From Eremomyces bilateralis CBS 781.70 (taxonomy: Eukaryota), in assembly GCA_010015585.1 (NCBI GenBank), contig ML975160.1: 64,000 nt of DNA. One strand, given 5' to 3'. Each line of letters begins with the position of its first letter. The first letter of the stretch is position 1. The notes beneath the pieces are model-generated. The model had not been told where the DNA came from and ran no database searches. It worked only from the letters and a program-made list of their open reading frames with translations. Below are positions 1 to 64,000 of this stretch, piece after piece. A program made the position numbers and the translations under genes.

Positions 1-344
1 AAGTTCACTTGGATCATCGGCCCTCGATACAATTGATGGGGAGGAATGAGACAACCGGAGAGCTGTGGATGGGAAACAGATTTGCTCTGGCGTTTGAATG
101 GCGGACTGAACCGTCATGGATGATATCATGGTCTGCATTGCGGTCACAGGGCTCACGGCGTTGAGCATGATGCGAAATTCTCTACTCTAATACCCAGAGT
201 CTTTCATTATTAACGATGGAGCCTCAAGTGGTTCTCAGCATCATCTGGTTGATATGAAAGGAGACCCGGTTATGCATACCTCAATGGAGGATTGGTGTGA
301 ACATAAAATTAGCAGCGTGGAATTAAACAACAGCAATACCCAAA

Positions 345-955
345 GGGAAAAGATCGACCTACACCCCCCCAAAGGCTCAACCTACACCCTTCGCACGTGA
401 ATTTGAATTCCTGCAATCTGATTGGTCCATTTAGGAACGGTCATATAGCACGTGACTTATTTTGACGACGTCCCTATGGCGCGGGCACCCTATCACCCAT
501 TTGGGGCAACCCCCAAAACCCATTTTGGGCAAACCCCACCCACCCGTCTTGGGCACCCGACCACCCATCTGTGGCACTTACGACCACCCGTTTTAGGCAG
601 ACCCTATCCCCAGTTTTGGGTTAGCCGCTCGTTGTGGCGGCGTAGAAGTGGTCGAGGGCCGTATAGGCGGCAAAGAGTGCCCAAAAGTGGTGGTACAGGG
701 AGTACAAAATGGGTGGTAGGGGTCGCCCAAAATGGGTGGTCGGGTGCCCAAGACGGGTGGGTGGGGTTTGCCCAAAATGGGTTTTGGGGGTTGCCCCAAA
801 TGGGTGATAGGGTGCCCGCGCCATAGGGACGTCGTCAAAATAAGTCACGTGCTATATGACCGTTCCTAAATGGACCAATCAGATTGCAGGAATTCAAATT
901 CACGTGCGAAGGGTGTAGGTTGAGCCTTTGGGGGGGTGTAGGTCGATCTTTTCCC
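345..955. mobile_element. Non-autonomous Mutator/Foldback-like element (MITE-like), 611 bp, 224-bp TIRs, 9-bp TSD ATACCCAAA
   Basis: 345-568 is the reverse complement of 732-955 (termini GGGAAAAGATCGACCTACACC...GGTGTAGGTCGATCTTTTCCC). ATACCCAAA lies immediately outside both ends (336-344 and 956-964). No transposase. Long TIRs, G...C termini and a 9-bp TSD match the MULE superfamily. Confidence 0.93.
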
Positions 956-1293
956 ATACCCAAAACACCATGTCCTTTCTTTCAACCCGCCTGCTTTGAG
1001 TATGGTCCATTACTATCTAGGAACAGCTTATGCTATGTCACTCCACTTTTGATCTGTACTCCTTGTAGATTCTTGAAACTGTTGAGGCCAATTTCTCAAC
1101 GAATGAAGGGCAGCCAGACTGGCATTGGTATCTCCAAGATGGGCAACATCAGTCATATCAGTGACATTTTCATCATCATGACAAGATATACAAATATAAA
1201 ACTGAAGTGCATTAGATACTGGCCATGTAAAGTCTTTGCCAATTAACTAGATCTAAGAAAAGGTGATGCGAAACTCCGATGCGACCGACCCAA

Positions 1294-3190
1294 TCACGAA
1301 AAAAGTTCCGCCTGCGCCTCCAGATCCATCGCCAGGACTTCCAGCTCAAACCCTTTCAACGTATCCTCCACCATCACCGCCGGCTTCCCTCCCTCAAAGC
1401 CATCTTTATCCGTCCCAGAATACTCCCAATACCAACTAACCTTCCCCCCCTCGTTCTTCGATTTCATGCTCCACTTGCCCAATGGTGGCGAGGCATACGC
1501 GCTCGACTGGTTCTCATCCAGCCCGCCCAGCTTGATCCTCCCCCTAACGGACGCGTGCATCCTCTCGTTGGTGTTGCTCAACTTCTCCCGCTGCGGCTTC
1601 CCCGTCAACGGGCCCGTCCGACGGTAAAACCTCGGCGTCCGATCCAAGCTGCCTCCGAGCGACGTTGGGAAATGGACCGACTCGTAAATAATGCCGACGC
1701 CCCATCCCCAGTTACGATGGAGCTTCCCAATGGTTTGTTGCTGTGTGTACCAGGCTTTGTTCCGGGCGACTTGGTCGGAGATGTAGGTGGGGTGGAAGTC
1801 GAGGAATGGCCGCAAGTTCTCCATCATCCATGCGAGGGAGATGGTGGAGCAGGCGGTGTCTTCATAGCTTCCGCCGACGCTGGAGTGTGCGCCTGGAAAC
1901 CAGCATTGTTTGAGGTTCTTTTCACTTGGTAAGTAGGCTGACCCAGATGCAAAGGCACGTTAAGAACTCACAGTTTTTGAACCATCGGGCTTCTCCCAAA
2001 GGGTCGGTCGGAACGCCGCACGCCTCTCGTCAATTGCTAGGGCTTGGAACGCGTTCTCGACATGTGGGTCGATTCCGGTGTCATAGAACGCGTACTCCTC
2101 GGTAGGAATAGATACTGGCAGCCCGAGTTTCGATAGCCACGGCTGGAGAGGGATTCCAAGGGCACCTAACCATGGCGATCTTAGCATCTTTTACAATCTT
2201 GGTAATCCAAAATTCCAACTTATGCATCGCATATGTTGGTCTGGATGTCTCCAATGCGCCAAGCTCGTTTTCAAGATTTAAGAGGTCACGATATGCCTCT
2301 ATGGCGTTCCATCCGAATTGTTTTGACGGACTCTGGTTCAAAGAACGTCGATCAACTCACCAACAGTATCAAACACTCCGATAGCTTTGACGTTCACCAC
2401 TCGAGTCAATTTCATCTGACAGATATTAGCCAATTAGCAAAGCGGAGGCAAGATAAGACCCACATTCAACAGCTTCTGCTTGTATTCCGCTAGATACGAC
2501 TCGATATTCGCAGGGTTCTCGTGGACATTGAAGCCTTTGATATAATCCGGCAGCATCAATTTGTACCCTTTAAACGTCAGTACCAGTATATAGATTTCAG
2601 CAGAATAAATAATTACCTTCCCGTCCCGCATTCTCGTAGTCTTTAAAAATTGGATAGAATGATCTCATGGCATTCTTCTCAAGAAGCCCGATACTCCCTA
2701 TCATCCCCCCAATGCTCCGTGCAATGTATGAACCCCTGGAAAACCCGACTAGGTATATCTCGTCGTCGTTGTCCGCAACAAAGTTGTCAACCAAAAATGC
2801 ATAGGCTTCCCGAATGTTCTGTTGCAATCTCAGCCACATGCAGATCAGGGACGAGTAGTCACAAGAGGGCCATACTTCGCTGATTCCGGCACTAGTGAGC
2901 CCACCCCAGACCTGGTCAAAGACGTTATCGTTGGACCCAATCCCGTTTTGGTAGTACACGATCTGTAGTACTCCTTGATTGTCCTCTGGCATAATGGCAT
3001 CTCGGAGCAGAGTCACATTCGTTGGAGTCTGGAGGCGTCCGGCGCCAAAGATACCATCTTTCTTCCAGCCAGAGTCAGAGTTCTGCCATGTACCTATGCA
3101 TGTTTAGCCAAATGAGAGAAATCGAGGGGAACCATAGGAGTCACCATCGCAGCAGACGACCAGCTTTTTGGAATTTGGTTTATGTACCAT
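1294..3190 (-). CDS. DUF2235 / Tle1-like alpha/beta-hydrolase (putative phospholipase), multi-exon
   Basis: Spliced N-terminus MVHKPNSKKLVVCCDGTWQNSD, then YYQNGIG, NIREAYAFLVDN, nucleophile motif GFSRG, GVFDTVG, AFQALAIDERR and WFPGAHSSVGG. Short GT-AG introns plus one 195-nt intron (2166-2360). Confidence 0.85.
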
Positions 3191-3406
3191 CTTGAAATAT
3201 TATACCACAAAACGCAGTTAGACAGCTGCTCCACGAAGACTTCGGTAGCAAGCGACTTGATAAACGAAAAGAACCACAAGACAACGCTAAAATGAACTCG
3301 AACGATGGAAGACCGGTACTGAAACAAAGAACACTTCATTTCGCAATAGACATGATGAATGATAACAATACTTATCCTTTCTCCCTCTCGGTGTGACCGA
3401 ACAACA

Positions 3407-3596
3407 TCAGACCGCATGGTCTAAATCAGTCTCAGCCTTTACCCATAAAGCCACACGAGGGGGTCGGAATCTACACGAGGTCTAGAACAGCATTGGCATC
3501 TTCAGACCGCATGGTCTAAATCAGTCTCAGCCTTTACCCATAAAGCCACACGAGGGGGTCGGAATCTACACGAGGTCTAGAACAGCATTGGCATCT
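3407..3596. repeat. Exact head-to-tail tandem duplication, 2 x 95 bp
   Basis: TCAGACCGCATGGTCT...CATTGGCATCT occurs at 3407-3501 and again at 3502-3596 with no differences seen. Confidence 0.95.
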
Positions 3597-4091
3597 GCAA
3601 GGGTCGCCAAGGGCTGAAGGACTCCTATCACTGTTGATTTTGAGCGAGCATTGGCGATGAGGTGGTCGGAATTTCCATCGATGGGGTGATACAGATTATC
3701 TTTGGACATATGCACGGAGAGGATGTGAAGAAGATGAGTAGACATCAGTTCGGGGTTGAGGGACAGAAAAAGTTGATGCCTTACATAGTGACCCTGCATG
3801 TGACCAGCACGACTCTATGCCTCAGGCATTAATATATCGATTCAGCCAGCCCCCATCATCCACTCCGGCACTCCAGTGTCCAGATAGATCGACATCTTGC
3901 GGATAGAAAACGTCAGATATCACCAGTGCAATGAACCATTCATCTTTGCCTACCTCCCACGATAATTTGGATTCCTAACCTGATTGTTCGATCGATGCAC
4001 AAGACCACAAGAGCATACAAATAGCTAGCGGAGACAAGATTACCTTGAACCCACACCCTTAACCTCCGTCCTCCATCCCATCTTCCTCACC

Positions 4092-4627
4092 ATGACCTCC
4101 ACTGCCGCCTCCGAACTTGCCTCGACCCTCCAATTCGGCTCCATAAGGCGTCACCCGTCCCCCTCCCACGACATCAATCCCTCCACCACCGCCAGTTCCA
4201 AAGAGCCCGTTACCCTCTCCGAGCCATCCCACGACCGCACTCCCTCCACCACCTCCGACGTCGTCCCGCTATCCGCCCTACGACCCATCCCGAGACGGTC
4301 GACGCTGCCGCCGCTGCCGGATCTACGGTTCGAGCAGAGTTATCTGAAGAGCCTCCAGGAGGCGGAGACGGGGTGGGGGGTGGCGTGGATTACGATACGG
4401 GACCAGGTAGGTTATGGAGCGTGGACGGGGGGGTGTTGGATGGATGGCTTGCTAATGTGATCTTGGGGCAGGTATTCCTTCCGTTGTTTCAGGGGACGCT
4501 GTGGGCGCTGATATTGAGTGGTTGGAGACATTGGCATCAGACTACGTCATTTTCGGGACGGACGGTTGGCGCGAAGATGAGACGATGGTGGTGGGGAGTA
4601 AACGACTGGAAGATACCGAACAGATGA
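4092..4627 (+). CDS. Small fungal membrane protein, DUF1770-like (2 exons)
   Basis: LPPLPDLRFEQSYL ... WITIRDQ / VFLPLFQGTLWALILSGWRHW ... RRWWWGVNDW. Intron ~4407-4471 (GTAGGT...GCTAAT...CAG). Confidence 0.75.
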
Positions 4628-4856
4628 TGGCGGGTGGCCGCTGACATACAATACACACATTAGAACTCACGGTGAGGCGATAAGGACTGGTCCAGAGATT
4701 CCCCAGAAAGATTTTATTTAGATCGGATCCGAAGACCCTTGTATATAATATAATGCGAACCCAAACGCCTTCCGATGCTGCTATATAACCACGACTGACA
4801 TTAGAGTGCCGAGGAGATGGAGTACATTACCACCCAACCAATAACCTCCCCGTCAC

Positions 4857-5822
4857 TCATTCCATTGGCCCAGAGAAAGCCAAAGGAGATCGACCCTTGA
4901 TCCGGGGCAGAGTGGCCTGCGCATTCCTCTGGAACGCCTGGAAGGTGTAGTCGTTGACATTAACCGCGAACACCATGCCGTTGCTGCAGTGGCCGTTGGG
5001 GGTGCCGTTCGCCTGCTTGCAGTAGAAGAAGCGGGGTTTATCGGACGTGAACTCAACCGTCGCGGGGGTCTTCAGCGGCACGTCATCGGGGTTGAAGTTT
5101 TGGAAGTCCGTGTCGATGTCAGTTCCGAATTTCTTCACGCACGGGTTCCAGAACGTGGATTCCGTGAGGGTATGGTTCAGCTTGCGGAAGTCGAAGACGA
5201 CTTTCTCGCCCTTCTTCACCGTCGGGAGGAACGGGGGGGTGAATTGGAGGTTGTTGGATCCATCGGGGTTGAAGCCGCCAGACACAACAACGGTGGCCGT
5301 AGCAGGAGGCGGTGCCGTGTCGGTGGGTGGTGGAGGGGCATCAACGAGGGCGCCGTTCTGGTCCTTCGCACGCTGGATGAACTCGTCCATCTTGCCATTG
5401 GGATTGATGCCGAAGACCATTCCTTGACCACAGTGGTTCTTGTTCGGCTGCTTGCAGTAGAACCATGTCGGCTTCTTGTCTTTCACGTGGAACAGGCGTT
5501 CAAACTCGGCGCTTTCGACGTTGTTGGGATTCGGGATGAGGTCAGTGTCGAAGCCATGTTGGAGGGGTGTGCAAGGCGTGTCGAAGGTCGACTGAGTCGC
5601 GCTGTGGGCGGCGGCGAAGAACCGGAACTTGACCACATCTCCCACCTCAGCATCGATTCGGTCCGGGACATATTTCACGACACCATTCTCGGCAACGAGC
5701 TTGATCTCATGGGTGTGGGCAGGGGACCATGGATGTCCCTTGGTGGGTTTCGGGTCGGAGTGCCAGCCAGCGGCGGCAAGAGAAGCGAGGGTTGCAATTG
5801 TGAAGGTCTGAAAGAAATGCAT
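4857..5822 (-). CDS. Secreted protein with two tandem cupredoxin (phytocyanin-like) domains
   Basis: Signal peptide MHFFQTFTIATLASLAAA. Two repeats of G[DE]xVxFxF..H[ST]xTxSTFxxPC..FYCKQ..HCxxGMVFxxN, separated by a Pro/Thr linker. Intronless 321-aa ORF. Confidence 0.85.
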   Translation of the reverse strand: MHFFQTFTIATLASLAAAGWHSDPKPTKGHPWSPAHTHEIKLVAENGVVKYVPDRIDAEVGDVVKFRFFAAAHSATQSTFDTPCTPLQHGFDTDLIPNPNNVESAEFERLFHVKDKKPTWFYCKQPNKNHCGQGMVFGINPNGKMDEFIQRAKDQNGALVDAPPPPTDTAPPPATATVVVSGGFNPDGSNNLQFTPPFLPTVKKGEKVVFDFRKLNHTLTESTFWNPCVKKFGTDIDTDFQNFNPDDVPLKTPATVEFTSDKPRFFYCKQANGTPNGHCSNGMVFAVNVNDYTFQAFQRNAQATLPRIKGRSPLAFSGPME

Positions 5823-7662
5823 GATTTTGTTTGCAGGTTTTTTTCGGGGTTTTTGTCGAAGATAATATTAAATCAGATGGATCAGCTGGGGACCTGGAGC
5901 CTCTGAAAGATCGTGCGAAAACAGATAGGAAACAAGAAATATACCCAAAAGGAAATAAACAAAGCTGGTTGGTATGAAGCTTTAGATTGTCTGATGGATT
6001 GATAATGGACATAATGAGGTCGAGAAGGATGTTCATCTTTATACCCATTTCATCACCGTCATGCCCCAGTCTGACCATCTTACTTTGTGACATACCATGG
6101 GGCCCGAGATGCAATGCCGTGTTGGTGGCTCACTTCCCATCACGGCGTATGGTGCTCTAAGCCTAGCCATCGTACCTCCAAACCTGGAGATACAGAGTCT
6201 CATGTTTGGGCTCACTTCCCATCGTGGCGCCGGGAGCAACAGCATCCGTCTCACTCCGCCTCAGTGCGAGGAATGGCGGAGGAAGATCGCGGTGGGGGCC
6301 ATGGTGAGATCGACAGAAAATAAGATTAAGCTTCTTCTCAAGGTTATTTCGACAACAGCCTATCATGGACATGAGTGAGCGATGAGGTGTGGTGACTGGT
6401 CTCGCTGGTGAGACGGAATCTGAGGGTGGTGTTCGGAACGGGCCCCAGAGTACACCAGGACACACCTGTCAAACCTGAGGGCTGAGCCAGAGTCTAGATT
6501 GACTTTGATTGTTGAGGTTGAACAGAAGTCAGAAAATGGAGGGCCTGATCACTCACCCTGATCTCTCACCGAGGCCTGACGAGTGGTGCTGAGTGGCGTT
6601 GACAATCCGACATGGACTATGGCGCAGCGCGGCAGAGTTGTCAGCACTCAGCAGTCTGCAGGAGGCCTAAAAATACCTTCTTTGCAGCATTCCTAAAATG
6701 TATTCGTAAAACCCAACATTGGCGCCTTTTCGACAAATGCGCACGAGCTGATTGGTTGATCGAACTCGTCGTGATTCGTTTAACGGACATAATACTACGA
6801 AGATAGAAGTCATTGCTGTGGCACCAAGATGAAGATATCATTGGGTCTGGGACTGCTGACTGGGGGTGAACCGGGAACGAGGAATGCTCCTAACAAAGCT
6901 CCTTGCGACATCTGCATTCTGCCACATCTGCCGCACATCCCTTAAAAATATCCATGACCCTGCGGCATCTGATATTTTTATCTTCAGCTAGATTCTGCAA
7001 GGCGCCTGTCGCCAGACGCCCAGATGGACGCTGGCGGCACGGTTCAATCGGTGGCACTCTGTTGGCGGCACACTTTCAAGCGGCAGACGCCAGACAGGTT
7101 CCAGTAGACTGTCTGTTGACACCACTAGTTGACTGTCTATTCATTATTGTTGACACTTGAGTTGATAATGACGGTACTCCTGCAATAATAATAATAGGTA
7201 CGTAAGGACTGCATCCTGCATGTCTGCAACCGACTCTGCATCCACCAGATTTGGACCGATCGTATTAATTCACGCCCCATTCGCCAGGTTTCAATCCTCG
7301 CTGCCGCTCGCTAGTACTTGCCGCTGTTTATCGGTTGGCGTCGCTCTGTAGTTGAATGGTACTGTTTCGAAACATTTGGAAGTTAGATCAGATTCCTTGT
7401 ACTTATTGGGCCATTTCTCATGAAATGATGGCAACCACCAGTTTCTATTGAAACATCCGGTGGCGCCAAATGTAGGTGGTTGGCTCTTCAGCTCAACCAT
7501 GAGCCCGTCGATACGAAGACTTCTAAATATATTTGAATGACACTGATGACTAGCGAATCGTGTGGATGGAATCGTTCGATATACCCACCTTAGCCGTAGT
7601 CAAGATACAACCCTTTCGAGTCGGGACACCATGTCAAAACTACCTCTCGAGAACATGTCCAC

Positions 7663-8887
7663 TCAATGGATGAGAAAATCTGGGTCAGCCTTGTCGAGCG
7701 GATCCTCCTTGTCGTAACTAGCCGCGATCCGTTCTTTCTTTGACATCTTGACGATATCATACTTGCTCCCTCCGAGTGGTCCATACCGGTCGCTGAGGTC
7801 TTTGAACATCCTCTTGAAATTGAAGCGATCTGGACCGGGGGGGTCCTCGAAATCCTCGAGATCCAGCCCCTCGTCAGCTTGGGCAACGAGCTCGTCAGAG
7901 TCATAGAGTCCTTTAATCTCAACGTTGTGGCTCTTGCAATATGCAATGGCTTGGGAGGGCCACTCTTCGTCATCCATCGCATCGGTGTGCATGGCTGCAA
8001 GCGAGAGGAATAAGCCGACGACGAGGCCGATGTTTTTGATCTTAGAGTCAGGCTTCAGCAGGTCAGCACGCTCAAGGACATTGAGGCCTGTCAGCAAGGC
8101 TTGCCCAACGAGAGCGAGCGTCTGGGCCATACACTCCCCATCTTCCAGCACTAGACCGCTAGTGTGAGCGTGAGGATCCAATTGGAGACGGACTACTTAC
8201 TGTGCCAACCCATCTGATCGTTGATGTAGAAGTATAAACCCATTGCCTCCAAATGGATCCACAGTCGATGAGGGTCACAATTCTTCTTACTGAACTCTTT
8301 CTTAAAGGCGATGAGCTGAGCGATGGTCAGAACAAACTGTTTTGATAGTACTCTTGCACTCACTTGGTTTTCGATGACTTCCTGCATCCCATACCCGGCA
8401 TGGTCATTGTATGTATACATTCCCATCATATCAGGATTGCGTCGAGTGGTGTCATCGCCGTATGTGTTGGCCAAATAATTGCCTTGGCGGGTGATGATCC
8501 ATTTCCATTCCGGATGTTCTTCAGCGGGTTTCTCCGCGTACTTCTCGATCTCGTCCTCGAGTAGCTTCATTTGCTCCTCCGAGGGCTCATCCTCCCAATC
8601 TTCGTCCTCTTCCCATTCTTTCTCCCGGTCTTGCCATGGACGGGCGAGACATATGTACTCGAGGCCCTCTGGGCTGTTTGCCTTCTCCTCAATTCGTTTG
8701 CTTTCCTGCTTCACATGAGGATTTGAATTTTGCTAGGGGTTGAACCAATCATTACCGCATGATACTCCGCTCGCTTTTCAGCCTTAGTTTTCGGCTTGGA
8801 TGATTCTGCTTCCTTTCCAGTGTCCCGTGACTTACGAGCTGGCGCTTCGCTGGTCTCTACTTCGGCGGCTGCTCGCTTGGGAGCCAT
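7663..8887 (-). CDS. Uncharacterised acidic fungal protein (multi-exon)
   Basis: Three consecutive minus-strand ORFs joinable by GT-AG introns (MAPKRAAAE..., LEYICLARPWQD, RRNPDMMGMYTYNDHAGYG, LGGSKYDIVKMSKKER). No family assigned. Confidence 0.7.
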
Positions 8888-11639
8888 CACGGGTTGAATC
8901 AACGAGGTGCGGCTTCAATTCCGTGTTAGGGATGATGGAAAGAGATGAGAGGGCTGTCGACTGGAATTAAATGCGAAGCTGAAAGATAAGTCAATGGGTT
9001 GGAAAAGGAGCAAAGATGGGTTCCCCGTCCCCTAAGTCGTGTTTATGACGCCATGACATCGACGCGTTCCAATAATGAAACGACCTGAACCAGAACCTGA
9101 GCACGTGACATGAATGAGCACGTCAACACGTGATACATCCACCACCACCCTTTTTCCGTTCCAACATCTTTTCCAACATCTGGAATTTAGAACTGAATAT
9201 TCACGTCGCACACATGGCGGCAATGGCGCTCTTGGTCCCACCACCACGCCATACTTCGGACGAGCAGCTTTGATTTGGCAAAGATCGAACAATGGGTTCT
9301 CCAACCAGCGAGCAACTGCTCAAAACCCAACTCCACCAACCATCTTCAGCGTATCTACTGTGTCATTCGATGACCCTCGCCGCAGCATTTCCTCCCTTCC
9401 ATCTTCATTTGGCTAAAGCCTTCATTGGCTAAGAGTTTAGACGAGCCAAACAATCCTATGGACAGGAAAACAGCCTTTGTGCGAACGGCGGATTTCAATC
9501 GTTTACTCCAATCCGTCGAAGTGTGGGAATCGAACGGTGTCTTTCCCACCAGATTATCTGTCCAGATAGGACCACATGGAATCGGCTCATCCAATGGGAC
9601 GTATTGGAAGTGTGAATGATACTAAAATTTCTCACTCTGAAAAGTCATTCGGTATGTTCGTTTCAAGACTCATTAGAAAGAGTGTCGAATTCTCAGTCCT
9701 TCGAAACTGTTCCTTATGTCCTCTGTCAATCCTGATGGTGGGTAAATGTACCTCACCAGACAAGGGTTCTTTCTGCATGTTGGCGTCTCCACCACTTCGC
9801 CGCACATGGCAGTGTAGTGGAATGTATCTAGATAAGGCTATGGAAAGAAAGAATGCAGCATCGTGGCGGGAAGAACCGTTGAGTAGTTGTAGGTCCCTGC
9901 TTTTCCTCGACTAAATCTGCACATCAGCCCGTGGTTACACAGATTGTAGCTACCAAGTTTTAGTACGGAATTATGCATCCCGTCGATCGGCTACATGTTG
10001 TTCGAAGCCACGTCCATTTCCAGTCCTTGTCCAGAGCTCAGAAGGGTAGCAGACTGCAGAATCGATCGACCCACGATCTCGGACAGCCAATATTCGCTGC
10101 AAGGACGAACCGCCATGTTCAAAAGCATGTTACCGTAATCTATCGATTTTTCGTATTACGTCCAGGGGTCCTTCTACCACTTGCGTACGGCTTGACTTCC
10201 CTCGAGAACGTGAAATGGAGCCTTTTGGTTTGATTCGATCTATCCAATTCTTTGCTGTTCAACGGTACTAAACGACGTTGAAATAGGATTGTTGCTTGTG
10301 AGAGGCTACCAACTGAGCGAAGCAGCTACCCTTCTTCCATGTCAGCTTGCGATGTCATGTCGAAACAGGACACAACTGCTGCGAGTAACCAGGGAGTTTT
10401 CGATCGAAGCTTGCCGTGCAACGCAAATCCGTCGATCATTGGACGACATCGCAGACATTCAACGATCCTGCAGATGCGGCGAAAGCCACCTCAAGATCCG
10501 TGCAGGCCAACGTGGGTGGGTGCGAGCTTTGTGTAACCCGCTCAACTACGCCGTTAACCCTAAGTCACTTTTGATCCCTTCGACATGTTTATGGCCCGTG
10601 TTTCGAATGCTGCACCTGGTTCCCAGTTCAAATCACGAGTCTCCATTTCAGTCCTGGCGGGGGGCTACTGGACATGATTGGTGCGGCCGATGAGTCCTGC
10701 TATACCGCATCTGAAATTCTCCATCAGCCTCCTGTTGACATTCTTAGCCGATGAATCGACTTCGACAGTCTAGTCCACCAGGGTTCTTTGTACTCGGATG
10801 GAGTTGATTCAGGTGAGACTGAGATCGAGACCGAGATTGTGACCGAGTCATAGCGTGAATAGGAAGAGCTAGGACTGATTCGACTTATGGCTTTAGGATG
10901 AAGATGGCGAGTGCCATATTCCTGAGTTTTCATTCCTCTAGGGAGGCGTTTATGGAAGCTGACGCTACCACCAAGCACGGGGTCCCCGTCCCCAGCATTC
11001 CACTGACGTGCGGGACCTTGCAGCGATCTAGGAAATCGACTGCTGTGCCGCAACCAATATTTACGAGGACGGCACACATCCAAGTTCCAAGATGTTCTGC
11101 ACGCAAGGTCCCGTTTCCCTATCATGAAGACCCTTCATTGTGCATCTCCAGGTCTGTGGTTCTTGAGTTCACTTCAGATTTGGAACATCCCTTGCGCTCT
11201 GTAGGAACCAGGGTCCTCACCTGGACCAAGTGTGGTCATTCTCTTGATCTCGCTCGCCGATTTGGTCAAGCGTTGCTTGACACCACCCCGGTATTCTCCT
11301 CGTCATTCCAACGACACTGGTCGCGTATAACGGTCGCGCTTCAAGTTTGGTTCTACCGTATCATGTTGTTGTACAAACTCCAGTGGCCGGGGAAAGTGGT
11401 CGGGGAACTGCATTTCCCTACATCCATTTGAAGTCTGGTTTTGCTTTGAAAAGCATCCCGCCCCTCCCTCCGATCTTCAACTCATTCTTGAATTCCTCCC
11501 CATGAGCCTTCCACATGGTTGATCCATTTTGACTCGTCGCTCATACAAAATCCCCTTCTATTATTCTTCTATCAGCTTCATGCTGACTTCGTGGGTCTCG
11601 AAAACAGTGCATAATTTTCGTGCAAAAGCAAAAGGAAAC

Positions 11640-13094
11640 ATGACCACGGACCGAATCAAACTCGAGCCTGCAGATCTTGTTGGTGTTGACATCAACCATT
11701 CCATCCCTACAACCATGACTCCTCTCTCCTGCAGTGATGGAAGCAGGCGTGATTCCATTTCCTCCTCCCAGTTCTCCTTTCAATCCATCCCGTCTAGTCA
11801 TTCTAGTCTTGCTTCATTCCAATCGGGGCCAGAACCTCGTACTCCTCCGTCCTTCCATCCTCCCCCCACGAGCGAATTTTCTGTATATGGATCAGAGACT
11901 CAATTCGAAATCATCCCGAGTTCCGCATGCTCCTCCAAGTCTCGAGGCTCTCATGACTTGGTGTCGGGTCACTGTACGCCAACAGAACCACCCGCTACTC
12001 AGTCCCGGTACCCTCCCCATGAGGTTGATCTTCAATGGCCCGCCTCCGCACGAGATCACGCTCTCAGCAACGACTGGGTATTTACGGGTCCCTCACAGTC
12101 CCAAGGGCTCACACTCCAATCCCCGCACGACTATCAGTCACTATTTGATCCCAGTTTACCTGGGAGATACATCGAAGATCAAAAGAGCTGTCTTCTCACT
12201 CCTGAGCCAAATCAAGGAAGCACGTCGCCCTTTGGACAATACTCAAACACCTTTCATCACCAGTTACCTGGCAGTGCTGGAACGGGCGGGTTGGCATTTG
12301 AGATGCCGCAAGTCCCGACCTCTTATTGCGATGAGATGGACCTAGGACGATCGACCATTATTCCCTCCCATACCTTTATGACTCCTCAGCCAATGGACAC
12401 CGATCCAGTCGACCTCAATTATGACATCCATACTGTGGAGAGTCATACCTCGGCCATGTGGTCTCCCGTATCAGACGACGGGCTCCACGACTTTAGGCCT
12501 ACCCATTCCATCCGGGTCTCCAATGGGCGGAAGACCATCAAGCCAGCACGACGCCCGAAAAAATACCCCCAGCGCAAGCCAAGCACGCGGAGGCCGGGCA
12601 AGGAACAAACCATCCCCTTGAGGTCTGGTCATATGATGGAAGTCGTCATCGGAGAAAATATCCGACCCGGTCCGGATGGGCGGTTGGAAGCCGACCGGGA
12701 CATGTCTCCCAAGGAGCAGCATCAATGCAGCTTTACCATCACGACCCCCGACGGCGTGAGGCAGCGATGTGAGAGAACGTTCAAGAGACAGGAACACCTC
12801 AAGCGACATGAGAACACGACTCATTCTGACCGGAAGCCATACAAGTGTCCCGTGGTCTTCAAGGCGACCGAGAACGGTCGCCGCAAGTCCTGTGGTCGGG
12901 AGTTCAACCGACATGATAACTTGTGTGAGCATTATCGGACGCACATCAATCCGAGCAATGCTCCCCGCAACGCGAGATTGACGCCGGCCGAACTCATCGA
13001 TATCATCCGGAAGAACACGGATCCCGAGCATGTGAAGAAGGCCATTCCGAAGTTAGAGAAGATCGTTGGTCAACTTGGTATTCCCTATCATTAG
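11640..13094 (+). CDS. C2H2 zinc-finger transcription factor, BrlA/Msn2-type fingers
   Basis: Long Ser/Pro-rich region followed by two fingers, C..C..FKRQEHLKRHENTTH and C..CGREFNRHDNLCEHYRTH. ATG at 11640 is the first after a likely splice acceptor at 11607, so the true start may lie upstream. Confidence 0.85.
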   Translation: MTTDRIKLEPADLVGVDINHSIPTTMTPLSCSDGSRRDSISSSQFSFQSIPSSHSSLASFQSGPEPRTPPSFHPPPTSEFSVYGSETQFEIIPSSACSSKSRGSHDLVSGHCTPTEPPATQSRYPPHEVDLQWPASARDHALSNDWVFTGPSQSQGLTLQSPHDYQSLFDPSLPGRYIEDQKSCLLTPEPNQGSTSPFGQYSNTFHHQLPGSAGTGGLAFEMPQVPTSYCDEMDLGRSTIIPSHTFMTPQPMDTDPVDLNYDIHTVESHTSAMWSPVSDDGLHDFRPTHSIRVSNGRKTIKPARRPKKYPQRKPSTRRPGKEQTIPLRSGHMMEVVIGENIRPGPDGRLEADRDMSPKEQHQCSFTITTPDGVRQRCERTFKRQEHLKRHENTTHSDRKPYKCPVVFKATENGRRKSCGREFNRHDNLCEHYRTHINPSNAPRNARLTPAELIDIIRKNTDPEHVKKAIPKLEKIVGQLGIPYH

Positions 13095-13621
13095 TACCAG
13101 GACGTGGGACAATGGGCTAGGGTCATCGGTTTTTTATGTTTTGATGCTTAGCGACCAAAGACTCTAAAGACTCATTATCAACCACTATGATACTAACGTA
13201 TTCTCTATTGTCTAATGTTTCACGAGATCCTCGTTACATTGTATAGCTTTCCTTCGATCTGTTCACTCATTTTTCAAAGAGGATTGTAGTCGAGCTTGGT
13301 GACAACTAGAATTATGGAATAATAGGAACTGGAAATGAAGGCAATGGAATTGAAGCGGTCTCCTGTACTTCCTGGAAATAATTAGATTACTTCCGGTTCA
13401 TCATCTCGGCCTATATTTTAAGACAACTTTGATCCAGCCATCTAAATCCTGTGCAACTGAAGAACAATGGAATGATCATCTTGTGCAACTTGACCCAGAG
13501 TTACGACACCGAGTCTCATCGATGGGTGCACCGTGTTAGTCTGCGACTCCCATGCCACCACCCGAATCTTCACCCACATCGCCAACACCAAAAATAAATA
13601 TCTCCTTTCCCCAATAATAGC

Positions 13622-13628
13622 AAAAAAA
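13622..13628 (-). terminator. RNA polymerase III oligo-T terminator of the tRNA gene
   Basis: T7 run on the minus strand 2 nt after the discriminator base. Confidence 0.8.
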
Positions 13629-13630
13629 GT

Positions 13631-13712
13631 CGACCAGCACGGGATTCGAACCCGCAACCTTTGGTGTGCTTCTACACCGAAAACCAACGCGCTACCATTG
13701 CGCCAACCAGCC
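13631..13712 (-). tRNA. tRNA-Arg (anticodon UCG) with 10-nt intron
   Basis: Minus strand reads GGCTGGT TG GCGC AATGGTA GCGC G TTGGT TT TCG G [TGTAGAAGCA] C ACCAA AGGTT GCGGG TTCGAAT CCCGT GCTGGTC G. Full cloverleaf with A and B boxes. Intron at 37/38 (13667-13676), anticodon at 13678-13680. Confidence 0.92.
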
Positions 13713-14060
13713 TGAATTAGAAGAATTAGCATATTGTGGATTATAGGGTTTGTGGAGTGGAGGTTAGGCGATGTGCGAATGTTTGTGGATCACGTGCAGG
13801 ATTGTTGGAGGAGCCCCTTAAAAATATCTTGGGCAATGGAAATTCATTACCTTAAAGGGTCTTTGCATTCGAATCAAAGGAAATATTGAATGGGTTTAAC
13901 GGGATGTTAGGGGCAATAGAATTATAGCAGTGTTGGAGAAGAAATGTCCTTTGATCCAAACAGTTTGGAATTTATATTAACTTCCCGCTAGCCCAACTAA
14001 TTAGACTTGATACCTCTTAAGTCATGGCTGTGGTAAATGATTCACATTTACATTTTCCAG

Positions 14061-16034
14061 TCAAACCGCCAGTTCAGGCGTATCTATCTCCGCATCACTG
14101 CTTTTTACTCTCTGAATACCCCTCATTCCCGCCTCCGCCTGCCTCGCATCATGCACCCGGTATCGTTCCTGTTCCTCCGCTTCCTGCTCCGCCTTCCGCC
14201 GTTTTAATTGCTGGCAGAACTGACTCCTCGCCCGGATCTGCTCGCCGTAGGAGATGAAGACGAACGGAATCACGCACATGGCTAGGCTCAAAAACCCCAA
14301 CACCGAGCAAGCCCAGGCCACGCCCAGCTTGTCATACATTGGTCGTGTCGCGAACGGTAACACCGCACCGAACATGCTCCGCGAGGTGCTAGAGGCGGCC
14401 ATCGCCGACGCGGCGAAGATCTCGTAGGCATCGACGACGTAGTTGAGAAGGGCCATGAAGATCAGGAGGTAGCCGAAGCCGAAGGGGAGGCCGGCCAGGA
14501 CGGGGACGATCCAGTGCACGTCCGGGCGGGCGCTCCATCCGACCCAGAAGATGGCGACGACGAGGAACGGGCCGGCTATGGATGCCAGTGGGAGACGGCG
14601 GTATTCTTCGCGGTGGGCCCAGGGTTTGTTTTGTTTCTGAGCACGGAGAAGGAACCCGTCGTATAGTAAGTAGAGCCCACAGGCAAAACATGCTCCAATT
14701 GCGATGGGGAGGAACGTGAGCCCTTCCTCGCCCATGGTGAATCCGTAGGTGTCTAGAGCCGTGAGTATGGGTTCGATAGACGACTGCTGGGACTTACTGA
14801 TATAGATGATTGGATATGATTGGAGGAAAATATAGAAGATTGCATAGACCAATGCGAGGTATAAACAAGAAAAGAGAACGATTGCTGCGCACATTAGCCA
14901 GGGTTTCTCAGTTCAATGTTAAGGGGCTTACCTTCAAAGCAGATCATCCGTATCGGTCTCGTCAGAACGACCGTGAAGATATGCATCATGCTTTTCTCCT
15001 CGAGCTCCAACGGGGCCAAGATGTTCGGATCTCCGGTCTCTTTCCTCAACTTCTGAGCCTTCCATTTCAAAATCAACGGCCCGTACGTCTCGGGAATAAA
15101 CGCAAGCACAAAGGTGGTCACCCCCGCGAGAATCAACGCCACCCAGAACGCCCATCGCCATCCCACGGGGTCCAAGTACCCTCCAATAATGGGACCGAGG
15201 ACGGGACCGAACGTCGTGCCAGCCATGAATAGGGCCATGGCTCGACCTCGGGACACTGCATCAGCGTAGATATCTGCACAAACTCTGACCAAATTCGTCA
15301 GCGGGCCACCTATGGCGTGGAGAATTCATTCCACATACCCTCCAAGCACCGCGATCGGACACGACGCAAAGATCCCCGCAAGGAGTCGGAAAACTATGTA
15401 GGAAGCGTACGTCGGCGCCACGGCACATGCAAGCGTGAAGACGGTGAACAAGGCAAACGCCACGAACATGACGACTCGTCGCCCATAGCTTTCGCTAAGC
15501 GGTCCGAACAAGAGCGGGCCGACGATGTAGCCGACGAGGAAGATAGACGTGGGGAGGACGAGCTCTGCTTGCTCCGTGATGTGGAAGTAGTTCGAAAAAC
15601 TGGGGGTGATGCCTGCGGTTAAGGAAGAGGAAATGGTGGAATTCATGACGGTGGATACGGGAACAAGAAGACAGTATGATTTCTTGAGCTGGACGGGTGT
15701 TAGTGGCTGGGGTACAGGCCATGGACGAAACCCATACTGTGCTCCAATTATATGGATTGGTTGGGTCATTCTTTTCGAAATATATAATGGTCCTTTGCAC
15801 GGAATTGGATGAAGAACTTGGAGCAGAAGGTGGGTTGGATACCTCCTCTTTGGAGCCATGCTTTTCATCGAAGGCTTTTGCACCTGAACATATTAGCAAT
15901 CTATGAGGTTCTTGATACGCTGACTTACCATTCATGGTGGTATAATCCTGCGGTACGTTCTTGCTTATTTCAAGTTCGGCTCCAGAACGATCATGGGGAG
16001 GAGCCCGGGGCTCTGCAGGCTGCGCACTTTCCAT
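14061..16034 (-). CDS. MFS transporter, DHA1 (drug:H+ antiporter) family, multi-exon
   Basis: DPTNPYNWS, GPLLFGPLSESYGRR, GPVLGPIIGG, WRWAFW, PETYGP, EYRRL, AASAMAA..RSMFGAVLP. Many hydrophobic helices and short introns. Confidence 0.9.
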
Positions 16035-16602
16035 GACTTACAATTATGACCTTCATCGAAGGACGAAGCTATTAAGAAAACTCTTTCATTTGCAAGACAA
16101 TAATATGAACATGGCCGTGTACAAGTACCGTATCAATTACCGAGCCGGATGAATTGTAAGTTGTAGTTTGAGCGTCAGGTGCAGAGATATCGTCAAGAAC
16201 GGACCCATGGGCCATTCCCCATACCCCAAGGATCTAAGACCCTCAGGCTTCAACAAAAACCATCGATGTACGCGGCTAGCTAGAGTTTAGCATCAGCGCA
16301 CAAATGCGGGATGTGGACTTTTCTCGGTTATAACGGCAACCTATGCTCCCAGTCCAATGAACCTCCTCCACATTCTTCGTTGCTGACTTTAGTCATCTAT
16401 CATCATCGCGATGTGAAGTGACGAAATTGATCCTAGACAATGGCGAACGGTATGAAGAGGGACCATGATTTTGGCCAAACTTGTTGGATATCGATACCGA
16501 AACATGTTGTAGCGATGTCCGATGTCTCCAGGTGAAATACTTGCTGCGCGAGCATGACTCGTGTTTCGTATCAAGATCCCCCATCCTCGAGTCATGCTTG
16601 GA

Positions 16603-17219
16603 TTATGTTTCCAAGTTGATATTTCTTCCAAACCGCGCATAGAGCGCAACTTTTAGCTCCTGCATCTCGTCACGGATTTCACTGAGCTGGTTTTCAGCAT
16701 CGGAAACGTTCTTGTCGATCCGTTTGACGGATGAAGCGAGTAGTTCTTGAACTTCGATCAGGGGGAGAGACACAAAGGTATCTCCGATTTTATACCTGGG
16801 CAAGTATTAGATACCTCCTTTGATATTCGTATTGCACAGAAAGACAAGGTCGATTGGCTTACGGGAACTTGTCGTCCTCGTCGGCGAGCTCGAGCTCGTT
16901 GGTCACTTCCTCGAGGTCCTCCTTATCTTTCTAACCGATCGATCAGCACCTTTCAGATGACCTGAAATCTCGTGGGAAGGGCCTTGAAAACATACTTGTT
17001 TCGTCTTCAATTCCTCCATAAGGGCTTGCTCCCTCTGATGCAATCGGCTGAACCCATTAATCTTATCTTGATCCTCTTTCCGGACTTCCACATCTCCTGA
17101 CGCGGCTTCCTCCTCCTTCGTGAGCTAGAGACTGGTCAGATACCCTGATTATACGACCATATGAAATTTGGTGGAAAATAAGGGGAAAGATAAGTGTAAC
17201 TGACCATGCGACGCTGCAT
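16603..17219 (-). CDS. GIM3: Prefoldin subunit 4
   Basis: MQRRM/LTKEEE..VEVRKEDQDKINGFSRLH, EVTNELELADEDDK, YKIGDTFVSL, LKVALYARFGRNINLE across 4 exons. Confidence 0.92.
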
Positions 17220-17677
17220 GTTTCCCGAGTTTCACACTCAAGTTTCGAGATGGATCATGGACTTTTCAAAAACGAATTGAAGGGAAGTAACGAGGTGTTA
17301 CAGTGTGCTTATAGACGTGTTTCCATGCAGGAAAGCAATATTATAGTGGTCTCCTGTGCCTTGTGAGGCAGTGGAAGACTCCCGAAATTCTGAGATATCG
17401 ATATCAAGATAGAATTGGGGTCACGTGAAAGGCCGGTGTTCAGGCGCCAAGGCAGATGGGATGCTGGCCGCCCCCACGACTCTCATTGAGTATCAAACAG
17501 TCTTACGCCGATGCCTCGACCTGAGCTTCACCTTCATTCTGAATCTTGATATCAAATCTCCCTCGCAGTTGAAGATACCCCATACCCCTCATACGGATTA
17601 TCACGGCTGATATCGTGGTTGTTTGTAATATACGTCCCCCCGCAGTATACATCCCCTCCGCGCAATCGTCGCCCATC

Positions 17678-18434
17678 ATGGGGCAAGCAAACTCCGCTGT
17701 CATCGACAAGATCGTCGAAGGAACGAATTGTATGGTCTTCTATGCCACATGATGTTGGAGATAAACTGACCTTTGGTATTAGTCGATCATGATGAAGTCG
17801 ATCGACTACGAAAACGGTTCATGAAACTCGACAAGGTATGTTCTCCAAGAGGGCCTCAGGGCTATTGTATTCGAGGTTTGCGTTTAGGTTCCCTATTAAC
17901 AAATTCCAGGACGGTTCCGGCACGATCGAGCGCGATGAGTTCCTGTCGCTCCCACAAGTATCCTCAAATCCGCTTGCGACACGCATGATTGCGATCTTCG
18001 ACGAAGACGGTGGTGGCGACGTGGACTTTAAGGAGTTCGTCTCCGGGCTGAGCGCATTCAGCTCTAAAGGAAACAAGGAAGAGAAGCTACTGTTCGCGTT
18101 TAAGGTCTATGATATCGATCGGGATGGATACATCAGCAATGGAGAGCTGTTTATCGTCTTGAAGATGATGGTGGGGAGCAATTTGAAGGATCAGCAACTA
18201 CAACAGGTAAATGGTTCGAACGGGTCATGTCGAAAAGATATATGCTGACAGATTCTCAAACAGATCGTAGACAAGACGATCATGGAAGCGGATTTAGACC
18301 GAGATGGTAAGATCAGCTTCGAGGAGTTCACCAAGATGGTGGAGAACACAGATGTGTCAATGAGCATGACGCTAGGTTTGTCATTCGATTGTCGACGTAT
18401 GTGCATCTACTGACCATTCTTAGATCAATTTTAA
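17678..18434 (+). CDS. CNB1: Calcineurin regulatory subunit B
   Basis: MGQANS (myristoylation Gly), [14 protein letters not shown], four EF hands ([45 protein letters not shown]), ends MTLDQF. 5 exons. Confidence 0.97.
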
Positions 18435-19041
18435 TGCATTGCCTTGGATTATGAATAGCACTTGGCAGTTGGCACATTGCTTTCAGCGTATCTATCCCTT
18501 CGAAAGAGATCATGCGGCGTTGCGTTCTCCCTGTTCTGGAGTCTATCCATACCACTACATGGCCATTTATGAGCCTGCTGAGCTGGCCTCGGTTTGAAGG
18601 ATGGGCGTAATATGGATTGGAATACTTCACTCAACCTGAATGGTACAAAATTGATGGAGTAGATGTTATCGAGCTTCGGTTGATATCCGCACATTTTCCT
18701 TTAATGAGAGCGAGATCTGGCGAAATGAATGAAAGAGCAAATGAACACCCATCATGAAAAGCTTTTGTTAAACTATAAGATCTGATATAAAAATGAGTTA
18801 TCCGTGAGAATGTAATCGTTAACTCGTCATCACTGGTCTCGAAGCCCAACCTCGGCGGGAGCCATAGCACCCCACTACCAGACCAATTCGTCATTTTGCA
18901 TCGTGATTTTGATATTGCGATTCTGGAACTAGCATCTTTTTCATAACCACCCGACAGTCCGCTTTCACAATGCCGTCTAGAATAATTCTATGAATAGCCT
19001 TCCTTAATCCCCCTATACCTCATCACCGATCCCCCATCACG

Positions 19042-20871
19042 ATGGATGCAAAACTCACCCTCGAACTCTCCCGCCTCGATCCCTCCATCCCCTTCCACGC
19101 CTCCACCTCCCACCACCACCATACCTGGGCCCGCACCTTCCACACCCGCCCCGAACTCTACATCCAACCGCAATCCATTGAAGAGATCCAGAAACTGATC
19201 ACCCTCGCACGACGATGTCGCCGCCGTATCGTCGTTGTCGGCAGCGCCCACTCCCCCTCCGACCTCACCTGCACCTCCTCCTGGCTCGTCAACCTTGACC
19301 ACTTCAACCGAGTGCTCAGCGTCGATGACGACTCGAAAGTGATGCGCGTGCAGGCGGGCATCCGATTGCACGATCTGAACGCCCGCGCCGCGGAGCACGG
19401 CCTCACAATGCCGAACCTCGGGAGCATCGACGAGCAGTCGATCGCGGGGGTGATGGCGACGGGGACGCACGGCAGCTCGCTATCGCATGGCCTGGTCTCG
19501 TCGCGGGCGCGGGCGCTGCGAATCGTGCTGGCGAACGGGGCGGTGGTGCGGTGTTCGGGGGCGCAGAACGGGGAGCTGTTCCGCGCAGCGTTGGTGAGCT
19601 TAGGGGCGCTGGGGATTATCGTGGAGGTGGAGTATGAGATGGTGGCGGACGTGCAGATCGCGTGGACGCAGACGATCGTACCGAGCGAAACGATTTTGGC
19701 GAAATGGACGGAGGATCTGTGGACGGCGGAGGAGTTTGTGAGGGTGTGGTGGCTGCCGTATACGGGACGGAGCGTCATGTGGAGGGCGAGTAAAGTTGAT
19801 CCAGACACCGCGTCCGCCGCTACAGAAACATCGACGAACGAAGACGGCTCCTGGTACGCTGGCGCAGTCGGATACCACACCTACCATACCCTCCTCTACC
19901 TCGCGCACTACCTCCCCCCCCTCCTCCCCCTCATCGAACGCTTCATCTTCAGCATGCAATACGGCTTCCGTAACGGCACCACCACCACTGGCGCCGCCCC
20001 CCAGCGCTCCGCCCTCCTCATGGACTGCCTCTACTCCCAGCTCGTCAACGAATGGTCCCTCCCCCTCTCCCGCGGCCCCGAGGCCCTATCCCGCCTCACC
20101 GCCTGGCTCAACGGCGACCGCGCCACCGCACAGCTCCCCTTCGACCCGTCCGGCGTCTACATCCACGCGCCGATCGAGGTCCGCGTCTCCGACACCACCT
20201 CTACATCCGAAGCCCACCCCCGCCCCTTCCTCGACTGGTCCTCACCCTCCGAACCCACCCTCTTCCTCAACGCGACCCTCTACCGCCCGCACGGCCTCGA
20301 GCCTGCCTGCGCGGCGCGCTACTACGCGGCGTTCGAATACCTCATGAAGTCGCTCGGCGGGCGGCCGCACTGGGCGAAGAACTTCTGTAGCGTGGGGAGC
20401 GAGGAGGTGAGGGGGTGGTATGGGGAGGATTTGGAGGCGTGGTTAAGGGTGAGGGGGGAGGTGGATCCGGAGGGGTTGTTTGTGGGGGGGTGGTTGAGGA
20501 GGGTGGTGTTGGGGGAAGGGGAGGGGGAGGGGGAGGAAAAGACGGCGAGGATGCCGCTGGAAGAACGCGAGACGAGCCGCTGGGCACGGAATGGCTCTAT
20601 TCTCGGTCGGATTGCCGCCTGGGCTCGCGGGACGCCGACCGCCTCGGTCGGGCAGTTCGGAGGGCACGGCGGGTGGGAATGGCGCGGAGAGGTTGCGGCG
20701 GAGGACGGACGAAGGCTCGGAAGCGGGAAGGCGGGGAGCGTGAGCCCGGTACTGAGTGATGAGAGCTTTGACGTGATGGTGGGGGCGGAGGTGGAGACGA
20801 GTACGATGTTTGGGAGTATAGGGAGTTTGGATGAGGGAGATGAAGGGGGCGAGACGGACAAGGGGGAGTGA
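19042..20871 (+). CDS. ALO1: D-arabinono-1,4-lactone oxidase (FAD-linked sugar-lactone oxidase)
   Basis: TWARTF, VVGSAHSPSDLTCT (covalent-FAD His), NLGSIDEQSIAG..ATGTHGSS, SLGALGII, HAPIEVRVSD, GGRPHWAK. Intronless. Confidence 0.93.
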   Translation: MDAKLTLELSRLDPSIPFHASTSHHHHTWARTFHTRPELYIQPQSIEEIQKLITLARRCRRRIVVVGSAHSPSDLTCTSSWLVNLDHFNRVLSVDDDSKVMRVQAGIRLHDLNARAAEHGLTMPNLGSIDEQSIAGVMATGTHGSSLSHGLVSSRARALRIVLANGAVVRCSGAQNGELFRAALVSLGALGIIVEVEYEMVADVQIAWTQTIVPSETILAKWTEDLWTAEEFVRVWWLPYTGRSVMWRASKVDPDTASAATETSTNEDGSWYAGAVGYHTYHTLLYLAHYLPPLLPLIERFIFSMQYGFRNGTTTTGAAPQRSALLMDCLYSQLVNEWSLPLSRGPEALSRLTAWLNGDRATAQLPFDPSGVYIHAPIEVRVSDTTSTSEAHPRPFLDWSSPSEPTLFLNATLYRPHGLEPACAARYYAAFEYLMKSLGGRPHWAKNFCSVGSEEVRGWYGEDLEAWLRVRGEVDPEGLFVGGWLRRVVLGEGEGEGEEKTARMPLEERETSRWARNGSILGRIAAWARGTPTASVGQFGGHGGWEWRGEVAAEDGRRLGSGKAGSVSPVLSDESFDVMVGAEVETSTMFGSIGSLDEGDEGGETDKGE

Positions 20872-21650
20872 GTGGGGGTGATGATGGTGGGTGGTTGGGT
20901 GAATAGGGGTGCGTCATGGATGTGTATACGGAAAGAATACAATGTTAGAAGTCTGGTCGGCTTGGATGGGAATGAGGGGAGCGAGCCGGATAAGACGGAG
21001 TGAGGCGATGAGAGGACGCTCGGGTAAATATAGGGGTAGATCACGGATGTATATACGGAACGAACGCAGTCCACATTGGAAACAACTCATTCTGACAGTT
21101 TGGCAGGTAGATCTTAGACTGAACGTCACGGGTGAAATAAGCAAGCTCGTCATTTTCGGCTATCCAGATATCGATACCGGCTCGTCTGCGACGAATCCTA
21201 CCATCCTCATGCATGCATGCCGTGCGGCAAAGTTCCCCCGTCATGACCCGTTTTCCGAGCCCGTACATCGTAGCGTAACATCTAGTGCCCGACCCCGTCC
21301 ACTAGAGAATGGACGCTCGTGGATAGATGCAGCCCGAGAGGACGATCGGGAGGCGCGTCCAATCGACCACCGCATCCGTGAAGCGTCAACAGGAACCCGA
21401 TCCCATCGATGGAACCAAGCGTCCGTCTAAACGCGCTCGCATGTGAATCCTATGTCATGATATGCAACCGTCCAACCGGTCCCATCCGTCCATGCTCCGA
21501 TCCCGAGATCCGGGTGTACCAAGGAAGGGATAAGCGATGTAAGGCGTCCGTCGCGTAAGACAGCAACTCCGTGCGCCAGTGCCTAGTCGTCAGGTGTCAC
21601 CAAATGGTCTCCAGGGACATAGTTGATGCAATTCGTCAAGTCCGTCCGCA

Positions 21651-24011
21651 TCAGCTCCTCGCCGCAACCGATACGTTCACCGCACGCGGGACGGGCGGAG
21701 CGACCCGTGGGGTCGACAGCGCCGTCGACGCCCCCGCCGACGTCACCCCGTTCCTCCCCGCCGCACTCTCGTTCTCCTCGCGCAGCCGGCGCTCCTCCGC
21801 CGCGCGCCGCCGACTGTCGCGGATTCGGATTGCCTCAGTGCCGTCGTCGAGGATGCTCTCACGGAACCAGGGGTGGGCGAGGGCTTCTTTCGCGGTGATG
21901 CGCTTGTTGGGGTTGTAGACGAAGATGCGGCGGAGGAGCTCGAGGAATTGGCGGTTGAATTCGGTGTGGGGGGGGATGAAGTCCTGGATGGGGGGTTAGC
22001 TGAGGGGATGGGAGGGGGAGGGGGTGAGGCTTACGCTAAGTTTTCGCATGGCTTTGACGTATTTTCGGGACGCGCGGGTGGTTTCGGTGTTAGGGTAGTC
22101 TAGTTTGCCGCCGCGGAAGTACCTGAGGAATTAGTAGGTTGGTGAGAGACGGGACTCGGGAACTTACTCAGCAGCGGGATTCCGATTCGACGACTTCTCG
22201 TTCCGATGGACGGCCCGGACCAGATCCCTCTCCAATTTTCCGTTACACACCGGCTCCATCATCGCAAGATGCTCGAGATTGTCATGGGTCTGAAACAGTG
22301 CGTCCCCGGTAAAGAACTCGACAAGAATACAGCCAATACTCCAAATGTCGCACGGGAAGCTCCATCCTAAATTCAGAATGATCTCAGGAGCACGGTAGTG
22401 GCGGGTCGAGACCACCGATGAGTGGTACTCATCGTTGAACGTGGCGGACCCGAAATCGATCAACCGAATCTCCGGGTCTAGGAGGACTTTTCGGTGTCGA
22501 GCGGAACGGTTGGTCGTGGCGGATGACGAAGGGATGGCGCGGTTGTATGTGAAGGTCTGGTACGCATTATTAACAAGCAGGATGTTCTCCGGCTTCAAAT
22601 CGGTGTGGATGAGGTTGAGATCATGTAAGACTAACAGGTCAGCTTGGCGAGGACAAAGGTCGGAAGGAACGTACAGGCAACGCTCGTGAAAAGCTGACGA
22701 GCAAAGCTTTGGATATGAGTACTGGGGAACGGAACGAATCCATTAGCTTTGAGGAAATCGAAGACGCTTTGCCCGTAGAGATCGGTGACGATGCAGATAT
22801 GGTTCCGGAAATCAAAACAATCCCGTAGATGAATGCACTTGTTCCGGTTTTGCTTGTCGTTGGATGCCAGGGTCGATAGAACGCGTAATTCGATGCGAGA
22901 CGCATCGCGATATTTTTGGACCGATCGGATGATCTTGATCGCGCAGCGGGTGTTCTTCCTGCGGTCGAGCGCTTCGACGACCTTGCCGAATGTGCCCTGG
23001 CCCAGGAGTTTGATGATTTTATCTGGGAAGGGGTCAGGAAAATCCACTCGGATAACGACAAGTACACATACACCTCTCAGTAAGATCAACGTCGGCGGCA
23101 ACATTGTAATGCCCGTCATCATCGTCCACGGCTTGGTCGCGGTTCCGGTGACGCTACAGATTGTTAGTGCCATTGAGTAGAACGTGGGATCAACCTACAT
23201 CTGAAATGACCTGAACATAGACGTCTTTGGCTTTGATCGGAGGTTTGGGGGGAGGGTGATAGTGAGCCAATGGATCGAGTTTCTCTAACTCCCTCCTCTT
23301 GGCCTCCTTCGCTTCGTCTTGCGCAGCTTGTCGAGTTCGCTTACGCTTCTGGCCCGCCTGTGCGGCGTTGTCCAACGGGGGTGGTGGATATGCTCCCGCG
23401 CTCGCTTGGCTGCCGAGTGAAGTGGCAGCGGTAGTGTTGATTGCCGATGTCGTCCGGTCGGTAGAGGCGGTGTTGTGGTGCGAGGAAGAGTGCTCATAGT
23501 AGGGTGTGTGGTTTGGGTACGAGCCCGGTTGGTACACCGGATCATAGGCTGCTCCGGTTTTTCTCTTCTTATCGGCGTGTCGATGAACGGGAGCAGGATG
23601 GTTATGGGTGACGCCGTTCGCGGTTGCTTTGGAGGCGGGCTTGGGATCGGGGGAATCGTCGTCGATGACGATAACTTCCTTCGGGATCCCATTTTTGTAG
23701 AACTCCGCCCAGTCCGTTCTCCGTTCACGATCTCTAGCGAGGCTTGCCGCCGACATGTCGGGTGGATATTGCGGGGAGAGGATCGGGGGGGGATGCCTGG
23801 TGTTGGAAGTGACGGTGCGACGAAGGTCGGTTGCGGAGGTGGTGGATGCAGTACTGGGGAGGCCGTTATATGGTGGATTCGCTACCCTCGGAGTGGCCCG
23901 AATGGGTTGGCCATTGATAAAGGCGGTGGGACTCGACTGGTATTGCTGATGATGGGGATAGAATGACTGGTGCGGTGGAAGGACTGCAGTCGCGGTGGAT
24001 GGCGTCGACAT
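21651..24011 (-). CDS. lkh1: LAMMER/CLK dual-specificity protein kinase (Lkh1/Kns1), multi-exon
   Basis: [41 protein letters not shown] and signature EHLAMME, preceded by a long low-complexity N-terminus. Confidence 0.95.
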
Positions 24012-26210
24012 GGCAAAATTCTCCGTCCGCTGCGTCGAGGGCCGCTGAGGTCGAATTGGTCGTGGTCCGCAACAAAACACCTACGATCGGTCGTCGGGCG
24101 TCATTTCCACGCAGGAAACGCTGAAACGGGCGTCTGAAAACTCGCGGATGGCTTCCAAGGGATTGATGACGATGGACGGCTATAGATAACCCCGAAAGAT
24201 GATGAATCGACGGAGTCGTAGCCTCGAATGTGGTCGGAACGGGCTTCCAAATCGAGGGTGGGTATGGTGTTGAGTGACGCTGGTGAGCAACACGGGGGAA
24301 TTTTCGGACGAATGCTGAGGTCACGGGCAGGAGACGATGATCAGTGATGGCAATGGAGATTGAGGGTGAAATAGAAGGGGGAGGATGGTGGTGGACGGAA
24401 GCGAAGATGGGAGTAGGGACGATGAGGTCAAAATGCGAGGCTGATGGAGTGGTGGTCCCTTTGGAGTCGGCGGTGGTAGGATCTCTCAGTTCACTGTCAC
24501 ACAGTTGCGCTCATCAATGATGAGACTGCCGCACTGGAGAGAACGGAGGCTGTCGGGGGTGGGAGGCCTCCACTGTGTGCAGTGTGGGTGAGTGCGTCTA
24601 GCTGCCTTGCTGCCTCACTAACTAAACTGCGGGTCTGGGGTTCGTGCCTCATTGCCTTGGTGCCTTGCATCACCAGACTGAGACCGGAGACTGTGTGAGA
24701 CTGAGACTTGAGATCTGAGATCATGATATTCTTCCCTGCAGCATTATTTCATTAACTAATAAATTCTAACTTATTCATTCATTCGATGCATGATGCAATT
24801 CCCAATTTCCCATATATACAGGCCGAATATTCCAGTATACTCCTCATTTCCAATATGCTGAATTACTCCTAATCTCATTCCTCATCTTGCCTCTCAGACT
24901 CAACACTCGTCTACTATGTAGATAATGCTTAATACCCCATCCCGGCTGCCTGTCTCATGCTAGTGATGCACCACAACGAGCACAATGGTGACAGCGTCGT
25001 ACTGCTATGTCGCCACCCCAACGCCCGCCTACCCTATTCAGTGTTCATAACCCCGATTCCCAATGCCGGAGTCGTCGGAGCCTGGCACCCTCGAGGCCCT
25101 CTGAAAATTTTGAAGTCATCATGCTGCAGCAACGCTGATGACCGTAGTGCAAAGAATGTTTCCCAGGGAACGCCCTCCTCCACTGTCCAATATTTACCCT
25201 TCTCTGGGTGAGCTTGCGCATCATCTTCCGTCATGTGTAGCAATTCATAAACTCCGCTCATTAAGAACTCTGCCTCTTATGTGCCGGCACCATAACCTGT
25301 CTGTGAACCGAATACGGTGCCGTGCTGTACGTAGTCTGTCCAGCACGAGGCTTATTCTGGTCGGGTGGGTGGTCCTCAACAGACATCAACCGCCCGCTCT
25401 GGAGTCTGGACCTGGTGGAGCCTCCCATCAAATATTATCATGCCGCTAAATCCCTCAATGCTGGACTTCGTGTACACTGCACAGGTACCAGTTACGTGTT
25501 CAATCCATCCGCTCCATTTAACCATGAACAAGTCGACATCCACATCCTGCGGCACATGTAACTCCGACTCCCTCCACCACCCCACTCCCTTCCTCCGCCC
25601 TGACTGGCCGCCCTCCGCATACTCCTGAGTCCTGAGTCCTGAGACCCGACGCCTTACTAACCACCCGCCACGGTGTTCCCCCGTGCATTCGGCGCCCTGC
25701 ATATGCACACGGAAAACGTCAACCCGAAAACCCGTCAGGAACAAAGAAATCGGATCGTGACGGTCTCAGCTCCGATGCAGGTGGTCCTAGACGGGGCTTT
25801 TATAGGGGATATTAAAGGTGAATGGATGCCCGGCTGGTCGAGAGGATTGGGGAGTGGGATGCGGCGGTTTCCTTTCCTTCCACGAGACCACGGCATGCGT
25901 AGAGTGGTTCGGCGGAGAAGTGGTCTGCGATTCCTGTTTAGGGAAAATGGCCTTCATAATTGACACTTTACAGCCTATTTCCGAGTCTTTGTATTGGCCG
26001 TTTCCTGGGTTCTAATATTCATCTAGTCAATCTCCTGGAACGAGACAATGCCGAGGGTCATGCTATAGTGAAATTCAACACGGTATTCAGTTCTCCTTTA
26101 ATATCGTCCTCAAAGTCCTTGTATCGTATCTACGGTTCTATGCACAGCATTGGGTTTCCGGCCCTTACCGCCGTCAAGGACATGACCTTGTACTGCCTAC
26201 TAGGTGTTTT

Positions 26211-27816
26211 TCATTTGTTTCCTGCTCTCTCCTGGAAGAAGTCCTCAATGACCTTCACCGTGATCCGAACAATCTCCTCGATGTCGGCAGGGGTGACGAT
26301 GAACGGCGGACAAACCATGATGTGGTCTCCTTTTCGACCATCGGCAGTGCCACTACCCGGATAGAGGGAGATGCTGTACTTCTCTTCCATGCCTGGATCA
26401 TCGTTAGCAGATGAGCCTAAAGTAGGTTAAGAAACATGCCTTTCTCATGAATGCCAGCGGAGATGGCTTCTGATGGTTCAAATGGCGCCTTGGTCGCCTT
26501 GTCTTGCACAAATTCGATCTAATACCATCAGTTCCGTCCTTAGAGGCCGTGAAAGACACTTACCCCCCAAAACAAACCTTTCCCTCGAATATTGCCAATA
26601 TGCGGATGGTCTTCCAACCCCTCCTTCAGCAGCTTTTCAAGGACCAACCCCATCTCTCTCACATTATCAACAAGCTTCTCCTCCTGCAATATCTTCTGCG
26701 TCTCCAGCGCGGCTGCGCACGCAATCGGATGTCCCTGATACGTCTGGCCATGCGTGAACGCCCCCGTGCCTCGATCGAGCGCGTCAACTACTCTCTGGTT
26801 CATCAGCAACCCCGCGACCGGACTGTACCCGCTACCTAACCCCTTGCCGATGGTCTGGATGTCGGGCACGATGCCTTCCTGCTGCCAGGCGTGGAGGGTG
26901 CCGCAGCGGCCCATGCCGCACATGACTTCGTCGAGGATGAGGAGGATGCCGTACTTGTCGCAGACTTCGCGGATGGCTTTGAAGTAGCCTGGTACGGCGG
27001 GGACGCAGCCGGTGGCCTATAAGGGGCGTCAGGGTTACTATCGCACTACTGACCTTCGCACATGGATTTTCATGTGGAAAAAGAGCTGGACGTGTGGGAT
27101 ATGTAGACACTTACCGCCCCAACCACCGGCTCCGCAACAAACGCACACACCGTCTCCGGCCCTACCCTCCTCAACTCCTCCTCCAACTCCCTCGCCAACC
27201 TCCCCACATACTCCCCCTCCCCCTCCCCCTCCCTCATCCCCCGATACGCATCACACCTCCCCACCCTTCCCACCTCCACCCCCAACAACGGCGCAAACTT
27301 CTCCTTCCGCAACACATGCCCTCCCACCGCCAACGCCCCCAACGTCACCCCATGATAACTCCCCTCCCGCGCCACAAACCCCGTCCGCCGCGCCCCCTCC
27401 CCCCGCTCCACCCAATACTGCCGCGCCAACTTCATCGCCCCCTCCATTGCTTCGCTCCCGCTGCTCACGATGAGCGCGCGTGCCATCGCCCCATCCGTCC
27501 CGCGGATGAGCTCCGCGCAGAGGTCCTCGGCTGCGGTGGTACTGAAGAAGAGGGAGTGGCAGTAGGAGACTTGGTTCATTTGCGCGACCATGGCGGATTG
27601 GACGCGGGGGTTGCCATGGCCGAGGCTGGTGACGGCGGCGCCGGAGGTGGCGTCGAGGATGCGTTGGCCGGTGGAGGTTGTGAGGTAGAGGCCGTGGCTG
27701 GAGGTGATGCGGAGGGGGCGGTGGTGGAGGTGGCGGTGGAGGACGGCGCTGGGGGTGGAGGGGTCATCGGTGCCATTGGCGGCCGTAGCAGTGGGAGAGC
27801 GATTAGATGGAGGCAT
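26211..27816 (-). CDS. Class-III PLP-dependent aminotransferase, multi-exon
   Basis: ILDATSGAAVTSLGH, SGSEAMEGAMKLARQY, SYHGVT, AFVAEPVVGA, DEVMCGMGRCG, PDIQTIGKGLG (Schiff-base Lys), HGQTYQGHP, RGKGLFWG. Confidence 0.92.
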
Positions 27817-28577
27817 GGTTCGCGATTGCTTGGCTAGATATAAGTTGGATGAGAGAGTTCACTATATTTCCGATCTGCTAAGTCAAGGCCATATGATTGA
27901 GACTGTGATACTGTGATGTTCCTGCCATTCAAGTTTCCACATCCGTCTACGTCAAGTGAGTCGTCAACTGGATTTGTGGATAGAGTCCAGTTTTGTATCA
28001 CTGAGGAATCCACCTTCGTGTCCGAGGCGCCGAGCTCCGGTCCTGATTCCAGGATATCTTAACCTATCTCGAACATCAATCCCCAACCGATGTTCTACGT
28101 CCATGGCGGAAGCGGGGCAGAGGGGAAACCCGCCCCCAAAATAACGATAGGTGGATTGTATCGTCAACAGGGTTGCTCCCTTGGTAAGTTGGTTCCAATA
28201 GGAATATGATACATTTAGCATGCATTTTCCTTACGATAGATATTCTTGGAGAATTGATCATTGGTAGATCAACAGAACAATTGTATGACCCACCGACGCA
28301 CTAGCGAGTCATGTACGAGGCAACAAGGCATCCGGATATTTCTCTCCCCACAATTGAATGAACATCCACCGATAGACCTTTGATATTCGGATTGAAGGCT
28401 TGTAGAATAGCGATGAGCAACTGGCGACTACATAATCCTAATCTGCGCCTCCATTGAAGGCAGATACCAGGCTAGGCCCGCATACTATCTAGCCTTCAGA
28501 AAGACTTCATCCCTCCCATGGTGGTATAACTTAGAAGACACCATTCACCACCTCCGCCCAAATATCCCACCTCCACC

Positions 28578-29414
28578 ATGTCACAACACGCCCGCGTCGA
28601 GGAGATCTCCGACTCCGACTCCGACCCATCCGAAGGCGACATCGAAAACCTCGCCGACATCATCACCCTCCCCACCCGACCCGCCCCCTCCTCCTCCCCC
28701 GCCGCCAACCCAACCCTCCTCTCCCCCTCCTCCCTCCCCACTCCCCGCACCTCCAACGCATTCAAAGGCGCCCCCGCCGCCGAAGTCAAAACCTGGACCT
28801 GCCTATACCCAATCTACTTCGACGCGTCGCGGTCGCGGGGCGAGGGACGGATGGTGGGGCGGGAGCACGCGGTGGCGAATCCGCTAGCGAGGGAGATCGC
28901 GGAGGGGGCGTTTCGGATGGGGCTGCAGTGTGAGCTGGAGGCGCAGAAGTCGCATCCGAAGGACTGGGCAAATCCGGGGCGGGTGCGGGTGAAGTTTGAG
29001 GATGGGGATAAGGGGGTGAAGAATAGTATGTTGTCCCGCCGCCGTCGTTGACGACCTGGTGTGCTTGAATTATATACCACAAAGAGTTGGAATGCTGACG
29101 TTGGGTTTACAGAACATCATCTCCTCCTCAAAATCGCCGCGTGGCTGCAACAGAACCCCACGACCGACCGCACGCCATTCAAGCTCCCGGTTCCAGGCGC
29201 CACGCCCAAGGAGCCCAACCCCGAGGTTCCGACACCTCGGGGGTGGAAGATCAACAAAATCTTACCGCTGCATTCGCCAGCCGTTACGGGCGGCGGGGTG
29301 AGCGACAATCTGTTCAAGGACATGATGGCGGAGATGCAGGAGGGTGGGGGCATAATTCCGGGTGCGGCGGGGGGGAGTGGACAGAAGAAGAAGGAGAAGG
29401 GGAAGAAGAAGTGA
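28578..29414 (+). CDS. SEC65: Signal recognition particle 19-kDa subunit (2 exons)
   Basis: CLYPIYFDASRSRGEGR, AVANPLAREI, KSHPKDWANPGRVRV, PRGWKINKILPLHSPA and Lys-rich C-terminus. Confidence 0.93.
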
Positions 29415-29785
29415 GGGGAATGGAATTGGGAAAGGGAGACGTCCGGGACCACCCCGAACTACGTCAGCTAGGAGAGACGGCAAGCCTGCCATCCAGTCTC
29501 GCAGACGGCATGCAGAGTGCGGAAGCCCTGATTGCCGCCTACTCCGGATGAGCTAGAGGTTAAGAGAGATAGTACCAACTCGGCAGGCATGAGCGACGTT
29601 AGCGAGTGCTACGTAGATAGAGCAATCTACAAGCCCTAAATATGGAGCGGACAAAGTTCGGGTTGCGCGACTGCAGACACACATGAAGCACGAACCCCCG
29701 GCCATACACACGTTGAATTAGTGAACCGTAAGGGACCTACAGACCCGCCCTTCATCCATTGCGCCGTACCAAACCTCCTACACCT

Positions 29786-31973
29786 TCACCCCTCCCTATC
29801 CCTCCCAATCATCGACATCAAGAGATCCAGGAATTTATCCCACTCCCCAGCGCCGCCACCACCACCCCCTTGCTCCCTATTGCCAGCACTCACCTCAATT
29901 ACCCCCGAACCACCCGCGGGCCCTGACACGACTCTACCATCCGAGCCTCCACTCCCCTCAAAACTCACGGAACTACCCACGGGCCCGGACACGATTCTGC
30001 CCCCTGAGCCGCCACTGCCTCTGGAACCGCCACTGGGGCCGGGCCCTCTTCTGCCGCTCGGGCCGCTGAACAGTGACCCTAGCCAGGAGAGTGCGGACAT
30101 CCCGCTGTTGTTGGAACCGCCGCTGGGACGGCCTGGACGGCCTTGGTCTTCGGGTTGTGGTGGATACTGAGGTTGCGGTTGCGGTTTAGGGTGCGGTGCG
30201 GGCAGCGTCTCGGGCTGCGGTTCCGGTTGTGGTTCTGGTTGCGGCTCCGGCTGTGGTGAGGGTTGTAGCGAAGGCTGTGGTGAGGGCTGAGGTATGGGCT
30301 GCGGTTCAGGCTGTGGTGAGGGCTGCGGTTCAGGCTGTGGTGAGGGCTGCGGTTCAGGCTGTGGTGAGGGCTGCGGTTCAGGCTGTGGTGAGGGCTGCGG
30401 TTCAGGCTGTGGTGAGGGCTGCGGTTCAGGCTGTGGTGAGGCCTCCGGTACAGGCTGCGATTCAGGCTGTGGTGAAGGCTTTGATGAGGGTTGCGGTTCA
30501 GGTTGTGGGGAGGCCTCCGGTGCAGGCTGTGATTCAGGCTGCGGTGAGGGCTGTGGCGAGGCCTCCGGTGCAGGCTTCGATTCGGGCAGGGCGGGTTGCG
30601 GACGGGGCCTTCCTGGAGCTGGTGCCTGAGAAACCCCAGTACCAATCGCATCTGGCGCGTCAGGTTGCTGCGCCAATCCGATTCGCGGGACGCTTCCCCC
30701 TTCGAATACCACAAAGATGCTCTTGAGGAACGTGTCTCCGAGGACCGTGAACGGGAAGCCGTCGCTCGATTGGAGCCCGCCGAAGCATTGCGGCTGGTTC
30801 CCGATGGTGCCGGTGAATGCGTATTCCATCATTTTCCCTTCGATGACGTGTTGGCGGCCTTGGACTACGAGTCCGAGATTCGGGAGCTGGGTGCCGCATG
30901 GGAAGATATAGCCGCCGGCTTGGGCGTGAAGCTGAGAGCCTGGCACGGTCGCCCAATAGGCGGAAACCACGGTGCTAGGGAGTAGCGTGAGTGAGGTACC
31001 GGTATCGATAATCGCAGAGAAAGAAGTAGTGCTTGGACTAGCGGAGCCGATTTGGGCGCCTTGAACTTCGAGTCCCCAATATCCCTTCTGGGTGTCGGCA
31101 TTGATGTATTGGATACTGCCTTTGTAACGAGCGCTGTTGATGTACCCGAAGTCAAACGCACCCGGGGCCCCTTTTCGGAGTTGCACGGTAAAAAGGGGGC
31201 GGGTTAACTGAGCCTGGATGTTCTCGAAGAAGGTCGGTTGTGGTGTGGGTCGAATGGTATTCATGTGTCCGAACCCGAGACCAAGCAGCCCATCATTTTC
31301 TTCGTCCTCTTTGAAGATGTCCGATACTTCCGTGGCGGCTCCGACGGCCTGCTTTGGGGCCACGATTCCTCCCACTTCTACTTGATCGTGATACACCACA
31401 CCGGATGCGCTGCTTCCGTCGCCATATTTCACGTTCCATGTGTGATCTGCGAGTTTTTGGGAAGAAGAGGAAGGTCGATATACCGCATGACTTCCTTGCT
31501 CTGCGGTCGGCAGCAAATTGGAGAAGCACCACCTACAGTACGAATCAGTTAGTTAAACAGCCAGTTAACCACCGGCTTGATTATGCTCATGCTGCTCTAC
31601 TGGCAATGGGAGTCTTCCTTCTTCCGGCGATTAGATAGAACCATACGTACATATCTGATGACCCCGTGTCAAGGTCTAAGTCAAGCAAATCTTGGCCAAT
31701 GCGCACTTGGGAAAGATAGGCAATGTCATTTTTTTGAGGAACGGCCGGGACTGTCCCATTCTGATACATAGCCACAGCCTCTTGAACGTCAACGGGTACA
31801 ATAACATTGTACTTGCGGTAGGCTCGGCGGAAGTCGTATACTCCTACTCTCGTCCGGTGTTTTGCAGCTTGCTGATGGACTGTGAACGACCGCTTCTGCA
31901 ACCTGTATGCTGGTGACGCCACGGCCAGCGCCACCAGAGCGACCAGAGCGATTAAGGATCGAAAAGAAGCCAT
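29786..31973 (-). CDS. Secreted A1 aspartic protease (aspergillopepsin/endothiapepsin-like) with long Pro/Gln- and Gly/Ser-rich C-terminal extension
   Basis: Signal peptide, propeptide with KR, both catalytic motifs LDLDTGSSD and IIDTGTSL, flap YGDGSSASG, DGLLGLGF, LGDTFLK. One intron (~31533-31650). Confidence 0.93.
30297..30440 (-). repeat. Coding minisatellite, 6 perfect 24-bp units encoding (SPQPEPQP)6
   Basis: GGCTGCGGTTCAGGCTGTGGTGAG repeated six times on the + strand. Degenerate copies extend roughly 30170-30580. Confidence 0.95.
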
Positions 31974-33309
31974 GATGACGACATGGGTGTTGAAAGGAAA
32001 GGACGGGAAATATGAAATCCTTTCCCAAGTCGGTTGTTGACGGGCATAACGCTAAAGCGAGACTTGTGTGAATCGCCCAGCGGAAGCGAGTGGGATATGT
32101 ACAACATTATATTTGTTTGGCCGGCGAAATGATGGTGATCAGTTGAATATCCAATATATTGCAACGGTAATAAATGAAGTCTTGGATACCAATACGCCGA
32201 AATTGAATATCCCTGCTCTTTCCGGTGTCCAGGTTGATGTCCACTGGTTCAAACCCGTTCAAGGCTCGAAGACGCCCACAGATAGATACTTCACGGTAAA
32301 TTGATAAGACGATGTTTAAATCGATTCATGACAATGGCTTTGCTTCTTCGAATTTCTTTGATCGCTTCGCAATGCATGTGAAGACGCCGTGGGATGAGGT
32401 CGCGTCGCAACGTACTTGTCACCCCAGATTCTTCAGGAGAGGAAGTAGGAAGGATCGTTATCCATGAGCCAATTATCATGGTCTCAATCTAGGCGAGGCC
32501 AAGATGTTTGAACTTTGAAGGCGCCGTTGCGAGTGATGGAATGGCTAGACAGAGAAATACAGTCCATGTGCGAACCTCGCCTTCCCGAAGGTGCGACTTC
32601 TCCATGCTGAACGAAGTAGACCAAGGCTCTCATTGGTAGCACTTAGGAGTCTACTGAAAGGACTAGATCAACATCTCAGCCGATCCATGGACGAGACGTT
32701 TGATATTGCATCCCACGCGCACATCATTGCTGTGCCCCAGGTACAGGTACGAATGTGCAATAACTGCGAGCGGCCCGCCTGGCCTCCGGGTCCGGGAATA
32801 GGCAGAGAGAAATTACGACTCCAGAAATAACAGTTACATGCAAGGAGCCTGTGTAGGGCACGAGGGGGTGATTTCTTGGGCAATGTGCTCGATAGATGAA
32901 GTTGAAAAATGTCCCAGCCAATTGGGGGGTTGGTAGAAAGCCCTTCGGACACCCTGGCAGTTTCAGGGCCCATTTGGCCTTCACTCAAAGCATCGATACT
33001 TGCACGCCGCACAAACGATAGGAGAGCGTCGGGTAATATGCGAATAACTACAAAACGGCGGGTGGTTTCGAGTATGCCGAGGGTTGGTTAATACAAAATG
33101 GCACTGAGGTGAAATCGGCATCTCGTTCATATCACGCCTTCAAAGGGTACCAGGACTACAGGAGAGAGATGGAATTATTGCCGACAAGCAGTCGTTGATT
33201 GATCGGAAACCGCTTCAACTTGGTATGCACTCGCATACGTGAATCAGCGCTCACTCGAAGTGGTCATTATCGTCGTCTTCGCCAAGATGCTGTGCTACAT
33301 GCAGAGTCA

Positions 33310-35717
33310 TCACCGTCCTTTTCCCGTCACCGCTTCCTCCAGCTTGACCAATGCATCGGCATACGACTCCCGTCTTCTAGCAAGATCCTCTTCCTTCACA
33401 CGCTGTCGATCAACCTTCTTCTCGCCGCGCAATATGTCCTTGGACCTTGCAACGTTGTTCCAGAACCACCCCGCTTCCGTATTCGTCACAAGCGTCCACG
33501 CTTGGCCGCCCTTCCCAGCTCTCGCCGTCCGTCCCACGCGATGTACGTAGCTCTCAAGGCTACGTGGAATGTCGTAGTTGATTACGTGGTCAAGGTCGAG
33601 GAGATCAAGACCGCGAGAGGCACGATCCGACGCGATGATGACGCTGATGCGCTTGGATTTGAAGGCAGCAAGAATTCGTTTCCGGTCGGCGGAGCCGTCT
33701 TGTTTTGTAAGGGTCCCGATGCTTGACGCCAAGGATGGTTCGATCGACGAGATGAGATGGAAAAGGCGGGTGGTGTTCTCGTTGCTGCTGACGAATATCA
33801 AGACAGTGGGACCGTGTGTCCTGCTGCTGATGGCATCTTTCACATTCTTCCGAGATGCTTCCGAGTCGTCGCTGGAGTCCGACGAGTAAGAGTCAGAGTC
33901 CGAACTGTTAGATGAGTCTGATGATGTGCTGTCGCTGTCAGAGTCCGAACTAGATGAGTCTGATGATGTGCTATCGCTGTCCGAGTCCGAACTAGATTCG
34001 TCACTCGATAAATCCGTGGCTTCATTGGAAGCATCTAAATCAACTCTAGGTCGGTCGAGGGCACCCAATAACCTGTCTTTCAACAGACTAATGAGGTACA
34101 GTGGCTTCTCTGAGGGATCCTCAACAGGTACAACCCATTCGTTCAGGGTTGAAGGGAGGGCAAGTGTTGCCTCTGGATCCCCCGATCCATTGATCTCGCC
34201 ATTCTGCCCCTGCTCGAGACCGACGGAGACAAATTTTGGTCTTCTCAGCTTCAGTGTACTGAGCTTCTCAAGATCTCGGGTCATCGTGGCACTCAGTATG
34301 ACCTTTCTGATCGCTTTTTGACTAGGAGGTTCACCAATAATGACCCTCATCTGATCGGAGAGGGGCAATCTGTCGAATGCCCGTTCTTTGTATAGGCTGT
34401 TATTAATCGTATCAACCCATTCTTGGAAACTGTCATCCAGGAGGCGGTCCGCTTCGTCAATCACTAGCCATTCAACCTGGTCTAGTGAGAACCCTGTAGT
34501 AGACTTGATGTGGTCCACAAGTCGCCCCGGAGTGCATATCAGGATGTCGACTTTGGACACGTACGATGGAACATGGCCGGGAATCATGCCCAGGAAGGTC
34601 TCCAGCTCAGGGCTATAGTCTTCCAGTCCTTTCTGATAGATCTTGTTGGCTTTCGCTTCCAGTAATTCTGCAGCTTTCGGATCGAAGATTCGGTCAATCT
34701 CTATCAAACTTTCTTGTTCTGTGGCTAGAGACTGACTCCCAACCGCGATTCCCACTTGCACGCCAGTACCGGTCGCGCATAATTCGCAGACCTCCCGAAC
34801 CTGACTGACAAGTTCTCTTGTGGGAACAACAATAACGGCTCGAAGACTGGGAGCGTGTCGACCCTTCAGAGACTCGACGATCGGAAGGACATATGACAGT
34901 GTCTTTCCCGAGCCCGTGGCTGCGGAAACGCACAGGTCTCCAATCCATCTCTCCGGTCCAGGTAGAATCAATGGTAGGACAGCGGCTTGTACAGCAAAAG
35001 CATGTTTGAAGCCCTTTGTCTCAAGCCGCTCTGTCAATTTCGGATCGATGTTTAAGTCGGTGAACGGGAGTCGTGTCGAGGACGATACGTGTACAGGCTT
35101 AGCAAGCCATGAGGGCAATGAAGAAAATGTGGGGTTAAATTTTGGTTCGGGCTCTGGTTCAGGCTGTGGTAATGGCTGTATTCCTTTGCGGTGTATTAGT
35201 TGAATGCGCACTTGCTTGTATAAGAGACCGTACCTTGGGGCTCTCGCTCCAGTTGTAGAGGAACATCCTCCTCCACAGGTTGTGCAGGTTGTATTGTTTC
35301 TGTCGGTGCGGTGTGTGCTGATGAACGCTGGTACTTCTGGAGTAACCTTTTGTGCCTTTGTAACTCCTGAGTCGACTCGTGTTCATGTTCCTCCTCAGTT
35401 CTTTTGCGCTTGGAGCCTTTACTCTTCGTCACCTTTGGCAATTCGGTCTTCTTGCTGTCGACATCCACGCCTTGGACTTTTTCTTGAAATACCGAGTTAT
35501 CCTCGAGGTCATTGTGGCTAAGATCCTTGCTCTTCTTCTTTGTATCAAGCTCGAGTTCTTTGGCTTTCTTTGGCTTTTTCTTCGGTTTATTTCCTTCGTC
35601 CGGAGGAGGAGCTTTTGGAGCCGGATCGGGGTTTGGCGAGGGAGCGGTCAAACCGGAGGCACCTGTTGTTGTGCCTTTCTTCGGCGGAATATACCTCGAA
35701 TAGAATGCGGAAGCCAT
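33310..35717 (-). CDS. DBP6: DEAD-box RNA helicase Dbp6/DDX51 (60S biogenesis), 2 exons
   Basis: MASAFYSRYIPP N-terminus, Q motif FAVQ, DLCVSAATGSGKTLSYVLP, PTREL, TPGRLVDH, IDEADRLL, SAT, SRGLD, YVHRVGRTARAG. Confidence 0.92.
33896..33997 (-). repeat. Imperfect 42/45-bp coding tandem repeat (Ser/Asp-rich insert in DBP6)
   Basis: GAGTCCGAACT(GTT)AGATGAGTCTGATGATGTGCT[G/A]TCGCTGTC at 33896-33940 and 33941-33982, plus a partial third copy. Confidence 0.85.
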
Positions 35718-36016
35718 TCTATCTCGCCGATACAGTCGTTGTTAAGCGTGATCGTCAGCGAATCTTAGTGTTCGAAAACTTTATTCTGTAGACCAACCCA
35801 AGTCGCCAGTGATGTCCGATGAAATTTCTTGTCACGTGAAAACGCGATGTCCCACTTTTGAGGGAAGTAGGAACGCGAAGATCAGATCGCGTCTGGTGCT
35901 GAGCACTGAGCTTCCGTTGATATCGTCGATATCGATGACTGGATTACATTTGCCATCGACCTGACCATTTACTGGCAGTCCCGTCTGTTCAGGCCGTTGT
36001 TCCAACCTTCTATGCA

Positions 36017-36645
36017 ATGTCTTCAGCTAAAAATACTACTCGAAAAGGTCCAGCACCTTTCAAACCGCCTTCAAGAGTGAGCGATGCCAGTAGATCCGCA
36101 AGAACTTCTACAAAGGCACCTGGACAAGGACAAGGACGCCAATCTCGCGACAGCAATGGGTTGCCTGGTTTCTCAAGTGCACGTTCGAGTTTAGCTCCCA
36201 TGGCCAGGAACACAAGTTTGCTGGATCTGGACATAGAGCTGGATGACGACGACGACGAAAACGAAGAGACCAACACACCGCAGCAAAACACGGCCGAGAC
36301 AACGGCCAGGGAGACACCGACAGGCCCTGTACACCTTGAAGGCGGTCCTCCTCCAATTCCACTGAAACTCCTTGCCAGACTCATCTACGAAGGCTTCGAG
36401 GATAAAAACATGAAGATTGGCAAGGAAGCTTTGACAACCACGTCGAAGTATATCGAGACATTCGTCAGAGAAGCCATGGCTAGAGCAGCGCAAGAGAGAA
36501 AGGACTCTGCCGAAGACGGCTTTGGTGGCGATGGGTTTCTGCAGGTAAGTTCTGGTTTTTCACCTGTTATGCCGTGGTACATTGCTGATCAAAACAGGTC
36601 GAAGATCTCGAGAAACTTGCGCCACAACTGCTACTTGACTTCTGA
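36017..36645 (+). CDS. MHF2: CENP-X / MHF2 histone-fold protein (2 exons)
   Basis: IPLKLLARLIYEGF..KYIETFVREAMARA..DGFLQ spliced (GTAAGT..GCTGAT..CAG) to VEDLEKLAPQLLLDF*. Confidence 0.88.
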
Positions 36646-37688
36646 ACTCTTTTCATTCCTTCCTAACAATGTGCAACGATTTACGACGACACGAGAACGC
36701 AAAGGCGTGTACGCACAATATTTCGTACAAATTCATCTTGATGGGAATACAGCCAGTTGTGCGACCCCCCACCAAGTCGCACAGTTCCTCCCAGGTGCCA
36801 TGACGGGCAGTGGTTATGTACAATACTCCATCCGTTACCTCTGATGAGGGGGCTCCTTGGTCTGGAGAGACCATCAAGGGATCTAAAGGTGCAGTCGGGC
36901 GTCGTGCCCGTCCCACGTCCTACACTGTGGAATTGGGCGACCGCCAGCTATTTTGCCCAATATTGAAGCGATACTGGAGCACTTGAGCCTATTGCTGGTT
37001 AAAATTAACGCATAAAGTCAGAATTCCAAAATAAGAAATTGGTTAAGCCTAAGTTAATCGCGAAATGATGGGTTGCTGCCAACAGACGGTCGGAGCCAGG
37101 GTCTTGAGGCTCAAACGCGGAGTCGCCCAGTTCCGACGCATATCAAACCGCAACCGCCGCACATCGCGCCATTCCACCTCCTTGACATCACCACACACCT
37201 GCTTCCTCCCACTCCAACGCATCTTTGGAACTAATCTTAGCAAGAATCTCCTCGATTTGGTTTCTAAATTAGAAAGGTACGGTTCGTCATCGTGTGGCTG
37301 AGTCCTGAAGACAAGCGACCCGCTCAACTGCTTCAGCCTGTGTTTCGATATCCTGATTTCAGCAATGTCTGAGGCATCCCCTTTTGTGATTCCGTCGCAG
37401 ATACTGCTAGTGAGTCTGGACTCCGTGAGTCTTTTGCTGGGCAATAGCACAGTGATCCAAACCTTGGTCCTCTGCAATCTCCGGTGTAGACATATAAAAC
37501 TTGGAATCGCCCTCGAAACATCGTTTCTGGCACTCACACAATTTGGCCTGTTGAACCTTTCCTATCAGCTTTCATTCCATCTTTTTGTATTTGTCCTTCT
37601 CTTGGTCATATCCATTCTCAAGCGCGAGTCGCTGTATTTTAATAACTTTCTACATTATCTTTATCCTTCGAGTCCATCTGCAATAATC

Positions 37689-38480
37689 ATGCATTTCTCG
37701 ACTCTTCTTACATCCACTCTCCTGCTGGCAGGAACCGCCCTAGGCCGCCGAACATATTTCAAACGGCAACAACAGAGCATGATGGTCCACGTTGTGCAGG
37801 CCGGAGGTGCAAATGGCGAACTCACCTTCTCCCCGAATGAGATCAAAGCCAATCCCGGCGACCTGGTGCAGTTCCAGTTCTGGCCAAAGGTAAACTCATT
37901 GCTCTTCGAGACGCCCATTTATCCTCCATACTAACCTTAGACAGAATCACTCGGTTGCCCAATCTAACTTTGCCAACCCATGCATCCCGCTTCAGCAGTC
38001 GGTACAGAACACCACCAGCGCCTTTTACTCGGGTTTCATGCCCACAACCGAACAAGGAAAGCTGGTGTATACCATCCCAGTCACGGATACCAAGCCCATC
38101 TGGTTTTACTGCTCTCAGGGAAAGCATTGCCAAGGCGGCATGGTTGGTGCTGTGAACCCGTAGGTTTCCTCCGTCGATCCCATGCGGTCCTCCACTAATT
38201 CGCACTTCACAGCCCTGCGACGGGAAATACTTTGGCCGCCTTCGTTGAGAAAGCCAAAGCTGCGCCTCAGAATGTGTCCCCTGGCCAGGCGTCTGGCGGC
38301 TCGACCGGCCAAGCCGGAGGTGCAGGAAGCACTGGACAGAGTCCTTCCGGCACGACCAACAATCCCACTCAGGCCGGCGGACCGCTTCAATCTACTGGTG
38401 CCGCGTCTACGGTGGACGCTCCATCCCGAGGCTTTCTCGGACTTGCACTTGCTGGTATCGGAGCATTCTTCCTCTTGTAG
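37689..38480 (+). CDS. Secreted single-cupredoxin-domain protein, probably GPI-anchored (3 exons)
   Basis: Signal peptide, ANPGDLVQFQFWPK/NHSVAQSNFANPC, WFYCSQGKHCQGGMVGAVN, Gly/Ser/Thr linker and hydrophobic C-terminus GFLGLALAGIGAFFLL. Confidence 0.88.
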
Positions 38481-40475
38481 AACGAGAACGCAATATTCTA
38501 TCTCGGGAGTCACATGCAAATCATCAAAGACGACGTCTCTCAGATTGTATATTTCGTCAACAGCAGATCAAAGTGGGATATATGACTGCAGTTGCGGCGT
38601 TTATGTTGGTAGGATTCAGTCATTAGCCTAGGTCATCTTGGACCTGACTACGTGTAATTTAGTCGCAATATCCCCTGTGGCTCATTGGGTCCAGATGGAC
38701 TCCCGTGCTGCCCGAAAAATGGAAATACATTTCAGAGTGTCTTCAGTGTTTGGTGGTGACTACTCACAGCCTCCTACGGCGAGGCGAATGATGAATCACT
38801 TTCATTTCGATTTCGATGTGGTGCCCTACCGTATCAATATCACTCCGGTTGCTTGGAGCGTGGTGTATTACAGACAGTACTCGGAATAATTCATATCCGG
38901 ATTGGATTCGGAACACCTTGTCCGCATTCCTTTTAAGGATATCCTAGGACCCATGTCCAATCGCACCAACGAAGGCGAAGATAGTAATGCCGGTGCTACT
39001 AGAATTAGGCTCCGAAACCCCTAAGATTATACTACATCACTATTGGTTTGTATTCCGTAGCTCAACCTTCAGTCCTAATCGCCCTCGATTTTAAGCCACA
39101 GAGAGACTTCATTCCTTGAGAAGTACGGATAGAGCCTTCGTGATTTTATTTATCGGTTCCCAGTACCCACGATGATCTTTCTATTGTAGGCCATGGTGAG
39201 ATTGTTACCTCGTCTTGGAGATCCAATCGCACATCATGTAGTCAACCGAAACCGCGGCAGGAATCGTGATGGAGAAGCACGCGGGGGGTGCAGCCGTGCA
39301 GGTGGATACAGGCGGGATATCGCATTCGGATTCGGGACAGCAGTAACCGTGACCAACTTAACAATGTCTACTTAGAAGTCAATCTTACGTTACGCGCCCT
39401 AGCGATGTTTCTTTGCATCTTTTCTCGGTATCATACTTCATAAACACCAGAAGGATCTTGTTGACCATCCGATATAGTGCGTCCGTCGTCTCCAGCTTCG
39501 AATACCTGTGACGTCAACTTCGGTTGTCCACCATATACGGTAAACGGAGGTGGTTGAGCGATGTGGCCGGTTCACGATACTCGATCTGAGTATACAAATA
39601 TTCATCATATATGATACTGTAGCTAACCAAGAATTATCCTGTCACCGTTGAGGAAACTAAATCTGGTTACCCCCTCCACGCCCCACGATCCCGAATACGT
39701 GCTGCATATTTAGCCCTCAACCTGTCGGCATGGGATTCCACGTTCTAGCAATCAGGTTGTGAAGCCATGCACCAAATATTTTGTGCAGCCTACCCTTCCA
39801 GCCTACTAACGGCGTCGGCTAAGATCCGACCCCATTGGCGTGCTCGGCTGTGTCCTCCTACCTGGTTTGTGGGCCGACTGTGCCCTTTGTTCATGGATGA
39901 TGGATGCTATTGCGGATATTCGTCATTCGATGTGTTAAACGGATAGCCGCGATCCATCCCTAGTATCCTTAGCTACCGTAACGTCAAAGTAAGCCGCCTT
40001 AATAGCTTCCGCCGTTGCTTTAACCGGATTTTGATCGGACATCAACGTCCGTAGCCTGAATGAGCATACGATGGTGCTCCGACCGATTTCACTATCCATG
40101 AGCCAAGAGAGACACCAGTCAAGGGAACAATATTCTGTGCTATTATCCTGGCCACAAAGAGATTTGGGATCGTCTACCAGGTAATTCGAAATTGATCGCT
40201 AAGACCTCAATTACACGGATGACGGCCCAGACTTCTGTATTCGGTTAGTTGTATCTTTCCAATCTGCAGCATCTCACCAGAATCAACAGCCAAAACAATC
40301 ACCAAGGCCAACACAACATGACAAACTTCTGTCCGGCCTTGTGCAATTCGCAAGGGTAATAGTGGGACTGACAGGATCCCTAACCGAATATAAAGTCAGC
40401 CATCCTTCCGCCATGAAATGCCGATGCCATCAGTGTTCCGTTCGGAGTTTGCTCCAGGATCACACCGAAGGTACA

Positions 40476-43323
40476 ATGACCGGAACAGTACAAACATACG
40501 AGCTTTCGAAAGGCTGGGAGTTCAAGCAGACATCTGATACTGTAGACTCTCAATGGCTACCTGTTGAGCGAGTCCCAACCAATGTCCACTTGGATCTCAT
40601 AGCCCATGAGAAGTAAGTATCTTTCTCTGGGGGATGATTTAGTCACTGACCGTCAAATAAATAGGATCCCAGACCCTTTCATTGGTTTCAATGAATTGTC
40701 TTGTGAATGGGTCAATGACGCATCATGGACATACAGGACTTCGATACCGAAGATAGAGCCCCTCAAAAAAGGGGCCACGGCATGTCTTGCATTCGATGGC
40801 CTGGACACCTTTGCAACAGTAAAACTGAACGGCAATGTCCTTCTCAAATCGGACAACATGTTCATCCCTCATCGTTTGGATGTGACGAAGCAGATTCAGC
40901 ATGGAACTGAGAACATTCTTGAGATTGATTTTGAACCAGCGATGGTGAAAGCACAAGAAATCAAAGCAAAATATCCAGAACACAAGTGGGTGGGGTTCAA
41001 CGGTGATATGGCCCGTCTAGCGGTCAGAAAAGCGCAGTACCACTGGTAGGTCTTGAAATCTAAAGAAATCTCAGATGCTTACTACAGTTCAGGGGTTGGG
41101 ACTGGGGCCCAATGCTCTCACCATGCGGGCCTTGGAGACCGGTCCGCCTGGAGCTGTACGAGTCCCGTATTTCAAGCTTGAGAATCGACTATGACTTTCC
41201 GGAATCCTTGGGCGAAGTCCGCGGTACGGTGTCTGCACCAATCGAAGGCCTAAAAGGCGACAGGGTCAACTTCAAGATCAGAATCAGGGATAGTACAGTC
41301 ATCACCATCGACGCTATTGTTGATGAGCAACGTAACGCAAAGCAAGAGTTCTCTATACCAAACGTTCTGCTATGGTATCCTCATGGCTATGGCGATCAGC
41401 CTTTATATGATGTGGAGGCCACTTTGTACGAAGGAGACGATGTCATCCACTCAACCAAGAAAAGAACAGCATTCCGAAAGGCAGAACTCGTCCAGCAGCC
41501 AGATGACATTGGAAAGAGCTTCTTCTTCAGGATCAATGGCGTGGATGTGTTCTGTGGCGGATCGAATTGGATTCCTGCGGACAGCTTCACCCCTAGGATA
41601 TCGGAACACCGATACAGAAAGTGGTTGTCAATGATGGTCCGCGGATACCAAACGATGATTAGGTGCGTGGCAAAGGACCTAGTATTTCAGTGTCTAATCG
41701 TGGTATAGGATCTGGGGTGGGGGCATATGGGAAGAAGATATCTTCTACGATATATGCGACGAACTCGGGATCTTGATCTGGCACGACTTCATGTTTGCCT
41801 GTGGTAATTACCCTGCCTTCCCAGAGATTTGCGAATCCATCAGGGTAGAATGCGCAGAGAACCTAACCAGGTTACGGCACCATCCGTCCATTGTCCTCTA
41901 TGCTGGGAACAATGAGGACTATCAGGTCCAGGAGCAGTTCCATTTGACCTATCAGTTCGAAGATAAAGATCCGGAAAGCTGGCTGAAGACTGATTTCCCG
42001 GCCCGATATATATACGAAAAGGTGTGTCTGCTGACAGAAATGGCCAAACTTTGCATCTCCCTAATGCTCGCGATGTTGAATAGATCCTCCCCGAAGTTGT
42101 GGAGGACAAGTGTCCTCATATCGCATACCACCCAGGAAGTCCATGGGGTGATGGGTTGCCGACGTTTGATACGACCGTTGGCGACATGCATCAGTGGAAC
42201 GGTGAGGGATGAGAGGTTCCCACAAATTTCGCTTGGATATACTAATATCTTCATAGTATGGCATGGCACACAAGAGAAGTATCAGATATTTGACAAGCTT
42301 GGTGGCCGCTTTAACAGCGAATTCGGCATGGAGGCATTTCCCCATATCGAGACAATCAAGTACTATTGCAGAGATGAATCCGAACTTTACCCACAGTCAC
42401 ACACCTTGGACTTCCACAACAAGGCCGATGGTCACGAACGACGGATTGCCACATACCTTGTCGAGAATTTTCGCACCAGGACTGATCTCGAGGTACGATT
42501 GTGCATGGAATAGCAAAGTCTGACGATGCATATGACTGACATGTCTTAGGGCTTCATCCATCTCACACAGCTCTCACAAGCAGAAGCTTTGATGTTTGGC
42601 TACCGAGGCTGGCGACAACAATGGGGCAAGAAACGCTTCTGTGGGGGAGCATTGGTATGGCAACTGAATGATTGCTGGCCGGTGACCTCGTGGTCAATTG
42701 GGGACTACTTCGTGCGGATGAAACCAGCATATTATGCGATGAGACGAGTTCTGGCTCCAATCGCCGTGGCAGTGAAGCGTGCTCACCACGACTGGAGCGT
42801 AGTGCATGCGAGGCCGGCCAAAACCAGCGACTATGAACTGTGGGTAGCTAGCAGTCTACCGAATGCCACGGCCGCGACTGTGGAGCTACGTTTCATCTCA
42901 ATTGCGACTGGCAAAGACATCAAACCGGCCGTTGTGAAAGAAGTCGAAGTGGTCCCGAACGGGACGACTGATATTCTAACAGGGACTATCGACAATACCG
43001 AGGAAGAACCACACGTTTTGGCCGCTCGAATCCGCATCGATGGACAAATCGTCTCGCGAGACGTGGACTGGCCTCAACCACTAAAGTACCTTGATTTCGC
43101 AGACCGGGGAGTCGAGGTGAGCGAAACGATATCTGAATCTTCACGACTGTTGAGCGTCCGAGCACAGAGGCCCACCAAAGGCCTGGTTTTCGAAGAACGG
43201 GAGGGCGTTCTTGTCGAAGACAGCGCAATCGATCTGGTACCAGGGGACGAACAGGCCATTCGAGTATCTGGAATCAACGAAGATGATCCCCCGCTGCGGT
43301 GGCGTTACCTTGGAGAACCGTAA
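40476..43323 (+). CDS. GH2 beta-mannosidase, MndB-like (no signal peptide), multi-exon
   Basis: VHLDL..IPDPF, FDGLDTFA, RKAQYHWGWDWGP, FCGGSNWIPAD, RIWGGG, WHDFMFAC, acid/base GNNED, nucleophile FNSEFG, VWQLNDCWP. Confidence 0.93.
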
Positions 43324-45269
43324 CATGTGCTCCTGGTACTGAGCCCAGACGTGGATCAGTGCTCAGAAGTGCATATTCCGCAGGCCGGCTAATCATGCTC
43401 CTGCATCCTGCTGTGACGCACGTCCAGGCCATCGCACTTGGATCGATGTCGCTAGATTGGATTTTTCACTCTTTGACCGCAACACTTTCAAGAGAAGTTC
43501 TGCTCGGCTTGAGTTAATAATCAGCATTTGACACACCGATAGTTTTCTGTTCATTTAGGCCCTTTCGAATCCGATCCACAAGACTAGAACGGATAATTCA
43601 TATACTGTTTTCCCGAAATCAATCTATAAGGTCCTTTCCCTTCGCTCTTGCAATGCTCGACCAAATTGAGTTCCCCAAGGCTTTTGAGGAATGGAAATCG
43701 TAACCGGGCGTTGCTCGAGCAATGCCAGTCGGCCCCACGAGATGGTCAATTAATCTCAGCAACATGTCCTCTGGAACCTGTGCAATCAAATCGAAGGCAT
43801 GGATAGTCTCTTGCGCGGCGCAGCTCAAGAGAAGTCATCTGTTTCACGGTTTTCCATATAGATGGAGTAGATATGAAACCAATATGTCCTGCGTAGGTGG
43901 AAGACCGAATCTTCATCAACTTCAATCTAGGGATTTTATGGAGCATCCCTGCAATCCATCTCATCACCAACGGCAGAACTCCTGGTGGTTCCAATTGAGT
44001 GCTGATGCCAGGCGTTCCTGGATTCCATCGTCTGTGAACAGAGTCGATCAAACCAGTGTCAATTGTTGACTCATGAGCGGCAGTTGGACGGGCTTGGACC
44101 CGGATGAGCGTCTTAAAGCCTAGCCACTTTATTTTGCTATGTAGGGCCTCAAAGCTTCGGAATACCGGGAAGACTTAATTACTAAATCTTTGCATGAACT
44201 TTCCATCGACCGTAGCGCACAGTTCAATACCTGAACCAGATCTCTTCACTTCGTTTCAGAGTTCAGACCAATCATACAGAGCGTACAGGTTACGAGTCGG
44301 ACAGTCAGTCCTAACTCCCTACTATAGTGATGTTGGGGATGTGCACAGGCACCATCGCGATGGCGGCTAAATTAACTTTTGCTGCACGTGGGTCCTCCTA
44401 GCACGCCGAAACTACCGTCTTCTCTAAGCTACTTCTGCAGCCCTTCTGGAACAAACCCCGATCTTCTCTGCCCCGGAACTCGGAAGGCGTTATCATTCAA
44501 CGCCACCAGCCGTCAGAGTGCTAGGGGGCAGTGGACAACTCGACATGTCTCAAAGTATCCTTAACGAATATGAATGAACATGAGGCAGCTCAGCAAGTAC
44601 ATATTACCCCGCTTGAGCCGAACCACTCCGAATGAGGGCGGGTTTGTGGGGGAGGTTGTGGGGAGGTTGTTATTGGTGGCCATCGGTTACCCTGACTGTG
44701 CCCTGATTTCTGATTCCGACTTCCGGCTGTGAGTTGCGGGTTGTGACCTTAGGGCTTGCAGCCTTGATCAAACAGGGCGGATCTCAGCCCCGACACATCC
44801 CCATTCCTAATGAAACGCCCTAGTCATGGGGTCAATGTTCAAATGTTCGTCCACTTGACCTGACAGTCTGGCGCCGACATTGGCACCCTGCACCTCCCCA
44901 AGAGCCTAGCCGCCTAGGCGTCTGGGGATATGCCAGGCTATTGCCAGCAACCCTTCCGTATTAACTCAATGGGAAACATGGGTTATGGCTGATTCTCGGG
45001 AAACTTAGACCTATTCCAAGGGGTTGCAACCTGTTGATGGGAATAACAGGGCTTGGGGAAAGAATTATGATATAGCTGCGAATCTGGGGTGCATCTTGAA
45101 TCTCGATGATGCATCTCGGATGTCTCCTTGTTAACTTCCAAAAGCTGTCTCGACCTTATGTCGTTGGACCTCGCAACGCCACAGAATATGTGTCTGGTTT
45201 GCAAGTCGCCAACGGTACTGTTATACGAATGAGTCGATTATCCGACGTACGCGTCGTGAGCTAGGGCTC

Positions 45270-48006
45270 ATGTATCACGTCTTTCAAACCTCTTCAGTCG
45301 CTCGGGGTCCAGGATCCGGCGAGCTTACGGATGGATTGAAGACGACGCGACCAACCGGTTCACGAAGGATATCAACCAGCAACGCTTGCGTTGAATGTCG
45401 AAGAAGAAAGATTCGGTGCGATGGCACCAAACCATGCAGTCAATGCCAGTGGTATCAGCATCCGGGGGCTTGTAGCTACTCCAAGCCCACGCAGCGAGTG
45501 GTGCCCTCACGAAAGTATGACCAGCCCAATACTTTTCTCCGGCGATGTCTGACATGCGACACAGGTTGGTCGAGAAGCTGTCATCGACGATCGACCAATA
45601 TCAAACGGTGATATCACGGCTATTCCCTTCAAAAACGATCGAGTCGTTGTCGTCCTTGCCCCGCGAAGACCTTTTGTCCCTTGCATTATCTCTTCCAACA
45701 TCATCCACCTCATCCCCAGCCACGGGCGAGCCGCACAACCAGCGAATACAGACGCAGAGCAGGTCCGACGGAACGGACAGCCTGGATACCTTGGAACAAG
45801 CAGCGGACCACGATGGCGAAGACCTAATCAAGTCCATTGAGCCCATAACGAAGCTCCAGAGCATATCGGATGATGTCAACGGCCTGTCCATGTCGGACCG
45901 ACATTCGTCATACGTGGGCATCTCATCTATCACTGCGGCAATGAAGGTGATTATGAAAACCGCCCCAAACGCTCGAATATTCACGACTCTTGTCTCTACC
46001 GACACAGCTCAGCCGAGTAGGGCAAGCTCTCCGCCCCTAGAGACTGATGACCTGAACGGCTTACCACCACTGGCGGAGGGCCAGCGATTGCTAGCCAGCT
46101 ACTTCGAACATGTTCACCCGTTCTTCCCGATGCTTGATGAGAAAGCTTTCAGGAAGACCTATATGCTCCACGAGCGATCTGATGGGTCATGGATGGGTCT
46201 ACTCAATATGGTCTTCGCTCTCGGGTCGCTCGCTGCTGGTACATCCGAAAATGTGGCACACCTCAACTATTTTCGACGCACGAGAGAGTATCTCAACATG
46301 GAACACATGTTGCCAGGCAGCTTCGAGCGGCTCCAAACTCTAGGCATGATGGGCGGCTATTACGTGCACTATTTAAACCGACCGAACGAGGCACACGCCA
46401 TCCTGCAGGCTGCTCTCAGCATAGCATGCTCGCTAGGACTGCATCGCGAGTACCCCGGAGAGAGGCCCACCAGCACGGCGAACGGCGCCGATGGGAGCAA
46501 TATACCAGTACATCAAGGCAGTAAAGTGGATTCACGCCTCGCAGAGATGAGACGCAGGGCTTGGTGGAGCTTGTACTGTTTAGAAGCCTGGGCGACAACG
46601 ACGTCCGGCCGACCGTCTATAGGAACAAGCCCTGCGATTACTGTTCGCGAGCCCGGGGAGGCTCCGCACCAGGTACTTTTTCGTTTCCAGACCCCAGCAC
46701 TATCCATTACTGACCGTGGAACAGACACTCGACCCCAATGACCCGGAATCCCTAAAGACGCTTCCGCTGATTCACAACGCCCCCTTTTGCAAGATTAGTC
46801 TCAAGATCCAGGATCGTCTCGCCACGACTCCTCTTCTTCCGTTCGAAGAGCTACTACAATTTGACCAAGATCTCGTGCGCTGGTACGAGGAGCTTCCATC
46901 GATGCTCACAACAGATAAAGAGGAAACAATACCCTCATACCTGCGGACGCCACGAACTGTAATGAACTGGAGGTTTCAGAACCTCCGAATCGTCCTCCAC
47001 CGCCCGTTCTTATTATCAACGGCGTTGAAACGAACGTCGCCAGCAAATATGACCGCGGAGGAAAAGATAGCCGTGAAAAAATGTAGGCAGGCTGCAGAAC
47101 AGACGATCGAGGATATCAGCGCTGGGATTAAGGAAGAGCTCATATCGGGCTGGAATGGTGTTGTACGTTCCCAAACCTGCCGGCTTCTTGTCATTGTCCA
47201 TCTTGCTAACGCTCCCGACACAGTGGCTAGCCTATCAGGCGGCTTTTGTCCCTTTGATTTCCTTGTTCACGGACGATGCGCCGGTAGAGGAAAAGCAGAA
47301 GTGGCATGCGTCCATCGCCACTGCGCTCTCTATATTTGAACGTATGAAGCATTACTCAGTGGCGGCGAAAAATTCCTTCTTCACCATTAGTGGGCTTCTC
47401 GAAGCCGCCAAAGCCACAATCGAGCAGCGCGAGGCAGAAAAGCACCAAAAGGCCGCCCAGCAGAAGGTCAACGAAGATCCTCAGCGTCAATCCCAGGCTC
47501 GAGGGAAGAACCGACTGGGGAAAATCCGCACGGAAAGTCAGGATAGCGGCGACTATTACCTCTCTACAAGTGGCACATCTGCCGATGGCTCGATGAGCCC
47601 ACACGATCTGTCTCTAGCGAGATCCGTGAAATCCGTCAAGCTCGAGCCGCGGCCTCCTGAGCCACTAGCTCTGGCGCCTGAGTACCATGAAGGCGGCGCA
47701 CGGCTTCAGAGATTCATCCAAGCCAACCAGATGCAGCCCAACATAAACGGGGCACAGATGCGACCGAATTTGATGTCGAACGTGATGATGCAAGCGCCGC
47801 TGGCCGGCCGGCATCACCAGCCGATGCAGGGCCAGCCCATTGACTATTCCGATTCGATCGACATGTCCTTTAACGGAGTGTGGGATAATATGATGTGGGA
47901 CACGGCGGTTCCGATGGCCGAGGATGCGTTTGGTCTCACGGACTTTGAATGGGAGAATGACGAACAGAATCAAACGCTGGGTTCTTGGGGTTGGCCAACA
48001 ACATGA
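45270..48006 (+). CDS. Zn(II)2Cys6 transcription factor with fungal TF middle domain, Clr-2/ClrB/ManR-like
   Basis: ACVECRRRKIRCDGTKPCSQCQWYQHPGAC, SDDVNGLS..SSYVGISS, YFEHVHPFFP, LNMVFALGS, HYLNRPN, SLGLHRE, RRRAWWSLYC, WRFQNLRI, GWNGVW. Zn2Cys6 class is secure; the subfamily call is from recalled similarity. Confidence 0.85.
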
Positions 48007-48495
48007 CATTACGAGGGATAATTGGCTGGTGTTCGGTTCTTTTTAGTTAATTTCACCAATACCCCATATTGCTGGTGTAGTAGGTTAGAGAAGGAGTCTA
48101 GTTTGTAGTATTCGAGATCGCGCTACGAAGCAGGACGTACATAGTTTGGGCGATGACGAGGTAAAAAATGAGCAGCCCCAGATGATTTGGGGTAAATGAA
48201 CATTCTCCAACGGTCCATGATTTGCACCGCACACCTTGATACAAGTTGATGTGAAGTTTTAACTGCTGGTGCTCGACCAGGAGAGCGATTCGGATAGGGA
48301 TAAGTTTCTGCCTTAAATCACAAGGCTGAGGCACCAATTCTGATACTCAACTCAACTCGTCCGCTGCTTCATCAAGCTGTTCAGAACGATTGAAGTATCG
48401 ATCATTACACGTCTGCAAGCAGAAGACGCGGCATCTCCTGCCTTCACAATGCGGCTGCGAAGAAGTCGTACAGCGATAAGCTGGAAATTGTTAAG

Positions 48496-50196
48496 ATGCC
48501 GTACAATATTGCGTAAGCCACCGCTTGATCCTTCGATATCAGCCCTCTAACGGACCCGCAGGATGATCAGTGATTACTTCTTCCCACAACCTGGTACGCT
48601 CGCAAAAATAAGGATCATGGCCCATATTGATGAATTTAGGTGGTGTCGAATCTCACGTATACCAATTGTCAAGTGTACGATCACCACCCAACCATAATCG
48701 AACTGGCCCCTCATCGCTTCTAGAAACTCATCGACCGCGGCCACAAAGTCGTCATCATCACCCACGCATACGAAGGGCGAACGGGAGTCCGCTACCTCAC
48801 CAACGGCCTCAAGGTCTACCATGTCCCCTTCTTCGTAGTCTACCGCGAGACGACCTTCCCGACCCTCTTCTCCTTCTTCCCCATGTTCCGTAACCTCATC
48901 ATCCGCGAAGACATCGAGATCGTCCACGCACACGGGAGCCTCAGCAACCTCTGCCACGAAGCGATCCTCCATGCGCGGACCATGGGGCTGCGGACCGTCT
49001 TCACTGACCACTCCTTGTTTGGATTTGCTGACACGGCGAGCATCTTTGCAAATAAACTGTTGAAGTTCACGTTGTCGGATGTGGACCACGCCATCTGCGT
49101 TTCGCATACCTGCAAAGAGAACACCGTTCTCCGGGCATCGCTAGACCCTCTGATGGTGTCGGTTATACCCAATGCTCTCGTGGCAGAGAACTTCCGTCCG
49201 CTCAATCATCCAAGCACGGTGTCATCGAGGCATGGTGACAACGCTCCAAAGCTACCGATCTCGTCCTCACGGAAAACTCCAAAATCATCGAGTCACGCTC
49301 GCCCCATTGGCCCGAACGATCCAATTACCATCGTGGTAATCTCTCGGCTGTTCTACAATAAGGGAATCGATCTCCTCATCGCCGCTATACCTCTCATATG
49401 CGCCTCCTATCCCAACGTCCGCTTCCTCATCGCCGGCTCTGGCCCCAAGGCCATCGACCTGGAGCAGATGCTGGAACGAAATGTCCTACATGACCGTGTC
49501 TCGCTCCTAGGACCCATTCGCCACGAACAGGTCCGCGACGTGATGGTGCGCGGGAACATCTACCTCCATCCGTCACTCACGGAAGCCTTCGGAACTGTGC
49601 TCGTGGAGGCGGCATCGTGCGGTCTCTACGTCGTGTGCACTCGAGTCGGCGGCATCCCGGAGGTCCTACCGCAACATATGACGACGTTCGCGAAACCCGA
49701 GGAGGACGACCTGGTGCGCGCGACGGGCGAGGCCATCGCGGCCCTTCGAGCGAACCGAATCCGTACAGAACGGTTCCATGATGAGGTGAAGGTCATGTAC
49801 AGCTGGGCGGACATTGCCCGACGCACGGAGCGGGTCTACGACGGCATCTCGGGCGTCTTGTCCGAGGAAGAGTTCTACGGGCATGGCTACGGCGGGGAGA
49901 CGCGGAGCGCGGTACGCGGTCGGGCAGGCGTGCAGAGCTTTGCGCTGATTGATCGGCTCAAACGGTACTATGGATGCGGGATTTGGGCGGGCAAGTTGTT
50001 CTGCTTGTGCATGGTGGTGGATTACCTGATCTGGATGTTTCTGGAACTCTGGTGGCCGCGGAGCAGTATCGATGTGGCGAAGAATTGGCCGAAGAAACCA
50101 GATCGGGTCAGGGATGAAGGGGGTGGGGCGGGGAGGAAGAAGAGCGCCAAGAATCGCGAGCGAGATAATAATTGGGATCACTCGGATGGGGGATGA
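48496..50196 (+). CDS. SPT14: GPI-GlcNAc transferase catalytic subunit PIG-A/Spt14/Gpi3 (GT4)
   Basis: MPYNIAMISDYFFPQPGGVESH built from three micro-exons, GVRYLTNGLKVY, VFTDHSLFGF, SRLFYNKG, SLTEAFG..VEAASCGL..GGIPEVLP, C-terminal TM helix. Confidence 0.96.
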
Positions 50197-52237
50197 CGCA
50201 TAAACAATCAAGACTTTCTGCTAATTAGAATAGAAGAGCACGGAGTTTTTGCTCCATCCTCTCGAATGCTTTGTGGTTAGCCGAAACCAGCGAAACCAAT
50301 ACGCCATATCAGCCATGCCGACTTATACGTCCAGCATCATCCACGTCATGCCACTCTCAAAATGGAAATGAGAGGGAAACATTCTGAGGGCATCCGTCCG
50401 TTTCATGCCTGCTGGCATATCGTCCAGCCTGTCGTGATTCGGATGGAGACAAGTGAGCGCTTATAGGGCCGCTCATCGCCACGGAATTTCCAGGCGCCTT
50501 GGGACAGGTCATAGCGATAGCCAGCGGTAATGCAAAAGCTGTGGGCCTGAGCTCGATGGTGATGCAGGCCTACAGTAATCGTCGGAGTAACTGGTGTACA
50601 GGATGCACTGCATTCATGCACTACTACCTGATACTGACTCGACGCTCCAGCGCGTGAGGTCCCACCAACCATTCCTGTCCGACCAGAGTACAGCAGCGGT
50701 GAGGTACGAAGTCATGGAGCTTGAGTAGCTCGTCGGTTGATACCCTTCCTGTTTGATGGAATGCCGTTTCTATTGCGTATGCCGTTATTCGACCCTAAGC
50801 CCTCAAGCGCTTCCATTTCTGGGCGAGTATTGCTAAAAGAACTCGACGGTTAAGATCTGGCCGGGTACCGATATTCATAGTACTACTAATTGATCTGCCA
50901 CGACTCTTGGATTGCCGTTTCCCCAGATTGGCGAGCCCATTACGAAATCGTCGACATGGCATAGTCTCAGAGTGGATCACAGGTAGAACTGGACGCGAGG
51001 ATGTAACCGCCCGCGACTCGATTGGATCCCGATGGTCCCGCACACGCGCCCGCTGGGCTAACGGTTGACCTCCGACCCTGGAAGTGAACAGAGAACCGGG
51101 GGGAGAGAATAGATTGGATTTATGGGCGAGAGGGTTCACAGGTGGGAAGTTGGAATTTGGGTTGGAGGGCAGGAAGATTTAGGGCGAGATCTTGGGCGTC
51201 CACGGGACGGTAGCCTGCAGAGTACAGACTATTATGACAATGATATGTAACTGTATCCGTATCGTGCATCCACGTGGATATGCTCCAAGGATATTCTGTA
51301 CATTGATGTCAAATCGTTAATCTTGTCCATCGTGCCTTAACCTTGTACAGAAACGATCCTCTTCCATCCATGGTCCAGACTGGTCCTCCCCTCATGCGCA
51401 ATCCCATCCGTCAATCGGAATCTCTGGCAGCCATCGAATGTTTCGGCCGCTAGACAAACATCCCGATCCCCTTCCCCCGTCATCTCCACCGCCAGATCTA
51501 TTCTTGCCATTGGAAATAACACGCTTCAGAGCCTCCCTCGCCCTCCAATCCCGCTTCGAACCTCAAAAGGTCCAGCCATGAGCCAGGGGCCAAGGGCGGC
51601 TCTCTTCCTAGTGCCCGCCGCCATCCCGTTCAGGCGGCTCTGGGCGCTGGCCACGGGACCAATCAGAGGGTGGAACCGCTCCAGTCGGTAACCGCCCGCG
51701 TCGTCAGGTTCGCAGGTATTTTTAGTACGGTGGGCAAGCGGTGCGGTGAGTGGTCGAATGGTCTCCGAGGAGAAGACCGATGGGGCAATGGTTGTGTTCA
51801 GTGGGACCTAGAATCTCTTGGTCAAACAATGGAAGATGGAAAGGTGAGGGTGCGGTTGGGGGACGTGGATGGAGAGGCTGGAATATATTGACGCGCGTGG
51901 CCGACTCTGGTGGCCATCGAAGATTTCGGATATCTCTGTTCTATTACTGGAACCTGCATTGGGATTTCGTACTGCTTTAATTGCATCGAGTCTCCTACTC
52001 TCATTGCTTGCTGCGTTATTTGTTTCGTTTCTATACTTTCAATTCTTGCTCTCGAGCCTAATATCTTCTTACGCCATACAAGTCAAGGACTTCTTTCCGA
52101 ACAACTATATCACGGTGCTGGACATCATCACGCTTTAATTGAACTTTCAAATCCTTCCTCATTGACCTGCCTGAGTTCCGTGGAAGACGACAACAACAAC
52201 ACTAGCGCCAACACCAACCGATTGAGACACAACCACA

Positions 52238-53059
52238 ATGTTGTTCACAACAATACCAGCATTCACCTTCCTCCTCACCTCTCTGGCTACCCTCTCCGCT
52301 GCCGCCCCAACCCTTGATGTCCGCCAGGTCAACGCGAGAAGTTGGTCCGAGCCAGAGGAGAAATACTACCATGCCGTCGGCGACCGCGTCGCCCGATTCG
52401 TACGGACGGCCAACTTCCCCGCACCCCCAGCTTGCAACATCGAAAACGCCCCGATGAACAGAGGTAACACCCTCACAACTCCTTTCTATGCTCTGTGCTA
52501 ACATGACTTATCAGGGGCACTCCCCCCACCATCGCCCGGCCTCGTCCTCTCCCACGTCGTCGTCGGCCGCGGCACCCAGAATTTCACCTGCGACACCACC
52601 AACGCGTCCGCTATCCCCGTGCAGGTCGGCGCCGTCGCCACGCTCTTCAACAGCTCTTGCATCGCCGGGCTCTATCCCGAGCTGCTCTCCCTGATGCCTC
52701 CCGTCGCCATCCGCCACGCCAAGCCCGCCGACGCCGACGGCCTGGCCCCGTCCAACCTTTGGCTGTCCGGCCACCACTTCTTCACCGCCGGCGGGGTGCC
52801 GTTTTTCAGCCTCAACTCGCGGAACGGGGACTACGGGCAGGTGGGCTGCAAGAAGGACGGGGCGACGCCCGCGCCGGACCCGAAGAACGTGCCGTGGTTG
52901 AAGATGAGCACCGCGCATCTGGATGGCATCGAGGCGACGTATTCGGAGGTGTATCGGTTGAACACTGTCGGTGGACAGCCGCCGGAGACATGTGCGGGGC
53001 AGAAGGACCATATTGAGGTGGAGTATGCGGCTGAGTACTGGTTCTGGAAGTCGAAATGA
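52238..53059 (+). CDS. Secreted DUF3455-family protein (often mislabelled malate dehydrogenase), 2 exons
   Basis: Signal peptide, VGRGTQNFTC, VGAVATLFNSSC, SGHHFF, VPWLK, VYRLNTVGGQPP.TC, VEYAAEYWFW. Confidence 0.85.
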
Positions 53060-53422
53060 GGAGGGTGAAAGACCAGGGAAGACGAGACATGGAAAATCGC
53101 TGGACCTAATGAGGTGCATTCGAAGGTCCCGGCGTTCCTGGAGGGCGTTCGGATCGATGCGCGAGACTTGGATGCGGATATCATGTACTGTATCAATCGT
53201 TGGGAATAGCTTGAATATTCGTGAGGGTGTGGTTTGCTTGGACGCGGCATCGCTCGGAGTTGTACGATCGTTATTCGCAGTACCTTCGGCGTTGGCTTGG
53301 ATATATCTGGTTCCTTTCGAGTCGAGAGCTTCAATAATCTTAAACCTTCGCTTCGTCGGATTGTGCACAGTAACCAAGAACCTTTTTCCATCCCCAGCTT
53401 CATCGCTTGATCCATACGCAAA

Positions 53423-55685
53423 TCACCCGCTTTTCCCGCCTTCATCCACGGTACTCGTCACGCTCCTCGCCATAACTTGTGCATGATGTGCGCCGTGACC
53501 AGGTATCAGCAACATCAACACCACCATATGCAGTGCCAGCAGATATACCGCGAAGATATTCCTCCCCAGCCGACTGGAAAAAACTACTTTGGTCACCTGC
53601 AACAGCGTACGCTCCGGCAAGCTCATGCGTTTCATATTTCTCGCATTTTCGCGGCTACGCCATCGCTCGAACGGGGCCAATCCCAACTGTCCTTCGTACA
53701 TGGTACGATACTTATCTTCCGCCGCTCCCGGCATGTCGATCTTGCTCGGGTTCGGGTTCGGCGCCATCGAGCCGCGTCCCGCCGGAGAAGCGGACGAGAA
53801 GGAGGAGAGGTACCGGGATTTTTCGTACAGAGAGAGGTTGTCCTTTTGCAGCGAGGCGATCTCGTTGCGAAGCGAGGAGACGGTCGCATACTGCTTCTGC
53901 AGCTCGCCCTCGAGCTCCGCGATTTTCTTCTTGAACCGATCGCGTTGCGCGGTGACCATGGGCAGGATACCGGAGCCGCCACCGACGCCCTCGGTCGATG
54001 GAGAGGGGGAGTTGGGGATCGGGTCCCAGCCGCTGATGATCGAGGACGTTGGGGATGAGCCTTTCCCGCGGGCGGTGGAGCGGGCGGAAGAAGGGAAGCG
54101 GGATGTATAGGTGCCAGCGACAGAGGCGGCAGATGAGAAGCCCGGTTGGGAGAAGGCGTTGGTGGCTTCTTGTTGTAAGGAGAGGAGGTCGGATTCGAGG
54201 GTTTGGTTAAGAGATTTGCTCTTCTCGAGGTCCGCGGTGGTATTGTTAAAATCGGAGGTAAGGGAGTCGAGGCGCCGTTGCAAATCTGCGTGCGAGACCC
54301 TGAGGAGAGTAAGGTCGTTGGTGAGTTTCTTGTTGCGCGAGAGGAGGAGCTGTTCGAGGTTATCGCGAGACCGTTTCTCGCCATTGTGTTCTGTGCCGTC
54401 TGCTTCGTCGTCGTCTTCGATGGTTGCAAATTCGATCGTCTGTGGCCAGCATTAGGTACGGTGTTCAAGCGATGTAGTTGATTACTTACCTTCAACACCT
54501 CCAACTCGCTCTTGATATCGTCGTAGTCGGAGTACTTGTGAAGCTTGTCCTTCAATCCATCGCGCTCTTGCTTGATCGATGCAAGCTCGCGCTCCAGGCT
54601 CCGGAGTTCGCCCTCTATCTTTCGGGTTTGACTGTCACGATCCAGCTTGGTATTCTCCATCTTCCTCCGCAGAGATTGGTTTTCGGATCGTAGTCGCAGA
54701 TATGCAGGATCGTCTTCCACGGGGTGCGACGGATGCTGGGATGCAGAATGTGCGAGTTGGATTCTCAATTGCTCGTTCCGACCCTCAACCTCTGCCAATC
54801 GCACGTTCACACGATCGAGCTCGGAGCTGACGATTTCCAATTCCGCTGCGGTTGCTCCGGAATGTCGTAACTCAGCATCCCCATCTTCACTTCTTCCGAG
54901 CCGTTGTGAGACCTCGTAGCTTGCCTTGAGCTCTTTGAGCAGTCGATCCTGGTTCTCAACCTTCTCCTCCAGGTTTCGCTCCTTGGCCTCCCAATTGTCT
55001 TGCTTCTCCGATAGAACGGCAGACCATGACGTTTCAACCTCCTTAATCTTCTCATCACGCGAAATTTCTAGTGACTGTCGGGTGGTTCGTTCGCTCTCCA
55101 ACTGCTTCTCCGTGTCCTCCAGCTGGGCAGTGAGCGTCGCGACTTGGCTCTGCAACCGCCCGTTTTCCTCAGTCAACCGGGGGACGATTTCTTCGGCAGT
55201 GATCAGCGAGTCGATGGACGTTTCGAGCAAAGGATATGGGTCTGGAGCCTCGGACAGTGGTGAGTAGACCTGCAAGAAGCCAGATTGCACGGTCTTGGAT
55301 TGGTTCGTGATGAGGTCGATGAAGGTCTGATAAGCTTTGAGCAGGGCCTTGACTTCAGCCAGCTTTCCAGTATCGTCTAGCTTCCGGAAATCCTTGGTTT
55401 TCTGGGCAAGATCCTTCCTCTGTATCAGTGCATCTCGTTGGTGCGCGACGATGTCGGAAGCGGTGGTGTCCAGCTTTGGAACGAGAGCCGTGAGATCGAT
55501 ATCTAGGTTTTACCGTCAGCAACCGTATATTCATAGCAATTCCATGTAGGAGACGGACCCCTCCATGCTGCGATGGCCCTTTGGAACTTGTTCTCCTCCT
55601 CGACCGCAGCATTGACGCCATCTTGCACCGCGTCGGCCTGGGATTGCTCCTGTTGTGCCCCTTGGATCGTTACGTTTGGATCCAT
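53423..55685 (-). CDS. COY1: Golgin Coy1/CASP (coiled-coil Golgi membrane protein), multi-exon
   Basis: NKFQRAIAAWR, RKDLAQKTKDFRKL, YSPLSEAPDPYPLL, YSDYDDIKSELEVLK, ILPMVTAQRDRFK, LQKDNLSLYEKSRYL, C-terminal TM with Y..LH. Confidence 0.93.
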
Positions 55686-56087
55686 TTCGAATCAGGTGCG
55701 GACCCTCTGGGTGTATATAATTGATTCCAGCATTCACTATGGGCAATAAATAGCAATATGAACGAAAGACGGGATATGTATGGACGATTTGCGGTGATGG
55801 TTCACAGTTGAAGGAGATACATGTAAAAGTCACGTTGCGTGTTGCCGGCATATTAAGCTTCGTCACCTTCATTCAGCCGTGCGGCGATACTCCTAGTTAA
55901 GGTCTAATTAAGGTACGTACCGTCTTGATCCCTGCGTTGGAGACATCCGCCTGAATCCCCGACGCCATAGAAGCTTCAATAATAAGACAATAACACAATC
56001 GAACAGATAACTATGGTGATGAGCCCTTCGATTGAGTCCCACCTCGCTTTAATGTGTGGTTCATAAACATGGAAATGTCAAACATAC

Positions 56088-59000
56088 ATGATGGACCCTC
56101 AGAACTCGATGAGCGGTCGAACTGAGTCTTCTGATGATGCTCCGTACCTCCTCCGGAGCTTAGCGAAAGATGTACCGCTCTCGGCGGACGGGGAGAAGAA
56201 TGATACTCGAATAACTTGTGTAGAGTTCTGGAGTAAGTACGAGAATGATTTTAAAATCATCTTCTCCAGGTGGCATGCATTGAGTATCTGTGCTGACGTT
56301 CTCAGACGACAACCTTTATATCGGTACCTCCGCCGCGGAGATCCTACATCTCGTTCGAATACCGCCCGATCCTCAAGATGTATCCGCCGAATCAACCTTT
56401 ATCCTCGCCTCGAGGCTTCGACCGCCGGTTCTCCGAGAGGCAGAAGATGGCATCCAGCGGATTCTCCTCCTGCCCGCCGTTGGCAAGGCGGCGATCCTAA
56501 GCAACCATACCTTGAGTTTCTACTCACTACCCGAACTTAGCCCAGCGTTTCCACGGCTTAAACCGTTCACATGTGCTTGGGTCGGGGGAACTGACCAGGA
56601 CATCTCCGAAGATGTGATGGACGAGCCTGGTGGGGTGGTGATCATGATGGGGTTGCGGAATAAGATACGGATGGTAAGAATCGGCGAGGAACCCATCGTG
56701 GTACGGGATATCGAATTTGGTGGATGCCTGACTACATCCCGACGAGGCGATGTTGCTTGTGTTGCCGACGCCAACTCGTATGCGCTCTTGGATGTGGTGC
56801 ATCAGCAAAAGATCCCGTTGTTCCCGATCAGCTCCTTCTCAACGGAAGACCCCCAGAGTATAGGAGAGACATCACAGCTTTCGACTCCACCATCCGCCCA
56901 CTCGAGAAGTGTTTCCGCACTAGGTCGTTCCGAGACAACTCAGGATCGGGGTCATGGACGAAGCAGCAGCCTGGGGGTGTTCTCGGGCGACACACGACGG
57001 CATTCAAGTACACGATATGGCTTTGATATACCGGACAGTTTGTCACGAATGACATCACCCACACCTAGGACGAACACAACTCCCCCCGAATCGACCACGG
57101 AGCGATCGGCATCTCCTCGACCCCAACAAGAAACGAACAAATCCCTCCCTCCACCTCCTCCCGAATCTCGACCGAGCTCGCAATTGATCAAAGGATTTGG
57201 CCTGTTGCGTCCACAGATCGCATCCCCAACATCCACGGAGTTCCTCCTGGCTCAAGGAAACGGCCCGTTCGATCCTGGCGTAGGGATGTTCGTCAATTTG
57301 GATGGAGAAGTCGTGCGCGGAACCATCGAATTTACCAGCTATCCGGATAATATGGTGGTCGATGGTAAAGGCATCGATCTGACTGCCAGCGCCGCTCTTG
57401 ATGAGGTTTTTGAGGAGGGGTACGTACTCTCGGTTGTCCGTGCCGGGACAGAAGACTCGTTCAAGCGCCAATTAGAAATTCAGCGCTGGGATGTGGACTC
57501 CGGTGAGGGTCATGCGACCAAGCTGAACTACGATCTTGAATCCTTAGTCGGCGAAGCCCCGTCCGCCGAAGCAACAACGGACGGAACTGATCTGGGCATT
57601 CAACGACTTTTGTCGGCGGTTGACATCAGTCTCCCCGAGATAAGTTCGGTATTGGCAAAGAAACGATTGAGCCTAAAACCATCAACTCCTGCCCCACCTT
57701 CCTCCCCGATTGTATCTGAGCAGTCTGCAAAGGGGAAGACGCGGACCGCCGAGGACATCTTCGAGGAATCGGAAGAAACGCGAGAAAGAGACGAATTGGA
57801 GATCGTGAGGCGCCTCTGCAATGTTCCGGCGAAAATGGCATGTTGGTCCGGCGATCGAATCTGGTGGACGGTCCGCAATCCCAGATTCCTTCAACTCAAC
57901 GCGAGATTGGAGCAGGCTTCCTCATCTGCAGAGTCCCGACGGGGTTTTCTCCGCCCTGATCGAGTGGCGGTCCAACTGCTGCTCAACGATATCCGAGGCC
58001 TGGATCCGCGAACGGAACTGGACTTTTTTGCCCTTAGCTTCATCCGCCAGAAAGCCGCCCTTCTCCTGTTTGCAGATTTGATTCTGAGAGTATCATCCGA
58101 CGAAAATAACCAGCAGCAGGGTGTTCGGGCGACGGAAAAGGCCCTCATCGAGAGCGAATTAGACCCTCGCATCATCTTAGCGTTCATCCCCGTAATTCGT
58201 GACGAGATCCGAGAAGGAGATTCTGGCTTGTGGGCCCACAACGGGTTGAAAGATGTCTTTGAGAAGTTCCTGCATCAGGAAGCTCAGGTCGACATATCGT
58301 CACAGATGTCAGGCTCGCTGTCTCATCTTGTCTTGCAGCTTGCAAAGACTTATATGCTCTATTGGAGGAAGAAACGAAACTTTGGAAGCGTCGAGGATAG
58401 AGACGATCTGTTCGGGTCGGTGGATGCCGCTCTACTTCATATCCTTCTCATCCTAGACCAAGGCTCGTCACCAGGACCAGCAACCCCAGGCAGTGTACGG
58501 CAAGAGTTGAACATCGTTGTCGATGACAAGGAGTTCGAATCGTTCGATCGAGCCGTCCTGCTTCTCGAGCAGTACAAGCGCCTATACGTGCTTAGTCGTC
58601 TGTATCAGAGCCGGAAGATGTCGTCAAAGGTCCTGGCCACCTGGAAGCGGATCATCAGCGGTGAGCATGACGCTGGTGGCGAGTTCTTGGATGGAGAGCA
58701 GCAACTACGGCGGTATCTCACAAAACTCAAGGACAGCAAACTTGTACGGGAATATGCGATATGGTTAGCGAATCGGAACCCAAAACTTGGGGTTCAGGTG
58801 TTTGCGGACGATCACAGCACCGTCAAGTTTCGAACTACCGATGCATTGAAGATTCTTCATGAGCATGCACCTGCGGCGGTCAAGGAATACCTTGAATATC
58901 TCGTGTTCGGCAAGAAGGTAAGGTACGGTCTCCAGCGATCCAGGCAACCGCTGACTTTGTTAGCAAACCCAATATTCGAATGAGTTGATCGGCTACTACC

Positions 59001-59836
59001 TTGACGTCGTCGTCAAGGAGCTGGAGTTATCCGAGGAATCGAAACAAATCCTCATGCAAACGTATGAGACCTACAGAGCGCTACACCCCCCGAAGCCTAC
59101 ATATCGCCAGTTCATAATGGACAACGCCATCGACGCCGAGTGGTGGCAGAGCCGACTCCGACTCCTACAACTCCTCGGCGGCACCCAAGATCCCGCCTCC
59201 TCGTACGACACCGCCGCCGTGCTCGAACGGCTCACCGCCTACGAAGAACACCTCGTCCCCGAAATGATCATCCTCTGCGGTCGCCAAGGCCGCCACGAGG
59301 AAGCCATCCGACTCCTGACGCATGGTCTCGGCGATTTCGACACCGCCGTCAGCTATTGTCTCCTGGGCGGGCACAGCCTGTTTCGAACCCTGGGCGACGT
59401 CGTTCCCGGTCGGCCGAAGCCGAGCCGAGAGGACCAGTCCCGGCTGTTTGAGTATCTGCTGCACGAATTCTTCCAGATTCGGGACCTTTCGGACCGGATC
59501 GAACGAACGGGGGAGCTTCTGGAGAGGTTCGGCCCCTGGTTCGACGTATCCACGGTGCGTGTCCCCAGCGACTCTTAAATGCTCGTTTCATATACTAAAG
59601 TACTTCAGGTTCTAAACATGATCCCCGATTCCTGGGCCATCGACGTGTTCTCCGGCTTCCTCGTCAGTGCCCTGCGTCGATTGGTGCGCGAACGCTGCGA
59701 GGCCGCGGTAACCAAAGCGTTGTCGGGCGCGCAGAATTTGAAGCTCACAGCGGAGCTGGCTGACCGACAGGACGAGCTCGGTCCAAAAGTGGAATATGAT
59801 GCCCACAACGCCAGGATTGATAATAGCGTTGCTTAA
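56088..59836 (+). CDS. Vps3/TGFBRAP1-like (Vps39 family) CNH-domain tethering-complex subunit, multi-exon
   Basis: ITCVEFW/NLYIGTSAAEILH, FYSLPELSPAF, GMFVNLDGEVVRGT, YKRLYVLSRLYQSRK, EYLEYLVF, WWQSRLRLLQLLG, LVPEMIIL.GRQGRHEEAIRLLTHGLGDFDTA. Confidence 0.85.
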
Positions 59837-60596
59837 TACATACCTGATGTAAATACCCCAATTGCTGGTTGTTTTATATTGCGTTTCCCAGCAAGGCTTG
59901 ACTCTGGCAATTGCAACTGGGTGTCAGCCAACCTTGCAATATCTTCGCCATTCACAGTGCTCCGTAACAATAGTAGGATACTTCCCCATCCATTATCCTA
60001 CCTGTCCACCCCATCTTCATGCCCGCGGATACAGAATCCTGACCTCAGCCATTCATCCCACAACCCACTGCGTTACCAAGCCCTCTCCAGATTCATAGGT
60101 CGACTCCACGAAGATTACATAATGCCCCACGTAACCCCCACCCGCAACGCTTATTGATGGGTCTTCTGCCAAGCGAGCAACAGGCGAAGCCGATCGATGA
60201 GCGACCATTGTGCGCATCGACATATGCGGCTGCAGCGCTTCCTGCGGTGCTTGGGGTGCGGGGGCGGGCATGACGCCATCACTGCGGCGTTACTAGTGAA
60301 TCGATCGTGTGCAGAGTGGTAGCGCGCAGCCTTCAAGTGTTGAGGAGGGCTATAAATGGGGGGTCATGCATTGGGAAGTATCTAGGTGACGTAGCTATTG
60401 GCATAGGATGGACACTGGGAGTAGGCATGGAGATTGGGCTCACAGATGGAAACAGGTGAATCCACGCTGTGGTAGTGAAGTCAAGCCATATAAAGCCGTA
60501 ATAGGTCATTTCTTAGGACCGCTGGTTTAGCTGGTCGAACAATAAAAGTAAACAGCGTGCGACGACCGGCTGCTGTCTCCAGCCGCCATCCGTCGC

Positions 60597-62146
60597 TTAA
60601 ACCTTCAGCGCAAACTGCTTGAGGTACTCATAATCCGCCACATTCTTCGCCACGGCATCGCGAATGATCGTTGCGCCGCGCACGCCGTATTTCTCCGTCC
60701 ACTCGGCGAACAGCGCCTCGTCGGATTTGGGTATCTTCTTCTGAACGGTCAGAGTAAGTAAGTCGTCGAAAAAAGGGGGGAAGAAAAGGGGATCGTACAT
60801 GGGTCCGGGGCTTCAGCTCGGTGCTGTTGATGGCATCCTCGTGGAATCCCTTCCACTTGTCGAATTTCTCCCGGCACTCGCGTTGGTCGATCTCGTCGCC
60901 CCACTTCAGCATGTCGGGGGAGTATTCCATCCCGACGCTCTTACAGAACGCCTCGACCACCCCTGACGGGTTGTCGAGCAGGTCGTCCGCATCGATCATC
61001 ACGATGTCCACCTTGTCAGGGTCCTCGTTCGGCGGACTTTGGCCGGTGATCCGCGGACCCACCAACCCTTGGTCCTTGAGATAGTCGAAGACTCGTCGCA
61101 GTTCGTCGTAGCCCGCTTCCTCGGGCAGGAAGTTGTAGAACCCGGTGACCTCGTCGAGGGGGGGGACGGTGCACCGGTAGTAGGATGGGATGCTCGAGCG
61201 CGGGTGGCGGATTAAGAAGGCGAATTGGAACTTGCGCAGGAGCTCCAGGGGCACGACGGAGGGATTCCCCGGCTCGGTTTCCGTGGGGAAGGGGTAGCGA
61301 TCTCCCGTGGTGGAGTCCGCGGTCGATCCCGGTCCGGATTCCGAGGAATCGGTCGCGGGCGAATGCGAGCCGTCGGTTCCGATCCCGCGGCGCGGTTGCG
61401 TTAGAGAGGGTGCGATCATGGCCGGTTTTCCATTGGGAGGGACCAGGTAGTGCGTGATGTCCTTGATGAAGATCCGTTTGCCCTGTTACGGTAAGTAGTG
61501 AACGAGGAGAGAGAACCCCTGGACGCGAAAAATCATAACAAATGAATCGAGTATTTCTGGCCGCAAAGACGTGGGGATCCATTTCCTTGAACCGTGACTG
61601 GCCTCCTCCTCTTCCGTCAATGTAGTGAGGACGGTCAGGGGCTGGGTGTCGACTAGGGTGACTCCGCGCGAAGAAGGTACTAAGAAACACGCATAGGCGG
61701 GCGCTGATCGTATTGAGTACAAGCGGGCATTTCACAGAGCCAAACGGAAGGACTGAATTCAAGGGGATAACGTTGGATTGCGCGGCAGAACTGGGGAGAT
61801 AATAACAACACGCGCGAGGAAGGGAGGAGTCCAACCTCGGCAGCCTCCTTGTCGATCCTGTCAAAGATGGTCTTGTATGTGCTGTTGCTGAAGCCACTCT
61901 CCAGCCTCGCCTCCTCGTCATCTTCATATCTTGACCCCAGTCTCTCCGGGCCGAAGTAGAATGCGTCGCCGAACGGCTCATGGATGCATTGGAGACTGTC
62001 ACGGCATGTCATGAACACCTATGATCTAGTCAGAGGACAATGTCGAAGCGGGGGACTGGGATACTGGAGACACATGTACTTACTCTCTCGAACGCTGTGG
62101 AGCAAGCTCGTGGATGAGTTGCTACGAAGATGGGTTTCTGAGACAT
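60597..62146 (-). CDS. P-loop sulfotransferase-like domain protein (family also found fused to plant BCAT-like proteins), 4 exons
   Basis: MSQKPIFVATHPRACSTAFER/VFMT..HEPFGDAFYFGPE, GKRIFIKD, FLIRHPRSSIPSY, IDADDLLDNP..FC..G..MLKW, FDKWKGFHEDAINST, DYEYLKQF. Confidence 0.8.
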
Positions 62147-63425
62147 ATTGCTCGTGTATAAGTGCCGTAGATCGGTAGATCCTAGGCTCTAACCTCTTGG
62201 TTCTCAATGAAAAAAGGTGAGATGGGCAACGGATGGGTTGGTGCACCCAGCGACAAGGCGGTCTTTGTATGAAATCCTACCTTCAGATCGCGTTCTCGAG
62301 ATACGGGTAGACGGGTTAGTCGATCCATTACGTGGAGCTGTCAGGCTCAGGGAGATCTGCCAGGGCACCAGTTAGACGGAAGCCCTAGAAAAGAAAAGGA
62401 CCACCGTCCCAGCCAACAGGGCGACCAGTGGATCAGAACCATCTCGACTTACGGAACAGAAACCGGGATGATTGGGTTCACAAATTGGGGGAATGGGCCA
62501 AGCTGGTGTAAGAAGAAGGCAGCGTACCATAATTTACAGTGGAGGAAACCTCCTTGATGTGGTGGTGTGGACTGCAGTGGTGCTGTGCATGGTGGACTGC
62601 AGTGGTCGCGTGGGTCGTGGGACGTTCATGCGGGACGCTTCCGGTTCTATTTCCAACCTCTTTGGTTCAATCCAGCTCTCTTTGGTTCATTCAAGGATTT
62701 CAAGGTCTCTCGTTTTGCCATCAACTTGCATCGACGTCACAGCTGCAAGAAAACTCTGCAGTTGATACCAATGTCCATGTATTATCCCTGCTAGTCGATA
62801 AATGACGGAGGGGAGATGTCGTCCTGAGTCCTGTCTTGATCATCCTGTACTCGGTGTTGCCGTCTCATGGAGTCTGGATCCGATTCTTCTCTGTGTTCTG
62901 GATGGTGCACCTCCCTGGTTGACCGAGTGATCGACATGGATAGATAGGATAGGAACAGGGCGTGAACCCATGACGATGACTTGTTCCTATCGCCTGGCAG
63001 GATGACTATCGTTTGCTGCGGGTCATGCTTCGTTAACCTGTCATTTGTTCGTCATTCAGCAGGAGAAGTACTTCTGCAGCCAGCGACTTCATCACGCGTG
63101 TGCAGGTATCTAATATCTCTCTCGTCACGGATGGACAAGCATCCTGTGGGGGTGGCTGAACCGGTGAAGACCGACCAACTGACTCCGATGTTCAAGAATA
63201 TTGGACGGAGCTGGTGTACTGGCGCAGCTACCTGTTGGGGAGGTATACAAAGGATATACAAAGGAACAATATGATCTCTGACATGGCTTCGATATGTTGA
63301 ATGGACACAGGAACTCCCCCTTCATTCGAGCAGAATGGATGCCAGCCGGCAAGCGATGATTCGATACTTCAGGGAATCATACCAAATCTCAGAACCGTAA
63401 GTGAGAACAACAGTAGGATATTGCA

Positions 63426-64000
63426 ATGGCTTTCACGATGTTCTTCGTATCTCATCGAAGAGCCCTTATCATAGTCCTTGTCTTCGTCTTCCTATATCTG
63501 TCAACTTCCTTTCGCAATGTCAAAAGTCCTTCATTACTCGGTCTAAGTTCCACCCCTTCGCTCAATCCGCAACGACATCCGATAGAACATCTCATCCTCG
63601 AGGCGCTCAGTGACTTCCAACGTATATTGGAACACGAGTCCCATACGCTGAGCGATGCGGCAAAAGCATACCGCCAACGACGGGGTCGACATCCGCCTCC
63701 GCAATTCGATTCCTGGTTCAAGTTCGAGGAGTCCCAGAACGCAACCATCATCGAGGAGCTGTTCGACCAGATCTACGAGGACTTGGAGCCGTTCTGGGGG
63801 ATGTCCCAGATGGGCGTCCGGCAAGCGGCGAGGAGGGTCGATATGAGGAAAATTCGGATCCACGATGGCGTCGTGACTGGCGAAGGAGATACGGACGACG
63901 GGGATTTGCATCGATGGGTGCAGGCGCTGTCGAATATCTCCGTGTCGTTACCAGACGTCACACTACCGATCAATGGAATGACGCAGGCCCGCGTGCTCGC
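63426..64000 (+). CDS. Glycosyltransferase family 90 (Cap10/Cxt1-like), 5' part only, runs off the window
   Basis: Manual translation: MAFTMFFVSHRRALIIVLVFVFLYL (type II anchor) ... HPIEHLI ... AAKAYRQRRGRHPPPQFDSWFKF ... FDQIYEDLEPFWG. Missing from the ORF track because no stop occurs in the window. Confidence 0.85.
   Translation, partial: MAFTMFFVSHRRALIIVLVFVFLYLSTSFRNVKSPSLLGLSSTPSLNPQRHPIEHLILEALSDFQRILEHESHTLSDAAKAYRQRRGRHPPPQFDSWFKFEESQNATIIEELFDQIYEDLEPFWGMSQMGVRQAARRVDMRKIRIHDGVVTGEGDTDDGDLHRWVQALSNISVSLPDVTLPINGMTQARVL

Follow-up and report, generated by a model that had tools for sequence, protein, structure and literature searches.

A 611-bp non-autonomous fold-back transposon with arms of 23-nt repeats, probably Mutator-like, beside a fungal PF09994 gene

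The interval 345–955 of the window (the whole 64-kb stretch of DNA that was analysed) is a real cut-and-paste transposon of 611 bases, nearly all of which form one long inverted repeat. It is a non-autonomous class II fold-back element located in intergenic DNA, 3′ of a fungal gene, and it probably belongs to the Mutator-like (MULE/Foldback) superfamily.

Structure of the element and its target site

The repeat search identified an inverted pair at 345–620 and 680–955, with arms of 276 nt that are 92% complementary and lie 59 nt apart. The ungapped comparison of 345–620 with the reverse complement of 680–955 gave 21 mismatches in 276 nt, all of them within 569–613. Since every mismatch is confined to that interval, 345–568 and 732–955 form a perfect 224-nt inverted repeat. 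The first-pass annotation, made by eye, had described these two segments as exact reverse complements, and no mismatch was found between them; the full arms are longer than it had them. The extended arms occupy 552 of the 611 nt (90%), leaving the 59-nt loop as a short middle, and the perfect arms occupy 448 (73%), as in the earlier estimate that three quarters of the element fold as a hairpin. As single-stranded DNA, the sequence 336–964 is predicted to fold into one hairpin of −352 kcal/mol, against −101 ± 5 kcal/mol for 20 shuffled sequences (z = −49). The tips of the element read GGGAAAAG.../...CTTTTCCC.

An exact 9-nt direct repeat, ATACCCAAA, flanks the element at 336–344 and 956–964, and it had already been read as a 9-bp target-site duplication. 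The bases adjacent to it mismatch (335 against 955, and 345 against 965), so that the length of the duplication is exactly 9 bp. The probability of a 9-nt match at fixed positions is about 4e-6, and neither the inverted repeat nor the flanking duplication can be attributed to chance.

The element and its parts are as follows:

336–344, unstranded: left target-site duplication ATACCCAAA, exact match to 956–964
345–955, unstranded: non-autonomous fold-back element, bounded by the target-site duplications; flank contigs enter it by only 30 nt
345–620, plus strand: left arm (terminal inverted repeat, TIR), 276 nt, of which 345–568 is perfectly complementary to 732–955
345–390, plus strand: two terminal 23-nt units with the common core ACCTACACCC at 357 and 380 (348–366 and 371–389, 84%)
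391–482, plus strand: 92-nt non-repetitive section; sites present are two CACGTG (394, 449), a CCAAT box in reverse orientation (421) and GAATTC (405)
483–620, plus strand: left subterminal array, six 23-nt repeats in tandem, with the core ACCACCCATTTTGGG as read on this strand (TRF)
621–679, unstranded: 59-nt central loop, the sole part outside the inverted repeat (repeat search)
680–817, plus strand: right subterminal array, likewise six 23-nt repeats, with CAAAATGGGTGGTAGGGGTTGCC as the TRF consensus
818–955, plus strand: outer part of the right arm, comprising the unique section 818–909 and the terminal units 910–955, a perfect mirror of 345–482
956–964, unstranded: right target-site duplication ATACCCAAA, exact match to 336–344
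1294–3103, minus strand: neighbouring gene, PF09994 (former DUF2235, Tle1-like alpha/beta hydrolase; Pfam scan)

No second copy was found in the 64-kb window, where BLASTN gave only the self match and matches of 12–17 nt at E ≥ 1.4, and the repeat scan detected no other long inverted repeat in it. The GC content of the element is 0.548, compared with 0.527 for the window and 0.41–0.47 for the immediate flanks.

Anatomy of the arms

When the sequence is set in rows of 23 nt, each arm measures exactly 12 × 23 nt. From the tip inward, a pair of terminal 23-nt units is followed by a unique stretch of 92 nt and then by the six 23-nt subterminal repeats in tandem. Neither the subterminal arrays nor the length of 276 nt for the complete arms had been given by the first-pass annotation. 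TRF reported the left array in two rows (487–555 and 540–599) with period 23, where the autocorrelation peak at lag 23 is 0.41, and the right array at 705–812 with 4.7 copies and a score of 116. The terminal units are a candidate transposase-recognition motif. The combination of a terminal motif with a subterminal tandem array corresponds to the composite-TIR build of Foldback-type elements.

Perfect identity between the arms ends within the third unit counted from the centre. The innermost 2.3 units (680–731 on the right) differ between the arms by 21 mismatches in 52 nt (60% identity), a difference that consists of distinct unit variants in the two arms and not of gradual decay. Contigs from other copies, of which only partial sequence is readable, carry different unit variants as well (loose end at 540).

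The arms also contain E-box-type CACGTG palindromes at 394, 449, 846 and 901, CCAAT boxes at 421 and 875, and one EcoRI site each. The CACGTG and CCAAT sites may be promoter or factor-binding remnants of a parent element, or they may be there by chance.

Other copies of the family

Contigs were taken from two DNA runs of one sample, X1 and X2, which hold 85–89% of the sampled words of positions 1–1400, and from X3, a related organism with the same species label. The sample of X1 and X2 is probably the source of the assembly, and is not independent of it. Contigs were placed on the window at 80% likeness, the place of a contig being its first or last aligned base. At least 22 pieces were placed for X1 and at least 29 for X2, many of which fit both arms. 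The contigs of the flanks (1–374 and 926–2000) reach 30 nt inside the element, as is expected of 31-mer contigs at a repeat that extends from 345 to 955.

The junctions of a second copy were visible among these contigs. On the left, the alignment of one contig starts at 342, and the 255 or more letters before it are unlike the window and end in ...CAAAGT; together with the aligned AAA (342–344 of the window), this makes the left flank end in CAAAGTAAA. On the right, another contig, seen only in X2 among the matches listed, aligns as far as 955 and then reads CAAAGTAAATACC.... The second copy has CAAAGTAAA at both flanks, a perfect 9-bp duplication that differs from ATACCCAAA, around the same element ends. 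Its flanks part from the window at 342–345 and at 955, and the C-run at 364 of its left arm is shorter by two bases. The earlier reading had taken the element for a recent insertion of a non-autonomous family mobilised in trans by a MULE transposase, and had proposed a check for other copies with a different 9-bp duplication; the second copy is such a case and supports a transposon insertion of a multicopy family. Among the matches listed, 9-bp duplications are present in both of the two copies with both junctions visible. An 8-bp (hAT-like) duplication was also considered for the second copy and was ruled out, the alignment place being the first aligned base.

Further pieces of the family, among the matches listed, have 5–17 other letters over roughly 60–150 nt. 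A 121-nt contig of a diverged subfamily stops exactly at 955, and a contig of 10,105 nt ends in 97 nt of the repeat array. At 632 and 634, loose ends correspond to diverged forms of the central loop; some of the other copies therefore have the arm-loop-arm form too. We conclude that this is a low-copy mobile family, which includes the copy described here, the second copy and at least one diverged member.

The passage from the left arm through the loop to the right arm is covered by contigs 372–702 (X1) and 539–761 (X2), with one other letter each. The read contigs collapse the two arms and, among the matches listed, none spans the whole element; the perfect identity of the arms is thus that of the assembly itself. 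At position 533 (mirror position 767), where an A-run meets a C-run, high-depth contigs of X1 and X2 have C and the assembly has A. Either the copies vary here or the consensus is wrong in both assembled arms, so that the arms of the assembly may in part represent a collapsed consensus. Summed word depth is greater over 336–1005 than over the flanks, a value that is not a copy number; the arms also collapse onto each other.

Genomic context and coding capacity

The window is fungal in content, with Zn2Cys6 and Fungal_trans domains and ordinary housekeeping genes. Next to the element, the minus-strand ORFs 2600–3103 and 1297–1959 match PF09994 with E-values of 4e-33 and 2.7e-10, and the stop codon of this gene, at 1294–1296, lies 338 nt from the end of the element. 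These results correspond to the DUF2235 gene and the distance of about 340 bp given by the first-pass annotation, which had also stated that the element encodes no transposase, as is confirmed below. The related organism X3 yielded one 26-kb contig, approximately 78% identical to the last PF09994 exon, which matches only 1294–1434 (31 other letters) and 1822–1877 and has unlike sequence beyond the stop codon. It covers nothing of 1–1293 and so carries no information on an empty site; neither an empty site nor the element in an independent strain was seen in the runs compared. The similarity to the gene ends exactly at 1294, which supports the stop at 1294–1296. The gene piece of X3 is either a diverged orthologue or a paralogue.

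Other repeats occur elsewhere in the window. A 95-bp tandem duplication with two copies 98% identical (3402–3591) is located upstream of the PF09994 gene or in its 5′ part. The minus-strand aspartyl protease ORF 29789–31552 (PF00026) has a long repeat of 12-nt period in its C-terminal part (30137–30592), which gives a low-complexity tail with a weak PARP-like match. The minus-strand DEAD-box helicase ORF 33313–35382 contains a 42-bp in-frame tandem duplication (33909–33992, 95% identical). Finally, a 31-nt G-rich/C-rich inverted pair (20505–20535 and 27211–27241, 87%), with members 6.7 kb apart, looks like a chance product of low complexity.

The longest frame through the element (449–823) has 125 codons from stop to stop and is a by-product of the repeats; it matched no Pfam family, and there were no matches at E ≤ 0.001 among 1,835,955,588 representative proteins. 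The element is non-coding, with no recognisable coding capacity. A search of Rfam over 1–1500 gave no match at E ≤ 1. No transposase was present among the 97 ORFs of the window that were scanned for domains, namely 9 ATG-ORFs and 88 taken from 149 that run from stop to stop over 110 codons or more, the other 61 being left out of the scan as overlapping the chosen ORFs in other frames.

The composition of the element shows no RIP-like decay when judged by the usual thresholds, with a TpA/ApT index of 0.84 and a (CpA+TpG)/(ApC+GpT) index of 1.04.

Wider searches were carried out with short parts of the element. The 20-nt terminal stretch had no match in metagenome contigs. Among prokaryote genomes, it occurred as one bare 20-mer, without extension, in a bacterial MAG contig, which was discounted because one such match is about the chance expectation in 596 Gb. 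The paired 12-nt repeat core was found at nine metagenome loci, all of which are coding or other simple repeats, and none of them is similar to the element by BLASTN at E ≤ 1e-3. The terminal 15-mer, as a literal string, had no occurrence in published papers, and the titles and abstracts retrieved by full-text literature searching described no foldback-type element in a true fungus.

Comparison with known elements and classification

The duplication is 9 bp long in two of two copies, a length that lies within the 8–11 bp, typically 9 bp, of MULEs. The TIRs, with 224 nt perfect and 276 nt at 92%, also agree with the MULEs, whose TIRs commonly exceed 100 bp. Each arm has six plus two 23-nt units; in Foldback elements, too, the TIRs are built of subterminal repeats in tandem and can adopt a secondary structure. 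Elements of the hAT superfamily have 8-bp duplications, which differs from the 9 bp found in both copies. The CACTA/EnSpm elements have CACTA termini and 3-bp duplications, and neither the ends nor the 9-bp duplication seen here correspond to them. Classical MITEs present short TIRs and high copy number; considering its long TIRs (276-nt arms) and low copy number (few distinct contigs), the element is not a classical MITE.

The statements on published elements made here refer to the available parts of the cited papers. MULEs are described with long TIRs (>100 bp) and target-site duplications of 8–10 or 8–11 bp (PMC5499845; PMC6446971). The Foldback-like MULE families Tm1 and Muta1 combine composite TIRs of tandem repeats with duplications of 9 bp, or 8–9 bp in Muta1 (PMC3169594; PMC5499845). 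The view of the first-pass annotation that long TIRs with a 9-bp duplication are hallmarks of MULE and Foldback elements agrees with the available parts of these three papers (PMC5499845; PMC6446971; PMC3169594). With no transposase among the window ORFs scanned, the assignment of the element to the MULEs is drawn solely from the duplication length and the build of the TIRs, features that are typical of this superfamily and not exclusive to it, and the length of the duplication comes from two copies only.

Muta1 is an active MULE of Aedes aegypti described as a "type 2 foldback element", with a 145-bp TIR made of a terminal motif and nine 12-bp subterminal repeats, and target-site duplications of 8–9 bp (PMC5499845). 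Its terminal motif is required for binding and joining, and more subterminal repeats lead to more transposase binding and excision (PMC5499845). The fungal element shares with Muta1 and its derivative Muta1NA1 a terminal motif followed by a short tandem subterminal array within a long TIR. It also resembles Muta1 in the duplication length and in a terminal motif that begins with GGG, and Muta1 has natural non-autonomous derivatives that consist of the ends and a short internal piece, as is the case here (PMC5499845). On the other hand, the repeats here are six of 23 nt in a 276-nt arm, instead of nine of 12 bp in a 145-bp TIR, and a 92-nt unique section separates the terminal units from the array (PMC5499845). 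The host of Muta1 is an insect and that of the present element a fungus, and the two are likened by build, not by sequence similarity (PMC5499845).

Tm1, a Mutator/Foldback family of root-knot nematodes, has TIRs of composite build that include tandem repeats; its duplications are mostly 9 bp long, and both MITE-like members and a MULE transposase belong to the family (PMC3169594). The present element resembles it in its multi-domain composite TIRs with a tandem array, its 9-bp duplication and its small size without coding sequence; in Tm1, most elements have 9-bp duplications that lack a clear target consensus, and the small non-coding members occur alongside a copy with a Phantom-type MULE transposase (PMC3169594). 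The terminal motifs of Tm1 are asymmetric, 7 bp long and placed beyond the inverted repeat, and its units measure approximately 14 bp, whereas the present element has symmetric ends and units of 23 nt. The TIR pairs of Tm1 average 93% identity, and here the outer 224 nt are identical (PMC3169594). By analogy, the element may work like Muta1NA1 and the MITE-like members of Tm1.

Hop is a fungal MULE, and the TIRs of such elements are longer than in most superfamilies. The MULE groups of Ascomycota have TIRs of 22–99 bp, or as much as 220 bp in one mixed group, which are shorter than the arms found here, and the available part of that survey mentions no tandem subterminal arrays (PMC6446971). 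They share with the element the fungal host and the length of the duplication, which is 9–10 bp in the Mutyl sub-group and 9 bp in Phantom-Ca (PMC6446971). Hop and other MULEs of Ascomycota are autonomous and have several kb, in contrast to the non-coding 611 bp described here (PMC6446971); copy counts of Hop in Fusarium were reported elsewhere (PMC3599309). As classical MITEs do, the element combines small size, no coding sequence, TIRs and a target-site duplication, a position near a gene and a transposase that would act in trans, but MITEs have short TIRs and high copy number (PMC5172404), while here the arms account for 90% of the element and the evident copies are no more than a handful.

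If the element moves as its build suggests, a DDE transposase encoded elsewhere in the genome would recognise the terminal motif and act in trans. The two terminal units could serve, by analogy with Muta1, as the site of recognition and cleavage, and the 23-nt subterminal repeats as loading sites for several transposase copies. The transposase would then excise the element and reinsert it across a 9-bp staggered cut, the repair of which would generate the 9-bp duplication.

Alternative explanations

A fold-back transposon of the same type could have been mobilised by another DDE superfamily, such as hAT, P, Merlin or an unclassified fungal group, which we regard as unlikely. Subterminal repeats are present in hAT and CACTA elements too, and Merlin makes target-site duplications of 8–9 bp. 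No transposase was recognised among the 97 ORFs scanned in the window, and foldback elements are found in the P superfamily as well as in the MULEs (PMC5499845). The duplications of exactly 9 bp at both copies with visible junctions, against 8 bp in hAT, 7–8 bp in P and 3 bp in CACTA, and ends that are not CACTA, argue against such an origin. In addition, arms above 100 bp with 9-bp duplications are the stated pattern of MULEs (PMC5499845; PMC6446971; PMC3169594).

A young insertion is suggested by the duplication, which is intact, by the perfect outer arms and by the lack of RIP-like composition, although arm homogenisation or assembly collapse could produce an identical picture. The corresponding alternative is a dead relic that has lost its autonomous partner, with this copy fixed and immobile and the arms kept identical by intramolecular gene conversion or by collapse in the assembly; we consider it improbable. 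Few copies are evident, several of them diverged by 5–17 letters among the matches listed, no transposase was recognised among the window ORFs scanned, and the read contigs collapse the arms. The change from 224 perfect nucleotides to 60% identity over 52 nt resembles homogenisation, and is unlike uniform ageing. Against a relic, the duplication is intact at 9 of 9 positions both here and at the second copy, and the GC content and RIP indices given above show no RIP-like decay by the usual thresholds. Only 5 of 61 Tm1 elements have TIRs that are 100% identical (PMC3169594), so that perfect arms would usually signal youth.

The palindrome could be a false one, created by chimeric reads or by an assembler that folded the repeat back, since the runs are probably the assembly's own data and, among the matches listed, no contig of X1 or X2 spans the element. 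However, both flank junctions are present in read contigs (1–374 and 926–2000), contigs 372–702 and 539–761 join the left arm to the right arm by way of the unique loop, and neither a matching 9-bp duplication at both junctions nor a second copy with a duplication of its own would be expected of an artefact, which we therefore find hardly credible. Very improbable, in our view, is also a hairpin locus in use by the host, in which read-through from the neighbouring gene would yield a 276-bp dsRNA diced to small RNAs and the transposon origin would be secondary. The strand does fold into one near-perfect hairpin, 338 nt past the stop of a minus-strand gene, and a 714-nt inverted repeat gives rise to 21-nt siRNAs in an oomycete (PMC3804510). 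Nevertheless, the region has no Rfam match, and transposition fully accounts for a multicopy sequence with target-site duplications.

Significance

The non-autonomous transposon is of an ordinary kind, and nothing in it is unexpected for a Mutator/Foldback-like element. In annotation, it is to be masked as a DNA transposon, and further copies and the autonomous partner can be sought by means of its ends and 23-nt repeats. The near-perfect 276-bp hairpin is a likely source of assembly breaks and of replication fragility and, if transcribed, of small RNAs.

The build of TIRs with subterminal repeats has been documented so far mainly in animals and plants. In maize, the Mu killer inverted duplication silences MuDR. 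It is conceivable, but rather doubtful, that the element represents a still-active fungal lineage of Foldback type with TIRs of 23-nt repeats, whose hairpin, if transcribed by read-through from the neighbouring gene, would feed RNAi and, in the way of Mu killer, silence the family itself. In an active family, the element would act in this fungus as a natural insertional mutagen, small in size and close to genes, and would offer a convenient substrate on which to study the loading of transposase by subterminal repeats.
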